Below the pieces are notes generated by a model. That model saw only the letters and a list, made by a program, of their open reading frames with translations. It did not search any database and was not told the DNA's origin. The position numbers and the translations under genes are program-made. DNA of 64,000 bases from Mayamaea pseudoterrestris (taxonomy: Eukaryota): assembly GCA_027923505.1 (NCBI GenBank), contig BROI01000002.1, forward strand, positions 1,426,001-1,490,000. The letters run 5' to 3'. This document shows, piece after piece, positions 1 to 64,000 of this stretch (position 1 is the stretch's first letter; every line of letters begins with the position of its first letter).

Positions 1-87
1 CAGCACACTTGATACTTACAAGCAACTTGTTCCTGTTTCTCCTTTCTTGACTATGACTGATTCTTCTTCATATCCTTTTATGTGTAG

Positions 88-641
88 GTTGTCACAAAGA
101 AGCGAGTCAAGCTTGCGAAGCGGTTCAAGTGTCCCTTTTGTGCGAACGAAGACGTTGTCGAATGTAAAATGGTGAGTGTGTCGAAGACAAGATGTTAAGG
201 TAGAGACGGCAAGCATGACGCATCATAGTCTGAATGTTTGACTGTGTGCGACGTATTCCTTGCATATTTCATTCATTATTTTTGCTCCATTTATCAACGA
301 AATAGGATCATAAAAACGGAACTGGCTCCTTGGCGTGCCGCCTCTGCGGCGCATCATACTCGATGCCGATTCACAGTTTACACGAGCCAATCGACGTGTT
401 CTCCGAGTGGCTCGACGACTGTGAAGCGGCGGCCAATCCCCACGATGCTTCCGCCGCGGCTCCGGCGCGCTACGAGGATGAGGAAGATGACGACGATGAT
501 GACGCCATTCTTGAAAGCTCGGGACTGGGCGGCCCGTCTGCCAAGGCTAGCAGCGGCGGCAATGCAGCGGCTGGAGGCGCTCAGAGGGAGTCTTACACGG
601 ATATTGGACTGGACGATTCGGATGACGACGATGACGAGTGA
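88..641 (+). CDS. ELF1: Transcription elongation factor Elf1 (ELOF1), 5'-partial; exons 88-171 and 306-641
   Basis: Spliced translation VVTKKRVKLAKRFKCPFCANEDVVECKM|DHKNGTGSLACRLCGASY...LHEPIDVFSEWLDDCE matches the Elf1 zinc ribbon (F.CPFC...C..C...EP.DV.S.W.D.C). GTGAGT...TAG intron at 172-305. Acidic tail. The first exon lies upstream of the window. Confidence 0.93.
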
Positions 642-977
642 AAGTGCGAGACTGTGTGATTCATGATGTGCGCGACCTGGTTAATTAAAATTGAAACAAT
701 CGTGCTTATACTGAAGATGCTAGAAGCTTTATAATACACCACGAAATGCGCTGATGTTTTTATACCTTCCATTTGTAATAACTTATGCAGATTGAATAGT
801 TAGATTAGCATGGTTTACGTACTGTTAGCTGCCCATGCGCGTACTGGTACGACGCAAAAACCAGTACGACATATCATGACTCATGTCGAAGCGCGCGGCG
901 TGCGCGGAGGCTCATCGCCATGGAGGGAGCGAGAGTCGGCAAGAGATTTGTGTAACATTTTTGCACCCATTTGCGCC

Positions 978-2099
978 ATGATGACTTACTCTGGCCGCAG
1001 CTTTGGGGCATGCCTCTTTCTATCAACAATTGTCAATGCGAGCTCCATACTTTCGTTATTGACCTTTGTGAATGCCAACTCGTTTGGAACCGAAACCCTT
1101 CCGCGATCGACCCATCATGCCATACCCCGTAGCAACACTCGTCGACGACAACCTCCATGGAACCCATCCTCACAAATAGACGCCGATGGCTTTCTTTCCG
1201 ACTCATATCTTCGTCTACCAGGAGACTGGGAAGAAGAGTTTCGACTTCGAACGTCATTCTCGACGGACCATCCCTGCTTTGTTCGACAAGTCCCTGGAGA
1301 CGGCAACTGCTTGTTTCATTCCATTAGCTTATGTTTATATCACGCCGAAAATGGCACTCATTGGAATATCCAAGGCCAACGATCCTTGGATGAATTGTAT
1401 CAACGATCGAGACTCCTTCGCTCGCAAGCGGTCGAGTGCCTCAAGAGTTCCAATCGGCGGCTGTTTCTGCAAGGCCGCGAGAGTCTCAAGGCGCATGAGC
1501 TAGTGCAAGCGGCGGCGCAGCAATACGGATTAACGTCGGACGAGTATTGTGAAGCCATGCAGCAAGACTGTGTTTGGGGCGGCGGACCGGAAATTGTTGC
1601 CCTCTGCAACCAACTGCAGCGACCGATTCATGTGTATGAGCTTGCGACAAGTTTGGATCATGAGGAAGAGGACGATGACATGGAAGACGACGTTGGTGAC
1701 ATGCTACAAGATAGTGACGGCAGCTTTACCAAGCGGCGACATCGCCAGTTGCCATCGACGACTCCATCCTCATTTATACTTCGACGCATGGCCTGCTTTG
1801 GTTCACCAAGGTTTGATAAGCGACCAGCCTTGCACATACTGAGTGCCGACTCTCGCTTTCCCGACTTGCAGCCGGGAAGCCAGCTAGCTTCTGGAAATCA
1901 CTTTTTGGCCGTTTTTCCAGTCATGGAGTCGAGGAAGAAACCGCGAAAGTTGCTGCGGGGTGGATCCATATTTCTCAACTGGCGCAAGGACGACGAAGAC
2001 GCACATGAGCATGAATTAATGATGGAAGCAAATGACTCTTTAATTCCAAATTGGGTTTCACTAACGTTCTGGAAGCGATTCCTATTTGGCTGGCTATAG
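978..2099 (+). CDS. OTU-domain cysteine protease / deubiquitinase with an N-terminal signal-peptide-like segment
   Basis: OTU motifs VPGDGNCLFHS (catalytic Cys), WGGGPEIVAL and C-terminal NHF (His). Hydrophobic leader follows the Met at 978. The ORF is open from 810, so the start is uncertain. Confidence 0.85.
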   Translation: MMTYSGRSFGACLFLSTIVNASSILSLLTFVNANSFGTETLPRSTHHAIPRSNTRRRQPPWNPSSQIDADGFLSDSYLRLPGDWEEEFRLRTSFSTDHPCFVRQVPGDGNCLFHSISLCLYHAENGTHWNIQGQRSLDELYQRSRLLRSQAVECLKSSNRRLFLQGRESLKAHELVQAAAQQYGLTSDEYCEAMQQDCVWGGGPEIVALCNQLQRPIHVYELATSLDHEEEDDDMEDDVGDMLQDSDGSFTKRRHRQLPSTTPSSFILRRMACFGSPRFDKRPALHILSADSRFPDLQPGSQLASGNHFLAVFPVMESRKKPRKLLRGGSIFLNWRKDDEDAHEHELMMEANDSLIPNWVSLTFWKRFLFGWL

Positions 2100-2266
2100 T
2101 AAGTCTTTGATTGCTTATGCACATTGAGCAAAACACATTTGCCTGCATCATCAACAGGCAGTCCCAACCTAAATTCATAGCGCCAAAGTACTACTGAAAT
2201 TTCACATCCACTAGTAGATGTGTAATACCCTAAACTTATGAAAGCTAACCCTCGGCATTTATAAAA

Positions 2267-3758
2267 TTAAACGCGACACTTGCAAACGCTCCACAGATAC
2301 GTCGCCTTGTCGTAGAAAGAGCACGTTGCCGCAGCTTCGAATTGAGGACCATCGCGCCCTGACTGTCGATGGACGAGCCAATCTGCCCCGTAGCACATGC
2401 TCTTGTGTTCACAAAATTCCTTGGTGATACTGTAGGATATCATGTTTGACGAACTTGTGGGCGATGACTCTGGGATCGTAGCAGGTGTAGGAGAGTCGCT
2501 GCCCATCTCGTTTTCGCTGCGAATAACAGTACGTATCAAGATATCATCATGTTAGCAATTTTGTCATTCCACCGAAACGGTTGCCATTGACAACATGTAC
2601 GACGATATGCGCACATTCATACCTCATAGACGCATGCGCATAGCTATCGAGACCATCAAAATCAACAACTCGAGCACCTCCATGCATGGCCGCCACCAGG
2701 AGCCGGTCATTTCTAAGTGGATGCCACTTGAGTCTCCAAATGCCACCACCAAGTGCTGATGATTTGCACAGTGGCTTCATGTACCGCGTATCGTAGAGAC
2801 AGATTGTTTCATCGTAGCTTCCCATGACCATCAAGTAATCCAGTCGCGGGTGCGGAGCAACGCAGGTAACCCCAGCATCAAAGTGCTGGAGCGTTTGCAT
2901 GGGTCGATCGGTGGCACGAAGGTCCCACACCTTTGCCAAGCCGTCATCGCCGCATGAAACGACAGCTTTGGAGCCAAAACAAGAGTCGGCGAAGCAAACG
3001 GACCAGACTTCTGCTGGAGATTTGAACATTGTATGCGCAAGCCATGAATCAGACTCAACCAAAGTCGCTTTCCCATTAGAAAAATGTACATTGTGAATGG
3101 CAACAATGCCATTCGAATAGGACGAAACAATGCGGTTGTGCCGGGCTGGAACGGCATCGTTGACGCAATTCGTTGTCGTCTCCCAATTGAGTGACAAGCA
3201 AAGCGGATTACTCTCTGTCGGTTCCTTCACGCTTGCTGATGATTGGCTTGCTCCCAATTCCGTCACCTGAAAGAGCTGCTCTGCCGATATGTTTTGTTCA
3301 GAATTAGATTCGTCGTCGATGCTTGTCGGAACATGCAATCCATGTATCCTAATGTCACCCGATGAATGCGCCGTCGCAAACGCCCAGCTCTTTCCCTCTT
3401 TATTAGGCCGGGATGGCATAACTGCCCATTTTCCGTCGAGTATACCTGATGTCTTCTGCGGATTGTTAGTGTCATTTGTTGAGGACATGATCACATGTGG
3501 TTCGCCAAACGCCAAGGACTGCTCCACATTTTCCAGCGACGCATCGGGAACCTTGACCATGTACAAATTCAATTGTCCGAGTCGCTCCTGCTGCTCCTGG
3601 ACCGCATCATCCAGCTGATAGCACGACAGCATGAGTGGCCAAGCACTCGATCCGTCCGCAAAAATGACAGCCTCCGGTAGAGTTTCAATGCTGCATGGAT
3701 TCAGTGGGGCTTCAAAATGGTCCATCCATTTGTCTGGATCTACAGAAGGACTGGACAT
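2267..3758 (-). CDS. DPH7: Diphthine methyl ester hydrolase DPH7/WDR85 (WD40); intron 2517-2622
   Basis: Motifs GILDGKW, W.AH....EVW, H.AGVT, GSYDETICLYDTR, LGGGIWRLKWHP, AAMHGG, H.SMCYGADW and ATCSFYDK are typical of DPH7/RRT2. A GTATGA...CTAAC...CAG intron joins the two ORFs in frame. Alternative upstream ATG at 3830. Confidence 0.88.
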
Positions 3759-4001
3759 GATCAATGCAAAGGCTTCAAATTGCTTGTAGCCACGGCAATT
3801 CTTGATCGACGATGAGTTTTGGTTTGCCATCTCGATTTGTGCCGCAGAAATGAAAAGCTATTTGAGCGTGACTGAAAAAGTCTCACTGGGTCTCACATCA
3901 GCCAATCACTCGCTGCTGCATGGAACCAAGATCGCAGTTCAACCACACACAATGCGACGAGCCATCAAAAAGACTCTTCTACCCACTTAATATCGAAAAA
4001 G

Positions 4002-4709
4002 ATGATGCGTCTAGCAGTCCTTCTCATCGCCGTGGCGTCTTCAAACGCCTTTGTGGCGCAGTCTCCTCATGCTCGTCCAGCTACTGATCTCTCGGCACTC
4101 AACCGCCGCGACGCTCTCGGACTTGCCTTTGGTATCATTGCAGCTGGTGCGCCACTAGTTTCAAACGCCGCATCAAACCCTGCGCTGCAAACGTTCAAGG
4201 GCGCCAAGGGAACAAAAGGAGCCTTTATTCCTGGAAAGGGAATGCACGATCACGAGTCATTTGAAAGTCTAGTCGCAAGTAACCCAGCTCTGGAAACGTT
4301 CAAGGGACGCAAGGGAACCAAGGGCGCGTTTATCCCTGGAAAGGGCATGCGCGAACATGATGACTTCGAAACTCTTGTTGCGGCAAATAACCCAGCACTG
4401 CAAACGTTCAAAGGAGGCAAGAAAACGAAAGGTTCCTTCATTCCAGGCAAGGGAATGCGCGCGCACGACGACTTTGAGACGCTCGTTGCAGCAAACAATC
4501 CAGCACTGCAAACGTTCAAGGGAGCCAAGAAAACTAAGGGCGCGTTCATCCCAGGCAAGGGTATGCGACTACATGCCGATTTTGAGACTCTTGTTGCAGC
4601 AAACAATCCTGCACTGCAAACATTCAAGGGGGCGAAAAAGACGAAAGGTGCCTTCATTCCTGGAAAGGGCATGCGAGAACGCGACGACTTTGACAGTCTA
4701 TTTGTTTAA
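4002..4709 (+). CDS. Thylakoid-lumen-targeted tandem-repeat protein (5 x 35-36 aa), function unknown
   Basis: Signal peptide ending SNA-F, then transit peptide, twin-arginine NRRDALG, hydrophobic stretch and SNA-A cleavage-like site. Followed by five units of A(S/N)NPALQTFKG.K.TKG.FIPGKGM plus an acidic linker. Confidence 0.85.
   Translation: MMRLAVLLIAVASSNAFVAQSPHARPATDLSALNRRDALGLAFGIIAAGAPLVSNAASNPALQTFKGAKGTKGAFIPGKGMHDHESFESLVASNPALETFKGRKGTKGAFIPGKGMREHDDFETLVAANNPALQTFKGGKKTKGSFIPGKGMRAHDDFETLVAANNPALQTFKGAKKTKGAFIPGKGMRLHADFETLVAANNPALQTFKGAKKTKGAFIPGKGMRERDDFDSLFV
4170..4706 (+). repeat. Coding tandem repeat, 5 copies of 105-108 bp
   Basis: Units are visible directly in DNA and protein, with many third-position differences but nearly invariant amino acids. 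Confidence 0.95.
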
Positions 4710-5100
4710 TGTTGCCGCATTTGCAAACATGGTGAGTGCGGGTACACGAAGTGGCGATATCGACTCGAAGCCTTGAAGTCTGTGGTCAGGTATGGATGGA
4801 AGCGGGCCGATTGTATCGCAGCTTAAAAAAAGACTTAATACTATTAACGTATCTCACTGCATTTTTCATTCGCCTTCAGCCATCGATCCGCTATATACAA
4901 TGCTAGTCTACCAAATTAGCGTGCCATTTCATTTCTGTAATGTTCTATATAGTCACCGACTTCGACGCTTGAAGGATGCTGTTTAAGTAGAGACAACGAA
5001 TGGTAATCCTTCTTTGGCATGCCAAGGGAGCCATTCTCTATTCATCAATATCGTCTTTGCTTTAGTCTTGCCTTTGCGACTGCTCTATTCCCGATCATCG

Positions 5101-7353
5101 TCATGAGTGCGACGCCGATATATCCATCATGGCAACTGGAATAGTGTCCTCAGCAACCTGCTGAGCACGCCGTCCCATGAGACTCCATGTGCGAGCTTCG
5201 GTAATATCGACCATGACAAGCTGGCCCATGAGTATATCTAGATCGCCATCGAAATAAACCTGCCGTCCCTCTCTCGTTCGTCCCATCACCTGGCTGGGGC
5301 TTCGTGGGTTTGAGTCCTCCACCAGCACTTCTACGGTCTTTCCCAGATATCGCTGACTTCGTTCAAGGGCATGCGTCGTTGCCAACTGCTGCACACGTTG
5401 CAGTCGTTCCGATTTGACATCCTCTGTTATTTGGTCGTCAAATAAGGCTGCCTCAGTGTTCGGTCGAGGGGAATACGTGAACGAGTTGACATTGTCAAAT
5501 TTCACCGCTTCCATTAAATCTAGCGTCCTTTGGAAAGCTTCTTCTGTTTCGCCGGGAAACCCAACAATGATATCCGCAGTAATGCCGGCATTGGGACACT
5601 TCTCCTTGATGCGACTGATAATTTTCATGTAGGAATCAAACGTGTAGCCTCGCCGCATGCGCTTGAGCACTTCATCGTCTCCGGCTTGAAAGGGCATGTG
5701 GAAGCATTCGCATACCTTGTCCAAGTTTGCAACGGCATCAATGACTCGGTCGCTAAAGTATCTTGGATGACTCGTGACGTAGCGTATTCTCATTTTATCA
5801 GGTAGTCTCGAATTGAGAAATTCGAGTAGCTCCGCAAAAGTTCGTCGGGGGACCATGTCTCGACCATATGCATCCACGTTTTGACCAATCAAGGTGACTT
5901 CCTTGTAACCACCTTTACTGCCAGTTTTGGAAGTCAGCGTCAGACACTCCTCGAGGATGGATTCCATCGACCGCGATTGTTCCATTCCTCGCGTCGCAGG
6001 GACGACGCAGTATGAGCAATGCTCATTGCATCCGTACATGACATTCACCCACGCGCGAACCGGATGATTGCGAATAGGCTGGTTCGTGACAGCGGCACTG
6101 GCATCCTCTGGATGACCAAACGACGATGCATCAACACCATTGTCAAGACGAGCGCTACTCATGGCATCCATCATGAGCAGCGGTTCCGTCACCACAACTT
6201 GCTGTCCGCGCGCCACTTGCTCCAAAATCCTCTTCATGTGAGGCACATACTGCGGTCCCACCACCGCGTCAATCTCCGGGACGCGTTGCACCAGTCGCAA
6301 CCCTTCCTGCTGCGCCACGCAGCCCGTGACAATGATTGCCACGCGCCCTTGGCCCTGGCGCTTGCGTGCTGCGTATGGACCAAGTGCGTCGTACACCTTT
6401 TGCTCGGCGTGATCTCGGATGGAGCATGTATTCAATACAATCAAGTCTGCGTGCAACTGCTGCTGCTGATTGCTGTTATTGGCAACGTCCGACGCATCGT
6501 GGCGCGTCAGCTGCAGCTCCGATTCCAAAATGCCAGCCAAACGCTCCGAGTCGGCCATGTTCATTTGACAGCCAGCCGTTTGAATCGTGTAAGTGCGCAG
6601 CTCTGGAAACTCTGGAAGAATGCCCTTGCCTTTGAGCTTTTTGACGGGCGTCATGGAGTTGACGCCAGAGTATGAGCCAACAATTGGTGTTTGTTGCTGT
6701 GTGTTTCCGAAAGGCCCATTTGCAATGGCGCTCACTGGATCCTTCATCCATATTTCCAGCACCTGAATGACATGCCAATAATCCGTTCCTTGTATCATGA
6801 GTATATCGCCTGGCTTTGGCTGACGTTGAAATAGTTCCTGCAAGACGATTGTTGGCAAGCGTTGCTCGTGCTCGTCGTCGAGTGCAGTATCATCATCACC
6901 AGTCGACTTCACTGTCATCGGCGCATTCACCCAGCCAACACTTCCCTGGTCAATTTTTGCATTCACGTCGGCACTCATGAGTGTCGCCACGTGCGCAAAC
7001 GGATCTCGCATCGTCGAGGCAAGCAGCAAGTGCTGGTATTCCGAAAGAGCGAGCTGCGCCATGTCGCGCGTCAGCGTGACGACTTGTCGGACGAACAAGC
7101 GCTCCACTAATTGATCGTAAGGAAACGAGTCTTGAATGCGAGTCGGAAACCATGCGGCTGATGCTGGTTTTAGTGAAGGAGAATCATTCTTGACAAGAGC
7201 CGGTGTGGAGTAAAGTAGAGTTCTTGACGATAATGGGCGACTACGGATCTCTGACGTCGCTCGTTCTGCAGTGGGAATGGAAGCTGACGGAATCCAGCAT
7301 GATGCGCTTTGCAGCAAGGATAAGTAAAGGACTAGTTTGCGCGAAGCATGCAT
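5101..7353 (-). CDS. miaB: tRNA methylthiotransferase MiaB (radical SAM) with plastid-type presequence and an N-terminal parvulin-like domain
   Basis: UPF0004 domain T.GCQMN.ADSE / NTCSIRDHAEQK / TGCVAQQEG. Radical SAM motif GCNEHCSYCVVP. DIIVGFPGET, YSPRPNT and a C-terminal TRAM domain. The presequence from Met 7353 ends ASC-W. Confidence 0.93.
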   Translation of the reverse strand: MHASRKLVLYLSLLQSASCWIPSASIPTAERATSEIRSRPLSSRTLLYSTPALVKNDSPSLKPASAAWFPTRIQDSFPYDQLVERLFVRQVVTLTRDMAQLALSEYQHLLLASTMRDPFAHVATLMSADVNAKIDQGSVGWVNAPMTVKSTGDDDTALDDEHEQRLPTIVLQELFQRQPKPGDILMIQGTDYWHVIQVLEIWMKDPVSAIANGPFGNTQQQTPIVGSYSGVNSMTPVKKLKGKGILPEFPELRTYTIQTAGCQMNMADSERLAGILESELQLTRHDASDVANNSNQQQQLHADLIVLNTCSIRDHAEQKVYDALGPYAARKRQGQGRVAIIVTGCVAQQEGLRLVQRVPEIDAVVGPQYVPHMKRILEQVARGQQVVVTEPLLMMDAMSSARLDNGVDASSFGHPEDASAAVTNQPIRNHPVRAWVNVMYGCNEHCSYCVVPATRGMEQSRSMESILEECLTLTSKTGSKGGYKEVTLIGQNVDAYGRDMVPRRTFAELLEFLNSRLPDKMRIRYVTSHPRYFSDRVIDAVANLDKVCECFHMPFQAGDDEVLKRMRRGYTFDSYMKIISRIKEKCPNAGITADIIVGFPGETEEAFQRTLDLMEAVKFDNVNSFTYSPRPNTEAALFDDQITEDVKSERLQRVQQLATTHALERSQRYLGKTVEVLVEDSNPRSPSQVMGRTREGRQVYFDGDLDILMGQLVMVDITEARTWSLMGRRAQQVAEDTIPVAMMDISASHS

Positions 7354-7569
7354 ATTTGTGTCGGCTGCATGTAGCGATTCAATGCTCCCGTCGTGGTGAT
7401 GGCTGTCGATGATATGCGGCGGAGACACGAATGATGTAAAACGTCATAACATCGGACCGTGTGCCGTTGCGACACGCACAAGTGCGATCGATTTCGTTGC
7501 GAAACGTCATGCAAAACACCATCTCATTATTTCGAATACTCCACAAGACACTTTGCATCAACCGGCACC

Positions 7570-8851
7570 ATGGAGGCCGCCATGACTCACGCTCACGAGA
7601 ATGATGTCTATCGTAAAAAGACACAGCAATGTCATCCAAATGCGTCGCTCATGTATTATTTGCAGACGCAACAGAACAAGCCTAGCGATATATTCGGTCC
7701 GCAGCAGCAGCAATTGCCAACGGTTCTTCCGCAGCAGCCGCTCGTCTACAATGCGAACCAATTGAACCTTCAGCCTGCAATTAACAATAGCTTTGGAGAA
7801 ACATCTATAGATCTCCGACAATTGGATACAGCGCAATTGCTTGCATTGCATCAGCAGCAGCAAGCAGTTAGCTTGACAAATAGTATGCTTCCTTTGCATC
7901 AGCCGTCACTGCCATTATTGTCACCCCCGCTACAGTCGCCGTTACTTCAACTTCTTCCTCCACCGTCCATGCTTCCATTACCACGCCGCCCCGTCTACAG
8001 CGGAGTCAATCCCAACTATCCCGGACTACGCGTCGTGAATCGCGACCCGCCCATGTTTGCCGTGGACCAGTTCTTGACACCTTCCGAGTGTTTCTTTCTC
8101 ATTCACGCGGCGCAAGACTCCTTTGGGCCCGCCCCCGTCGTCGGCAAGGGTTCCGGCGAAGTGAGTCCGGCGCGGACCTCCAGTACATGCTACTTGGCGC
8201 GCGAGGATTTGGCCAATTTGATGCGCAAGGTGTGTTTGCTCACTGGCAAGCCAATGGAGCATTGCGAATTGCCACAGGTTGGTCGGTACTTTTCGACGCA
8301 GCAGTATTTGCAGCATTATGATGCGTTTGATTTGGAGACTGAAGATGGGGTGAGTATATTGTATGCGTTATTTGCGGACGTAGTATGCTGACATTGCTCG
8401 TTTCCAACTGCTCGCTTCATTTTCTTGCTTTATGTCTCGCACCCTGCACCACTTTCTACAGCAACGATTTGCTGCAAACGGAGGACAGCGCACCATTACT
8501 GTCCTCATTTACTTGAACAATGTTACAAATGGCGGTCATACTCGCTTTCCAGCGTTGAATATTGATGTGAAACCTCAGGAGGGAATGGCGCTTGTCTTTT
8601 TTCCAGCATCTATAGACGGAGTCATGGACAGAATGGCCTTGCATGCGGCCATGCCAGCCATTGATACTAAGTATGTGTCGCAAATATGGATTCGACAGTC
8701 GACCTACCAGGGACAAGCTTCAAAGCGCTTGCCCGTGACCATGGGAGCACCGCTGGGGCATGACCAATGCGACGCGGCGTTGCTAGGGGTGCAGCACCTA
8801 CAGCAAGGTCCCACTATATTCCAGTCGATGCAACAGCAGATTCGATTGTAG
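7570..8851 (+). CDS. Prolyl 4-hydroxylase-like 2OG-Fe(II) dioxygenase with Gln/Pro-rich N-terminus; intron 8350-8461
   Basis: FLT..EC, RTSSTC, QVGRY...QY..HYDAF (HxD), QRTITVLIYLN, GGHTRFP and ALHAAMP...KY..QIW. A GTGAGT...CAG intron joins the ORFs in frame. Start uncertain (7570 or 7651). Confidence 0.88.
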
Positions 8852-9252
8852 ATAAATTTTGGCGGAGCTTGTTAAGGGGCTTGGATGGAGTGTCAAGCAT
8901 TGCGAAGGATGGGTAGTAGCGAATTTTGTATATATTGATCATTACACACTCGAATAAGGGTTTGAAACGATACTTAGAATGTACGTATGCATTTTAAAAT
9001 ACGGACGTTAGTGTAAAAAATATTTAAATAAAGCCGGTCGTCAACTTTAAATGTAGGGAAGATGCGTCAGACAGTCACGGCACAACATATTGGACCGTCG
9101 TTCCCTGCGTATCCCAAGCCTAACAAAAAATTGCGTCGATTGCATATAATTTAATGATGTTTTCCTTCTCAAGTAAACGGTCTTCTGAAAAATAGTGTGG
9201 TAAGATTAACCGAGTATCGTGGGAGCGCAACGTCTCGCCATAGTGTCGACTA

Positions 9253-11409
9253 TCAGAAGTCAATATCTGCGCCGCCAATATGACCCAAGTTCGGATCATC
9301 TCGACCAGCAGTCGCCCCACCGCCAGTCCAGCCGCCATTGCTACCAGCTCCAGCGCCATTGCGTCCACCTCTTCCTCGCCCGCGCCCGGAGCCACTTCCT
9401 CCTCCTCTACCGCCACGCTTCCCTCCACCCTTCCCCTTGCGTCCCCAGCCACCCTTGCGCCCAAATCCGCCTTTTCCCCTTCCTGCGCCCTTTTGTCCTC
9501 TGCCGCCGCCCCGTGATCGACCGCCGCGGACTGGACCAGCAGAAGCGCTGCCCCATCCACCGAATGCTGGTGCATTGTCAGCATCATCATCGTTGTTGTC
9601 ACAGCCACCATCATTATTCTGTCTGCCAACATTCCACGCTCCACTGGGCGCAGGCGCTGCTTGCTTACTCCAAGTGCTACTAGATCGTTGGATGGAGAAG
9701 TAGCCATTCACACCTGCTTCCACTCCAGATCCGCCCGTAATATCGTTGCGGGCTGCTGGCACATGGTCATGGACATTGTGGTGTGGCAATACAATTCCGG
9801 AAGCGTGAGCCGCGTTGCTCGTCGTGGCGTTTCGAATCATGCGACGCCGATTGCTTGGAGCCTCAACATGATGGCTCCTCATTGCAGCGTCCATATAGGC
9901 AGACGGATGCGTTGGTCGATGAGTCGGATGCGACTGAAATGGTTGCGAAACCGATGTGTACTGTTGTTGATGTTGCTGCTGCTGCCAATCATTCTCTGGA
10001 TGCTGCAACGGAAAACTTTGCGCAGCAGATACCCCATGTGCATGTCTTGCCTGCATCATTGACGAATGTTGAAACGGATCCTGCGACAAGACGTTACTTT
10101 GCAACACTTGCTGCGACAGCGTGCGCTGCGTGACGCCAAACGTTTGCACGTTGGCGCAGTCATCGTCCGAAAAGTTGCAAATGTCATCGTCCAAATGATC
10201 ATTGGGCGGCGGCGCCGACAAGAAATCTGAACCTTGTCGCGGCGTGTTGGCATAGAGACCGTTTCGAACTATGTCTTCTCTCGGTACAGCATATTCGCTG
10301 TAGAAGCTTGGTCTTTGACGATCATATTCGTAGTCAGCGTCACTGCAAAGATCGACAACATCTGGTTGCTGACGAGCTGGTTGATACTGGTTTTCTTGCG
10401 AATAATCTACTGGCGCTTGTTCTTCGTCGCCTTCCGCAAAGAAGGCTGCTTCAAGTTGATGGTCAGAGGGTGGCTCATTTTGAAATGGCTTTGACGACTC
10501 ATGTTCATTCGTTTGCTGCATACTCTCGTTGATTGCTGTATCTGGAGCATGATGTTCATTCGTTTGCTGCACGCTTTCGTTGATTGCTGTATTTGGAGCT
10601 GACGTGTAGTACTGCCCGCTTTGCCGCCGAACCTTGGAGTATGGATTCGAAATGTTGCTGTTGGTCGATGCTGGAGTTTGTGACGAAATGTTGAAACGCA
10701 AGGGTTTGTCATCCCTTGACGCAACGTCGAGTGTAATCGTCGTTGGAATCGATGCTGCAACAGGTGCCGCTGCAGTAGCAACAGACGGATCATTTTCATT
10801 GTTCACTGCTACATGATTCGCTCCCTTATCATCATTATCTGGCAATGTTTCATGGCTGCTACTTGCGCTCGAGTCGTCTTGGTCGGGGAGACAAAACTCC
10901 TCATCAGCAGCAGCAGGCGGCGGAACAATTTTGTGCGGATACGGCTCGTTGGGATGCAAAATCTTCCAAGCAAGCTCCTTGGTGTCACAGCTAGAGTCAT
11001 CGTCGTTAAAGTCATCATCGTTGCATTCGTCTACTTCTTCCTGCTCATCTGAATCGTCACTTGCATCCTCTTTTGTGTCAACGTTGTCAAAATTGATTCG
11101 TTGCCTCTTGCTGCTGCTCGACGAAACGCGCGCCGCAGGAAGCTTAGCAACAGACAATTCATCCGATTCTTCATCTGTTTGACTCCTTGTCTGCTTCATT
11201 CGCTTCTTGGCGAGTTGTCGTATTTGGCGCTGCAGCTCTACCGTGTCAATGGATGAGTCGTCGTCGTCGTCGTCATTTTGTTGGTCCTGCATAGTCGACG
11301 GTGCTGCTTGCTGCCGTGGACGCTTGGCAGTTGTGGGCTGATAGCTTTGACAATCCAAACTATCATCGTCGTCTGTATCATCATGATTCTCGTGGTCGCA
11401 TTGACTCAT
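9253..11409 (-). CDS. Intrinsically disordered acidic protein with C-terminal Gly/Arg-rich (RGG) and GW-containing tail
   Basis: Long uninterrupted ORF with biased composition: D/E tracts, a Q tract, RGG/GRG repeats and a DVVDL SIM-like motif. No globular domain recognised. Confidence 0.7.
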   Translation of the reverse strand: MSQCDHENHDDTDDDDSLDCQSYQPTTAKRPRQQAAPSTMQDQQNDDDDDDSSIDTVELQRQIRQLAKKRMKQTRSQTDEESDELSVAKLPAARVSSSSSKRQRINFDNVDTKEDASDDSDEQEEVDECNDDDFNDDDSSCDTKELAWKILHPNEPYPHKIVPPPAAADEEFCLPDQDDSSASSSHETLPDNDDKGANHVAVNNENDPSVATAAAPVAASIPTTITLDVASRDDKPLRFNISSQTPASTNSNISNPYSKVRRQSGQYYTSAPNTAINESVQQTNEHHAPDTAINESMQQTNEHESSKPFQNEPPSDHQLEAAFFAEGDEEQAPVDYSQENQYQPARQQPDVVDLCSDADYEYDRQRPSFYSEYAVPREDIVRNGLYANTPRQGSDFLSAPPPNDHLDDDICNFSDDDCANVQTFGVTQRTLSQQVLQSNVLSQDPFQHSSMMQARHAHGVSAAQSFPLQHPENDWQQQQHQQQYTSVSQPFQSHPTHRPTHPSAYMDAAMRSHHVEAPSNRRRMIRNATTSNAAHASGIVLPHHNVHDHVPAARNDITGGSGVEAGVNGYFSIQRSSSTWSKQAAPAPSGAWNVGRQNNDGGCDNNDDDADNAPAFGGWGSASAGPVRGGRSRGGGRGQKGAGRGKGGFGRKGGWGRKGKGGGKRGGRGGGSGSGRGRGRGGRNGAGAGSNGGWTGGGATAGRDDPNLGHIGGADIDF
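10501..10599 (-). repeat. 51-bp coding tandem duplication (AP.TAINES.QQTNEH x2)
   Basis: Copies at 10501-10548 and 10552-10599 differ at a few positions. Confidence 0.9.
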
Positions 11410-11632
11410 GGCAAAAGAATGCAGGGTACAAGGATAGGCACTGGTGATTGGTGATGAGGAATGCAGATGCGCATCATTTTGTTTGGCTCGCCAACCCCGT
11501 GAAAAGCCTACCAACGTCTACGTGTAAACCGGTGCGACAATCTATCGTCACAAGAACCGATCCATCATTTTTCTCGGCACCACACCAAAAGCGAAACGAA
11601 AACACCGATTAAAAAGCAATCGCAGTGAATTA

Positions 11633-12772
11633 ATGACAATGAGCAATTTAGTATCGAGTTCGAACCATGCTAAAGCCAGGACACGAGTCAGGCGAATCAA
11701 ATTACTTCAATTGACGCAGTTGCGTTTACGGTCCATTGCACTCACAACCTTTGTTGCCACATCATTGACATTGATTTGCGCCGCTACCGCCAATAAGTTT
11801 GATCCCTATCAAATGAATGGAGGATTGGTCGCGGCCGTGGCTGGGAGAGACTATGTGGCCATCGCGTGCGATACTCGCATGATGGGAGAGGGCGGCTACG
11901 ATATTTTGGAGCGAGACCATTTAAGGAGCCGACTCTGGGTGGCAGCTGCCGATCGAAACGTGGACTATTTTGACGAGTTTGACGCGGGTGATGCAACCAT
12001 TGGCAGCAGCAGGACTAGTAATGCGAGATTTACAGCCGCAGACGGCTCCGTTCAACTGGGAGATAGAGATTTAAACAAGGCTCATGGGACAAGCGCAATA
12101 TCCGCCTTGGCATCATCAGCTCCTCATCATCAAGAAGAACATCACAAACTTGCTACTGCTCCCATTTTAGTCGCATCCGCCGGCTGCAGCGCCGACTGCG
12201 AAATGCTCAAGCGCACCATCCGCGCCGATGTCATCAAGGCGCGCTACTTTGGCGAGTGTTCACCGCTCGTTGCTCCTCACCACGTGGCGACGCTGCTCAG
12301 TCAAGTCTTGTATGCGCGGCGGGGATTTCCCTTTTACAGCTTTTGCGTCTTGGCGGGGCTGGATGTGGGTGCCGGTGGAAGAGTGTACGCGTACGATGCG
12401 ATTGGAAGCTACGAGCAAGTGGCAGTCGCCACGGCGGGGACGGGCAGGGAGCTGCTGCAACCCATTCTTGACCGCAAGTTCCAATCGTTTGTGTTGCCAA
12501 TGGCAACTGTGAGCAATGAGGAACACTCGCAAGTGGCTCAAGAAGTGGGGGGACTTTTGGCAACTGCGATGCGTCCAGCAACCGTAGCGCCCTGCTCCAA
12601 AATGGTATCGTGCTCTGCGGATACAGCCGTCGAGAATCTCGTACAATCTTTTCGGGACGTTTCGGAACGGGAGATTGGTGTCGGAGATAGTGTTGTCGTT
12701 TGTGTTTTACGAAAGACTGCCGACGGCTCATGCGACGCAAAGGTTTATAGATATCCATTGAAGACACACTAA
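11633..12772 (+). CDS. 20S proteasome subunit beta type-1 (beta-6) homologue with signal-peptide-like N-terminal extension
   Basis: FDPYQMNGG...AVAG.DY.AIACDTR, LSQVLYARRGFPFY, YAYDAIGSYE, LLQPILD and EREIGVGD match PSMB1/PRE7. Preceded by hydrophobic IALTTFVATSLTLICAATA. Confidence 0.9.
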   Translation: MTMSNLVSSSNHAKARTRVRRIKLLQLTQLRLRSIALTTFVATSLTLICAATANKFDPYQMNGGLVAAVAGRDYVAIACDTRMMGEGGYDILERDHLRSRLWVAAADRNVDYFDEFDAGDATIGSSRTSNARFTAADGSVQLGDRDLNKAHGTSAISALASSAPHHQEEHHKLATAPILVASAGCSADCEMLKRTIRADVIKARYFGECSPLVAPHHVATLLSQVLYARRGFPFYSFCVLAGLDVGAGGRVYAYDAIGSYEQVAVATAGTGRELLQPILDRKFQSFVLPMATVSNEEHSQVAQEVGGLLATAMRPATVAPCSKMVSCSADTAVENLVQSFRDVSEREIGVGDSVVVCVLRKTADGSCDAKVYRYPLKTH

Positions 12773-13142
12773 AAGTGCACGATCGATAATTTGTCGCTGG
12801 AAACAATGCATTGCTTTGCGACCTGCTGAGCCAAATGCCTCTTGCCAGTGATTGGAACGTCTTTCTATTGCCAGCGTCGGCTTTGACGAGAGTATTTGAT
12901 GTTCATAACATTTTATCCTGCCAGGCCTCCGAATTCTGTAAGCGAACTATCTCTTAGCTATGTTCCGATTTCGCGCACTATAACTGTAGACAAATAGCGA
13001 TTATTTCAATAACTAATTTGTACAGCCACGCATTTTGGGACCGAGGTTGTACCGGTATGTAGCTCAATGGCTAGTCAGTCGCATTTACGTCGTACCGCTA
13101 CTCATTTTCATCTTGCTGCCAAGAGCGCGACAAACTTTCGCC

Positions 13143-14735
13143 ATGAGACGACGAGCGCAACGACGGCCATCAGTGCGAGACAAGTCGAATACCAAGAACC
13201 AAGAGCAAGTAATAGTTAACAAGACGACGGCATGCTTGTGCTGTCTCATTATAGTTTTGGCTCTCATTCAAGTCTACGTCGGCCTCCGTGCCCATCATGC
13301 AGCTGCGGAATCCTTGGACGAAGAGCCGATGCGGCAGCAATTTTCGCTCGTTAGTCAGCAACGTGAACAGCTGAAGCGCTCAAATAACCAAACTGCGAAC
13401 TATAGCATATTGCCGTCTTCAACGCTACCGGCATGGATTCAAAACTACTTGGAATGGCATCAGCAGGAGCGTGCCAAATTTCCAGGCAACGCTTTATTCG
13501 ACGACCCTGACGCACCCAAATTGCTCATTCGAACCTGTCTCGGTCTCTGCGGAGGCTTGAACGATCGACTGGGTCAGCTGCCGTGGGATTTGTACCTGGC
13601 AAACCAGACGGGCCGACTTTTGCTGCTTCATTGGCATCGACCTGTCGCCCTCGAAGAGTTTTTGTTACCAGCCGAACTAAACTGGCGAGTTCCTCGCACT
13701 GCATCTGGCTTTTTCGGCTCTCCGCGCGTCAGCATACAGGGGATGCAAGTTGTTCGAAACATCAAGGAACTCTTTCAAGGCTACGAGCAACAGGAAGTTG
13801 GACCCGAGCCAGTGTTTTGGGAGACACAGTTTGACGCCGCCATGAAACGAGCAACTGAAGGCGAGTTTAAAGATGTTAAAGTATTGCGACATAGGCTTCT
13901 CGGACATTTGGGCGAAGACAAGCTTGAGGAAAGGTTACGAGCGCTTGGCGAAACTGACATGCTCCATCAGTCGTCAACATATGGAAATATATTTCGCATG
14001 TTCTTTCGCTTGCATCCAAAAGTACAGCTGGAGCTTGAGAATGTGCTCAGCACACTAAGACTCAGACCGACACTGCAACCGACGGATCATTTCCTGAATG
14101 CTCACAATTACGACCACTTTTCGTACTACTCGGGCGTGCACTGCCGGGTGCGGCACCCCAAAGCGACGCCCAAAGACGTCCTGGTCAAGGGTAAACATCA
14201 GGATCATCCGGCGGACAAAACTGGCTTGCCTTGGGAAGGTGAAACGCGCGACTTCGCCATTGAGACTGCCACGCATGCCCTTCAATGCGCCAAGACGCTG
14301 GCACAAAGTAAAGATGAACCAATCTACTTTTTTGCGGACTCGAATGATTTGGTACGTTTCATGTCACACGAGTTGAATGATGCAACATTTATGCGGGTCA
14401 ATGAGACACTTTTGCGAGATCCTATCGCAAGAAATGCCCAAGAGGTTGTTCAATCCATGCATGTCGTGGCAAGAAACGTCCAGTTGGAGAATGCGCACAT
14501 TGATCGTCAAAAGGGTAGAGATGCTCCGAGTTACTACGGAACCTTTATCGATCTCTATCTGGCAATGTATGCGCGATGTATAACCTATGGAATTGGTTAC
14601 TATGCAATTTTGGCAACGCGAATATCGGGAACTCAATGCAAACTTTTATATACTGAGGAGACGTGGGGCGGCGACGCCAAGAAGCGTCAGACGGCGGCAA
14701 TGTGTCCTCTGACCATCCAGCATGCAAAGATTTGA
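13143..14735 (+). CDS. Type II membrane glycosyltransferase, GDP-fucose (GT23/NodZ/O-fucosyltransferase-like) family
   Basis: Basic N-tail and a TM segment. CGGLNDRL, GVHCR, FFADS and FIDLYLA...C correspond to fucosyltransferase motifs. Confidence 0.65.
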   Translation: MRRRAQRRPSVRDKSNTKNQEQVIVNKTTACLCCLIIVLALIQVYVGLRAHHAAAESLDEEPMRQQFSLVSQQREQLKRSNNQTANYSILPSSTLPAWIQNYLEWHQQERAKFPGNALFDDPDAPKLLIRTCLGLCGGLNDRLGQLPWDLYLANQTGRLLLLHWHRPVALEEFLLPAELNWRVPRTASGFFGSPRVSIQGMQVVRNIKELFQGYEQQEVGPEPVFWETQFDAAMKRATEGEFKDVKVLRHRLLGHLGEDKLEERLRALGETDMLHQSSTYGNIFRMFFRLHPKVQLELENVLSTLRLRPTLQPTDHFLNAHNYDHFSYYSGVHCRVRHPKATPKDVLVKGKHQDHPADKTGLPWEGETRDFAIETATHALQCAKTLAQSKDEPIYFFADSNDLVRFMSHELNDATFMRVNETLLRDPIARNAQEVVQSMHVVARNVQLENAHIDRQKGRDAPSYYGTFIDLYLAMYARCITYGIGYYAILATRISGTQCKLLYTEETWGGDAKKRQTAAMCPLTIQHAKI

Positions 14736-15743
14736 TATTATATACTGTCGCTACAAAGATTTGCATTGATGCTTTGTATTCATTTTATGAGCGGTGTTCG
14801 TCCCTTTACAAGAGTCGCGCCATGGCTTCAATTACAGTACTCGGATTATTGCTCTGCCCACGCCCTTGTGTTCCAGCATACTTGTTGCCAAAATTCTCGA
14901 TACAGCGAACTGCTGCATTAGCGGAAGTGCAGTCGCTGCATACTGTTACAAGCCTGATCGCCCAACATTTAGACAATCACTACCAGCTACTACGTAACAG
15001 CTAAAAAATGTGGGCCAGGAATGGCTATCAGGCACCGTTTCGAGTGAGAGAAACTCGCGCCTATTCAACGCTGTCTATACCATCAAGAGTGTCAGATGCA
15101 CGTGTTTTGTGGTGATGCTGCTCTAGTTGTATTTGCGGCGCTTGCTCGAGTACAAACAGTACGGGCTACTAGTAGCGGTAATGGTTCCTACATAGGCTCT
15201 GACCTGCTCTTTCCTCCTCCCTCCCTCAGCACCTTCAAGTTTAGTACACTCAAGACGAACGAGAAAGTCCAAATAAACACATTGAATGGTTCGATCATTT
15301 TTCCTGTTAAGCATCGACTCCAAGCAGCAATCGATATTGTGTAAATTACGAGTAATGAGTTCGGTGTGGGCCCAAATTCTGCCCAGGGGCAATGTTATCA
15401 ATCGTTCCTCGCCGAATATTCTGTGGCCAGTGACAAGAAACACGCATCGGGCAATAAAAGAAATGAGATGGGAGAACGAACAAAGATATGTGTGTGGGTC
15501 AATTTGATATTTGTTCCATGATCAAGGCTTTAGTAAAACAGACCCAAACTCTCGCCACAATGCACTTACGCCATTCTAGCCTCACTGCGGACGCTCACAA
15601 TTCTTGCGTTTCGAAAACGGATCATCAAAGGTAAAATAACGAGTGCGCCGTCAAAATCCCTGCGCCAGGAACTTGGGTAAGTTAAATTGCTTGCCTTCTT
15701 ACACTTATTTTATCTCACCGGCTTAACTCTTTGTTACAAAAGA

Positions 15744-16712
15744 ATGGTGCTTATGCCAGATGCCCGACGTACAATGAAGATGCTGCCCACAGACTTCAAA
15801 CCATCAGCCGATGATGTTATCCTAGGCCGAGGACGGGTGATCAATATGCATGCCGGTAACCAGGCATTCTTGAAGCTTGTGTTCAGCTGTCTGCACGACT
15901 ACTCAAATTCCACCTCGAAGCTGGAAAAGAGCTTCATTCTCCGTAGCATCGTGATGCAAGTGCGAAAAAATTCACCTTGTGGAGGTTTTGTGAAGAGAGA
16001 CTCAAGCAGCGGGAGGTGGTACGAAGTCGGAGATTTTCTTGCGAGGGAAAGGACAAGTCAAGCATTTCGCGATATTCTCTATGGACAGTATAAGAGCTCC
16101 AACGCTTCCAAGAAGCTACGCCGACTGCATGACCATGATATTCAGCCACTGTCGCCGAAGTCTTCTGCTGTTGTGGGTGCTGGTGGCGGCGAAACGTCGA
16201 ACGAAGGAAAAGGTTTGCTAGTGCGAAACATCACGGATCTTCGTCACAAGCCCCAAAGCTACAGCGCACCCACGATGTGTAATAACTTGTGGGACAACTC
16301 CTTGGTTTCGACAGCTAAGGCTGGTTACTTTCTGACGGAGAGCATCAGTCAGCATCTAGGTGGCCGAGCAACATTGCATTTCCCTTTCCAAATAGAGAAG
16401 GCAGGTGCCGACTTCTACGCCACGCATCTCATCGACATCAGTGCAGGGCTTCTAAATGACTTTGAAGAATGTGCTCCGGCGACATATCTGTTGCCGCAGG
16501 TCTCGCTCACGTCATCGTGTTGTTCCTCACTCCCGAGCGAGGATCCTGCATCAGCGCCCGCGCTGGCATCTTTTCCCTTAGTAGACGTGACAATGCCGTC
16601 TCAACACCTACACACCTTATCCGCCCGACAAGTTTTTGATCGTCTTGTAAGCATTGCTGGGAACTTCAGCGTCGAGGGGGATCCATTTAGCCCCGCGCCG
16701 ATTGCGACATAA
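15744..16712 (+). CDS. Diatom-expanded DUF6824-like domain protein (putative transcription regulator)
   Basis: P..DDVILGRG....H.GN..F...V......Y......EK......IV..VR....GGFVK.....W.EVGD..ARE.TSQAFRD signature, followed by a low-complexity tail. Probable 5' intron 15677-15742. Confidence 0.75.
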   Translation: MVLMPDARRTMKMLPTDFKPSADDVILGRGRVINMHAGNQAFLKLVFSCLHDYSNSTSKLEKSFILRSIVMQVRKNSPCGGFVKRDSSSGRWYEVGDFLARERTSQAFRDILYGQYKSSNASKKLRRLHDHDIQPLSPKSSAVVGAGGGETSNEGKGLLVRNITDLRHKPQSYSAPTMCNNLWDNSLVSTAKAGYFLTESISQHLGGRATLHFPFQIEKAGADFYATHLIDISAGLLNDFEECAPATYLLPQVSLTSSCCSSLPSEDPASAPALASFPLVDVTMPSQHLHTLSARQVFDRLVSIAGNFSVEGDPFSPAPIAT

Positions 16713-16907
16713 GGAATTACATGATTAGGTCAAGGCTCCATTTTTTTAGCTGTATACCAAAGTACATAACCTAAATCAAATACTTGCATCTTTAGACACA
16801 GAATATGAAGCTTGTCAAAACATCTACAGTTTTACCTTACAGACCGTATTGCTAACCCAACTATCATAACATCGAGTTAATTTAATCAAGATGTGATGGC
16901 ACTAACC

Positions 16908-19127
16908 TTACATAATGACCTCTTCCTTCGACGACAATATAGTCTCAACAACCAACTCCTTTTCAATATAATTTGCGTCGTCCTGGCTATCATAGCCGCC
17001 AAGCAACGCAATATACTCTGTTCGACGACTTGCGCGGGCTGCGCGATTGCGCTCCAAGACAGCTCGGATTTGCGCTCTTTCCGCTCGTTTACCCTGAGTT
17101 TCTTCCAAATACTTAACACGCTGACGTCTCTTGTCCTCTTTTTCAAACTGCTTTTCATACTTCTTTAAGTTGTTTTTAACCTTACGGATCTCACTCTTGG
17201 TCAAGAGACTTTCTCGGGGTCGCCAGAGGAACTGGTAGAATGTTTCAAACGAGTCCTGGTAGAGCTGTTTGCCTTGAAAGCTCCAGAGAACATAACCGTT
17301 GTCCATCGCGAACTTGAAATGACCACCCTCAATCGGTTGTGACACAATAGTAGCGACGGTTCGTCCAGCAGGATCCCAAACGACTTGGTTGCATCGGTAA
17401 TGCTCCTTCACCACCATGCTCTTGTTATCGACATCATAGAACTCCAGCGTTCCAGAGGCAGATTCGCCGAGACTGGCAAGAATTATGTTTTTGCCCTCGG
17501 GTGACCAAAACAAAAAGTTGCATATACGTCCTTCTAGCGTATCGAGCTTAGTCAGCTCTCTGAAAGTAGCAACTTCCGTCTTGGCAGCCTTCTTCGTGCC
17601 CTTGATCGTAACAACCTCGCCCTTGCGAATCATGTCGTAGAACGAAACATTGACCTTGGACGCGGATGGGTTCTCGGCATGGATAATGGCAAAGCGCGAG
17701 CCTTTAGGTTCCCACGCCAACGCCATGACAGCATCCTTTATATCGAGCATTTCAACTGGAACACCGGGTTCGCGCAACCGAAAGAGCTCAATATTGTTAA
17801 ACATGGTCTTTTTCGATTTGGTGTGGCGGGTCACCTTGACAGCCAAGTAGTCACCCTGCTCATGCCAGACCATGCTGCAGCGAGTAACGTTAAATAGATT
17901 CTTTTGGCGAAGCCTGATGCGTGAAGGAATATCGACAAGGTCAACATGAGCTGGCGAATTGTTGACCTCGGGTGCCTGAAATGATTCGAAAAATGGAGCG
18001 TCAGCGTTGAGAAGAAACGAAAAATGATGTACAACACAGCACAGCATCGACCGACAGCTACTCACCCAGTACGCCAATACATTATCCGACGGACTCCATT
18101 GGAACTCAGCAACACCTTCGGCTGCTAAACTGCGCTGATCCAAAAGTTTCATCCCCGGCGTTTCATAAATGCGAATGAGCCCGTCTCCCATGCACGCAAT
18201 ATACTTGTCGTCGTGACTCCAAAGGTACGGCGGCGGTGGTCGATCCCTTGACACATCTTCAGGATAAAGTGGGAACGACCGCATGAGCTGCTCCGTGAGC
18301 ACATGGTAGATTTTAACAGCTTCAGGATCACGCGGATCTTCGTTGCTTGTTAGCAAATAGTTTTCATTCGGCGAAAACAGAATTCGTCGAACACCAGGAG
18401 CCAAGAAACGTCCAGTCTTTTCGTAATTGGCTCCGCTCCACAATATAACACCACGCGCCGGCACCAACGTTGCTAAATAGCTTCCCTTGGGGCTCCAGTG
18501 GCAATATTGTTCACACCAAACAACGCCGGCTTGCCTTTCGCGTGAACCATCATAATCCATAGATGGTCCCTGCCGCGGATCCCACCACTGCACCTGCGTC
18601 TCGCGGCCATGTCGAATCACGTACGAGTCGCGCTGATTGGGATCCTCCAGCCAACTCGTCGGATTGGGTCGTTCGATAAAGGGAGTCGGTTCGGGTTCTT
18701 GAAAGGATTCCGGCACGAGACCCTGAAGCGCCAAGGCTCGCTCGTAGCGAATGACAGTCAACGAATGATTCTTGTCGAACGCAAGGTCCTGCAAGGCTGC
18801 TACAGCTTTTTCCGCTTCTTCGGCTGTTTCGTAGGCAACGAGGCAAAAGCCAAGAGTTGAACCGTTTGCAATCGGCATGCTCATTCCGTCAAATGTATCT
18901 GTTGCAACCAAGTTTCCAATACGCGAAAGCAATTTCATAGTAAACTTGGTAAGCTTCTCCACCTTGGCTTCCGGTACTTTAGGGAGATTGAGCACGACGA
19001 GAGCATTTTCCATACTCGTGTCGAGTCGAGGATAGTTCGGCTGGGGATCCAACGGTGCATCGGAAAAGTAGCCGTCAAGCTCCATTGCTTCGTCCGCCAA
19101 GGCGTCGAGAGAGGGGTCTGCTGTCAT
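16908..19127 (-). CDS. EIF3B: Eukaryotic translation initiation factor 3 subunit B; 90-nt in-frame intron 17976-18065
   Basis: RRM (LVVLNLPKV...KVEKL, LGFCLV.Y, FDKNH), beta-propeller (WSPKGSYL, FSPNENYL, KNLFNV, AWEP.GSRF, DNGY.LWSFQG) and WRPR...KNLKKY...F C-terminus. Confidence 0.96.
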   Translation of the reverse strand: MTADPSLDALADEAMELDGYFSDAPLDPQPNYPRLDTSMENALVVLNLPKVPEAKVEKLTKFTMKLLSRIGNLVATDTFDGMSMPIANGSTLGFCLVAYETAEEAEKAVAALQDLAFDKNHSLTVIRYERALALQGLVPESFQEPEPTPFIERPNPTSWLEDPNQRDSYVIRHGRETQVQWWDPRQGPSMDYDGSRERQAGVVWCEQYCHWSPKGSYLATLVPARGVILWSGANYEKTGRFLAPGVRRILFSPNENYLLTSNEDPRDPEAVKIYHVLTEQLMRSFPLYPEDVSRDRPPPPYLWSHDDKYIACMGDGLIRIYETPGMKLLDQRSLAAEGVAEFQWSPSDNVLAYWVSSCRSMLCCVVHHFSFLLNADAPFFESFQAPEVNNSPAHVDLVDIPSRIRLRQKNLFNVTRCSMVWHEQGDYLAVKVTRHTKSKKTMFNNIELFRLREPGVPVEMLDIKDAVMALAWEPKGSRFAIIHAENPSASKVNVSFYDMIRKGEVVTIKGTKKAAKTEVATFRELTKLDTLEGRICNFLFWSPEGKNIILASLGESASGTLEFYDVDNKSMVVKEHYRCNQVVWDPAGRTVATIVSQPIEGGHFKFAMDNGYVLWSFQGKQLYQDSFETFYQFLWRPRESLLTKSEIRKVKNNLKKYEKQFEKEDKRRQRVKYLEETQGKRAERAQIRAVLERNRAARASRRTEYIALLGGYDSQDDANYIEKELVVETILSSKEEVIM

Positions 19128-20139
19128 TGCTGCAGTCAAAAATCAAGTATGTAAAAGTTCGGGCAGCTTTATTGAAATGCTGGTGATTGATCGACAATAG
19201 AATGCACGACGAATGTGTGCACCGCTGCATCGCGAAACGAATCAGCGGTTGTCGAGAAGGAGAAGCGGTCGAATGACGGACGGCAGAAACGGTACGACGT
19301 GCGATGCTTTCGTCGGTTAGCTACCGGTACCGGGACAAGTTATGAGCGATATGCAGTTACCTGCAGAATCTACAAGCGATGCTAGGTAGGCGGAAGAAAG
19401 CGATTACGGTTACTGCTCTTAGACAGTAAGTGAAAATGTGGATATGATGTTTAATACCTGCTTGTACAGTAGCTAACAGTACGTACGTCGGCAGGCTACC
19501 ATAGTTGCAGTGATATAGCAGCTAAGATAACAAATGAGTTAACACGCAATCGTACACCATTCAATGCTGTTCCCTATTGCATGATCATGCATGCGATAGT
19601 ACAAGCTTGGAGCGAATAGACCCGTTCATTTTGCTTGCACTTGTGAACTGAACCCGTGATGGCGAGAGGCGTCCGAGACTTGCCCGCGCGCTACCTCGTG
19701 TGCGTGCGTTTGTCGTTCTGACGTCAAACCGGCCTTTTCTCAACGCCCCCGATTTTGACGAAAGGGCTATTGTCAGTTCCGGTGCAATTTCAGTTGCCGA
19801 ATGAACCCCCAACTTTTGATTGGCTATCGTTAGAAAGCGAGTGCGTACCCCTACGTTCCCCCGTGAAAAGGGCGGGTCGTCCGCTCGCGGACAGCAGCGG
19901 CAGACTTTCTTCGCTTTCGGAGGCGAGGAAAAAAGACCGATGGCCTGCAAAGCTCAAGCACTAAAGCATTCTATTCTCCTCTCTTTGCCTGCAATACTGA
20001 CAATATCGTACAGTGTACGTTAAGAATCAAGCGGCTGCTCGCTGCTAGCCTTCCCGAGTCTCCTTTGACTCTTTACAAACTCATTTCGCTGCAGTCGGTT
20101 CGGTGCTAGCGAACCCTTTTCAACTAAAAAAATTTAACC

Positions 20140-20721
20140 ATGGGAGGCAGTCGGACAGATACACACCGAAGACCCATGTTGCGTCTCTTCGGTCGGTCAT
20201 CGCCACGCCCTTCTAGCAATAATCTGCAGGCAATGGGAGGCAGCGAAGACCCTGCCATGCTCACAGTGCCTTCCCCCGACAAACCAGACGGCATTCGCGA
20301 TCGATGTCGAAGCGTACCAAACCTTCACCTTTACTCACAAGAGACAAGAACAAGACAACGACATGTCAAGCGAGTCTCATTTACGGCGCTGGAAGTTCGA
20401 GAGTATAACATTTGCGTCGGCGATCATCCTTGCTGCCAAGTCGGCGTCCCAATCAGTCTTGGTTGGGATTATGAGGACAAGGGAGTCATCGCATCATTAG
20501 AGGATTACGAGCTAATGCGCTGTCCCCGTCGCGATCGCGTGGAGCTACGAAAGTCAGCAGAGGAGCGTCGACAGATGCTTGTCAATGCAGGAGCGCCTGA
20601 GGAAGAATTGCGGAAGGCGCAGCGACAGCTGCAGCGGGCCCGTAGCTGCTCGGCAAAGCTGTCGGAGCGCATGAACGAGACGTTTTTCGCAGCTTCAATT
20701 ATTGACTCTGAAGAAGAGTAG
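20140..20721 (+). CDS. Stramenopile hypothetical protein with V.F..V.VREY...GDHP....G.PISLGW motif (CSRNP-N-like)
   Basis: KRVSFTALEVREYNICVGDHPCCQVGVPISLGWDY...SLEDYE..R..RR...L....EER matches a family commonly expanded in diatoms. Confidence 0.7.
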   Translation: MGGSRTDTHRRPMLRLFGRSSPRPSSNNLQAMGGSEDPAMLTVPSPDKPDGIRDRCRSVPNLHLYSQETRTRQRHVKRVSFTALEVREYNICVGDHPCCQVGVPISLGWDYEDKGVIASLEDYELMRCPRRDRVELRKSAEERRQMLVNAGAPEEELRKAQRQLQRARSCSAKLSERMNETFFAASIIDSEEE

Positions 20722-21142
20722 TACAACATATTGTTTATAATCAACTCTTTGGCTATGAATTGATTAGTGTGTACAGTAGCGATTTGTATGCCATTGCTTG
20801 GCTTGCTACTCGCTGCCTACCGATCGGCGTCTTTAAACTCTGTGCAGCTGTACGGCATGTCAGAATGGTTCCTTGCTTCTCATGAGCAACAGCCTTACTA
20901 ATTATCTAATCCCAGAATGCTACGAAGTTAAAAGTTTTCGATCAAGACGATAAGCCGTGAGAATTTTACGTCGTTTTTCAATGGCGAGTCCAGCAGTTAA
21001 GCGAGATTATGGCGCCGTGCACGAGACAAATAGCACCCACCAAATGATCGCGCCAATGGCACTTGCAATCGAGATTTCTTAAACGTTCGAAATTTTATTC
21101 GGGCAAATTGCACTTAGTGAGTTTGTGAGTAGGAGAAGCAAA

Positions 21143-21886
21143 TCAGATGAGCCCTTTCTCACGTAACAAACCCGAGTAAAGCACTTTTGACTGATCTAAT
21201 GCGTGAGGGACTGTTTCAGGGGGGCAAAGAACGACTTGTTTAGATGTTTCGTCCCATATTGCGGTCTGAACAACCTCACAAAGGATAGCGACATGGTCGC
21301 CTGCCTCAATGCACTCTTTCGCTCGCAGGTGAATATACGAAATGCAGCCTGGAAGAACACTAACATCGCCAAAAGGATGATCACCAATCCATGAATATCC
21401 CAACATTGAACAACCGTGAGCTTTGTTTACGCTAGTGTCGTATCCAGATTGCTTTCCCAATACTGCGACTAAAGTCTACTGTTCTGGCCCCAGCAGCTGC
21501 AGTATGCCTCCACCATTCGCCAAGAAGGAATCCTTAGTCAGTGTGCCATGAAAAAGCGAAACGATCCATAGCTTGGGCGACGCAACCGACACGGGTATGG
21601 CGTACGTGACAATGTTCATCGAAGTTGCATTCGATTCGTCCTCATTTTTGGTTAAGTTTGTCGCCGCTGCAAGCGACCAGACAGGGAGCGAGATTGACGG
21701 GGGCGGAGGAACCAAATTTCTGTTCGTCTGACACAAAACTGTGTTTAATAAGTGCTTGTGCTCTTGTTGAATACTTTGGCTCATCGGTGCCGACGGCGAA
21801 ATGAATGCTGTTGCTGATTTTGCGGTTCTTGTAATGATACATGCACTAGTGATGAGTGTCGACTCGATGATACGGTGCAGCCTCAT
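21143..21886 (-). pseudogene. Flavin-reductase-like (split-barrel FMN-binding) gene with plastid presequence, interrupted by an in-frame TAG at 21476-21478
   Basis: Two ORFs lie in the same frame five codons apart: MNIVTYAIPVS..PKLWIVSLFHGTLT...GILQLLGPEQ*TLVAVLGKQSG...AGDHVAILCEV. The leader ends ATA-F. Confidence 0.75.
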
Positions 21887-22268
21887 CGAACTGATGTTAG
21901 CTAAAACCTTTAAACTCTCCTAGTTCCCAACAGAATGTTGTTCCCGTGAACTAAAAACATTATCGCATTTTGTGTGATCAAACGCAAGATCAAAAGCGTC
22001 GCGGTCGAGGATGGAAAAACTCAATAACGCTGCGACGTAGTCCTTCCAACAAGTCAGAGAAGCAAGAAGCAGTCAGAGAAGCTAAAATACCAATATTATT
22101 TTGAATGGATGCATTTATAAAGTAGAGCACTGCGACGTATGTCCATAACAGTAGCTCAAACCTGGCATGGAGTCGACCTGGCTTTGACAAAGCGTTTTTG
22201 TATTCACCTACCGGTAGCTGTATATTTTTAATCTATATCCCTATATCTATATTAGCACCATTTTGCTT

Positions 22269-22868
22269 TTATTCAGTTGTGTTCCTCCGATCAAGCTGCC
22301 GATGCGTCCGAGCATGGCAGCTTCGCGAGATGTCTCGGCCCCTGTATGGGCCAGCATCAAGAACCTTGATAGCATGACGCATGAGCTGAGTCCTGTAGAA
22401 CTCTGCTGCCTTTGTCTTGTAGCGGAGCTTGATAACATTTTCCTTTGTAATGCCTTGCGTACGTTCTGGACACGAATCCAATGTTAAATTGTGGCGTGCA
22501 AAGAACGCGGCAAGTTGCGTGTTGCCTCCTTCCAACATTTGAAGCAAATGTTCTGGCGACCATTCGTCCATGCCAACTGATCGCACGCAGCTGACTTGAA
22601 CGCCAAGCGAGCGATGATGACCACTGCATTGGAGGCAGAGCAGTGCTCCGTAATGAACGGCCGCCCATGTAGGATTCAAACCACCGCAGTCAACGCATTG
22701 ATGATTGCCAGCAATGGTCTTTAACACAGCCAAGCAAGCTGGAGGAAATGACGGAAAGCAGGAACTGCCATCTACTCGCACTTGCTCGATTTCATCGCTA
22801 GCCATATCGATCAATGTAGTGCGAGCATCATCAAAACGCTCTTCCTTCCATACCGCGGCTGGTGACAT
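22269..22868 (-). CDS. ArfGAP-domain protein
   Basis: GN..CVDCG..NPTWA.V.YG.LLCLQCSG.HRSLGV..S.VRS..MD.W zinc finger with the catalytic Arg, followed by M..GGN and Y...AA..YR. Confidence 0.92.
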   Translation of the reverse strand: MSPAAVWKEERFDDARTTLIDMASDEIEQVRVDGSSCFPSFPPACLAVLKTIAGNHQCVDCGGLNPTWAAVHYGALLCLQCSGHHRSLGVQVSCVRSVGMDEWSPEHLLQMLEGGNTQLAAFFARHNLTLDSCPERTQGITKENVIKLRYKTKAAEFYRTQLMRHAIKVLDAGPYRGRDISRSCHARTHRQLDRRNTTE

Positions 22869-23605
22869 GATGATGTCACGATAATTGAAGAGCAGTATCG
22901 TCGTCGTGCTACACGTATTAGACTCAAGAGCTTTGTTCTCTAATCGGAAAATCTGTGCCAGTCTCTGCAATGGACTAGTTCGAGGAGGGATGCAGCAGGC
23001 GGCAACGTTCTTTTCAGTCGACGTGGGGCTGCGACGCAGCGAGCGTTGAACTTGGAAGTCAAGTGTTGCGTCAATACTGTATCACTGTATCGGCTTTCGG
23101 TTGTGCTGGTATGTAGGAGCTGATTATAATGATTCAAGGCTGGTTGGATAAGAGCAATTGATGTGGGAAAGCGTACAGTTGTTGTGTCGAATGTAGGAGG
23201 CCGAGATTTGTTTGCAACGTGTGCATGTGCACCAAGCTCTTCGTCGACAACTCAAACGACTCGACACGAATCGACCACGATTAAATAATTCGGAAAACCA
23301 ATTGTGATTGTTCATTAACACTCTATATCTTACAGTGTAATTTTGTATCACTCAGACAGTGCAACTAGCTAACATCCGAATACCAAGTATGGAATTCCAG
23401 GGTCAGAGCACCAACTTAATATATGTGAGCCGACTATCGTAAGAACAAATGTACAGTATTACACAATTTAAGTAGTGCATGATTCTATTTTTTTTGTTTC
23501 AGTAATAGACAGCATGAATGTCAAAAATCTGTCCGTCATTGCTGCAGCCCTGCTGCCTGCTGCCATGCATTACCGCCAAGCTTCGTACTATCAACCGATA
23601 CTACA

Positions 23606-24163
23606 TCAGCTCTCGCACAGATTATTTCCATGCAATGATGCCACAAAATCGTCAAGAAATCGTTTCAGGTCCGACTCCGAGTAGAACATGTCGTCTTTTT
23701 CCGCAGTACAGGCGTATGTGTGGACGTTAGTGACCAGCACCTCCTTGAAACAAACAACTGTCTCCCTTGACTTCCCTTGGCGTTTCAAATGATAATCTCT
23801 ACGAAACGATCGAAATTCATTGTCATTGTAGTAAAGATCATTCTTCTCATCCCATGTAGTAGTCGGTCGAACAAATACATCCGTCACGATTGGATCGGCA
23901 AAGCTTACAGAGCCCGCTAGACAACTGTTTGACGATGATTCTGTACATGCAGAAGATGTCGACGCGGTATCATCGTCATCGCACTTGTTGAATGTAAACG
24001 CTAGAGGCATGCTTAGACAGAGCAGAGAGTCTCGATGCCCAATGAATGGCGTCAATGTGTCTGCGTCCAGCCTCCTTCGATGCCCTGGTTCATTCATAAC
24101 TGCAGCTCGAGCGCTTCGAGAGCAAGGTTGTGGCAGGCCAATGGTAGATAAAATGAAATTCAT
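23606..24163 (-). CDS. Hypothetical protein with two copies of a V.F...VT.V.....EK..L(Y/F)Y....F motif
   Basis: SVSFADPIVTDVFVRPTTTWDEKNDLYYNDNEFRSF and VVCFKEVLVTNVHTYACTAEKDDMFYSESDLKRF form an internal repeat. Confidence 0.7.
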   Translation of the reverse strand: MNFILSTIGLPQPCSRSARAAVMNEPGHRRRLDADTLTPFIGHRDSLLCLSMPLAFTFNKCDDDDTASTSSACTESSSNSCLAGSVSFADPIVTDVFVRPTTTWDEKNDLYYNDNEFRSFRRDYHLKRQGKSRETVVCFKEVLVTNVHTYACTAEKDDMFYSESDLKRFLDDFVASLHGNNLCES

Positions 24164-26940
24164 TGAACTGTTATTGAAAAAGCGAGAAAGGATGATGATA
24201 TGGCGGCCGTCGTCTCGAAGTTGGATGGCGGAAGGAAATTTGTGTCGATCGTAGGGAGAAACAGACTGCCACTCGGCGATTGCAGATTTACTTCAAGGGA
24301 CACGATTTCTTTACTCTCAGGCGACCCTAGAAGTAAGAGGGCTTATACTTCTGGTGAAACATCGAATTCACTTGAGCAGCGTGTCTGCCAAGTGGGATGC
24401 GAAATTATCAAAAAGTAAGCCACGTCGATTCACTATAATCAATATTGTACAACAATTGATAGACGGTGTCATGAAAACGACACGTCAGTTACATCTGGGC
24501 CATTGACAAAAGACGGAGCAGCATAAGTTGCCCGAAGGCTCACTCGTCCGCTTCGAACATGAAGATGACGCTTGTCAACAACTGGAACGAGTTTTATATT
24601 CCAACAGCCCTAGCATCAACTACCAGACGATAATTTTGCAACTGACAGCTAAGACAGCGATCCCTTTGCGCAGAAGATCGTCCTCGACACCGCGCTACGT
24701 ATTACGGATTACGGCAGGACAGAGCTTCGAGACCAAAGAAGTGTGACGAATGACGACGGGAGCGACTTAGGCGGCTTAAGTGACATGCATACTGTTGGCA
24801 CATTGCGGACGGACGAGGTTGACGTGTCGACGTGTACAAAGCTCTTCCGCTTCCGTCCGCCTCCCTTTTCGAAAAGCGAGTCTGCCCCTCCCACAGAGAA
24901 GCAAGCTCTAACAATCCCGATGGCATCTTCCTATTCATGACAAGGTTGAAGGAAAGGTTGACGGTGCACTTCTTCATCATTGTCTCTGACCAAAGGCCGC
25001 TCCAAAAGGCAATTAACGTCTTGTTTTGTAGGATTATTGGCAAACTTGAGCGTCATGCAGATATAATTCCCATTGATGCGTATCTCATCCGCACTCCTAT
25101 TCATGTCTCGAAAGATATTCTGCGCACGCGTTACGAAATGCCAGTTAAGCAATGCAGCAGACTCGATCAACGCCGGCAGCCTTGTCGGCTAACGCAATTA
25201 TACCACTCCCAATCTTGTCTTTACGAGGATCAGGTTGTTTACTGTAAAGGCCATATCCACTTGTTCTCTACGATGATCGAGAAGGATGGTTTCTATGATT
25301 GAAGGATCTTGTGGAATGGAAATGCGGCTTGGAACGACCAGTTTGGTGATTACGTTCCCCGTTCTTCTTGCTTCTGGTTAAGGAAGGATGCAGCGAATCC
25401 TTGAATAGCAATCCAGCCTCTCTGCCTTCAATGTATCAAAAGAACTAGCTCACTTGGTTCTATGTAAATAACAAAAACAATCAGTTACTGTTATACTAAC
25501 GTATGTGCGCTAATCTTTGAAACCCGTGAGATGTTTATTATGTTAGATTGGAATGAGGACAACTCGGCGTCTACGCAGAGTTCTCGCTACATGCTTGATA
25601 GTACATTGGCTGACTGCTTCGTCATGAGCAGCAAGAAGAAAAGACAATATGCGTTGCGCTTTATCCCGACGCGTTCAATTTACCCTGCGACCTCGAAGCA
25701 ACGTTGTTGCCGCTCCCGATGATTTGGCCGTTGGCCGTCGCTACACGCGTTTAAAAAGGTATGGACGATTTGTCATATTACACTCGTGCAGCCCTTGATT
25801 CAACACAACTTCAAGCACTAAGTGGTGGCTGCGCAGCAACCATCTTCCCATTCACAACAACTTGCTCTCCTTGCTGTAAAAGTATCATCTCGCTGGCACA
25901 GAAGCGGGCGATGGCTTTGGAGTGAGTGGCGCAGAAATTTACCGCAGCCAAACCACGCTCGTGCGCTGGCAGTACCAATCTAAGCAACTGGCCCGAGCTA
26001 GCTGTTTGACTCACAAGCAAGCCTCCTAAACACAACGGTGCAACTAACATCCCTTAAAAACGTCAAAGTCCTCTCCTTTCTTTCTACGTCTGGTGCGCGC
26101 CTTACAACTATCGACACAAAACGTCCATGGCAACAAAAGAAAAACATGCGAATTTTCCTAGCGCATAGCTTCGACGCAGCACTCGCCACACGCCTGGCTC
26201 AAACCCATCTACGGCGCCAAGCAGCAGTTCGCACCGGCCCCTTTGATGTCACGCTCCCGCTAATGATTCAACCTTTCTTAACTCTCAACGAAGATGCCTT
26301 AAAATGATCGTCTCCTAACATGAATATCTCCAAAGGGCAGTTGTCTCACCGGGCAGTTCGAGCGTGTTGGCCTAAAATCGAACACCCATAAAACCAAAGT
26401 CATGACCTGCTTTCCTGGCCAAATAAGTAGTCAGATCTCGGAACCTGTACAGGAACGGATGCGGGAAGAGATTCTTACCGCGAGCGGCAGCGCCGCCGCG
26501 TTCGCTGTTCCATTTGCGATCAAGATCTTGCCGCCAGGTCCCTCCGCATGCACTGCGGGCTCAGCATGGGCTGATTGGCACCAACACCCGGGTGAATCCC
26601 GTACTCTCACCCTTGCTATGAACAGCAGTGACGCTTCGTGACCTCTGTACCGCATTAAGGCTTTGTTGCCTCTGTCAACTGCAAGGTTAACGGATGTGCA
26701 TTAAGAGCTACAACTTGAAACAATCTACGTCGCCACTTCATGGACCGGCATGTAAGAGAATAATTCTTGATCCTGGAGGACGGACAGCATTGCTTTCGCG
26801 GTGCGATGATCACCAACGAATTGCTCATTGCCGCGAAGGGGCTGACCGCAAACGGCAGCAGGCATCTGCACTTGTGTACGGCAGCGAATGGTGGATCATG
26901 AGTCCCCTATGCTGAAGATGTTGCAGATAAACAATCTGAT

Positions 26941-27005
26941 TGCACGCCGGCTCTCAGGATGCATACCCCACTAACTGCACGCCGGCTTTTGGGCTGCGTG
27001 CCCCA
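26941..27005. repeat. Short imperfect direct repeat, 2 x 30 bp, period 35
   Basis: tgcacgccggctctcaggatgcatacccca / tgcacgccggcttttgggctgcgtgcccca. Confidence 0.7.
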
Positions 27006-27260
27006 TTTCTTCCACGGGAGAAGCAATTTCATAGGCAATGAATGTCGCCAGCCTGTTGCCGATTGAGGAGAATTACCAACATCGTTGCATCGTAGCCGCT
27101 GACTAAATCGCTATGCAGCCAATCTTTGAACTTTGCACAACCACAAAATGGATGTCTCTATCTTCCCGCGTGTGAGCAGCCGGATTATTCCCATCACCAC
27201 AATAACAGTTGTGGAGATACCCGGCTGGTTGCTGATCAAGGAGATTATTAGCAGACGTCG

Positions 27261-27597
27261 CAATGCAAACACTGACTTAATAACTACTAGGCTGATATTT
27301 GAATTTTGGAAATCCGCAGAGGCAAATGTCTGGGTTCTCCCGCGCACAGCGGTGGTGAGAGCAGCTTAAAGTAGAGAAACTGCCGGATTAAATAATTCAG
27401 TAAATTTTAAATGCAGCTCAACGACGCCTCCGACAAAATCAATGCAAACACTGACTAAATAACTACCTGGCCTATATTTGATTTTTTAAAAATCCGCAGG
27501 GGCGAATTTCTGGCTCCTCCCGCTCACAGCGGTGGTTATAACAGCTAAAGATAGAGTGCAGCGAAGTTTTAACGGCAGATCAACGATGCCTTCTACA
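27261..27597. repeat. Diverged tandem duplication, period about 179 bp
   Basis: caatgcaaacactgact.aataactac...aaatccgcag.ggc.aat.tctgg...tcccgc.cacagcggtggt...caacga.gcct starts at both 27261 and 27440. Confidence 0.85.
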
Positions 27598-29826
27598 TTT
27601 TAAAACAGTTATTTTCAAATAAATTGAAGATAAGCAACAGCATATATTTTTTGCTGCATTAATAATGTGTATATAGTCTTCTCAACAAATTTCAAGATTG
27701 GCTGGGCACCTTAGACTGCATGCGAATCATTGATTCGAAATTTTCAACGGCTGGTTCCAAATGATCATTTGGGACAAGGGTTTGGCCATGCAATAATATG
27801 ATGCGCCGCTGGCGCTCCAGTGGCACCATCTAGACAGATGTGGACCTTCACGCAGCACGCAGAAGGTATGTCATTGACGCCGTTACTGTACTTGAATGCC
27901 ATGGAGGGGTTTCACCTTGCCAAATACACAAAGCCGCAGCATAGTGTTGTTCGTTTTCGCCTTACAGTACTGAATAATGATGTCATAACGTTATTCAATC
28001 AATCCATTTGCGCTGCGCAATGGCCGACCAAAAAAATTCCAACCACCTTGGGTTGAGAGGATCGGATCTTTTTCCGTTCGCTTCTGCATGCAACTTTACA
28101 ACTTATCATTACCTTCTTCTTACCTTCTCCAGTTTCACTTCTTCTTGACATTCAGTTTCTTGACAGTCCATCATCTGATGCGCAGAGCCAGTCATGCGTG
28201 AAGCATTTGACTTGAAAGAGAAATTCATGTTCGATCTTGACGGATCGATGCTGGACTGCTGCACCGTTCAGATGATCATTAGCTGCTGGCACCTTGGTCA
28301 CCACGCACTGGCGACGGTGGAAGTGATCTGATGCTGATCCAGATGCCTGGCTATCTATGGCTATGAAGCACACGTTCGTGCCGACATCTCCTCATTCATT
28401 GCAGAAGAACCTCGACATATCCTCCTCAGCTGGATTGTATTGGATCAATGACGACGACATCTTGTAGATGACGGCAACGGGCAAACCCAGTTTCAGGCAC
28501 CGTCGGTCTGGTCGGCGTGTGGAACAGGCGGCGAACACGACTCCATTCTTACCGAGCCGAAACAACGCGACAAGGTCGTTTGCAGAATGCGTGTGAATTC
28601 TGGCACATCCGTCTACTTTTGCAAGCCCTTTGCGGCAAATGACTTGGAGTGTCCAAGCCACGGCGAGTGAAAACAAAAATTTGCAGTCTAGATGAGCTTT
28701 CATCGGACAATCGCTGATGGAATGGCGCCCAACTTGAGATTTGGAGATTACTACGAACAGTTCACTCGCGGAAGCGATGGCTTACAATATATCAACACTT
28801 TCGGTACCTTGTCATTCCATTTAGCATGCGACTTGTTAATGCTAGACTCGTCATGTGTCAACTGCCCAGGCTCGTGTTTCGTTGATGCCCCCAAGGTACT
28901 TGAGCAATTGGGCGTTGATGAATCGGGGCAGCAGAACAGTTCCTTACAATTGGGCGACCACTGCAAGCCTGGCCACTTGAACCTTACTTTTAGCTGGGTT
29001 GATTTGCGCTCCGTCAGCTTTGGAGATTCGAAACTTTCCGAGTAACATTGAAATAGTCACATTTTGACTATTGCACGAGGAATGGATGGAGCTGACACGC
29101 TCGACAACGGGCGATGGCAGTGGTGGGCTGAGCGTTGAGCGCTGAGCGCTGAGCGACGCGCACAATTCGCGAACGACTTGGTTTTCTCGACAAAATGATC
29201 TGGACGCCATATTCTTGCGAGTTGCCGGTGTGTTGCGCTTGGACGCAGCGCTCTTGGGGCACCGAACGAAAATGGACACTGAGCTCAAGTTGCAGAGTCC
29301 AATCGATGAAGACCTGCAGATTTTACGTAGTGGGAAGAAAAGAAATACAACGGCTTGTCGCAACTTTTCGATCCTACTAAGGGAAGCGGATTGGGCAAGG
29401 ACCACTCATCTCGCTCCTTTAACCTTTGCATATACCTCAACGACACGCCGCAAGGAGAAGATAAAAGCTGTCCTCGATGGCGCAACGGACATACAAGCGA
29501 GCCTTTCAGCGCTAACCTAGAAACATGACGACTCCGGACTCCGCAACATACTGCCCTTTGCGAATATTTGGATTCATGATCCAAATTGAACATAATCGTC
29601 GGTTTACTCAAGTAGTAAATGTGGATCTTGGTGCAGTCGGACGTAATTCCCTTTGGATTTTGCTCGCATTAGCAGAATGGAGGCAAGCATCGCTCTGCCG
29701 CACACTAGAAGTATACAAGCATGCGGTTTAGACCGTAGTCTACGCATGCGACAGGTTTCGCGCGATAGTATTTGCAGTGGATGGCAGTAGAGTGCTTTAA
29801 TGCATTACAATTGAGTTATTCTACGA

Positions 29827-31030
29827 TTATCGTTCATGTATGTCACATGAGGAGACGTCAACGGGTCCGCAAATGCTGTCGAGTAACATGTAATTCAGTT
29901 CCTGATTCGCAATCGACAGCAAATGATAGTCGTCATAGTACCAAGACCGTGGAAGACCAAGCGTTGGTTTCAGACGATCAAAAACTGGTGCCTCGCAGCC
30001 ATGCGCAGGTACTTGAGTATGATTTGACCCTTGCACCCAAGGATGTGATATGGCGGTTGCCTTCACGCCTGGGTTTTCACTCATGAACTGTTTAACGGCA
30101 CATCCAAAACGGGCAGGAGTTTCACCTTTCTCATGATGCCAGCCTGTACTGGCATAGACATGCTAGCTGGGGCACAATCTGTAGCAATGCATTGCTGGTT
30201 GACAATTTAATCGCGGGGGCATGGTAGCACTCGCCTGGCGCGCAGCGAGATGGCAAAGATGCATTGCCCATGCTATGGTTGCTACCGACGGCGCTTTCCC
30301 ACGGAGACAAGGGCGGAAACTCAGAGTGAAACAAAATTCGGTCAACAAAATTAAGGAGAAATGTCAATCGAAGTTGTCCGTAAGGCGTTGACCTGCCAAA
30401 GTACCGATTCTCGTGGGTGTGACGGGGCAGAAAATGATGGTGGCGATGGCAGTCACACGTATCATTCAAAGCTCTCGATGACATGTCGTACCAGTCATTC
30501 CAGGTCCAGCCTTTGCTCGATTCGTGGTCGATGAGAAAGCAGTTGGCGCTTTTGTTGAATGCAGACTGGTTATTGTTTGAGTCCAAATCCCTGTAATCTT
30601 CGCATCGGGGCCACTCGCCAGTGGCCAAATAGTCAGCAAGTGCAATATACTGATATCGGACACGGGAATCTCCGATGAGAACAACATGCTTCTTAGCCAT
30701 ACACTGCTGATATCCGATGTGTGATCGATAGAACTTGCCAACCGTTTTATTGTCAATAGCATGTACCTGACCATCACCAACATATCGCATCGTTCCGTTC
30801 AAATCAAGCGCCCACTTCAATGGTGACTCAAGAGTCTTGAGGATAGCATCGGCTGTGAATTTGGCCATGAAGCAAGTACCCAAATGCTCCGTGTCTTGCT
30901 CTTGCAGGTCGTGCCGATCCTCAAGTAGCGTGGTGGTCGTCTTGAGAAATAGCTTGTCAGTGAACATCTGGAAATTATACGTCATGGTCGAGATCGAAAA
31001 GAAGACAAGTGCTAGCCGCGAAAGAAGCAT
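29827..31030 (-). pseudogene. SGNH-fold (GDS...DxxH) type II membrane acyltransferase/esterase, frameshifted near 30163
   Basis: N-terminal hydrophobic segment and KHVVLIGDSRVRYQY. After QIVPQL a single frame change gives HVYASTGW...WYYDDYHLLSIANQELNYMLLDSIC, which supplies the DxxH catalytic motif. Confidence 0.75.
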
Positions 31031-31848
31031 TTTTAATATTGTTGTTGCAAAGATGAAAGGGAGACGAAATTATGACCTCGCGACGACTGAAGCAATGCTG
31101 CAAACACGATTGGCGTCGTGGAATCGGAAAGGATGCACGCCGAAGATGTTCTACACTGGTGAAAAAGAGAAATGGCTTATCCGATGACGGAACTTGGGGC
31201 TTACGCCGTTATGCCCATCGAGAGGCCCAGGGTCGAGAGAATCACTTTAGTTCGTCACTGGTGAAGACGGCAAGTTAATCGTCACTCACTGTCAATCGTG
31301 AAAAGCAGCGACAACAGCGCATGTGTTTCGGTAGTATAGCCACACGACACAGAGCAAGGGTCGATTTTAACTATCAGAAACACGGCATACTTAACCCAAA
31401 ATTCGCAGCATTAATCGGTTTATTGCTCACAGCTTGTCAAGCAAAACCTAACCTAACCCTAATAAGCTGGGTGCCGTCAGCGCACAGTTCCCTTTGCAGG
31501 CCTGTCAGCGGTCGATGCGAACAGACGTGTAGTTATACGCAAGCTTTCTGTTGGCCCGATCTACATAGTTGGATAAGCTTCCTTTTCTTGTTGCTTACAG
31601 GAGTGATGATGTCTCTCTAATACTACTACCGCGTACACAGAAGCTACCGGTGCGTTTGTTGACGTGCGTGACGGTCAGCACCGCTGCGACATAAGAAGAA
31701 CAGTTTCGAAATGGCGCGCCATGGCGCATGGACGACTGATGCACAATGAAAATCACCATCAACATTACAATGTGGACTTGTCCATAACTACACTGACTTG
31801 GTGGATTATAAAGCAGTATTTTCGGTGCTCGCGTCTGCCTGACAGTAA

Positions 31849-33504
31849 ATGAATGATGTTGCGACGATCCATGACGGCGAGGTGAAGAATCGTTCGTCGT
31901 CGGATGGCTTGGTCCAAAGGCGACGTCGACTGGGACTCTTTATCTTTGCATGTCTCCAAACATTCTTGTTTGTGGGTAGCTTATACAGTTGGGGCCCTTT
32001 TCAGCTAATGATGGAGGAGAACTCTGCCTTTGATTGGAAATGTGCAGCTGACAACGAGACGACTAACGTGACAACGATTGAGGCAGCAGCTGCAACATCC
32101 GCATCCACATCTACTTCAGGCGAGCTATGCGCAGATCAAACGTCTGCTTTGTTGAATGTTAATCTAGTTGCCATCACCACACAGATCCTGAGTCCGGTAC
32201 TTGGACACTTTATCGACAAGTGCGGGCCGAAAGCAGGCATTTATTTTCTGACGACGTGTTTGTGGACTGGACTCGCACTTGTGACGATTGCAACGTCTCG
32301 CAACGCGCCGACATACGAAAATACGGCTGCTCTGGATCGTCTCTTGTATGTGGGCTACTGTTTGCTGGCATTGGTCACATGGACGGGCGATTTGATGATT
32401 GTACAAGTTGGTTTATACTTTGCTGGGCACACGAGAAGTCGCGTCATTTTCAGTTTGAGTGCAATGTTTGACGCTGGAGGCGTCGTCTACTTGGGTCTTC
32501 GAGCTATTACGCAATCGTCGCCCGATGTCTCAGTGACGGTTTGGATAGGTACATTTTTGCTTCTCAGCATTTGTGTCATGAGTGGAAGCATTTACTTTTG
32601 GAACGTTGCAGTAGCCTCGTCGGATGCAGACGACGAAGCAGCGAAACATACGGAAGCAATTGAGAGTTCAGATGGGGATGCAGCTGAAGAACAGATGCAA
32701 GCTACTGAGCAGGGGGATTTGCCGGAAAATACATCCGCAGTGCAAGGCTGCCACGACACAGAGTTGCCGATTGAGGCCGATGACGGTTCTGCTGCTCCTG
32801 ATACCCTCGAGCAGTCCGTCACGAACGTACCCGCAGAGAACATGCACGACTACATCCTTGTATCAGAAAGAAGTGTCAAGGATCAGCTCCTGTCACTTCC
32901 TTTTCTGTTGCTATGTGCGTTCTTCGCAATCCAATATACTTCCTACCAGTGGAACGTGAGCACCATGCGTGACTTCTTAGCCTACTTGGGCGACGATGAT
33001 TACGACAACCGGTATTTGAAAATATTCACGCTCCTCTTACCTGGTGGCATTGCTGTTTTGCCGCTTGTTGACGCCATTCTGATCCATCTTGACTTTGTTA
33101 GAGCGTTTCAATGCGTCAATGCTTTAGCGCTTGGTTATACGCTGGTAAAGGTGTGCAGTGACAGTTTACAAGTGCAAATTGCTGGCTTTGTCTTGTTTGT
33201 CATCTTTAGTTGTGTGATGTTTGGAGTAACATTCTCTTTCTTGCCGGTGCTACTAGCCGGCAACGTCGTGGGCAAAGCGGCTGGCATTATGTTTGCCGTA
33301 ACTGGTCTGACGAGCCTTATCTGCCTACCATTGGCGCGCCTCGCTGTTCAAGATCTGGGTGGTAACTTCTTCATACCCAATTTGGTTTTCTGCGCATTGC
33401 TTTTTCCAAGCATTGTGTTGATTTACTTGATTGGACGTTGTATGAAGCGAGAGAATGAAGCAAAGGTTCAGAGACGAACGTCCTTGACATCGTCTGTCAG
33501 ATAA
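31849..33504 (+). CDS. Major facilitator superfamily transporter (SLC43/LAT3/Fmp42-like)
   Basis: Roughly 12 hydrophobic helices with a long acidic central loop. G..YSWG, C..Q...L, G.FIDK.GP and SAMFDAG motifs. Confidence 0.8.
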   Translation: MNDVATIHDGEVKNRSSSDGLVQRRRRLGLFIFACLQTFLFVGSLYSWGPFQLMMEENSAFDWKCAADNETTNVTTIEAAAATSASTSTSGELCADQTSALLNVNLVAITTQILSPVLGHFIDKCGPKAGIYFLTTCLWTGLALVTIATSRNAPTYENTAALDRLLYVGYCLLALVTWTGDLMIVQVGLYFAGHTRSRVIFSLSAMFDAGGVVYLGLRAITQSSPDVSVTVWIGTFLLLSICVMSGSIYFWNVAVASSDADDEAAKHTEAIESSDGDAAEEQMQATEQGDLPENTSAVQGCHDTELPIEADDGSAAPDTLEQSVTNVPAENMHDYILVSERSVKDQLLSLPFLLLCAFFAIQYTSYQWNVSTMRDFLAYLGDDDYDNRYLKIFTLLLPGGIAVLPLVDAILIHLDFVRAFQCVNALALGYTLVKVCSDSLQVQIAGFVLFVIFSCVMFGVTFSFLPVLLAGNVVGKAAGIMFAVTGLTSLICLPLARLAVQDLGGNFFIPNLVFCALLFPSIVLIYLIGRCMKRENEAKVQRRTSLTSSVR

Positions 33505-33703
33505 ATTTAGGCAGGGTGATGTACATGTAACGGTATACCGAGCAGCTACATTATACTTTACTGTATATACTTACTGAGCTACTCTATTTGTTAACGTGCA
33601 AGTAAAGCCTCGGGAAGATAGATTTTAGAACCGGACCGACATCATCAAATTCTTATAGCCAATGCCGTTCCAAGAGCATTACACATTGCAGCGCCATAGC
33701 AAA

Positions 33704-34090
33704 ATGAATTCATCACCAATCCCAGAGGTCAAACCGTGTCACATCCTTCCGTGTAATATCGATTTCACTGGAGCCTTGCCAGATGATGGTCGACTTGTGT
33801 ATTTTCAGCCGCAGCCGTTAAAGTTGTCAGCCGTAGACGGAGGCGATCAGATTTACGCAGCACAGTTTCGAGGTCGAGGTTTACTAGCCAAAGCCATTTC
33901 GACCAGTGGACAAGTAGTCATGGTGACAGACAACAAGTTTCGAAAAGTTTCCGCCTTTGACAAAGTGTTCGAATGGCAGCACGCTCACCAACCATCGGCA
34001 GTTGTCACGTCGTCGAGTCGAATGGGAAAGATAATGGAATGGTATGAGGTTTCATCGGCTCTACACGCGCCAGTAGATACGAGAGAATGA
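33704..34090 (+). CDS. RNASEH2C: Ribonuclease H2 non-catalytic subunit C
   Basis: HILPCNIDF.G.....YF.P, A.FRGRGL, F.....W.H..P and W......LH match RNASEH2C/Rnh203. Upstream ATG at 33662 is possible. Confidence 0.8.
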   Translation: MNSSPIPEVKPCHILPCNIDFTGALPDDGRLVYFQPQPLKLSAVDGGDQIYAAQFRGRGLLAKAISTSGQVVMVTDNKFRKVSAFDKVFEWQHAHQPSAVVTSSSRMGKIMEWYEVSSALHAPVDTRE

Positions 34091-34362
34091 GTAACATAAC
34101 GATAGGTCAGTTCATGCGCTGTTTTTCGGGAAGGTAACATAAGATGGAGTTGCCGACTAGTGTCCATTATTTGTTGCCTGCTGGACGACATCGATAAGTA
34201 ATTTTTATATCCGGTAACTTACTTATCAAAAATGACTATCGTATATTTCATACTTAATGCTTTCTGTAGCTGTATTTACTAGTACGAGTATTTGTCATAC
34301 ACAAGCTGGCACCTTGGCCACTCGGCAGTAGACATTAGTTGTTTGTTGTTGCCTTGCACGCC

Positions 34363-34944
34363 TCACTCTGCAGGTGTAACATAGCTCTCCAACGCCAGCA
34401 ACTTCTCGGCATCCTGCTTTAGTTCATTCAAGTACTTGAGCGTACCCTCATAGTTCTCCTGTCCCTTTCGACTGTTGCGATTGATGCCAATCAGATCAAA
34501 CGTGACGGAATTACAGATGATGGTGGCCTTTTCTTGCAGCTCCTTTGGTAACATTTTCTTGGCCTTTCCCATGTACTGTTTTCGCAATACTTGATCGTAA
34601 CCTTTTGTAAATTCGAGTAGTCCTTCAAAGTCACGAGCGTCAATGCGTTTCTGCATGAGTGCAACGCCGCCTTTTGGGTCGTACAATTCGAATCGAACCA
34701 AATCGTATGGATTTTTCGTGCTTGTAGAAGTGCCATCGGCAGCATTAGATGGAACTGTTTGTGATAGCCAGCCTGTGATTCCAACAATTGTCATGAGAGC
34801 GTCTCGTCGATTCAATGACGTCAATTCCAATTTGGTCGATGGTGCAAGCTTTGGTTGAATGCCTTGTCGTAAGAGAAGGTTCTGAAACGCCAATGCTGGT
34901 ATACCGCAAATCAGGAGCGATAGAGCTAATCTTGATGGAAACAT
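34363..34944 (-). CDS. Thylakoid-lumen-targeted helical protein (possibly PsbQ-like)
   Basis: Signal peptide ending ALA-F, twin-arginine NRRDAL, hydrophobic segment and PSNA-A site. The mature region is amphipathic and helical. PsbQ-like identity is inference. Confidence 0.65.
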   Translation of the reverse strand: MFPSRLALSLLICGIPALAFQNLLLRQGIQPKLAPSTKLELTSLNRRDALMTIVGITGWLSQTVPSNAADGTSTSTKNPYDLVRFELYDPKGGVALMQKRIDARDFEGLLEFTKGYDQVLRKQYMGKAKKMLPKELQEKATIICNSVTFDLIGINRNSRKGQENYEGTLKYLNELKQDAEKLLALESYVTPAE

Positions 34945-35219
34945 GATGTGCAGATATGCGCCAACTGTCTGGTCAAAGTAATATGTACAGTGCTTGTAAT
35001 GAGGTAGATGTGCATCGAAATTGTGATGGTGATCGGCATCTCGCAGGTTCAAGTTGGATATCAAGCGCGAATGAAAAGCCACAACTAAGCCTTAACTGTA
35101 AGTATTTTCGGTGGAATCTTGTGGCGGTAGATCGACCGCTCGGCCATGACGGACGGTCATTACAGCCTCCGTACACGCAGGATTCATCGCGTCTACTTGA
35201 GCTTCCTTTATAATCAGCA

Positions 35220-38200
35220 ATGCTGACCAAGTTCGAGTCCAAATCAGCGAGGGTCAAGGGACTCGCATTTCACCCAGTTCGTCCATGGGTTTGTGCGTCT
35301 CTTCACAATGGAGTCATTCAGCTGTAAGTGGGCTACAGGTGCATTCCGATGATTGAGAGGTAACGGATCGGCTGGAAAGGATCCCTGTGGTCAGCTGCAT
35401 GACGTGATCATGGATAGAGCGCTTTAGTGCTTGCTAATGCATTATAGTAAGCGTTGCAGCTTCTTCTCACACTAAAACGTCATGCGTTATATCACCTCTT
35501 GCTCATTATCATAGCTGGGACTATCGCGTTGGAACAGTCATTGATCGCTTCGAGGAGCACGACGGGCCAGTCAGAGGCGTCGATTTTCACTTGACGGAGC
35601 CCTTTCTAGTTTCTGGAGGAGATGATTACAAGATCAAGGTACGAATCTGAAAGCAAAGCGGAGATGCAGAGACATTCGGTAAAGTAAGTTTTGCTTCCCG
35701 CTCGTTTCACAACACTAATCAACTTTCCTCCTCCTCTATTATAATCAGGTTTGGGACTACAAGTTGCGTCGCTGCCTTTTTACGCTGCTTGGCCATTTGG
35801 ATTACATTCGCACTGTACAGTTTCATCCCAATGCGAGCCAGTTTCCTTGGATTCTATCGGCTAGCGACGATCAAACGCTCCGGCTTTGGAATTTTGCTAC
35901 TCGCACCTGCCTTTCAGTGTTGACTGGGCATAATCATTATGGTAAGAATAGCTGACGGAAGTCTATTTGTCTTCACTCGACAAATTAATCTTATTATCTT
36001 TCTTTATTCACTCAGTCATGTGTGCGGCGTTCCATCCCACCGAGGATTTGATTGTTTCAGCGTCGCTTGACCAAACGGTTCGCGTTTGGGACACAACGGG
36101 TTTGCGAAAGAAGCAAAGCAGCGACGGCATGGATGAGTCAAGCAGTTCTCTCGGCGGTGCCCTCCAGGCGCAGCGGAAGGTGACTGGACTCAACGTTCAG
36201 GCCGAGCTTTTTGGAACCAACGATGTCGTCGTCAAGTATGTTCTAGAAGGACATGAGCGAGGTGTCAACTGGGCCTCGTTTCATCCTACCTTGCCTTTGC
36301 TTTGTAGCGCGGCTGATGACAGGCAGGTCAAACTATGGCGCATGAGCGAAACCAAGGCATGGGAGGTCGATACGCTTCGTGGGCATGCCAACAATGTGAG
36401 CTGCTGCCTCTTTCACCCAAAGCATGACTTGGTTGTATCCAACTCGGAAGATAGATCAATTCGTGTTTGGGATGTTTCAAAGAGAGTTGGAGTTCAGACT
36501 TTTCGTCGCGAAGGCGATCGCTTTTGGATTCTGGCGGCTCATCGTTCGCAGAATCTGCTTGCTGCTGGTCATGATTCTGGTATGATTGTCTTCAAGCTCG
36601 AGCGTGAGCGTCCTGCTAGCTGCGATGGCCCAGCTGGCACCATGTACTACGTTCGAGGTCGGGAACTGTTTCTGCATGACTTTTCTCGTGGTGGCAATGG
36701 TATAGATATTCCCATTACAAGTCTTCGTCGCATGGGACAGCAAGCTCAGACGGATGGGATCGGGAGTGCGCCTCGGTTCTTATCGTACAACCACCACAAT
36801 CCTTCGGAGGGAAACATACTTGTTACATCGGACATTGATGGCGGTTCTTACGAACTTGTGACGTTCAGTCTGTCAAATCCAAGCGCCTCCGTGTCGGACG
36901 GCAAGCGAGGATCTTGTTTGGGACCAGGCGTCTTTTTGGGACGTAATCGTTTTGCCGTATTGGATCGCCAACGTCAAATTGTCATCAAGAATATGCAAAA
37001 CGAAACCACCAAGCGTGTTCAACCACCAGTTCCCAATGTGGATGGACTTTTGGACGGCGGTGCTTCGGGTCGTGTTCTTTTGCGTGCGGAGGATCGGGCT
37101 GTTCTCTTTGAGGTGCAGAGTCGCCGAGTCCTTGGGGAAATAACGGCGCCAAAGATCAAGAGTGTTGTTTGGAGCCCGGATGGTAGTCATGTTGCAATTT
37201 TGTGCAAGTACGGAGTCATCATTGCGGATCGCCAGTTGGAGCAACTTTGCAGCATATCTGACAATGTTCGCATCAAGAGCGGAGCTTGGGACTGCAGTCC
37301 GTCAGGAGGAACAGCCAATCAGCTCTTCATTTACACGACATTGCATCATGTTAAGTATTGTCTGCCATCTGGCGACACTGGAACAATCCGCACTTTGGAT
37401 CAACCTTTATATGCCATGCGAGCATCGAAAGACCAGTTGTTTTGTCTCGATCGCGAAGCTCGTCCTCGCATGATTAGCACGGACACGACAGAAGCTCGCT
37501 TCAAGCTCGCTCTCTCGACCAAGCGTTATGGCAAGGTTATGCATATGGTGCGTCACTCTCGTCTTTGTGGCCGGGCTATCGTTGCTTACTTGCAGTCCAA
37601 GGGATTTCCGGAGGTTGCTCTCCACTTTGTACGTGAACCTCGCACTCGTTTCCGCCTGGCACTGGCATGCGGAAATATTGAAGCTGCTATGGAGTCGGCG
37701 TTTATGCTCGAGCAAACCGCCGAAAGTGAAGGCAAAGATAACAAGCGCGAAGTTTGGGGAGAAATTGGGAATGAAGCGCTTCGCCAGGGTAATCATCAAG
37801 TTGTTGAGATGAGTTACCAACGCACCAAGGACTTTGATCGCCTCTCGTTTCTCTACTTAATCACTGGAGATACAGAAAAGCTTCGCAAGATGTTGAAGAT
37901 TTCGAACATGCGTCAAGACATCATGGGGAGGTATCAGAATGCCTTGCTGCTCGGTGACGCTGCCGAAAGAGTAAGAGTCCTTGAAGAGAGCGGCAATTTG
38001 CCGCTCGCCTATATTAGTGCGACCATGCTTGGACTGGCGGAAGACGCCGATCGTATCAAGATTACCATTGAAACAAATGACGGTACGGTTGACGGCCTTT
38101 TGGAAAAAGTGGCGTCAGCTGATACCCGAGGAGCGGGTCGACTCCTCCAGCCGCCGACTCCTATTTATCGAGAAGCGAATTGGCCGACGTTGGAGGTACA

Positions 38201-39449
38201 AAAGACAACTCTTGAAGATCTGTCGGCAGCTGACACGCAAGGTCACGAAGATGTTGACGATTACGATGAAACGGCTCGTCCAACTGCCACTGCAGCGCAA
38301 GACATGGACTGGGATGCTGAAGATGAGGTCGCTGTTGGTGGCACAGGTGCTGCCGCTACCGCTGCTGAGGATCTGGATTTTGGCGATGACATGGGAGATT
38401 GGGACGATGATCTTGGAGATATTGGTGACCTTGGTGGTCCGCCGTTGAAACCAGCAGATTCTATGGAGGATCTTGATGATGTTGGCGATATTGGAGACTT
38501 CCGCATGCCGACGGCTGGGCGACCTGCCCCTGCATGTTGGGTACAGAATAGTTCTCACGCCGCAGATCACCTTGCGGCTGGTGCTGCTGCATCGTCACTG
38601 CAACTATTGAATCGTCAAATTGCAGTTAGCGACTTCTCCGTGCTGAAGGACAGTTTAATCAATTGCTACCTTGGTTCAATGACAAGTGTACCGGGAGTTC
38701 CAGGAAGTGGAAGCATGCTGATTCCATTGCTTCGAAATGATGGTGGTGGACCGCCGGAGGCCGCTAGCTTGCCTCGCACGCCATTGAAACTTAAGGATCT
38801 TGTTGCCGGTATTCGTGACGGGTACAAATACTTCCAAGGTGGAAAGTTCAACGACGCTAGGGCTGCGTTTACTTCAGTTTTAACTCAGATTCCTCTTGTC
38901 GTTACTGACGATAAGGCTGAAGCGAATGAGATGAAAGAAATGCTGACTATCTGTACCGAATACATTACGGCCATTCGCATCAAAGGCGCCATGAACGAAG
39001 TTGCAGCAGATCCTATCAAGTCGACGGAGCTGTCTGCCTACTTTACTCACTGCCAGCTTCTTCCTGTTCACTTACTTCTCGCTCTTCGCTCGGCAATGGG
39101 AACTGCGTTCAAGCACAAGAATTTCATTGCTGCAGCTGGTTTTGCACGACGCTTGTTGGAGCTGCCTGATATGAGTAGCGAACGCAATGCTGAGCTACGT
39201 TTGAAGGCGACAAAAATTCTACAAAAGTCGGAGCAAATGGCTCGCAATGAACATCAACTAAACTATGACAACTCCAAGGCATTCCAGATTGACTGCAAGG
39301 ACTTCAAACCCATTTACGCTGGCGAAGCTACCGTTGAATGCTCTTACTGCGGTTCCATCTATTCAGACGCTTCCATGTCGCACAATATATGCCTCACTTG
39401 CTCCTTTTGCGCTGTGGGTATCAAGACGATTGGTCTTGTCACAGGTTAG
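35220..39449 (+). CDS. COPA: Coatomer subunit alpha; exons 35220-35323, 35515-35638, 35749-35941, 36016-39449
   Basis: [71 protein letters not shown] and ELSAYFTHC. Three GT-AG introns restore the frame. Confidence 0.97.
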
Positions 39450-40200
39450 ACGTTGCGTAGAAAATAAATGAATGAATTATTTGTCTTGTTTGAAGTTGCT
39501 ACTTATTTATTGTAACCTTACGTATATGCGAAGCGGCTCATGCCGTTTAATCAATCTGATCAGCGTCGTTGCGGTCTTTCCATCCCATCTTGAAGACCAA
39601 GGCATGAGGTTGGGCTCGATGCAACAGCTGAACCAACTCTTCGCCGATGCCTCCACGTCGACAATTTTAGCCTCTTTTCATTGGCTCTGAACCAGCGCGT
39701 CATCGGTTGACGTCGTCGCATTGGTTTTGGAATTCCGGGTTCGCGAATCATTTTCGCCGGCCACCGACGCCTCGGCACGATCTGAGCATTTCTGCAACGA
39801 CGAAAAGCACCAACGTTGCTACTCTATCAAACGTAGTTTTATAAATGTTTTGATGACAACTAGGCTTTAGAACTAAATGCCGACTCTCCCGCCGTACTCG
39901 ACGTTTCGGACGGACGCGAAAGTGAGTAAAAATGAACCCAAGGAAAACGCAAATGTAGACAGCATTTTTCCATCAACGCCTTGAATTTTCTGCATGCTTT
40001 CTTCCCTGTACTGCTGAGGAAAATTGCATACTCGATTGAGAACAAAATGGGTTTTCTACTATATTTGTAGCTTGTCTGGTTTTCGGTTTCAAGTTTCGCA
40101 CTTTCTATCGCTCATAGCTTGCAGAGAAATGACCTGCAACGTTAGATGAGCATGTCTTGACTAACTTATGAATCCTCATTATTATTCCTTTTCGCAGCAA

Positions 40201-41535
40201 ATGATGTATCCACAAGCAATATCTCATGGGGTACGTTTGAATTGAGTATGACTCGAAAGCGGCCTACGCTGTGTTTCGCATCACTTCTCCACTAACGTAC
40301 ACTGCAATTTCGCACAACTACACACTCACAAATAGAATGTCTTACGGTTCACCCCTCCTGGTTTCAAACATGAGCTAAATGTTAAATTTCCCGATTCGAG
40401 ACTAGCAGTCTGCGAAAAATGCAAAAAGAACTTCAAGACAAGAGACCTTTGTCGAGTCCGCAATTGCCATTCCGGTGCTCCATGGACGACGGCATATATC
40501 TGCATCACCATTGACGATTCGTGCTTGGACGAATATGGAAAGTACGTAGATAAGGCACTTACTGTTCGCATGGTCAATTGGCGGCCCTTTGTTACCAAAA
40601 AACCATTTGACGTCAAGGCGCCAGTCTGCGCCGCCTGCAAGAGGACCAATCGGACAAGGACCTTTTGTCGCGACAAGAACCATCATCGCCATCTCCCTTG
40701 GTGTACTGTATACGTGCTGCTCACGGCACTGGATCAGACTGATTCATATACACTCGTTGCGGCGCCTTCTCAAAAAGTTGACTCGGACGGCGACGGCGAC
40801 AGCTATGCGGAGGATTCCAAAACAAACAGCAGGGATGAAGGGAGTGTCGCAGGTTCTGTCACAATCGGCAGCGATGCCGATATCGACAGCGATGACATTA
40901 ATGATATCGCTGAGAGCAAAACGTTTCTCGTCAAGGTGTCGACTCAAGGATCTTCGCTTCACTGGCTTGACCTTGCTGACTATGATCCGTCGTCCGGGAC
41001 CGAAAGCGTTCATGGGCACGGACAACCTCTCATTGAATTGCCGGTGCCTCCGCACATGTATCAGCACATGCCGATCGACGCGCAAACTCCATATTATACT
41101 CATGGCATGGACTACGCAGCAATGCAACACCAGAATGCCTTGAAAACGCAACAACAGCAATTATTTTACCAACATTTGCAGCAGCAACAACATCACCAAT
41201 TTCAACCTCCCGCACCATGGATGTATCCCATGTATGCCGATCCGGTCCAAGCTACAGAAGCAGTTGGAGAGAACGACAAGACTCCAGAGGGCGAGCGAGA
41301 CGCAACACATGATGAAGCATACCAAACGCTGCAGTACCATCAGCAACATCATTGGGCGCAAATGCATCAATACCGGCATTATCCAGCAGCTGGTGGTGGT
41401 TACAATCAAGGAAATGGATGTGCTGATGGCCATCGTGACGATGCTGTTGAAAATGGCGAAGACGACGATGATGACGAGGAAGAGGAGGAGGAGGAGGATG
41501 GTGAAGTTGAACATAAGCGACAGAGACTGTCGTAA
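40201..41535 (+). CDS. Putative nuclear protein with duplicated C-x2-C-x9-C-x5-H...PW motif; intron 40231-40335
   Basis: Spliced frame gives VCEKCKKNFKTRDLCRVRNCHSGAPWTT and VCAACKRTNRTRTFCRDKNHHRHLPWCT, then a Q/H-rich region, an acidic tail and a terminal KRQR NLS-like motif. Confidence 0.72.
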
Positions 41536-41551
41536 CTCTTCCTTGGATCTG

Positions 41552-43046
41552 CTAGGATATATATCCGTATTGCTTCAATCTGTCTTCGCTCTTTCTCCAA
41601 TCCTTGTCGACTTTGACACTTAAATTCAAATAGACCTAAGATACATACAATAAACGGTTCAGTGACAACCATTGACGCTTTCCATATCACCGTTCATAGA
41701 CGAGTGCGTGCCACTCACCTTCTTTTTGAAAAAATCTTCCAGCTTTTCTCGAGCGTTGGTACCGACAAGCTTGATCTTTTCTCCGCCTTTTCCTACAACA
41801 ATGCCTTTCTGACTGTTGCGTTCAACAATGACACTAGCGTTAATGCGTAGAACTGGTTTCGTATCTTCCTCCGTCGGCTCTTTGAAAGAGTTGATCTGGA
41901 CTTCGCAACAATATGGAATCTCCTTCTTCAACAGCTCAAACAAAGCAGCGCGTATCGTTTCGGACGCAATAAACCGCTCCGTACGGTCAGTCAATATATC
42001 AGTGTCATACAGTGGAGGGCTGAGCGGCAACAATTGCATTGCTTCGTCGTCCGTCACAAATTGAAATCCGTCACGATACATGCCAGACAGCGGTCGTCCC
42101 AGCTCCCGCAATGCTTCTGGAACGTTTGGACCGCCAGTCAAGATCCGTCGCAATGCCACCACGCCAGGATCCAATGCGCCATTGGCCGCCACCATGGGCA
42201 GCACGACGAGTGCATTCGGCAGCAAACTTCGCCAGCGATCCACCGCCTCCTCCACTGTAACAGTCTTATCCGTACCGTCGTCTGCAGCAACGTTAACCTT
42301 GCTTGCGAGGTCAATCTTGTTAATGCTAACAATCGTTGGTTTGCCGCTTAGTTTCATCTTTTCAAACAATGTATCGTCGTCAATCGGCGTACTAAACAGG
42401 TCGGTCACCACCAGCAACACATCGGCATCCCGAAAGGCACTAACAACAGCCTCCATCATTCCCTCCTGCAGCTTGTAGGCTGGTTCGCCAATGACTCCAG
42501 GCGTGTCAAAGAGGCAGACTTGGCAGCGTTCGTTCGACAAGAGGCCAAGAATCGCGTGACGCGTCGTTTGCGGACGAGCCGTCGCAATGCAAAGGCTGTC
42601 TTCAATCAAGGCATTCAAAAGTGTACTCTTGCCCTGTGATACATAGTCGTTCGTGCAAATGTTAGTGGATATGAAATAGGTAGATGTGTATGGTGTGACG
42701 TCGCAGTCGACGCCAAAAACGATTAACGTACCATGTTTGGCGCGCCAATGATGGAAACGAAACCGCAACGAAAGTCGTCTCGTACTTGTTCCGCATGATC
42801 ACTACTCTCCAAAAAGCTATCTACAATCGAAGATGTGGCGTCGTCATTTTTCTTCGTACTGGCTTGTTTCGTCGTCATCCGTCGAATTGTTCCGTGATGG
42901 GGAATGAATTGTCGTGTCGAAAAGAGTTGTCGCGCACGAGACTGGATCGGTATAAAGGCGTCCGTCAATTGACTTGATAGAATGATTAGAGCAATGCATA
43001 GTTTGAGCTGCACAAGATAGCGTGCTATACTGGTAGTAGTCGTCAT
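41552..43046 (-). CDS. era: GTPase Era with plastid presequence; introns 42634-42731 and 41636-41718
   Basis: CGFVSIIGAPNM|GKSTLLN, PQTTR, DTPG, NKID and the KH domain EIPY...VERNSQKGIVVGKGG. Last exon VYLNLSVKVDKDWR...YGY. Leader ends TDA-F. Confidence 0.95.
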
Positions 43047-43389
43047 GGTTTTCGAATATGGTTGGTTGATCTTGTGATTTGTGATAGTGTTTGGTTTTGA
43101 TTTCCTCGCTGCGACACATTTTCGCGCGCGTGCCCATCCTCGTCTGCCACTCGTTCGTTACGACAGCAGCCACACGTTAAGCATCCACGACTAGTCATTC
43201 GCGAGTGGAACGTCATCCGCATGCGCCGCGTTGGATTTTTGGTTTCGCGCAACGGCTCGATGCGGCAGCCGCAACACAACGAACCGTACACCTGCAGCAG
43301 CCTCTCGTGCAGTTACACAAATCGTATAAAGGATCTTGTCGCGACTGCCATTGAACTAGTCGCGCAAGTTTAACAAAAGCAGCATTACC

Positions 43390-46300
43390 ATGGCGGGAGT
43401 TCCGCTGGCTTTTAGCGAAGCGCTGAATGTGAGTAGCAGTAGCAGACGCGTGCATGTATCTTTTTGGCGTAGCGATCGTACGGCTGCATGCGCCGACCTT
43501 TCTCAACGGTTGGCAAAAATATCGGCGTACTGCTTGAATTTTCGAATGGGAGTATCGCATTGTTTTATGTTAAAAATGATTTGCAATTTATATGTTTAAG
43601 TGTTGTTGGAGCAAGAGGAAATGGAAGCGACTCTAATTGGCCTCGGAGGGAGTCATTCGCTCCTTATTTGCCATGACTCGGAAGATGCGGTCGATGGCTA
43701 CAAGCGTCCATTAAACGATTACATTGCTTATTGCAAATGTATTGCTTTATTGAGATGGAGCTGTACTGCTGCATGAATTTAGTCTCGCGCCATTGCGATT
43801 CTGAGTGTTTCGATTCGAAAATTACTAACGCACGCGATTCCTTCAATTTCTCCTTTTTCATCACAGCTCCAAACTCTTGGAATTCCCGGAGACAGCATCA
43901 AGCATGGACTTACAACGATGGACTCGGATCGCTGGATCATTTCGGTCGAGCCGAACCAGTTGACCATGGTGGACTTGCTCAATGGCGCTCAACCGACGCG
44001 CAAGCCAATGCAGGCGGAAGCTGCCTTGATGCATCCGGTTCGCAACATTTTGGCTCTTCGATCCGGAAACATTGTTCAAGTCTTTGATATCGACGCCAAG
44101 GCCAAGCTCAAGTCTCATACAATGCCGGAACCAGTCGTCTTTTGGCGCTGGACGAGTCCGTCGAATCTTGCCTTGGTCACGGCCACGTCCGTGTACCACA
44201 TGCCGCTCGATGGACAAGCTGGCGCTGCCAAGGCGTTTGACCGTCATGCGACGCTTGGTCCAACCTCGCAGATTATCAACTACCGCGTTTCCCCCGACGG
44301 CAAGTGGGCCTTGCTTGGAGGAATCTCGGCTCGTCCAGGCGGCGGCGTGAATGGAAATATGCAGCTGCATACGTTTGAAAAGAATGTTTCGCAGCCACTG
44401 GAGGGTCATGCTGGAGCCTTTGCCGTGCTCCGTCTGCCTGGACGCGAGCCGGCGCAAGTCCTTTGCTTTCACGGAAAAAAGTCGGCGGGAGACGAGCCGC
44501 CGCAGCTGTTCATTCGCGAGGTTGGTCGCGATCCAAGCAAGGGACCAGCGTTTGGAGTGCAGCCGCAAGTGATTCCCATTGCACCAGATGCGCAAGATGA
44601 CTTTCCAGTCAGTTTGAACATTGATCAGAAGAATGAGATTGCCATTATGCTGACCAAGATGGGTTATGCATTCATGTTTGACCTTCACTCGGGCAAGACG
44701 TTTTTCCGCAACCGCGTTACGAATGAGACGGTCTTTGCAACTTGCACTCAAGAGTCAACTGGAGCAATCTTTGGAATTACTGTTCGCTCCGGCAAAGTTT
44801 TGCGTTTGCAGTTTAATGGCTCGGCCTTGGTGCCATATGTCATGTCGACTTTGCGCGACACTGATCTTGCGACCAAGATGGCGGGTCGACTCAACTTGCC
44901 TGGTGCCGAAGGACTCTTTGCCGCCGAGTTTGACCGCCTTTTGTCGCAAGGACAAGTGGAGGCGGCTGCCCGCGTCGTTGCTGCTTCGGGAGCGGCCTTG
45001 AGAACGCCTGCCACCATTGCGCGTTTCCAGCAGATTCCGGCACAGCCCAACCAGGTTCCGCCGCTCTTGCAGTACTTCTCCGTCTTGCTCGAGTCTGGTC
45101 GTTTGAACGAGCAAGAGTCGGTGGAAGTGGCCAAGCCGGTCGTACAACAGCAGCGTTTGCCGCTGATGGAGAAGTGGCTCAAGGAAGACAAGTTGGCGGC
45201 GTCGGAGGCGCTCGGTGACTTGATCATGCCGCATGATACCGGCATGGCCCTCTCGGTTTACTTGCGCGCAGAATGCCACGCCAAGGCGATTCAGTGCTTT
45301 GTCCAGCGCGGAGAGTACGAGAAGATTGTTGCATATTCGACCAGCGTTGGCTACAAGATGGACTACGCACAGATGTTGAATCAGCTACTTTTCAGCAACC
45401 CGGGAGCCGCTCTTGAGTTGGCCAAGGGCCTTGTCAATGCGGAAGGTGGTCCATTGATTGATATTCAAGCTACGGCGGAAGCGTTCTTGTCAAGCAATCG
45501 TATTCAAGAAACGACGGCCTTTTTGCTCGAGGCGCTCAAGGATAACAAGTCGGAGCATGCCTACTTGCAGACTAAGCTACTTGAAATCAACTTGCTAGGC
45601 GGAGCTCCTCAAGTGGCAGACGCCATTATGCAGCAGGGCGTCTTTACGCATTATGATCGTCCTCACATTGGAAAACTCTGCGAAAAGGCGAACATGTGGC
45701 AGCGGGCCGCAGAGCACTACACGGAGATCAATGACATTAAGCGCGTCTTCAAGAATTGCCATCAGATGCAACCAGAGTTTGTCGTCGACTATTTCGGAAA
45801 GCTTAATCGCGAGCAGAGCATCTCGCTACTCAGAGAAATGATTTCGAAGGGCGCGCAGAACATGCAGCTTTGTGTTGAGGTGGCGAAGAAATACCACGAG
45901 GAGCTCGGCGCTGGTGAGCTCGTTCAAGTTTTTGAAAGCGCCCGCGCCACAGAAGGATTGTATTACTTTTTGGGCACGATTGTTAATGTTTCGGAAGACC
46001 CGTTTGTGCACTTCAAGTATATTCAGGCCTCCTGTCAGCTTGGTCAGTTCAAGGAAGCGGAACGAGTCTGTCGCGATTCCAACATTTACATTCCTGAGGA
46101 AGTGAAGGACTATTTGAAGAACGCCAAGCTTCCCGACCCACGTCCGCTCATTCATGTTTGCGATCGGCATGGCTTTGTCGAAGAGCTGACGGAGTACTTG
46201 TACTTGAACAGCCTGGTGCAGTACATTGAGGTTTATGTTACGAAGGTGTCTCCTGGCAAGACGCCGATGGTGGTTGGCAAATTGTTTGACCTTGGCGGCA

Positions 46301-48999
46301 ATGAAGACTACATCAAGCGGCTTTTAATGGCTGTCGGCACCGCATGCCCTGTCGACGAGATGGTTGAAGTTGCGGAATCTCGCAACCGTCTCCGACTCTT
46401 ACAAGGATGGCTTGAAGCGCGGGTAGCGACTGGAAGCACTGAACCTGGCACGCACAACGCACTTGGTAAGATCTATATCACGCTCAACAAGGATCCTAAG
46501 TCATTCTTGTTAAACAACATGTTTTACGACCCCAAGGTCATTGGTCCATTCTGTGAGTCGTTGGATCCCCAGCTTGCGTTTGTCGCATACAAGAAGGGCG
46601 CTGGCGAATGCGATGATCAGCTTATTAAAGTGTGCCATGATCACGGGCTCTATCGTGACCTTGCCAAATACCTCGTTGAGCGCCAAGATGCGGAACTCTG
46701 GGGTAAAGTGCTGAACAAGGAGGAAGGACAAGCTGAAGACGACCCGCAGCGTCGGCAGCTCATCGACCAAGTGGTTGAGTGGGCGCTTCCTGAAAGCACA
46801 AACGCGGATGAAGTTTCAAGTACTGTGAAGGCGTTCATGGCGGCGGACATACCTTCGGAGTTGATCAACTTGTTGGAGCGCATTGTGTTGCAAGGATCCG
46901 ACTTCTCCGACAACAAAAACTTGCAGAATTTGCTTATTCTCACTGCTATCCGAGCGGATGCCACACGCGTCGCTGGTTACGTCGACCAGCTCGACAACTT
47001 CGACGCCAAGGATATTGCTTTGATTTGTGTTTCCGAGCAGCACATGTTGTACGAAGAGGCTTACACGATTTACGTTAAGTTTTCGAAGCCTGAGCACTCA
47101 CCGGACAAAGACGATCAGGTTGAAATGCAGGTACTTGCAATGGGCGTGCTCGTCGAATGCATGAAGGACCTCGACCGTGGAAAGACGTATGCAGTCCAGT
47201 GCGAAGAGAAGCCTGTTTGGTCAAAGCTTGGTAAAGCGCAGCTTGAGGGCAAGTTCCCCGCAGATGCCATTGAAAGTTTCATTAACGCCGAGGACCCTAG
47301 CGAGTACGTCATGGTCTGCGCCGAGGCAAACGAAGCGGAAATTTGGACGGAGGTCATTCCGTACTTGAAGATGGCTCGAAAGACCATGCACGAGAACCTT
47401 GTCGACACTGAGCTCATCTATGCCTATGCCAAGACGAACAATCTTACTGAGCTCGAGCAGTTTATCACCGGGCCGAACGTTGCTAACATCCAAAGTATCG
47501 GCGACCGGTGCTTTTCAGAGGGCTTGTACAGGGCTGCGAAGCTTCTCTTTATCAGTATTAACAACAACTCGAAGTTGGCTCTCTGTCATATTCATTTGGA
47601 GGAGTACCGGGAGGCTGTCGACGCTGCGAAGAAGGCCAACAATGTGTCAACATGGAAGGCTGTTTGCTTTGCTTGTTTGCGAGCGTCAGAGTTTAGACTT
47701 GCTGCAATTTGTGGATTGGAAGTGATCAAGTATCCTGACCATTTGGACGAAGTTGTTACATACTACTCTGATCTTGGCTACTTTGAGCAACTTATCTCCT
47801 TGTTTGAGCAAGGTATCGGATTGGAGGATGCTCACATTGGAATCTTTACTGAACTCGGTATTCTCTACACGAAGCATGTACCCGACAAGGTTATGGATCA
47901 CTGCAAGGTCTTTTTCAGCAAGATCAACGTGTCGAAACTTGTGCGGGCATGTGAGCGCGCTCGTTTGTTCAAACCCGCGGTGTATCTCTACATGCAGGAC
48001 AAGCAGCACGATAATGCAGTCAAGACGATGATGGAACGCGCTCCCGCTTGGGAGAATGATCTGTTCCTTGACTCTGTTCCCAAGGTTCGAAACCAGGAGC
48101 TGGTGTACAAGGCAGTCGGGCATTACCTGACTATTCATCCAACACTCTTTACCCGTTTGATGGAAGTTCTCGAGGACGTTGCCGACCATTCTCGCGTCGT
48201 CAACCAGCTTCGTCGCGCAGGGGACTGGGCATTGCAAGTGGGACAGGCATACATGAAGTCGGTGCAAAAGTACAATGTCACGGCGGTGAACGAAGCTTTG
48301 AACGAGCTGTATGTCGAAGAGGATGACTACGAGGCGCTTCGCAAGTCAATTGACGGTTTCAACAGTTTCAACATGATTGCCCTCGCTCAAAAGCTAGGTG
48401 CGCACGAGTTGCTTGAGTTCCGGCGCATCTCTGCTTACCTTTACCGTCGCAACAAGAAGTACGATAAATCGATCGCACTTTCGAAGGGCGATCGCATGTG
48501 GAAAGATTGCATCGACACGGCGAATGAATCGGAAAGTGCTGAGATCGTTGAAGGTCTACTTCGATTCTTTTGTGAGACGTCAGAGAAGGAATGCTTTGGC
48601 GCTTGCTTGTACACTTGCTTCAGTCACATCTCGCCGGATGTTGCTTTGGAGCTGGGCTGGCTCAATGGTTATCACAACTTTGTTATGCCTTTCTTCATTC
48701 AGACCTTTAGACAGACGCATGTGCGTCTCAAGGAGCTGGAGGAACGTACTGCTCCACCGCCGGAAGCTGATGCGCAGAATGAGATTGCGGGCACTTATGG
48801 GAATTTGTCTGGCTATGGTAACCCTCTGATGCTTATGAATGAACCGAGTATGGGAATGATGCCTGGTATGGGTGGCATGCCTGGTATGCCGGGCATGGGT
48901 CCTGACATGAGCGGCTTTGGTGGTGCGCCTATGATGAATGGTGGCATGATGAATCCAATGTCGAACGGTGGTGGCATGGGTATGATGCCAGGTATGTGA
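43390..48999 (+). CDS. CLTC: Clathrin heavy chain; exon 43390-43428, intron 43429-43866, exon 43867-48999
   Basis: AEAALMHP, WRW, QIINY, DFPV, LRTPATI, KWLKEDKL, APQVADAI, DPRPLIHVCDR, NLQNLLILTAI and HELLEFRRI. Met/Gly-rich tail. Confidence 0.98.
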
Positions 49000-49355
49000 G
49001 TAAGTTAAAAGTCATTTAATTAAAGGGTCACGAAAAATTAGCGAGCGATAGTATTAAACATAAGAATAGTGACCATGAATCGATGGATCCTTTTACTGTG
49101 TATATGTAATATTTTCAACGCTAGTGTGGGTGAGGAGGATGGTGCGAAAAATTACAAGTACAGCAAGCCATATCCAATGAAGGCAAACTGTACAGCATTG
49201 AACTTCCACCTTTACTAAACGAACTACAGCGTATTCCTGGCAAGGATGGCAAGGTGTTGCTAAGGAATCTCGTCCCCCTTGACTGACTGTTAAGGCAAAT
49301 CGCCCGTGAAACTATGAGCCTGTCGCAGTGAGTAGTGGTAAGACTCAGCGTCAAT

Positions 49356-49393
49356 CACGTGACTCGAAAGCGCGCGCCGACGCACGTGACTCG
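49356..49393 (+). promoter_or_regulatory. Paired CACGTG (E-box/G-box) elements upstream of GCH1
   Basis: Exact 11-bp direct repeat cacgtgactcg at 49356 and 49383, about 150 bp upstream of the ATG. Confidence 0.45.
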
Positions 49394-49535
49394 GTCTCAT
49401 TCATCGAAGCAACCACTCGTTGTTCTGACAACACAACATCGCAGATTCTTCCCTCATCATTGTTGTCGTCATTCCTTCGAATCTCTTTCCTTGACCCGCA
49501 AGCATTTCTCAGATCTACCATAGAAACCATTGATC

Positions 49536-50483
49536 ATGTCACTACCATTCTCTACCGGAACAAAGAGTTCATCTACGTCATTAAACGAACCACCAGTCCC
49601 CAGCGACATTTCCGCCACGGTTTGTCGTCGACTTCAAGACAACCAAGTCTGCATTTGCGACACTTGCGAGGCGACTCGAACTCGCATGCTGCATCGAGCC
49701 AATAAGCGAATCCGACGAAACGACGACGAAGAAGACGATGCTAAACTGCAGGAGGCTGATGACACCATGACGGTTTCCAACGCGTCCGACACGGCACTAA
49801 CGTCGACAAGTACTTCATCGTCGGCTGTCATCCTGGCTTCATCGACGATTGCGACAAGTGCCGCAGCAGCAACGTCCGCAATAGAAGGCAATGTATCAAA
49901 CTACAATAACAAGGTTGCAACAATGCAAGCCGCCTGCCGCACCATTTTAGAATGTATAGGCGAAGACCCCGACCGCGAGGGCCTCGTCAAGACACCCGAA
50001 CGCTGGGCCAAGGCCTTGCTGTGGATGACGCATGGCTACCAAATGACGCCCGAGCAAGTCACCAATGACGCCGTCTTTTCGGAGAATCACGATGAAATGG
50101 TGGTTGTGCGAAACATTGACATTCACTCGCTCTGCGAGCATCACATGGTTCCGTTCACTGGCGTGGTTCACATTGGCTACATTCCCAATGGCAAAATCTT
50201 GGGCTTGAGCAAGTTGGCTCGCATTGCGGAACTATATGCGCGCCGCCTCCAAGTGCAGGAGCGATTGACAAGACAAATTGCTGATGCCATTGTGGAAACC
50301 GTCGAGCCACTGGGAGTGGCTGTTGTCATTGAATGCACACACTTTTGCATGGTAATGCGAGGCGTACAAAAGACGGGAGCAGTCACCACGACGAGCAGTG
50401 TAAGAGGGTGTTTCGAAAGCAATTCCAAGACGCGAGCTGAGTTTTTTAGTATTATTCATGGCAATGGCATGAAGATGTGTTAA
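49536..50483 (+). CDS. GCH1: GTP cyclohydrolase I
   Basis: [42 protein letters not shown] and H.CMVMRGV. Long low-complexity N-terminal extension. Confidence 0.97.
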
Positions 50484-50590
50484 TGAACCGATCAGGCATT
50501 ACGCAAAGTATTAATTAGATTGACAAAAATAATGCAACAATTTTACTCTATAACAGTATCTACACTTCTTCTTGGTGTTACTTCTACCGG

Positions 50591-53500
50591 TTAGTTCTCT
50601 TCAACTGGCGCTATCCGTACACCAGAACTACTCCGGCTGAGAGCTAATGAACGAGGACTGGACTTGTTTCGCGTTCGCTGCAAGAGCTCCGCTAACAACG
50701 CACTTGCCGTTGAGTCAGCACCTGCACTAGGGCCTTGAATGATCAAAGGGTAGCTCTTGTGTCGCTCAGTGAAAAAGCGAACGCAGGTGCAGCTTGGAGG
50801 AGTAACGGCAAAAATGTGATTTGACGGTACCTCAACAATCTTGATCGCAATATGCTTATCTTTCACATCGACGCTAGATATCTGTCGAAGAACACATCCC
50901 CGTGATCGAGCTGCATCGACTCGTTCAAAAGACACCCGATCAATATCAGCAGGCACACCTTTATTTACAAAGTCGTTTCCTGACAAACCTGATCCTTCGA
51001 CGTCAAAGATCATGTCACTCTCCTGCTGAATCGCCTTGGTTTCGTTATCGTCGTCCATTCCAAGTTCTCGCGCCAGCACCATGAGCACGCGCGAACAATA
51101 TTCATTATTGAGATCGGTTGTTGGGTCCTCTTCTGTAAGGCCAAGAGCAATGGCTTCCTTGATTGCCTGGCTTAGGCTGCAACTTACGTCAAAATTTGTT
51201 GCGGTCGGCATGGATATATCACCGGTGAACGCTCCGTTGCTAAAGAATTGTTCAAATTCGCTACACTGAGATACGTTCGGTGGAGGCGAAATCCGATACA
51301 AAACATATGACAGCATGATAGAGAAGATTCCGTCGATGCGCAAAACTTTATCACCACTATTGAGAAGGCTTCGAAGTGTGCTCAAGACGGGAAGCCCTCC
51401 AGCAACTGTTACATTTTGGAGATACTTGGCCGACTGCTTTCCAAGTGCCTTCTCGGCTGCTTTAAGCGCGATTCGTTGCTCCTTAGTGCCCGATAAGGCA
51501 GTATTATTTGCAGTGACAACGTCAATTCCGGCTTCTAGCCACTGTGCATGATATTGACCAGCTACTTCATCGTTCGTGCAATCGAAAATGATGTGAGATG
51601 GATATTCCGATTTGTAAAGCGTAGCTAGTAGCGAGTCAATCCCACCAGGTTTCAAAATAGTTGTATCCTTCTCGTCCAAAAACGCGGTTCGAGTCGAGTC
51701 AGCTACAATTCCGCTTGACAATCGACCGTGTGTTCCAATGGTAACACTGTCTGATCGAAAGTCAGTGTCGTGCTTCAACGCGATAATGCTGTCACTCCTC
51801 GAAGAATCAAGTACGGCTACTACTTGAACATCAATGTCGAAAGTCGACCGAATCTTGTTCCTTTGAGCTTCTAGCAGCTTGAGAAACGATGCACCCAACT
51901 CTCCCATACCAACAATACCGACACGCACCACCGTATGCGAAAGGTTAAACGCAGCATGAACCGCACGCAGCGCCCTCGTTGAGTCAATGCCCAGCACAAC
52001 AGCCGAAATGTTCCTCTCGGACGATCCCTGCGCAATAGCAAGAACATTAATCTTGGCATCTCCTAGAGCTGAAAAGAAGCGTCCAGACACGCCAGTGGTA
52101 GATGACATTCCGTCACCCACAGCAGCAATGATGGAGCAAGGCGATCGCACATCGACACTCGAAATACGCTTTTCGCGAAGCTCGCGAGCAAATTCCTCCT
52201 CAATCGAGTCTTTCGCTAGTGCAGCTTGACTAGCCAGAGTTGCAAATGAAATAGTATGCTCCGACGATGCCTGTGAAATAAGCACCACGTTAATCTTGAC
52301 CTTTTCCAGCGTTGCAAAGATGCGTCGCGAAACACCAAGCGCTCCCTGCATTCCAGAACCTTCAACGTTGATGAGCGCCATTTGTTCAACACTTGAAAAC
52401 CCACAAACGACCAAGTCCTTATCCTTGGACGTTGTCGACGTTGTATAGATGCGCGTTCCAGGAAAGTTTGCGTTGAACGTGTTGCGAATGTAAATTGGAA
52501 TGGGCGGGGACGACGAAATGGCCGGTTCCATTGTCTTTGGATGAATCACCTTGGCACCAAAGTACGCCAGTTCCATGGCTTCGTTATAGGATACTTCCGG
52601 CAATACTTGGGCGGATGGTACGCGACGAGGATCAGCCGACAAGACTCCATCCACATCCGTCCAAATGGAAATACTTTGCGCACCCAGCAGGCGACCCATG
52701 ATTGCTGCCGAGTAGTCGGATCCATCTCGCTGCAGCGTCGTGGCAACCCCGTTTGTGTTGGAAGCCACGTAGCCGGTGATGATCAAGTGCAAGCAAAAGT
52801 TCTTGGCGTCTTTTCGCAACAAAAGCAACTTGTCCATTTCCTCCACGTAGACGCGGTGCATGCGTTCCTGCGAAATGGTCCAGGCAATGGCGCCATTTTG
52901 AATCGCATCCTCGTCAACGATAATGATTCGTCGAGCGTCAATGTAGACAAATTCATTTACTGGAGTATTATCGGCTTGCATTTCGTCGCCATTTGTTGTT
53001 GCATCAATACGTTTGCTGCAACGCGCCCACTGCTGTTGCCTCATGACACTGGTCAATATTTGCGCGCTCCACAGCTCCCCGTAGCCCGAAACGAGTTCGG
53101 AAATGCGCTGGGCGTGCCACTTCATGAGCGACACTGTCTTTAATATGTCTCTGACGTCATCCAAATCCCTGTATACAATTTGCTGCAGTCGCTCCTGCTC
53201 CTGCGGTGCATTGTGACTAAACAGCTGCTGCAGACAAGCGTCATGCTTGTTGACAATGAGCTGCAAGTACTCTTCGACGCCACGCAAGTCTCGGTTCGCG
53301 GCTGCCTCGACGCTGCGCAGCAGTAAATCCGTCGTCTTGAGCGTTCCTCCCATGGCGCTCACCACCACGGCCAAGTGTATAATGTTGTGAACGTCACTTG
53401 CAGTAGTATGCTGCTGCTGATGCAACTTGATGCGATCGTTTCCAATCTCCAGTTGCTCCTTCAAAATGTTGGATACTTTCTGGTAGCAGTCGGCGTCGGC

Positions 53501-53617
53501 GACGGAGGTGCCGCCGAACTTGTGCACCTCCCAAACATGATTGCCGAAACCGCACGGACGATTGTACAAGTCGTCATCGTCGAGCTGCTCGGAGAAGCGG
53601 CGGCGGTTTGTCGTCAT
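50591..53617 (-). CDS. Aspartate kinase-homoserine dehydrogenase fusion (ThrA/MetL type) with a divergent HSDH domain
   Basis: VHKFGGTSV, VVSAMG, GELWSA, TTL.RDGSDYSA, WTDVDGVLSADPR and AMELAYFGAKVIHP, then two ACT domains and an HSDH-like region (IVGMG, FDCT, GGLP, QGP.AG...TA). Confidence 0.92.
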   Translation of the reverse strand: MTTNRRRFSEQLDDDDLYNRPCGFGNHVWEVHKFGGTSVADADCYQKVSNILKEQLEIGNDRIKLHQQQHTTASDVHNIIHLAVVVSAMGGTLKTTDLLLRSVEAAANRDLRGVEEYLQLIVNKHDACLQQLFSHNAPQEQERLQQIVYRDLDDVRDILKTVSLMKWHAQRISELVSGYGELWSAQILTSVMRQQQWARCSKRIDATTNGDEMQADNTPVNEFVYIDARRIIIVDEDAIQNGAIAWTISQERMHRVYVEEMDKLLLLRKDAKNFCLHLIITGYVASNTNGVATTLQRDGSDYSAAIMGRLLGAQSISIWTDVDGVLSADPRRVPSAQVLPEVSYNEAMELAYFGAKVIHPKTMEPAISSSPPIPIYIRNTFNANFPGTRIYTTSTTSKDKDLVVCGFSSVEQMALINVEGSGMQGALGVSRRIFATLEKVKINVVLISQASSEHTISFATLASQAALAKDSIEEEFARELREKRISSVDVRSPCSIIAAVGDGMSSTTGVSGRFFSALGDAKINVLAIAQGSSERNISAVVLGIDSTRALRAVHAAFNLSHTVVRVGIVGMGELGASFLKLLEAQRNKIRSTFDIDVQVVAVLDSSRSDSIIALKHDTDFRSDSVTIGTHGRLSSGIVADSTRTAFLDEKDTTILKPGGIDSLLATLYKSEYPSHIIFDCTNDEVAGQYHAQWLEAGIDVVTANNTALSGTKEQRIALKAAEKALGKQSAKYLQNVTVAGGLPVLSTLRSLLNSGDKVLRIDGIFSIMLSYVLYRISPPPNVSQCSEFEQFFSNGAFTGDISMPTATNFDVSCSLSQAIKEAIALGLTEEDPTTDLNNEYCSRVLMVLARELGMDDDNETKAIQQESDMIFDVEGSGLSGNDFVNKGVPADIDRVSFERVDAARSRGCVLRQISSVDVKDKHIAIKIVEVPSNHIFAVTPPSCTCVRFFTERHKSYPLIIQGPSAGADSTASALLAELLQRTRNKSSPRSLALSRSSSGVRIAPVEEN

Positions 53618-53987
53618 GAATGATAGTAAATGGCAAGTTAAATTTGTTTCAATGGAGATGTTGCTCTTGGAAGCGAGATAAATGACGGATGCTGCCGCCG
53701 AGCACTTTTCTTCCTGCTCGTTTTGTGATGGTTGATGGCCATGGTCGCTTGCGTGACAACGCTATGAAGCGTTCGAAAATTTTAAAGCAAACGCAAAAAA
53801 AAGTTGATCACGAACGCTGCTGAGCTAATAACAACGGTGCGACATTTTTTGTATATCGGATAATGAAAGCGACGCGCATCGTCCATCACCATGATGATGG
53901 TGCAAACGCCCAAGCATTCTATTGTCACTCTCTACCATACTTGTCCAGGCTGCTAACTTATATATATTATAGTCCAACAAAATCATT

Positions 53988-54650
53988 ATGATTTTCTCAA
54001 TTCCACTGCTTCTTGTTTTCGCTGCAACACTTCGTCTACTGCAGCTTTTGCGGAACATTTATAACGCACGGACTCGCCAACAATCTGCCTTTGCGGCAGC
54101 TCGTTGCATGAGAACGCTCGTCGTGCTAGGCTCGGGAGGTCACACGACGGAAATGCTGAGTTTGATCGATTCGCTCGAAGCTACCAAATACTCGCCCATG
54201 TTGTACTGCAAGGCATCGAGCGATACTACGTCGCTCCAGCGCCTACAACAATCCAAAACGTACATGAATCAAGTCAAGACAACCGCAAGCAGCATTTCCG
54301 TGTATGATGTTCCTCGCGCCCGCGAGGTTGGACAAAGCTACTTGACGAGCGTTTGGACGACGCTACATGCCCAGCTATGCGCCTTTCAACTGGTGCATCG
54401 CATTCAACCCCGCCTCATCATTTGCAACGGCCCCGGCACCTGCCTTCCAATCTGCCTTGCCGCCGTGACGCTTCGCTATCTTGGACTGCTGTCCGTCGAA
54501 ATAGTCTTTTGCGAGTCGCTCTGCCGCGTCGAGTCGCTCAGCATGACGGGTAAAGTGCTGTATCGCTTCGTTGACGTGTTTTTGGTCCACTGGCCCGAGC
54601 TGCAGCTCAAGTATGCAAAGAGTCGGCGCGTCAAAGTGTTTGTTCCGTAA
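53988..54650 (+). CDS. ALG14: UDP-N-acetylglucosamine transferase subunit ALG14
   Basis: LVVLGSGGHTTEML, PRAREVGQSY, CNGPGTCLP and ESLCRV.SLS.TGK...F.V.WPEL. Confidence 0.96.
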   Translation: MIFSIPLLLVFAATLRLLQLLRNIYNARTRQQSAFAAARCMRTLVVLGSGGHTTEMLSLIDSLEATKYSPMLYCKASSDTTSLQRLQQSKTYMNQVKTTASSISVYDVPRAREVGQSYLTSVWTTLHAQLCAFQLVHRIQPRLIICNGPGTCLPICLAAVTLRYLGLLSVEIVFCESLCRVESLSMTGKVLYRFVDVFLVHWPELQLKYAKSRRVKVFVP

Positions 54651-55195
54651 AAAGATATTGAGCAATCAATGACGCTAATTTGGCTGGACCTGCTTTTACT
54701 GATTGCAAGCGGGTGGTGTGCAGCTGATGAATGCCAATGCAACAGGCTCACCTATGCAGCTACGCCATGGTTCAATCAACTCGATCGCGGAACTTTGTCT
54801 TTGCAATACTTTTGCTCTCTCTGCAGCGCTTGCGGAACATTTTGCGGATCAACACCCCTTGTTCAATTGGCGATGAGCATCGCAGCGAGGGCTGGAAAAC
54901 CCTCACGTTAATGGCATGCCTGCTGTTTCAATGGAAGATCAGCGGGAGGAAGAAAATCGAAAGAGCAACATGCATGCAACATTGATTTTGCTATTGATCG
55001 ACAGTGTCAGCCAAGAACACTAATGCGGCGGCAGTGGTTTACGGTCAAGGAAGCAACCAACCCCAAAGCGGCGACAGATGCGCTGGCGGCGGAAGTTCTC
55101 GATCATTTGAAGGACTCACAAGTTTGCATCGGCACCATTGATGAAACGAAGGACGCTGCTGCTAGCGAAACCTTTAAGCAGCGACTGCTGCTGTT

Positions 55196-55885
55196 GTGCT
55201 AACAGCGAAACCCGGCCCTAAAGTGCCTGCACCGCCAGCTTCTGCGTACGCTATCTTTGTCTTAAAGCGCTTGAAGAACCAAAGAAGCGTCTCGTTTTTC
55301 GATTTTAATGTACATGTCAGTCAGGGCCTTGAGCCAACTCTTCTTCTGCGTTCCCCACTGTGGTTCACAAATCCACTTTCTTTAACGGTTCTTTGTAAAA
55401 TTTGTCGCGCGGAAAAGCTTTTTTTAAAGAGGAGCAGGCAACGTATCAGCGTCTCGCAATGAAATCTACGAGCGCTATCATGAAGAGGTTTCTTCGCTCA
55501 TCTCGAGAAGCCGCAGTCGCCATTAAGGCTTGGGTAGCGAGCTGCATAAGTGGAAGCAAAAGAATGATCCAAACACTTTCAAAAATCCAATGAATGCATT
55601 TATGGTTTTCTGCAACGATTTTCGGACGAGTGTCAAGAAATTGTGCCCAGGTATTTTGCAGAATGACGCGACAATACTTGCTGGGGATGCTTGGCGCAAG
55701 ATGGACGACAGGAGAAGGAAGTTTACCTCAAAAATGCAAAAATTCTACATGAGAAGTACAAAGCAGATATAACAGCTTATGAACTATCCAAGTCTGCTGC
55801 GGCGTCTGTGAAACCACAGCCAGACATGAAGAATTTTGAGGACGATGGAAGCAGGGAGATGTTGAGCAAGGCAAAAGTGATGTGA
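55196..55885 (+). pseudogene. Degenerate HMG-box gene with frameshifts; paralogue of the downstream HMG-box gene
   Basis: DPNTFKNPMNAFMVFCNDFR...AGDAWRKMDD, then a frame change near 55710 to EKEVYLKNA...YELSKSAAA. A second broken HMG-like start (P.PPASAYAIF) lies near 55225. The 5' boundary is uncertain. Confidence 0.7.
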
Positions 55886-56542
55886 TTCAAGCGCATGCGC
55901 AGCATTGTGTCGTTACGCCGCATTATTGAGCGATATGTGCAAGTATGAGCATCACCGTGTCACAGTATTGCTGGACAAAGCTAGCTTGTATTTTCCAATG
56001 AGCCTGTCCACTGGTATAATAGACCACACAAATTGCCTAATATCACCAAAACGAAACATTCGACGATAACGGTCGGTGCCGGGATGGTGCAACAAGGGTT
56101 ACGCCGACGGTAAGCCTAAGCACTTGGCGGCACATGACGCTCCGTCTGCACCTCGATGGCATTCGAGAGCTGACTGTTAAACGGCATTCACATTGGAGAT
56201 GAGTGGATAATTGCGCGAGCGTGGAATGTTCTCGCACCTTTAATTCACGTTCCTTCCTTTGGAGTTTATAGAGCGAACCGACACGCTTCTATGTGGGTCC
56301 AGTGCTATTGCGTTTGACCGTGACCGATAGAAATGTCTTAACTGTAAATAAGGGGGACCCGTGACTGACAGTGAGGAGAATTCAACTGCTATTGTGTTTA
56401 CCGCAATCCCAACGTTTAAATCGCGCGAGATTAACCGGTACTTTACTTTTACTTTCGACCCTTTCGCAAAGCTCGGTCCAGTCAAACTACATTTTTTGAG
56501 CCATCGCGATATAACCAGAGCAGCAACACCTTGATAATCAGC

Positions 56543-58165
56543 ATGTCAGCCCAGCACCAATCCGTGCAGCGCAAAGCAAGTAGCGGCCAATATACTTGGT
56601 TGGATGCAAAGCTTGCCAACGACCGAAGCCATCCGAGTACCAACACCGACCGTCTTTTCCGCACAACTATACGTGAGCCCCACAGCAACGATGTGACCAA
56701 TTTTGAATCCGTTTCCGACTGGCTTCTTAAAACTCTGCGGGATACACCTCATTTTTTGGTGCGTGTTGCCCGCCGCGCAGTCCCTGCAGGCGTAGGAGGC
56801 TGCTTACTTGATTCTGAAATTGGCCGCATGCTTGTCCTCGTTGGCAATGTGAAAGTTCTCCCCAAAAGAGTTCCTCGGTGGACTGTCTCCGTCACGAATG
56901 TGCTTGCGGAGGATGAATCAAAGCAGCATGGGTATGCCCACAGTCCAGGTGGATCAATATGGGAGCTTGCCGGCGCACTCGAGACTCGAGCACCAGTTGT
57001 CGTCTTGGCCAAGTTCTCTGGCACCTGCGGACTTAACGAGCGTAATATTGTAACAACGCATCTGTTTTGCGAAGACAACGAGGATATTTTAAGTGTGCCG
57101 CGAACAAAGGTCTATCCTACTTTCATGGAAGCTCAGCTGGAACTTAATTTGCGCGTTGCGTGCGCAGATGAGCTGCAGGCAACAAACAACACTATCGTTT
57201 CAGAAGCACAATCTGAGGAAGGAGCGCATGCAACGTTGAATCAGCATCCAGCTGCTGCACAGAATGTTGCGACTGCGATTGCTGCGGCCGTGATGGATGA
57301 GAAAGAAGCGACGGAGACGCTGGTGGAATCTTCCAAAAGTGGTCATCACCCCGTGGAGATTCAATTTGAAAAACCAAAGAAGAAGCCCAGGACGAAGCAA
57401 AGGCAGAAGGGAAAGAGCGATCCAAACGCTGTAAAGCAACCAATGAATGGATTTCTGGCATACTGCAACGATTTTCGAGCAGAAAACCCGAATTTGATGC
57501 CTACGGAGGTTGCAAAACTTGCGGGGCAAGAGTGGAAAATCTTGGATGAAACGAAAAAGGAATCGTATCTTAAAAGTGCCCAGATCCGAAAGGCGAAGTA
57601 TCGAGAAGATAAGAAATCATATGAACTGTCCAAGGCAGTGGCGGCGGTGGCATCATCATCACTATCATCATTGACGTCGGCCATGGTAGAAATGAACAAC
57701 AAGAGCAAGGGCTCGGCGTCGACGGCTACCCATCAGAGGAATTCAGAGAAAAAGGCAGAGTCATCATCACGGAAGACTACCGATATTGTTGCAAGTAAAA
57801 ACACTGTATCGGGAGAGGAGTGCAGCAAAACAGGTATCGTGTGGAAAGTCCACTGCAGTGACAGTTCCGAAACAAGAGATGACGACAGCTCAAGCGACTA
57901 CGACATTGCAAAGGACGAGTGGAATGGCGACTCAAGTGACAGTTCCAAGGCAAGCGATTACGACAGCTCAAGCGACAATGACATTACAACGGAAGGAGCA
58001 AACGTCTGCACGGCTGCCAACAAACCGAAGATGGCGTTAAAGTCACCTGTAGCGGCGGAAACGTGCGGCAAAAGGAAGTCGCAAAGTGGCTATAAGCAAG
58101 GTGGGAACCAGCTTTTGTGTTGTGATTCGCCTGCTCGTTCGTCGGCAATGCCAGAGATACCATAG
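56543..58165 (+). CDS. HMG-box protein with uncharacterised N-terminal region and Ser/Asp-rich tail
   Basis: DPNAVKQPMNGFLAYCNDFRAENPNL...EVAKLAGQEWKILDE.KK..Y...A...K.KY is a canonical HMG box. Confidence 0.85.
   Translation: MSAQHQSVQRKASSGQYTWLDAKLANDRSHPSTNTDRLFRTTIREPHSNDVTNFESVSDWLLKTLRDTPHFLVRVARRAVPAGVGGCLLDSEIGRMLVLVGNVKVLPKRVPRWTVSVTNVLAEDESKQHGYAHSPGGSIWELAGALETRAPVVVLAKFSGTCGLNERNIVTTHLFCEDNEDILSVPRTKVYPTFMEAQLELNLRVACADELQATNNTIVSEAQSEEGAHATLNQHPAAAQNVATAIAAAVMDEKEATETLVESSKSGHHPVEIQFEKPKKKPRTKQRQKGKSDPNAVKQPMNGFLAYCNDFRAENPNLMPTEVAKLAGQEWKILDETKKESYLKSAQIRKAKYREDKKSYELSKAVAAVASSSLSSLTSAMVEMNNKSKGSASTATHQRNSEKKAESSSRKTTDIVASKNTVSGEECSKTGIVWKVHCSDSSETRDDDSSSDYDIAKDEWNGDSSDSSKASDYDSSSDNDITTEGANVCTAANKPKMALKSPVAAETCGKRKSQSGYKQGGNQLLCCDSPARSSAMPEIP
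57857..57995 (+). repeat. 78-bp-period coding duplication in the acidic tail
   Basis: SDSSETRDDDSSSDYDI / SDSSKASDYDSSSDNDI; agtgacagttcc starts at 57857 and 57935. Confidence 0.8.
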
Positions 58166-58776
58166 CCAGCACCGATGGGGCGCAAGGCTGCTGGCAAGAA
58201 GGAGAAAGATGAACTCAGAGTAAAATTGTGGTGTGCTCGGGGCACCTGCAACGCATTATCATGTGATATGAGCGTGTGATATACCAACCATTATCGACGT
58301 ATCGTGCGACTACATGCGCAAGACCTATCCCAGGAGCTTGCTGAGTAAAAATAAAAAACTTATACACAGCGTTAAAGTTTTAACGCTATAACAATGTAAA
58401 AGCATCTAGCTTGAATGATGTTGCTACTGCACACTCTACTAATGCATAATACAGTGGTTTCGGCAATTCGTACGCACGATGGGTAGCTGGGAGCTATCCC
58501 GTTGCGACATATCAATGCAGATGCTCGAGCCATCATCAATTTCCCTTTAACCGATCGAAATGAAACATTGACTGGTTGCCTGATCAAGCCTGCGATTTAA
58601 CTCAAAAGATCTGCCTATATTTGAAAGCTACTGTACTCTAGTAAAGGAATCAGTAGACGAAGCAAAAGCTTGATAAGAAGTTGATGCAAAGACTCGCGAC
58701 TGGAATTCTTCGGCAGCAGCAAACGTCATTCGCTCGATTTTACAGTCCTACGCGCTCCAACAATCTACCAACTACC

Positions 58777-60753
58777 ATGAAACTTCGTACTCTTCCATAC
58801 TACTCGACGGCTTTCATTGCGGTTGGTGGTGCTACACTGTCAAGTCGATTTGCATCAGCTTGGGTCAGCTCCTTAGTAGCCGCTAGAGCAACGACTCGTT
58901 CCATTCGCATGCAGTCACGCTTTTCCACCGTCGCACCTTCAGTGGACGAGTCGGCAGACCCAGCAGCTTCCAGCGACACCCCATCTGCTGCTAGTACCAC
59001 TGTTTCGGAGGGCACGATTGTCGCTCGATTTCCGGGAGGCTTGACGGCGGTGCGGCTCACGGACGGCGACGCGCGCATCGGCAGCGACGGTACAAACGCA
59101 CCTATCACACTGAGACCATCCCTCGGCGGCGCCATTACCTCGTTTGATCTGCAGGGACGAAACGTGCTATTTCCGGATGGAACGAGTGGTGTGGTGGTGG
59201 CGCATCGTCCGCCCGTCGTGTTCGTCTTGAGCGATGGAGGTGCAGAAGCGCTTGCTACTACCAATGGCTTGGTGAGGGTGCAGAGCGACGCGGCTACCAT
59301 TTCCGTTTCACCAAATCAGCGGATATTCGACTTGCACGGCAAAAACTTGCATGAAGAAAATGCAGATTGTATAAATAAAGTTGGTGATAGCCAAGCAGCA
59401 GCAACTAAGATGACACGACCAATATTTGCTACCATTCCACAAGTCAAGGACATTTCTCTCATTAACAAACCCATGCTGACGGGTGTCACCATGATGGACT
59501 CGCTAGCGCCCATTGGCAAGGGACAAAACATGCTCATGATTGGTCACGACTTGAACGCCATGCGGGGCTACGTCATGGACTGCCTTGAAACGCAGGTGCG
59601 TGAAGACAACGTGAAAATTATTTACGCGACCACGGAGAACGAAAGGACGACGCTGGAGGAGCTGACCAAGCGTGGCATTGAAAAGAGTGTGCACATTGTT
59701 GCTCCGACGCGTCACGAAAAGGACGATGCGTCAAAAGCAGCGGAAGCAGTGGCAATTGCCAGTGCGGCATGTTCTGTTGCTGAAATGTATGCCATAGAAC
59801 ATGGTATGGATGCATTGGTTGTCGTAGATACGATTGACCTGCACAAGCAGCTATGGGACATTTCCACACGCGTCCTTGTGGATGTCTTTGGCGTCGATGC
59901 CGTCGTGGAAGCGGATCGAACGGGTGGAGCCTCCTCGGAAATGAGAGTCTTCTTTTCATCACTGGTACAGCGGTCGGCGCAGTACAAGGAAAGTAGAGGA
60001 GGCGGTAGCGTCACCTTGTTGTTGCTGACATCCATTCTTAATGAAGGTGCATCGGCAGACACTGTCTTTTCGGAGCAAGACTTTGCGCAAAGCCCCGAAA
60101 AGATCAAGTTGCGAATCAAGCTCCTGACTGGTCGAAGCATTCCTTTGACAGCAGCAAATCTTCGCAAGGTTGACATTCCTATTCCATCAGATGGAAGTCG
60201 TCTTTTGGCATTGCAGCACGTGGATGAACTCATATCCATGTCGGACGGTCAAATATGGCTGGATGAGCGCTTGGAATCGCAAGGCCAGTGGCCGCCTATG
60301 AACCCGCAGCGTTCCGTCACTCGCATTGGAATTGGCGCCGACACTGACTCACGGGCCGACGCTCCCGCTCTTCGTCGGCTTGATGGACGCTTTCGGTTGG
60401 ACCTTTCGCAAGCATTCAACATGGTGGGTGCAGACGAGACGGCTGCCACCAAGCGACAAGTCCAACGGAAAGATGCCCTGCTACTTGCCATGCATCAAAT
60501 GCCCGGAGCAGGTGGTCGGCGCTTGTCAGAGTCATGTGTGCTACTGCTGGCGGCCACGACGGGCATTTTGGATGCCGCTGTAGCTTCCGGAGCAACGCCA
60601 GGCTCTGATCGAGGGGAGCGAGCAGTTAAAGGCTTGCTCAAGCATGTTTTGCAATCGGCTCCGGATGCGTTGGCAACGATTGACCAAACACTAGATATGA
60701 CTGACAAGGTCAAGGAGCCAATCATGGCTGCCTTAAATTCATATTCCGTTTAA
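58777..60753 (+). CDS. Divergent F1 ATP synthase alpha-subunit-like protein, nucleus-encoded with plastid-type presequence
   Basis: PMLTGVTMMDSLAPIGKGQ, A.MY...G.DALVVVD, LVQRSA...GGGSVT.L, LISMSDGQIWLD, PPMN..RSVTRIG and RLDLSQ align in order with AtpA motifs. Leader ends ASA-W. Walker A is absent. Confidence 0.8.
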   Translation: MKLRTLPYYSTAFIAVGGATLSSRFASAWVSSLVAARATTRSIRMQSRFSTVAPSVDESADPAASSDTPSAASTTVSEGTIVARFPGGLTAVRLTDGDARIGSDGTNAPITLRPSLGGAITSFDLQGRNVLFPDGTSGVVVAHRPPVVFVLSDGGAEALATTNGLVRVQSDAATISVSPNQRIFDLHGKNLHEENADCINKVGDSQAAATKMTRPIFATIPQVKDISLINKPMLTGVTMMDSLAPIGKGQNMLMIGHDLNAMRGYVMDCLETQVREDNVKIIYATTENERTTLEELTKRGIEKSVHIVAPTRHEKDDASKAAEAVAIASAACSVAEMYAIEHGMDALVVVDTIDLHKQLWDISTRVLVDVFGVDAVVEADRTGGASSEMRVFFSSLVQRSAQYKESRGGGSVTLLLLTSILNEGASADTVFSEQDFAQSPEKIKLRIKLLTGRSIPLTAANLRKVDIPIPSDGSRLLALQHVDELISMSDGQIWLDERLESQGQWPPMNPQRSVTRIGIGADTDSRADAPALRRLDGRFRLDLSQAFNMVGADETAATKRQVQRKDALLLAMHQMPGAGGRRLSESCVLLLAATTGILDAAVASGATPGSDRGERAVKGLLKHVLQSAPDALATIDQTLDMTDKVKEPIMAALNSYSV

Positions 60754-61053
60754 TAATCTAACGATATATCGCAGGAGACAAGGTGCTTACTTGAACGGAC
60801 TTACTGTTTGCATAGTTGTGTAATTCCAAGCGTCGTTCCCCCAATTGCATGTGTAGCGTGTACGGTAAATCGGCTAAAATCGGGGGATTGCTACTCCATG
60901 TGCTGGTATATAGGATGGGCATCATATATTGGTTCTACGTACCGGTAGGTGGGAGTTTAGCAACAATCCGACGTCATCCAAACCATCATACCGTTACACA
61001 GAATGATGAAATTTTGCTCAAAATGTATCTCTATTCCTTATATGTACGAACGC

Positions 61054-62238
61054 TCATGTGCAAGTGAGGCATTTGCCTCTCGTAAAGTTGAACAATGGAT
61101 TCTCATAGTCGGCCTGATAAAACTGCTCCACTTTCATTTCAATCTGCGGCGAAAGCCACTTCCAGTGCTTGAAGGCCGCCCAAGTAACATGCTCGCCAGC
61201 CGCTTCAATCGACTGCGATGCAAAAATGCTAGAGTTTCCATGTTTGCCCCAGCCACTCCTGCCGTAAGTGTCCCAAGCATTGATACGCTGCCGCTTGGTT
61301 TTGCTCCAGCTATTCAGTGACTCCAGCAAAGCCTTGGCATCCTCCGCCGCATTTTCAACATGCAAGACTCGGTCAATATACGGCCAATACTTTAAATCCA
61401 CTCGCTTGTGCTGCGGCGTCCAGTGCTGATCGTCGCAAATGGCAGCGAGTCGAAGAAACCCAGAAGCCGAATCGGCAGCCTCGTAGCAATGTTTAGCATC
61501 CAGCAGTGAATTGTCTTCGGGACAGCAGCGATCAATGATATGCCGATGATCATTCGATAGCGCCTTGTCCAGAAAGGAGCTGAGGAAGCGTTGCTTTGGC
61601 TCTCGCACCATGATGGCTCGCGTCCAATCTGGACTCGTCATTATTGTAGACGCTTCCCTTAACGTAAAATTGTACAAGTACAATAGGCCGTTGGTGTCTG
61701 GATTATGCGGAAGACCAAGCTCGGCATCCTGTGATAACCAGTCGTCATGATTCATGATGCGTCGAAATAACTGCTTCCAGACGGTGCAGCCAACCTTGGG
61801 AATGGTGAAAAAGACGAGCTTGAGCGAAGGAATGACAATGGGTGATGAATCCCAATTGTCAGGGTTTTGAAAGTATATAACGTCGCCTGCTTTGACCAAA
61901 TCTTTTTGTACACCGGATTTTCGTCTGGAGAGAGGTCGAAAGCGTTGCTTTGGTCGTAAAAAGTAGGCCGGATGATTGACTGGGGCACCGTTCAAGCCAT
62001 CAAGCGGCAGCAACTGCCTTGATGAGCCATCCAGAAGCAGCATTTCGCTTACATTGAAAATCAAAACGAGAAAGACGCATGCTGCTGGAACTAATGATAT
62101 ACTCTTGCAGCTCTTCGCCGGCTGTCGGTAGGTAGGAGAAGGCTCGGTGCCTAACATATCTGTCATGGTGACTACCGGTAGTACTTGTAGCACTTGTGGT
62201 TGATCTTCTCGCGTTTCAAAATGCCGTTGGAATATCAT
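61054..62238 (-). CDS. Golgi-type carbohydrate sulfotransferase (Sulfotransfer_2 family)
   Basis: TM segment, 5'-PSB motif FFTIPKVGCTVWK, 3'-PB motif VREPKQRFLSSFLDK, HW.PQ and Y..DY. Confidence 0.88.
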   Translation of the reverse strand: MIFQRHFETREDQPQVLQVLPVVTMTDMLGTEPSPTYRQPAKSCKSISLVPAACVFLVLIFNVSEMLLLDGSSRQLLPLDGLNGAPVNHPAYFLRPKQRFRPLSRRKSGVQKDLVKAGDVIYFQNPDNWDSSPIVIPSLKLVFFTIPKVGCTVWKQLFRRIMNHDDWLSQDAELGLPHNPDTNGLLYLYNFTLREASTIMTSPDWTRAIMVREPKQRFLSSFLDKALSNDHRHIIDRCCPEDNSLLDAKHCYEAADSASGFLRLAAICDDQHWTPQHKRVDLKYWPYIDRVLHVENAAEDAKALLESLNSWSKTKRQRINAWDTYGRSGWGKHGNSSIFASQSIEAAGEHVTWAAFKHWKWLSPQIEMKVEQFYQADYENPLFNFTRGKCLTCT

Positions 62239-62630
62239 GACGTTTTGGGGCTTAACTATATTTTTCCTCCACCTCCGTTGGAGTCATGGTACGATAAAAG
62301 GACGTTTTTATAAAGCTATGTGGTTAAATAGAGATGAGCCCGACCAAGTTGGCGATGCTCCATGTTTGAAGTGGCGAAGAATATTCAAATGTTGATGGAA
62401 GTAGCGCTTTCTTTGAATCGCATTGTGGGATAATGTACCCATTGGCGGATGGAGGGTCTGTGATCGAGCAGCAGCAGCTGCTTAACGCCACAGCTGGCTT
62501 TCTGTGGGTCTATTATGTTCTTACCTGCTCAAGGGAGGAGGAGCCATTCTGAGGTAGCAGTATAAATATGAACGTCTCGTTATTTATATGGCCACAACTT
62601 GCCACGGCCACACTCGTCCCCTCCATCGCA

Positions 62631-63860
62631 CTAATATTCCTCGACATCATGCTGTCGATGAATCGTGGGTGGCTCGCCTCCATTGGCCTGGAGCATTGAC
62701 TCCCACAATTTTTCCATTACAAGCAAGCGCTGCGTCGACATGTCAATGCCTTGTAGAAACTGGACCCGCTCCGCTCCAGGGCTCAATGCTTGCAGCTGTT
62801 GCATAACTAGCTGAGATGCGTGTTTCGCTTGGGCGAGTTTGATCTCACGCTCCTCTGGTCCCATGGATAACAGTTCCCCGAGAATTTCCTGATGGAGCTT
62901 GGAAGCTTGCTTCGCCATGTCCCATTGACTTGCTTGCTCAGCGGCATTACCTTTCTGGGAATCCTCTCGTATATGCTCTGATGATGGTACGTTTACAGCT
63001 AGATTATCATTGCTTGTTGTCAATGTCGACGTTGCAATCACTTGCCCCGATGCCGCGTCAATAATCTGCTCGGAATATTCCACGTTGACGACGCGCGTGG
63101 AGCCTCCTTGATCATGATCGTTCAGACTCGACTTCATCGACTCCATGGTGGCGTTTTGAATGGCGGCACTTAATGTGGCGCCCATGTTTGCCAACAGACG
63201 AGTTAATTCCTCGTCGTTAGATGATGCTTCAAGTAGTCGCTTGATTTCCGCCGCTCCAAAGTCTGCATCGTAGCCAATGGCACGGAGGAACATTTGCTGA
63301 ATCCGTTCCAATCGCTCCTGCGGAAAGAATGGGGCTGGCAACGTTTCGTGCAAGTCGGCAAAAAGTGGTGCGCCAGACGAAAGGTGTGACTGGACGTTGG
63401 GCAGTCGGACTGCAACGTTGCACAAGCCAATGAATTCCACTAGATCCGACCGACTCATAGAACCTGATGACTTCAGTGATCGTTGTTTCCTTGCCGCATA
63501 TGATTGGACTTCCCATGAACATTCCGAGTGTAGCACTAATCGAGCAAAGGCAAGGCGAGCAGCTTCATTCATCTTGTCCATAACAGTCTTGACTGGGAGC
63601 GGCAGAAGTTCTTCTCGCGTTCCAAGCTTTTGTAAATGGGCTTGGACTTGACTCGTCGTAACATGCTTATCGCCAGACTCTTGTGCTGCGTTGTACTGGT
63701 TTATCCATTGCTCTAAACATGCAAGTTGCGTCGACAAGAGGCGCTGGCGAATCTCGGAAATGTCAAGTGCAGCAGCCGAAGCTTGATCCAAGACGAGTTC
63801 GTTCAGTGACTTCTCGGCCAATTCAAAGAATTCAATAAAAACAGAGTCGTTCAGTTCCAT
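62631..63860 (-). CDS. Hypothetical all-helical protein
   Basis: 409-aa uninterrupted ORF with natural helical composition. No motif recognised. Confidence 0.7.
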   Translation of the reverse strand: MELNDSVFIEFFELAEKSLNELVLDQASAAALDISEIRQRLLSTQLACLEQWINQYNAAQESGDKHVTTSQVQAHLQKLGTREELLPLPVKTVMDKMNEAARLAFARLVLHSECSWEVQSYAARKQRSLKSSGSMSRSDLVEFIGLCNVAVRLPNVQSHLSSGAPLFADLHETLPAPFFPQERLERIQQMFLRAIGYDADFGAAEIKRLLEASSNDEELTRLLANMGATLSAAIQNATMESMKSSLNDHDQGGSTRVVNVEYSEQIIDAASGQVIATSTLTTSNDNLAVNVPSSEHIREDSQKGNAAEQASQWDMAKQASKLHQEILGELLSMGPEEREIKLAQAKHASQLVMQQLQALSPGAERVQFLQGIDMSTQRLLVMEKLWESMLQANGGEPPTIHRQHDVEEY

Positions 63861-64000
63861 GTTTAACCGGATGTGAAAGAGAACAACAATCGTAGCTTTC
63901 TACAACGACAAAAGCCTGCCTTTTGGACTGGACGCTGCGACGATCTTGTGACGATTTTGCTTTGATCGTCGAACGGTTTATATAGATTCTGAGAACCTTT

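Follow-up and report, generated by a model that had tools for sequence, protein, structure and literature searches.

A nuclear xATPA-type F1 alpha-like gene of Mayamaea pseudoterrestris with a degenerate Walker A motif, a retained arginine finger and a predicted plastid leader

The window, which is the whole stretch of 64,000 nucleotides analysed here, contains on the forward strand a reading frame open over 58681..60753, in which the ATG at 58777 starts a single unbroken, intronless gene of 658 codons plus stop (Table 1). The residues added by the earlier in-frame ATG at 58684 are basic and include no acidic residue. That upstream ATG has a poor context with T at -3, whereas the ATG at 58777 has A at this position, and the signal peptide is N-terminal only with the 58777 start. 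The window has a G+C content of ~49% and is dense in long reading frames on both strands, the neighbouring frames correspond to an HMG-box protein and a sulfotransferase, and in the database the protein comes from a contig of 2.78 Mb, all in keeping with the initial annotation of the gene as nucleus-encoded. Judged from its sequence, the gene is nuclear and intronless and adds to the F1 alpha lineage a third member that is non-canonical. A bioRxiv preprint of July 2026 (10.64898/2026.07.08.737214) names this family xATPA. Thus, the gene is real and interesting, but its protein has already been described and is no longer new.

Table 1. Features of the alpha-like gene in the window (positions count from the first letter of the window; residues count from the ATG at 58777).
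Feature	Residues	Position	Strand	Basis
Alpha-like protein, whole CDS		58777..60753	+	Reading frame; unbroken ortholog alignment over query residues 67-655
Upstream in-frame extension, 31 codons from the earlier ATG		58684..58776	+	Start of the 689-aa database model P0002
Putative signal-peptide part of bipartite leader, ending in ASA, W at +1	1-28	58777..58860	+	Sequence; orthologs share an A↓W or A↓F junction
Transit-peptide-like, disordered, unconserved stretch	29-74	58861..58998	+	pLDDT; column conservation
N-terminal beta-barrel (crown) domain	75-205	58999..59391	+	Predicted strands 75-177
Nucleotide-binding-type (RecA-like) domain	206-530	59392..60366	+	PF00006, PDB alignments, model, Foldseek
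Degenerate Walker A, GHDLNAMR	256-263	59542..59565	+	Gapless phmmer alignment to G-D-R-Q-T-G-K-T of a solved alpha chain
Walker-B-type aspartate, retained	D351	59827..59829	+	Aligns to the first D of alpha Y-D-D-L
Family-specific small insertion GGASSEMR, with R390	383-390	59923..59946	+	9-residue gap in the PDB target
Bump, core F..DF...R...L....IPLTA.NLRK..IP.P	427-482	60055..60222	+	Alignment, conservation, model
Strand ISMSDGQ after the bump, kept as in true alpha	486-492	60232..60252	+	Alignment
Arginine-finger motif SVTRIG	513-518	60313..60330	+	Aligns to S-V-S-R-V-G
C-terminal helical domain	531-658	60367..60750	+	Second PDB stretch 484-656; helices with pLDDT >90

The cleavage site of the leader, ...SSRFASA↓WVSS, separates residue 28 from residue 29. 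A signal peptide with ASA↓W at its end is predicted to bring the protein into the secretory route, and it is an N-terminal organelle-targeting sequence of the kind that characterizes xATPA. A strict rule combining a hydrophobic region with an [AGS]↓[FWY] junction, a rule-based measure rather than a dedicated predictor, was satisfied by 50 of 76 ortholog N-termini versus 5 of 320 control windows, indicating that a plastid-type leader is common to the orthologs. Residues 1-63 of the AlphaFold2 model have a pLDDT <50, and no column of the 75-column leader reaches a conservation of 0.9 in 76 diatom-type sequences. In true alpha subunits, an N-terminal helix holds the delta subunit. The absence of a conserved N-terminal segment from these sequences, together with the absence of any predicted helix before residue 75, agrees with a protein that has no link to the stalk. 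In the available text of the preprint, targeting predictions across the family are split between mitochondria and chloroplasts, and GFP fusions of Phaeodactylum xATPA co-localise with chlorophyll, which places that protein in the plastid. The plastid targeting proposed earlier from the ASA-W leader is borne out by both the rule and this localisation.

The protein is confirmed as F1 alpha-like by Pfam, by sequence search of the PDB and by its predicted fold. The Pfam search of the protein gave a match to PF00006 with an E of 7.6e-13 (49 bits vs. a cut-off of 29.5), a PF00306 score of 16.5 bits under the cut-off of 27 and no detection of PF02874, so that PF00006 alone passes from the canonical alpha architecture of PF02874 + PF00006 + PF00306. 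The phmmer search matched 89 PDB chains, and all of the 60 chains listed are alpha subunits (best E 1.2e-20), 59 of them F-type and one a "G1-ATPase subunit alpha". The AlphaFold2 model (mean pLDDT 86, pTM 0.85) has F1 alpha chains as its best Foldseek matches, with a target-normalised TM of 0.70-0.78; two loops of the crown domain show low pLDDT (98-103 and 117-121). In the PDB chains listed and the top Foldseek matches, F1 alpha is the nearest of the rotary-ATPase subunits to the protein, ahead of beta. Assignment to a beta, V-type or flagellar-type ATPase was rejected, as the PDB chains listed are all alpha.

The anchors GSVTLLLL and ISMSDGQIW are separated by 77 residues, whereas this span is uninterrupted and measures 25 residues in 94 of 100 insertion-free proteins fetched. 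The ~52 extra residues agree with the insertion of about 50 residues noted previously before ISMSDGQIW. As in xATPA, this bump follows the GS.T strand and precedes the S.SDG strand, and helices are predicted in its region at 433-436, 441-452, 459-464 and 470-488. The bump limits in the available preprint text, A444-V499, correspond to A427 and V482 of the window reading frame at an offset of 17, a value that matches neither ATG. A regular expression for the bump core matched 175 of 212 family members and none of 94 true alphas. In 76 diatom-type sequences the bump has a mean top-residue frequency of 0.68 (21 of 65 columns >=0.9) and the first part of the nucleotide-binding domain has 0.69. By this measure, the bump core of diatom-type sequences is as conserved as the nucleotide-binding domain, an addition beyond the preprint. 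Alignment of the bump of the diatom-type clade with the longer bump of a distant clade that keeps Walker A gave an hhalign E of 1.2e-15, so that by profile comparison the core is homologous between these clades, a point left open in the preprint text available. The distant clade is presumed to be green from the labels in the Atlas, in which the nearest non-diatom clusters are two labelled Chlorophyta (scores 0.96 and 0.95); an Atlas search with the bump alone reached a best score of 0.87, under the level that counts. The smaller insertion carries R390, which all 212 family members have and at which the 94 true alphas all show a gap in the alignment. R390 and W360 are family-specific invariants without a counterpart in true alpha.

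The P-loop had been reported as lost in the initial annotation, and the gapless alignment at the Walker A position confirms this. The G-D-R-Q-T-G-K-T that 94 of 100 fetched insertion-free proteins have is missing from the window protein. Among insertion-bearing relatives, 34 of 212 carry the canonical GxxxxGK[ST] and none of the 120 close diatom-type ones does, as counted by regular expression over an extracted segment where MAFFT and phmmer place the loop one residue apart. At least six changes of the Walker A state are needed on the tree. This variable state among xATPA relatives, as it appears in the sequences counted, adds to the preprint. The counterpart of D351 is D in 202 of 212 family members. 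With Walker A gone and the bump inserted, the non-catalytic nucleotide pocket of the window protein appears to have been dismantled.

The arginine finger, which had been claimed to be kept, is indeed present. R516, the codon of which starts at 60322, aligned with R373 of chain 9nvl_A and is conserved in 210 of 212 family members, with S513 in 207 and G518 in 211. In the strand behind the bump, S487, D490 and G491 align to S344, D347 and G348 of the same chain and are conserved in 211, 211 and 208 of 212 members, respectively. Thus, the protein combines an absent P-loop with a conserved arginine finger, as xATPA does. The near-invariance of these catalytic-face residues across the family, read from the alignment, is a further addition beyond the preprint. 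For the serine beside the arginine finger, nothing direct on its role was found in the literature.

The phylogenetic check proposed in the initial annotation favoured a separate family. In a quick LG+G4 search, in which many rows are odd in composition, 86 insertion-bearing proteins were separated with an SH-aLRT of 100 from 14 true alphas, which include two mitochondrial ones and no labelled plastid or cyanobacterial alpha. The window protein belongs to this one clade apart from the canonical alphas.

Phaeodactylum xATPA (Phatr3_J31465, UniProt B7FRE6) is likewise nuclear, monoexonic, alpha-like and ~70 kDa with an N-terminal targeting sequence; its P-loop is also lost, its arginine is conserved and a "bump domain" of ~60 residues lies at the corresponding position (10.64898/2026.07.08.737214). 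From the numbering and features given in the available part of the preprint, the window reading frame is very likely the same gene. The same text reports dissociation constants for plastid beta of 1.2e-8 M for xATPA vs. 2.3e-9 M for true alpha, measured by SPR, and a pull-down with the Phaeodactylum protein that recovered beta and gamma from lysate; binding to beta was seen only with recombinant protein and in this lysate pull-down, not in a native complex. In its AlphaFold 3 models, the bump blocks the third beta. The knock-outs had a growth defect only in "polar summer" culture (cold, low-salinity, constant light). Their plastid atpB RNA rank was raised, with Fv/Fm, photosynthesis genes and the gamma-subunit transcript unchanged, and the gene sets that changed were those of the proteasome, ribosome and translation, not those of photosynthesis or ATP synthase. 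In the text available, a labyrinthulomycete homolog failed to complement the knock-out, complementation with the same gene is absent, co-expression does not place xATPA with energy metabolism, and xATPA expressed in yeast lacking ATP1 behaved unlike true alpha. The authors regard xATPA as probably not involved in ATP synthase function, and an assembly factor or regulator of beta is their hypothesis. The family also occurs in non-photosynthetic labyrinthulomycetes. In Chlamydomonas, the homolog is annotated as a mitochondrial isoform and its diel expression follows the plastid ATP synthase subunits, and the discussion refers to a 70-kDa F1-associated protein seen in thylakoid fractions.

On balance, the reading frame encodes a diatom xATPA (Phatr3_J31465 or its ortholog in a close relative), a protein that probably docks on plastid beta and holds or tunes unassembled beta or partial F1. 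The analysis of the window supplies its identity and architecture, and the preprint is the source for its plastid location and beta binding. The bump would be a helical insertion of ~55 residues that extends from the loop behind strand GSVTLLLL. On the opposite face, the residues S487, D490, G491, S513, R516 and G518 seem to be kept almost letter-for-letter; in true alpha, it is this face that makes the catalytic site of beta complete. Since its own pocket appears dismantled and the beta-facing side kept, the most likely arrangement is xATPA docked on a single plastid beta at the catalytic interface, with the arginine finger in position. The bump would keep a second beta from closing the ring. 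The products would be xATPA:beta pairs or incomplete alpha2-beta2-gamma-xATPA particles and not working CF1. The holding or tuning of such beta or F1 may then serve biogenesis, turnover or ATPase restraint, and this role may turn limiting in cold, low-salinity and continuous light. The overall reading in the initial annotation, that of a plastid-directed alpha-like protein without a P-loop that docks on beta, is supported and matches the published experiments, in particular the SPR affinity of ~12 nM and the recovery of beta and gamma. Of the three roles proposed there (assembly chaperone, inhibitor or alternative subunit), an alternative subunit of the working enzyme is disfavoured, as the knock-outs in the available preprint text have no photosynthetic or ATP-synthase phenotype; the assembly or regulatory role corresponds to the hypothesis of the preprint authors.

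The changed proteasome, ribosome and translation gene sets, the lack of co-expression with energy metabolism and the presence of the family in heterotrophs, all from the preprint, would suit a protein that works outside the ATP synthase, with the alpha scaffold as a frame, the bump as a dock for another stromal partner, such as one acting in protein synthesis or turnover, and the in-vitro beta binding as a relic of ancestry. The bump core, conserved like a catalytic-type domain and common to distant clades, and the family-specific invariants W360 and R390 point the same way. However, near-invariance in 212 members of the residues facing the catalytic site of beta is hard to explain without a beta partner, the reported lysate partners are beta and gamma, and the diel expression of the Chlamydomonas homolog tracks the plastid ATP synthase, so this explanation is unlikely. 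More doubtful still is that xATPA takes the place of one alpha in working plastid CF1Fo in certain conditions and alters the regulation of the enzyme. The full three-domain alpha architecture with its arginine finger and the 70-kDa Chlamydomonas protein are consistent with such an alternative subunit, but the modelled bump excludes a third beta, the reported affinity for beta is five times below that of true alpha, and neither the yeast result nor the absence of a photosynthetic phenotype in the preprint text agrees with it; nor is there a conserved N-terminal segment to hold delta.

A mitochondrial identity, either as the genuine mitochondrial alpha or as a protein starting at 58684, is very improbable despite the basic upstream extension, the split targeting predictions and the annotation of the Chlamydomonas homolog. 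The genuine mitochondrial alpha, named in advance as a finding that would overturn the earlier reading, is refuted by the absent Walker A, the 52-residue insertion and the separate clade, and the poor context of the upstream ATG and the reported co-localisation of GFP fusions with chlorophyll also argue against a mitochondrial protein. A functionless duplicate decaying under relaxed selection might be expected to lose Walker A, and 17 of the 34 coding variants listed in related DNA contigs are non-synonymous, a weak and partial sample of allele- or strain-level differences from four contigs that also cover intergenic DNA. However, 12 of these 17 are confined to the leader and barrel (residues 13-139), and the frame is intact over all 658 codons. 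Ten genera-level diatom relatives have a mean column identity of 55% and share long stretches without variation, and 13 columns are invariant across the whole family (68 sequences). This pattern refutes a pseudogene and speaks against relaxed selection, the other overturning condition set beforehand; with the reported knock-out phenotype, it leaves a decaying duplicate barely credible.

A more speculative extension of the docking model, which is put forward tentatively, starts from a nucleotide-binding third member of the F1 alpha/beta lineage that already had the bump. The bump, marked by F..DF...R...L..[RK]GI.L....L.K..I..P in both the diatom-type and the distant Walker-A-keeping clades, would have a single origin and be the true functional part, as a dock for a partner. 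The protein's own nucleotide site would later have become dispensable, with at least six independent decays. xATPA would then be an adaptor that clamps one beta via its catalytic face and hands it, or a partial F1, on to a protease, a chaperone, a translational regulator or some other machine. If true, stromal protein homeostasis and CF1 biogenesis would be coupled in the cold through this protein. The shared bump core and the repeated loss of Walker A indicate that the arginine-finger face and the bump motif, rather than nucleotide binding, would be what matters for mutation; with the beta-facing residues fixed, they narrow what to test. The ATP synthase is among the best-studied enzymes, and a widespread extra alpha-like protein of microalgal plastids went unnoticed until 2026. 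The window gene offers a clean example of the reuse of a dead paralog of a rotary-motor subunit.

Comparison with the canonical AtpA, which is plastid-encoded in diatoms, showed a common three-domain fold with the GxGQ turn, the Walker-B aspartate, the S-x-x-D-G strand and the S-V-x-R-x-G finger kept. Unlike AtpA, the window protein has a replaced Walker A, the 52-residue bump, a second insertion of 9 residues and ~20% identity; it is encoded by a nuclear gene with a bipartite leader, does not reach PF02874 or PF00306 and lacks a conserved N-terminal segment. The B subunits of V- and A-type ATPases are non-catalytic hexamer partners in rotary ATPases without a canonical P-loop, and they are stoichiometric, ring-closing parts of the working enzyme. 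They are not the closest sequence relatives, as the 60 PDB chains listed are all alpha and 59 are F-type. Chlamydomonas ATP1B (Cre10.g419050) is the green-algal xATPA and belongs to the same family according to the available text of the preprint. The alpha and beta paralogs of the mycoplasma F1-like ATPases have, in the source text available, likewise been recruited beyond ATP synthesis, but unlike xATPA they are bacterial, come as their own alpha-beta sets and keep ATP hydrolysis.

The forward-strand ORF ending at 60753 very probably encodes a member of xATPA, a family of alpha-like, plastid-directed ATP synthase paralogs named in a bioRxiv preprint of July 2026 (10.64898/2026.07.08.737214). 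A Pfam search of the protein identified the alpha/beta nucleotide-binding domain (PF00006, residues 236-415 counted from ATG 58777, E 7.6e-13, 49 bits against a cut-off of 29.5); the C-terminal domain (PF00306) scored only 16.5 bits, below its cut-off of 27, and PF02874 was absent from the same search. A sequence search of the PDB returned 89 distinct chains at E <=0.01, with 9nvl_A as the best (E 1.2e-20), and each of the 60 matches listed carries an alpha-subunit name, F-type in 59 cases and "G1-ATPase subunit alpha" in the other. In the 9nvl_A alignment, I-G-H-D-L-N-A-M-R is placed gap-free under I-G-D-R-Q-T-G-K-T. The second block of this alignment (query 484-516 on chain residues 341-373) is also gap-free, and SVTRIG is therefore the arginine-finger motif. 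The span from GSVTLLLL to ISMSDGQIW contains 77 residues, compared with 25 for 94 of the 100 insertion-free proteins fetched, and the insertion thus amounts to ~52 residues. The initial annotation, which had reported GHDLNAMR at the Walker A position near 59542, the SVTRIG finger near 60322, an insertion of ~50 residues ahead of ISMSDGQIW and a leader ending in ASA-W (SSRFASA/WVSS in the translated ORF), is confirmed in every detail.

Coordinates of the xATPA ORF, its motifs and its neighbours within the window
Feature	Position	Strand	Residues	Remark
Open frame	58681-60753	+		Single uninterrupted ORF
Coding sequence from ATG 58777	58777-60753	+	658	Plus stop
In-frame upstream ATG	58684	+	31 added	Gives the 689-aa database model P0002
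Walker A position	59542-59565	+	256-263	Reads GHDLNAMR
Arginine-finger motif SVTRIG	60322 (R516 codon)	+	513-518	Aligned to S-V-S-R-V-G
HMG-box ORF, upstream neighbour	56531-58165	+	544	One PF00505, E 1.2e-12, residues 301-365
Sulfotransferase ORF, downstream neighbour	61054-62238	-	394	Sulfotransfer_2 PF03567, E 4.2e-18

The genomic setting of the ORF is nuclear, as indicated by the G+C content of ~49% across the whole window, the dense ORFs on both strands (18 ATG-started ORFs of at least 300 aa), the neighbouring ORFs and the location of the identical database protein on a 2.78-Mb contig. The HMG-box ORF has a Ser/Asp-rich acidic tail and ends ~610 bases ahead of the xATPA start; the sulfotransferase ORF is convergent with xATPA, at a stop-to-stop distance of ~300 bases. 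The upstream ATG has a T at -3, a weak context, versus an A at -3 for ATG 58777. The 31-codon extension ahead of the signal peptide (58684-58776, +) is basic and free of acidic residues, and inspection by eye showed that several orthologous gene models also carry extra sequence ahead of the signal-peptide Met. Such extensions could come from gene callers reading into the 5' UTR, or reflect an alternative start.

The AlphaFold2 model of the protein, built from a 68-sequence alignment (mean pLDDT 86, pTM 0.85), is disordered over residues 1-63; a beta-barrel begins at residue 75, and a RecA-like domain and a C-terminal helical domain follow, with the insertion predicted as four helices. Foldseek comparison with the PDB ranked F1 alpha chains highest, those of mycobacteria, yeast, cattle, Paracoccus, Bacillus and spinach chloroplast (E ~1e-31 to 1e-30, target-normalised TM 0.70-0.78, identity 18-20%).

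A word-indexed protein search gave 334 matches at E <=0.001; among the 120 listed, the identities range from 45 to 100% and the named ones are all diatom (Fistulifera, Nitzschia, Seminavis, Pseudo-nitzschia, Cylindrotheca and a Bacillariaceae MAG). An alignment of ten relatives has a mean column identity of 55% and long invariant runs. An exhaustive representative search returned 715 proteins at E <=0.001, 71 of those at <=1e-30, with an identity gradient that is continuous down to ~30% and the insertion still inside one aligned stretch. Atlas placement assigned the protein to a Bacillariophyta cluster (0.98), followed by two Chlorophyta-labelled clusters (0.96 and 0.95). We examined the 312 proteins of at least 430 aa among 378 fetched, leaving out the duplicate P0002, and classed as insertion-bearing the 212 with at least 60 residues in the anchor span. 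Canonical GxxxxGK[ST] is kept in 34 of these 212, all 34 belonging to the 92 distant members and none to the 120 close, diatom-type ones, and loss of Walker A is not family-wide. Three over-long distant members, P0274 (935 aa, with an extra PF10294 domain in a precomputed Pfam list) and P0353/P0378 (892/995 aa), could result from gene fusion or from the merging of gene models.

A tree of 86 family members with 14 true alphas, from a quick IQ-TREE run (LG+G4) on 472 columns that excluded the P-loop and the insertion, separated the family from the true alphas at an SH-aLRT of 100. Walker A is retained in the two earliest groups and in a 19-row clade, and the trait requires at least six changes on the tree, only 3-4 of them forced by well-supported branches; the sample is what the searches returned, many rows have odd composition and one long-branch join was flagged. 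Intermediate states such as G-A-N-G-T-G-K-R and G-E-E-G-T-G-R-R adjoin a motif-keeping member on the diatom side.

The predicted beta-facing residues are fixed across the family: S487 and D490 each in 211 of 212 proteins, G491 in 208, S513 in 207, R516 in 210 and G518 in 211, each being the same residue as in all 94 true alphas. Several of these positions belong to the catalytic alpha/beta interface, and cooperativity in E. coli depends on them. Family-only residues are W360 (209/212; Y in 86 of 94 true alphas) and R390 (212/212), which lies within a 9-residue insertion missing from all 94 true alphas.

The larger insertion, called the bump, is under constraint in diatoms. Its columns in 76 diatom-type sequences have a mean top-residue frequency of 0.68, with 21 of 65 at >=0.9, compared with 0.69 for the first part of the nucleotide-binding domain, 0.45 for the barrel and 0.25 for the leader. 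The core reads, in order, F..DF, R...L and IPLTA.NLRK..IP.P. Comparison of bump profiles from 25 diatom-side rows and 16 rows of the Walker-A-keeping clade gave a probability of 98.6% (E 1.2e-15, 49 columns), versus 2.4% (E 0.019) for the reversed control, and the core is, on this profile evidence, homologous between the two. The preprint leaves open whether green and SAR bumps share an origin or arose by convergence (10.64898/2026.07.08.737214). The Chlorophyta labels in the Atlas suggest that the Walker-A-keeping clade, unlabelled in the tree, is the green one; if so, green and SAR bumps are homologous. The two earliest-branching groups (P0228, P0265, P0237 and P0282-P0285) keep Walker A and carry an Ala/Lys-rich helical insertion at the same site. 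The insertion of six rows from these clades showed no detectable likeness to either bump profile (E 0.64 and 0.36); two separate insertions at the site, or divergence of the sequence beyond recognition, would explain this.

The predicted leader junction is common to relatives. A strict rule (a hydrophobic stretch, a small residue at -3, [AGS] at -1, F/W/Y at +1 and the last ten residues uncharged) was passed by 50 of 76 N-termini, with W at +1 in 39, F in 7 and Y in 4, and by 5 of 320 control windows from mature parts. Among the 26 misses, truncated gene models account for about a dozen and several others have an A/W junction by eye; the window protein itself falls outside solely owing to R at -5. 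In related DNA contigs, the 34 coding differences listed, a partial sample (from 40 of 116 differences), comprise 17 synonymous and 17 non-synonymous ones, of which 12 lie within residues 13-139 and one at Y283, invariant in the ten-sequence alignment. Two equal-length contigs of run X1 cover each of 58700-58971 and 60351-60681, with 9-13 differences each from the window that are concentrated in the leader; the pairs look like diverged alleles or strains.

According to the preprint (10.64898/2026.07.08.737214), the 222 xATPA homologs come from chlorophytes, euglenophytes, dinoflagellates, haptophytes, chlorarachniophytes, cryptophytes, several heterokont algae and some labyrinthulomycetes, with none reported in cyanobacteria, red algae or land plants. 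They have a targeting sequence, an inconsistent or absent P-loop, a conserved arginine and a "bump domain" of ~60 residues, spanning A444-V499 of the protein from Phaeodactylum tricornutum. The gene for that protein (Phatr3_J31465, UniProt B7FRE6) is monoexonic, and a GFP fusion of the protein co-localised with chlorophyll. The insertion edges in the window protein are exactly A427 and V482, in agreement with those published limits at an offset of 17. This offset is compatible with neither window ATG, and the ORF is therefore assigned, with high but not full certainty, either to the xATPA gene of Phaeodactylum or to an ortholog from a close relative.

The nucleotide pocket of xATPA itself is most likely dismantled, with Walker A gone and the bump emerging from the loop after the strand that ends the pocket, and the opposite face, carrying the arginine finger, is retained. 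In the simplest reading, also that of the preprint, one beta would be bound via the catalytic interface and ring closure prevented by the bump, whose side on the subunit is taken from the preprint's AlphaFold 3 models, which place the arginine within the ATP pocket of beta and have a third beta excluded by the bump (10.64898/2026.07.08.737214). The dissociation constants reported there for plastid beta are 1.2e-8 M with recombinant xATPA and 2.3e-9 M with true alpha, and a pull-down from lysate recovered beta and gamma. Docking on beta in vivo is probable in our estimate. The stroma would then contain xATPA:beta pairs or incomplete F1 particles, which might hold free beta, tune its synthesis or turnover, or restrain its ATPase; toward this model of capping and regulation, taken overall, we lean only slightly. 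Column conservation and the AlphaFold2 model revealed no conserved or structured segment ahead of the barrel in the window protein and its relatives. The N-terminus of true alpha holds the delta subunit, and the lack of such a segment argues against a working subunit attached to the stalk. A role in steady-state ATP synthesis is likewise spoken against by the published knock-outs (10.64898/2026.07.08.737214): four CRISPR lines grew normally except at 6 degrees C with half salinity and constant light, and Fv/Fm, photosynthesis genes and the gamma-subunit transcript were reported as unaltered. Proteasome, ribosome and translation gene sets and the rank of plastid atpB RNA went up in these lines. 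The failure of cross-species complementation and the presence of the family in heterotrophs count against the capping model.

The xATPA finding is real; it was read correctly and is of biological interest, but the preprint, with experiments, had already made it known. The additions to it are incremental: the repeated loss of Walker A, a conserved and homologous bump core, and a catalytic face that is fixed across the family.
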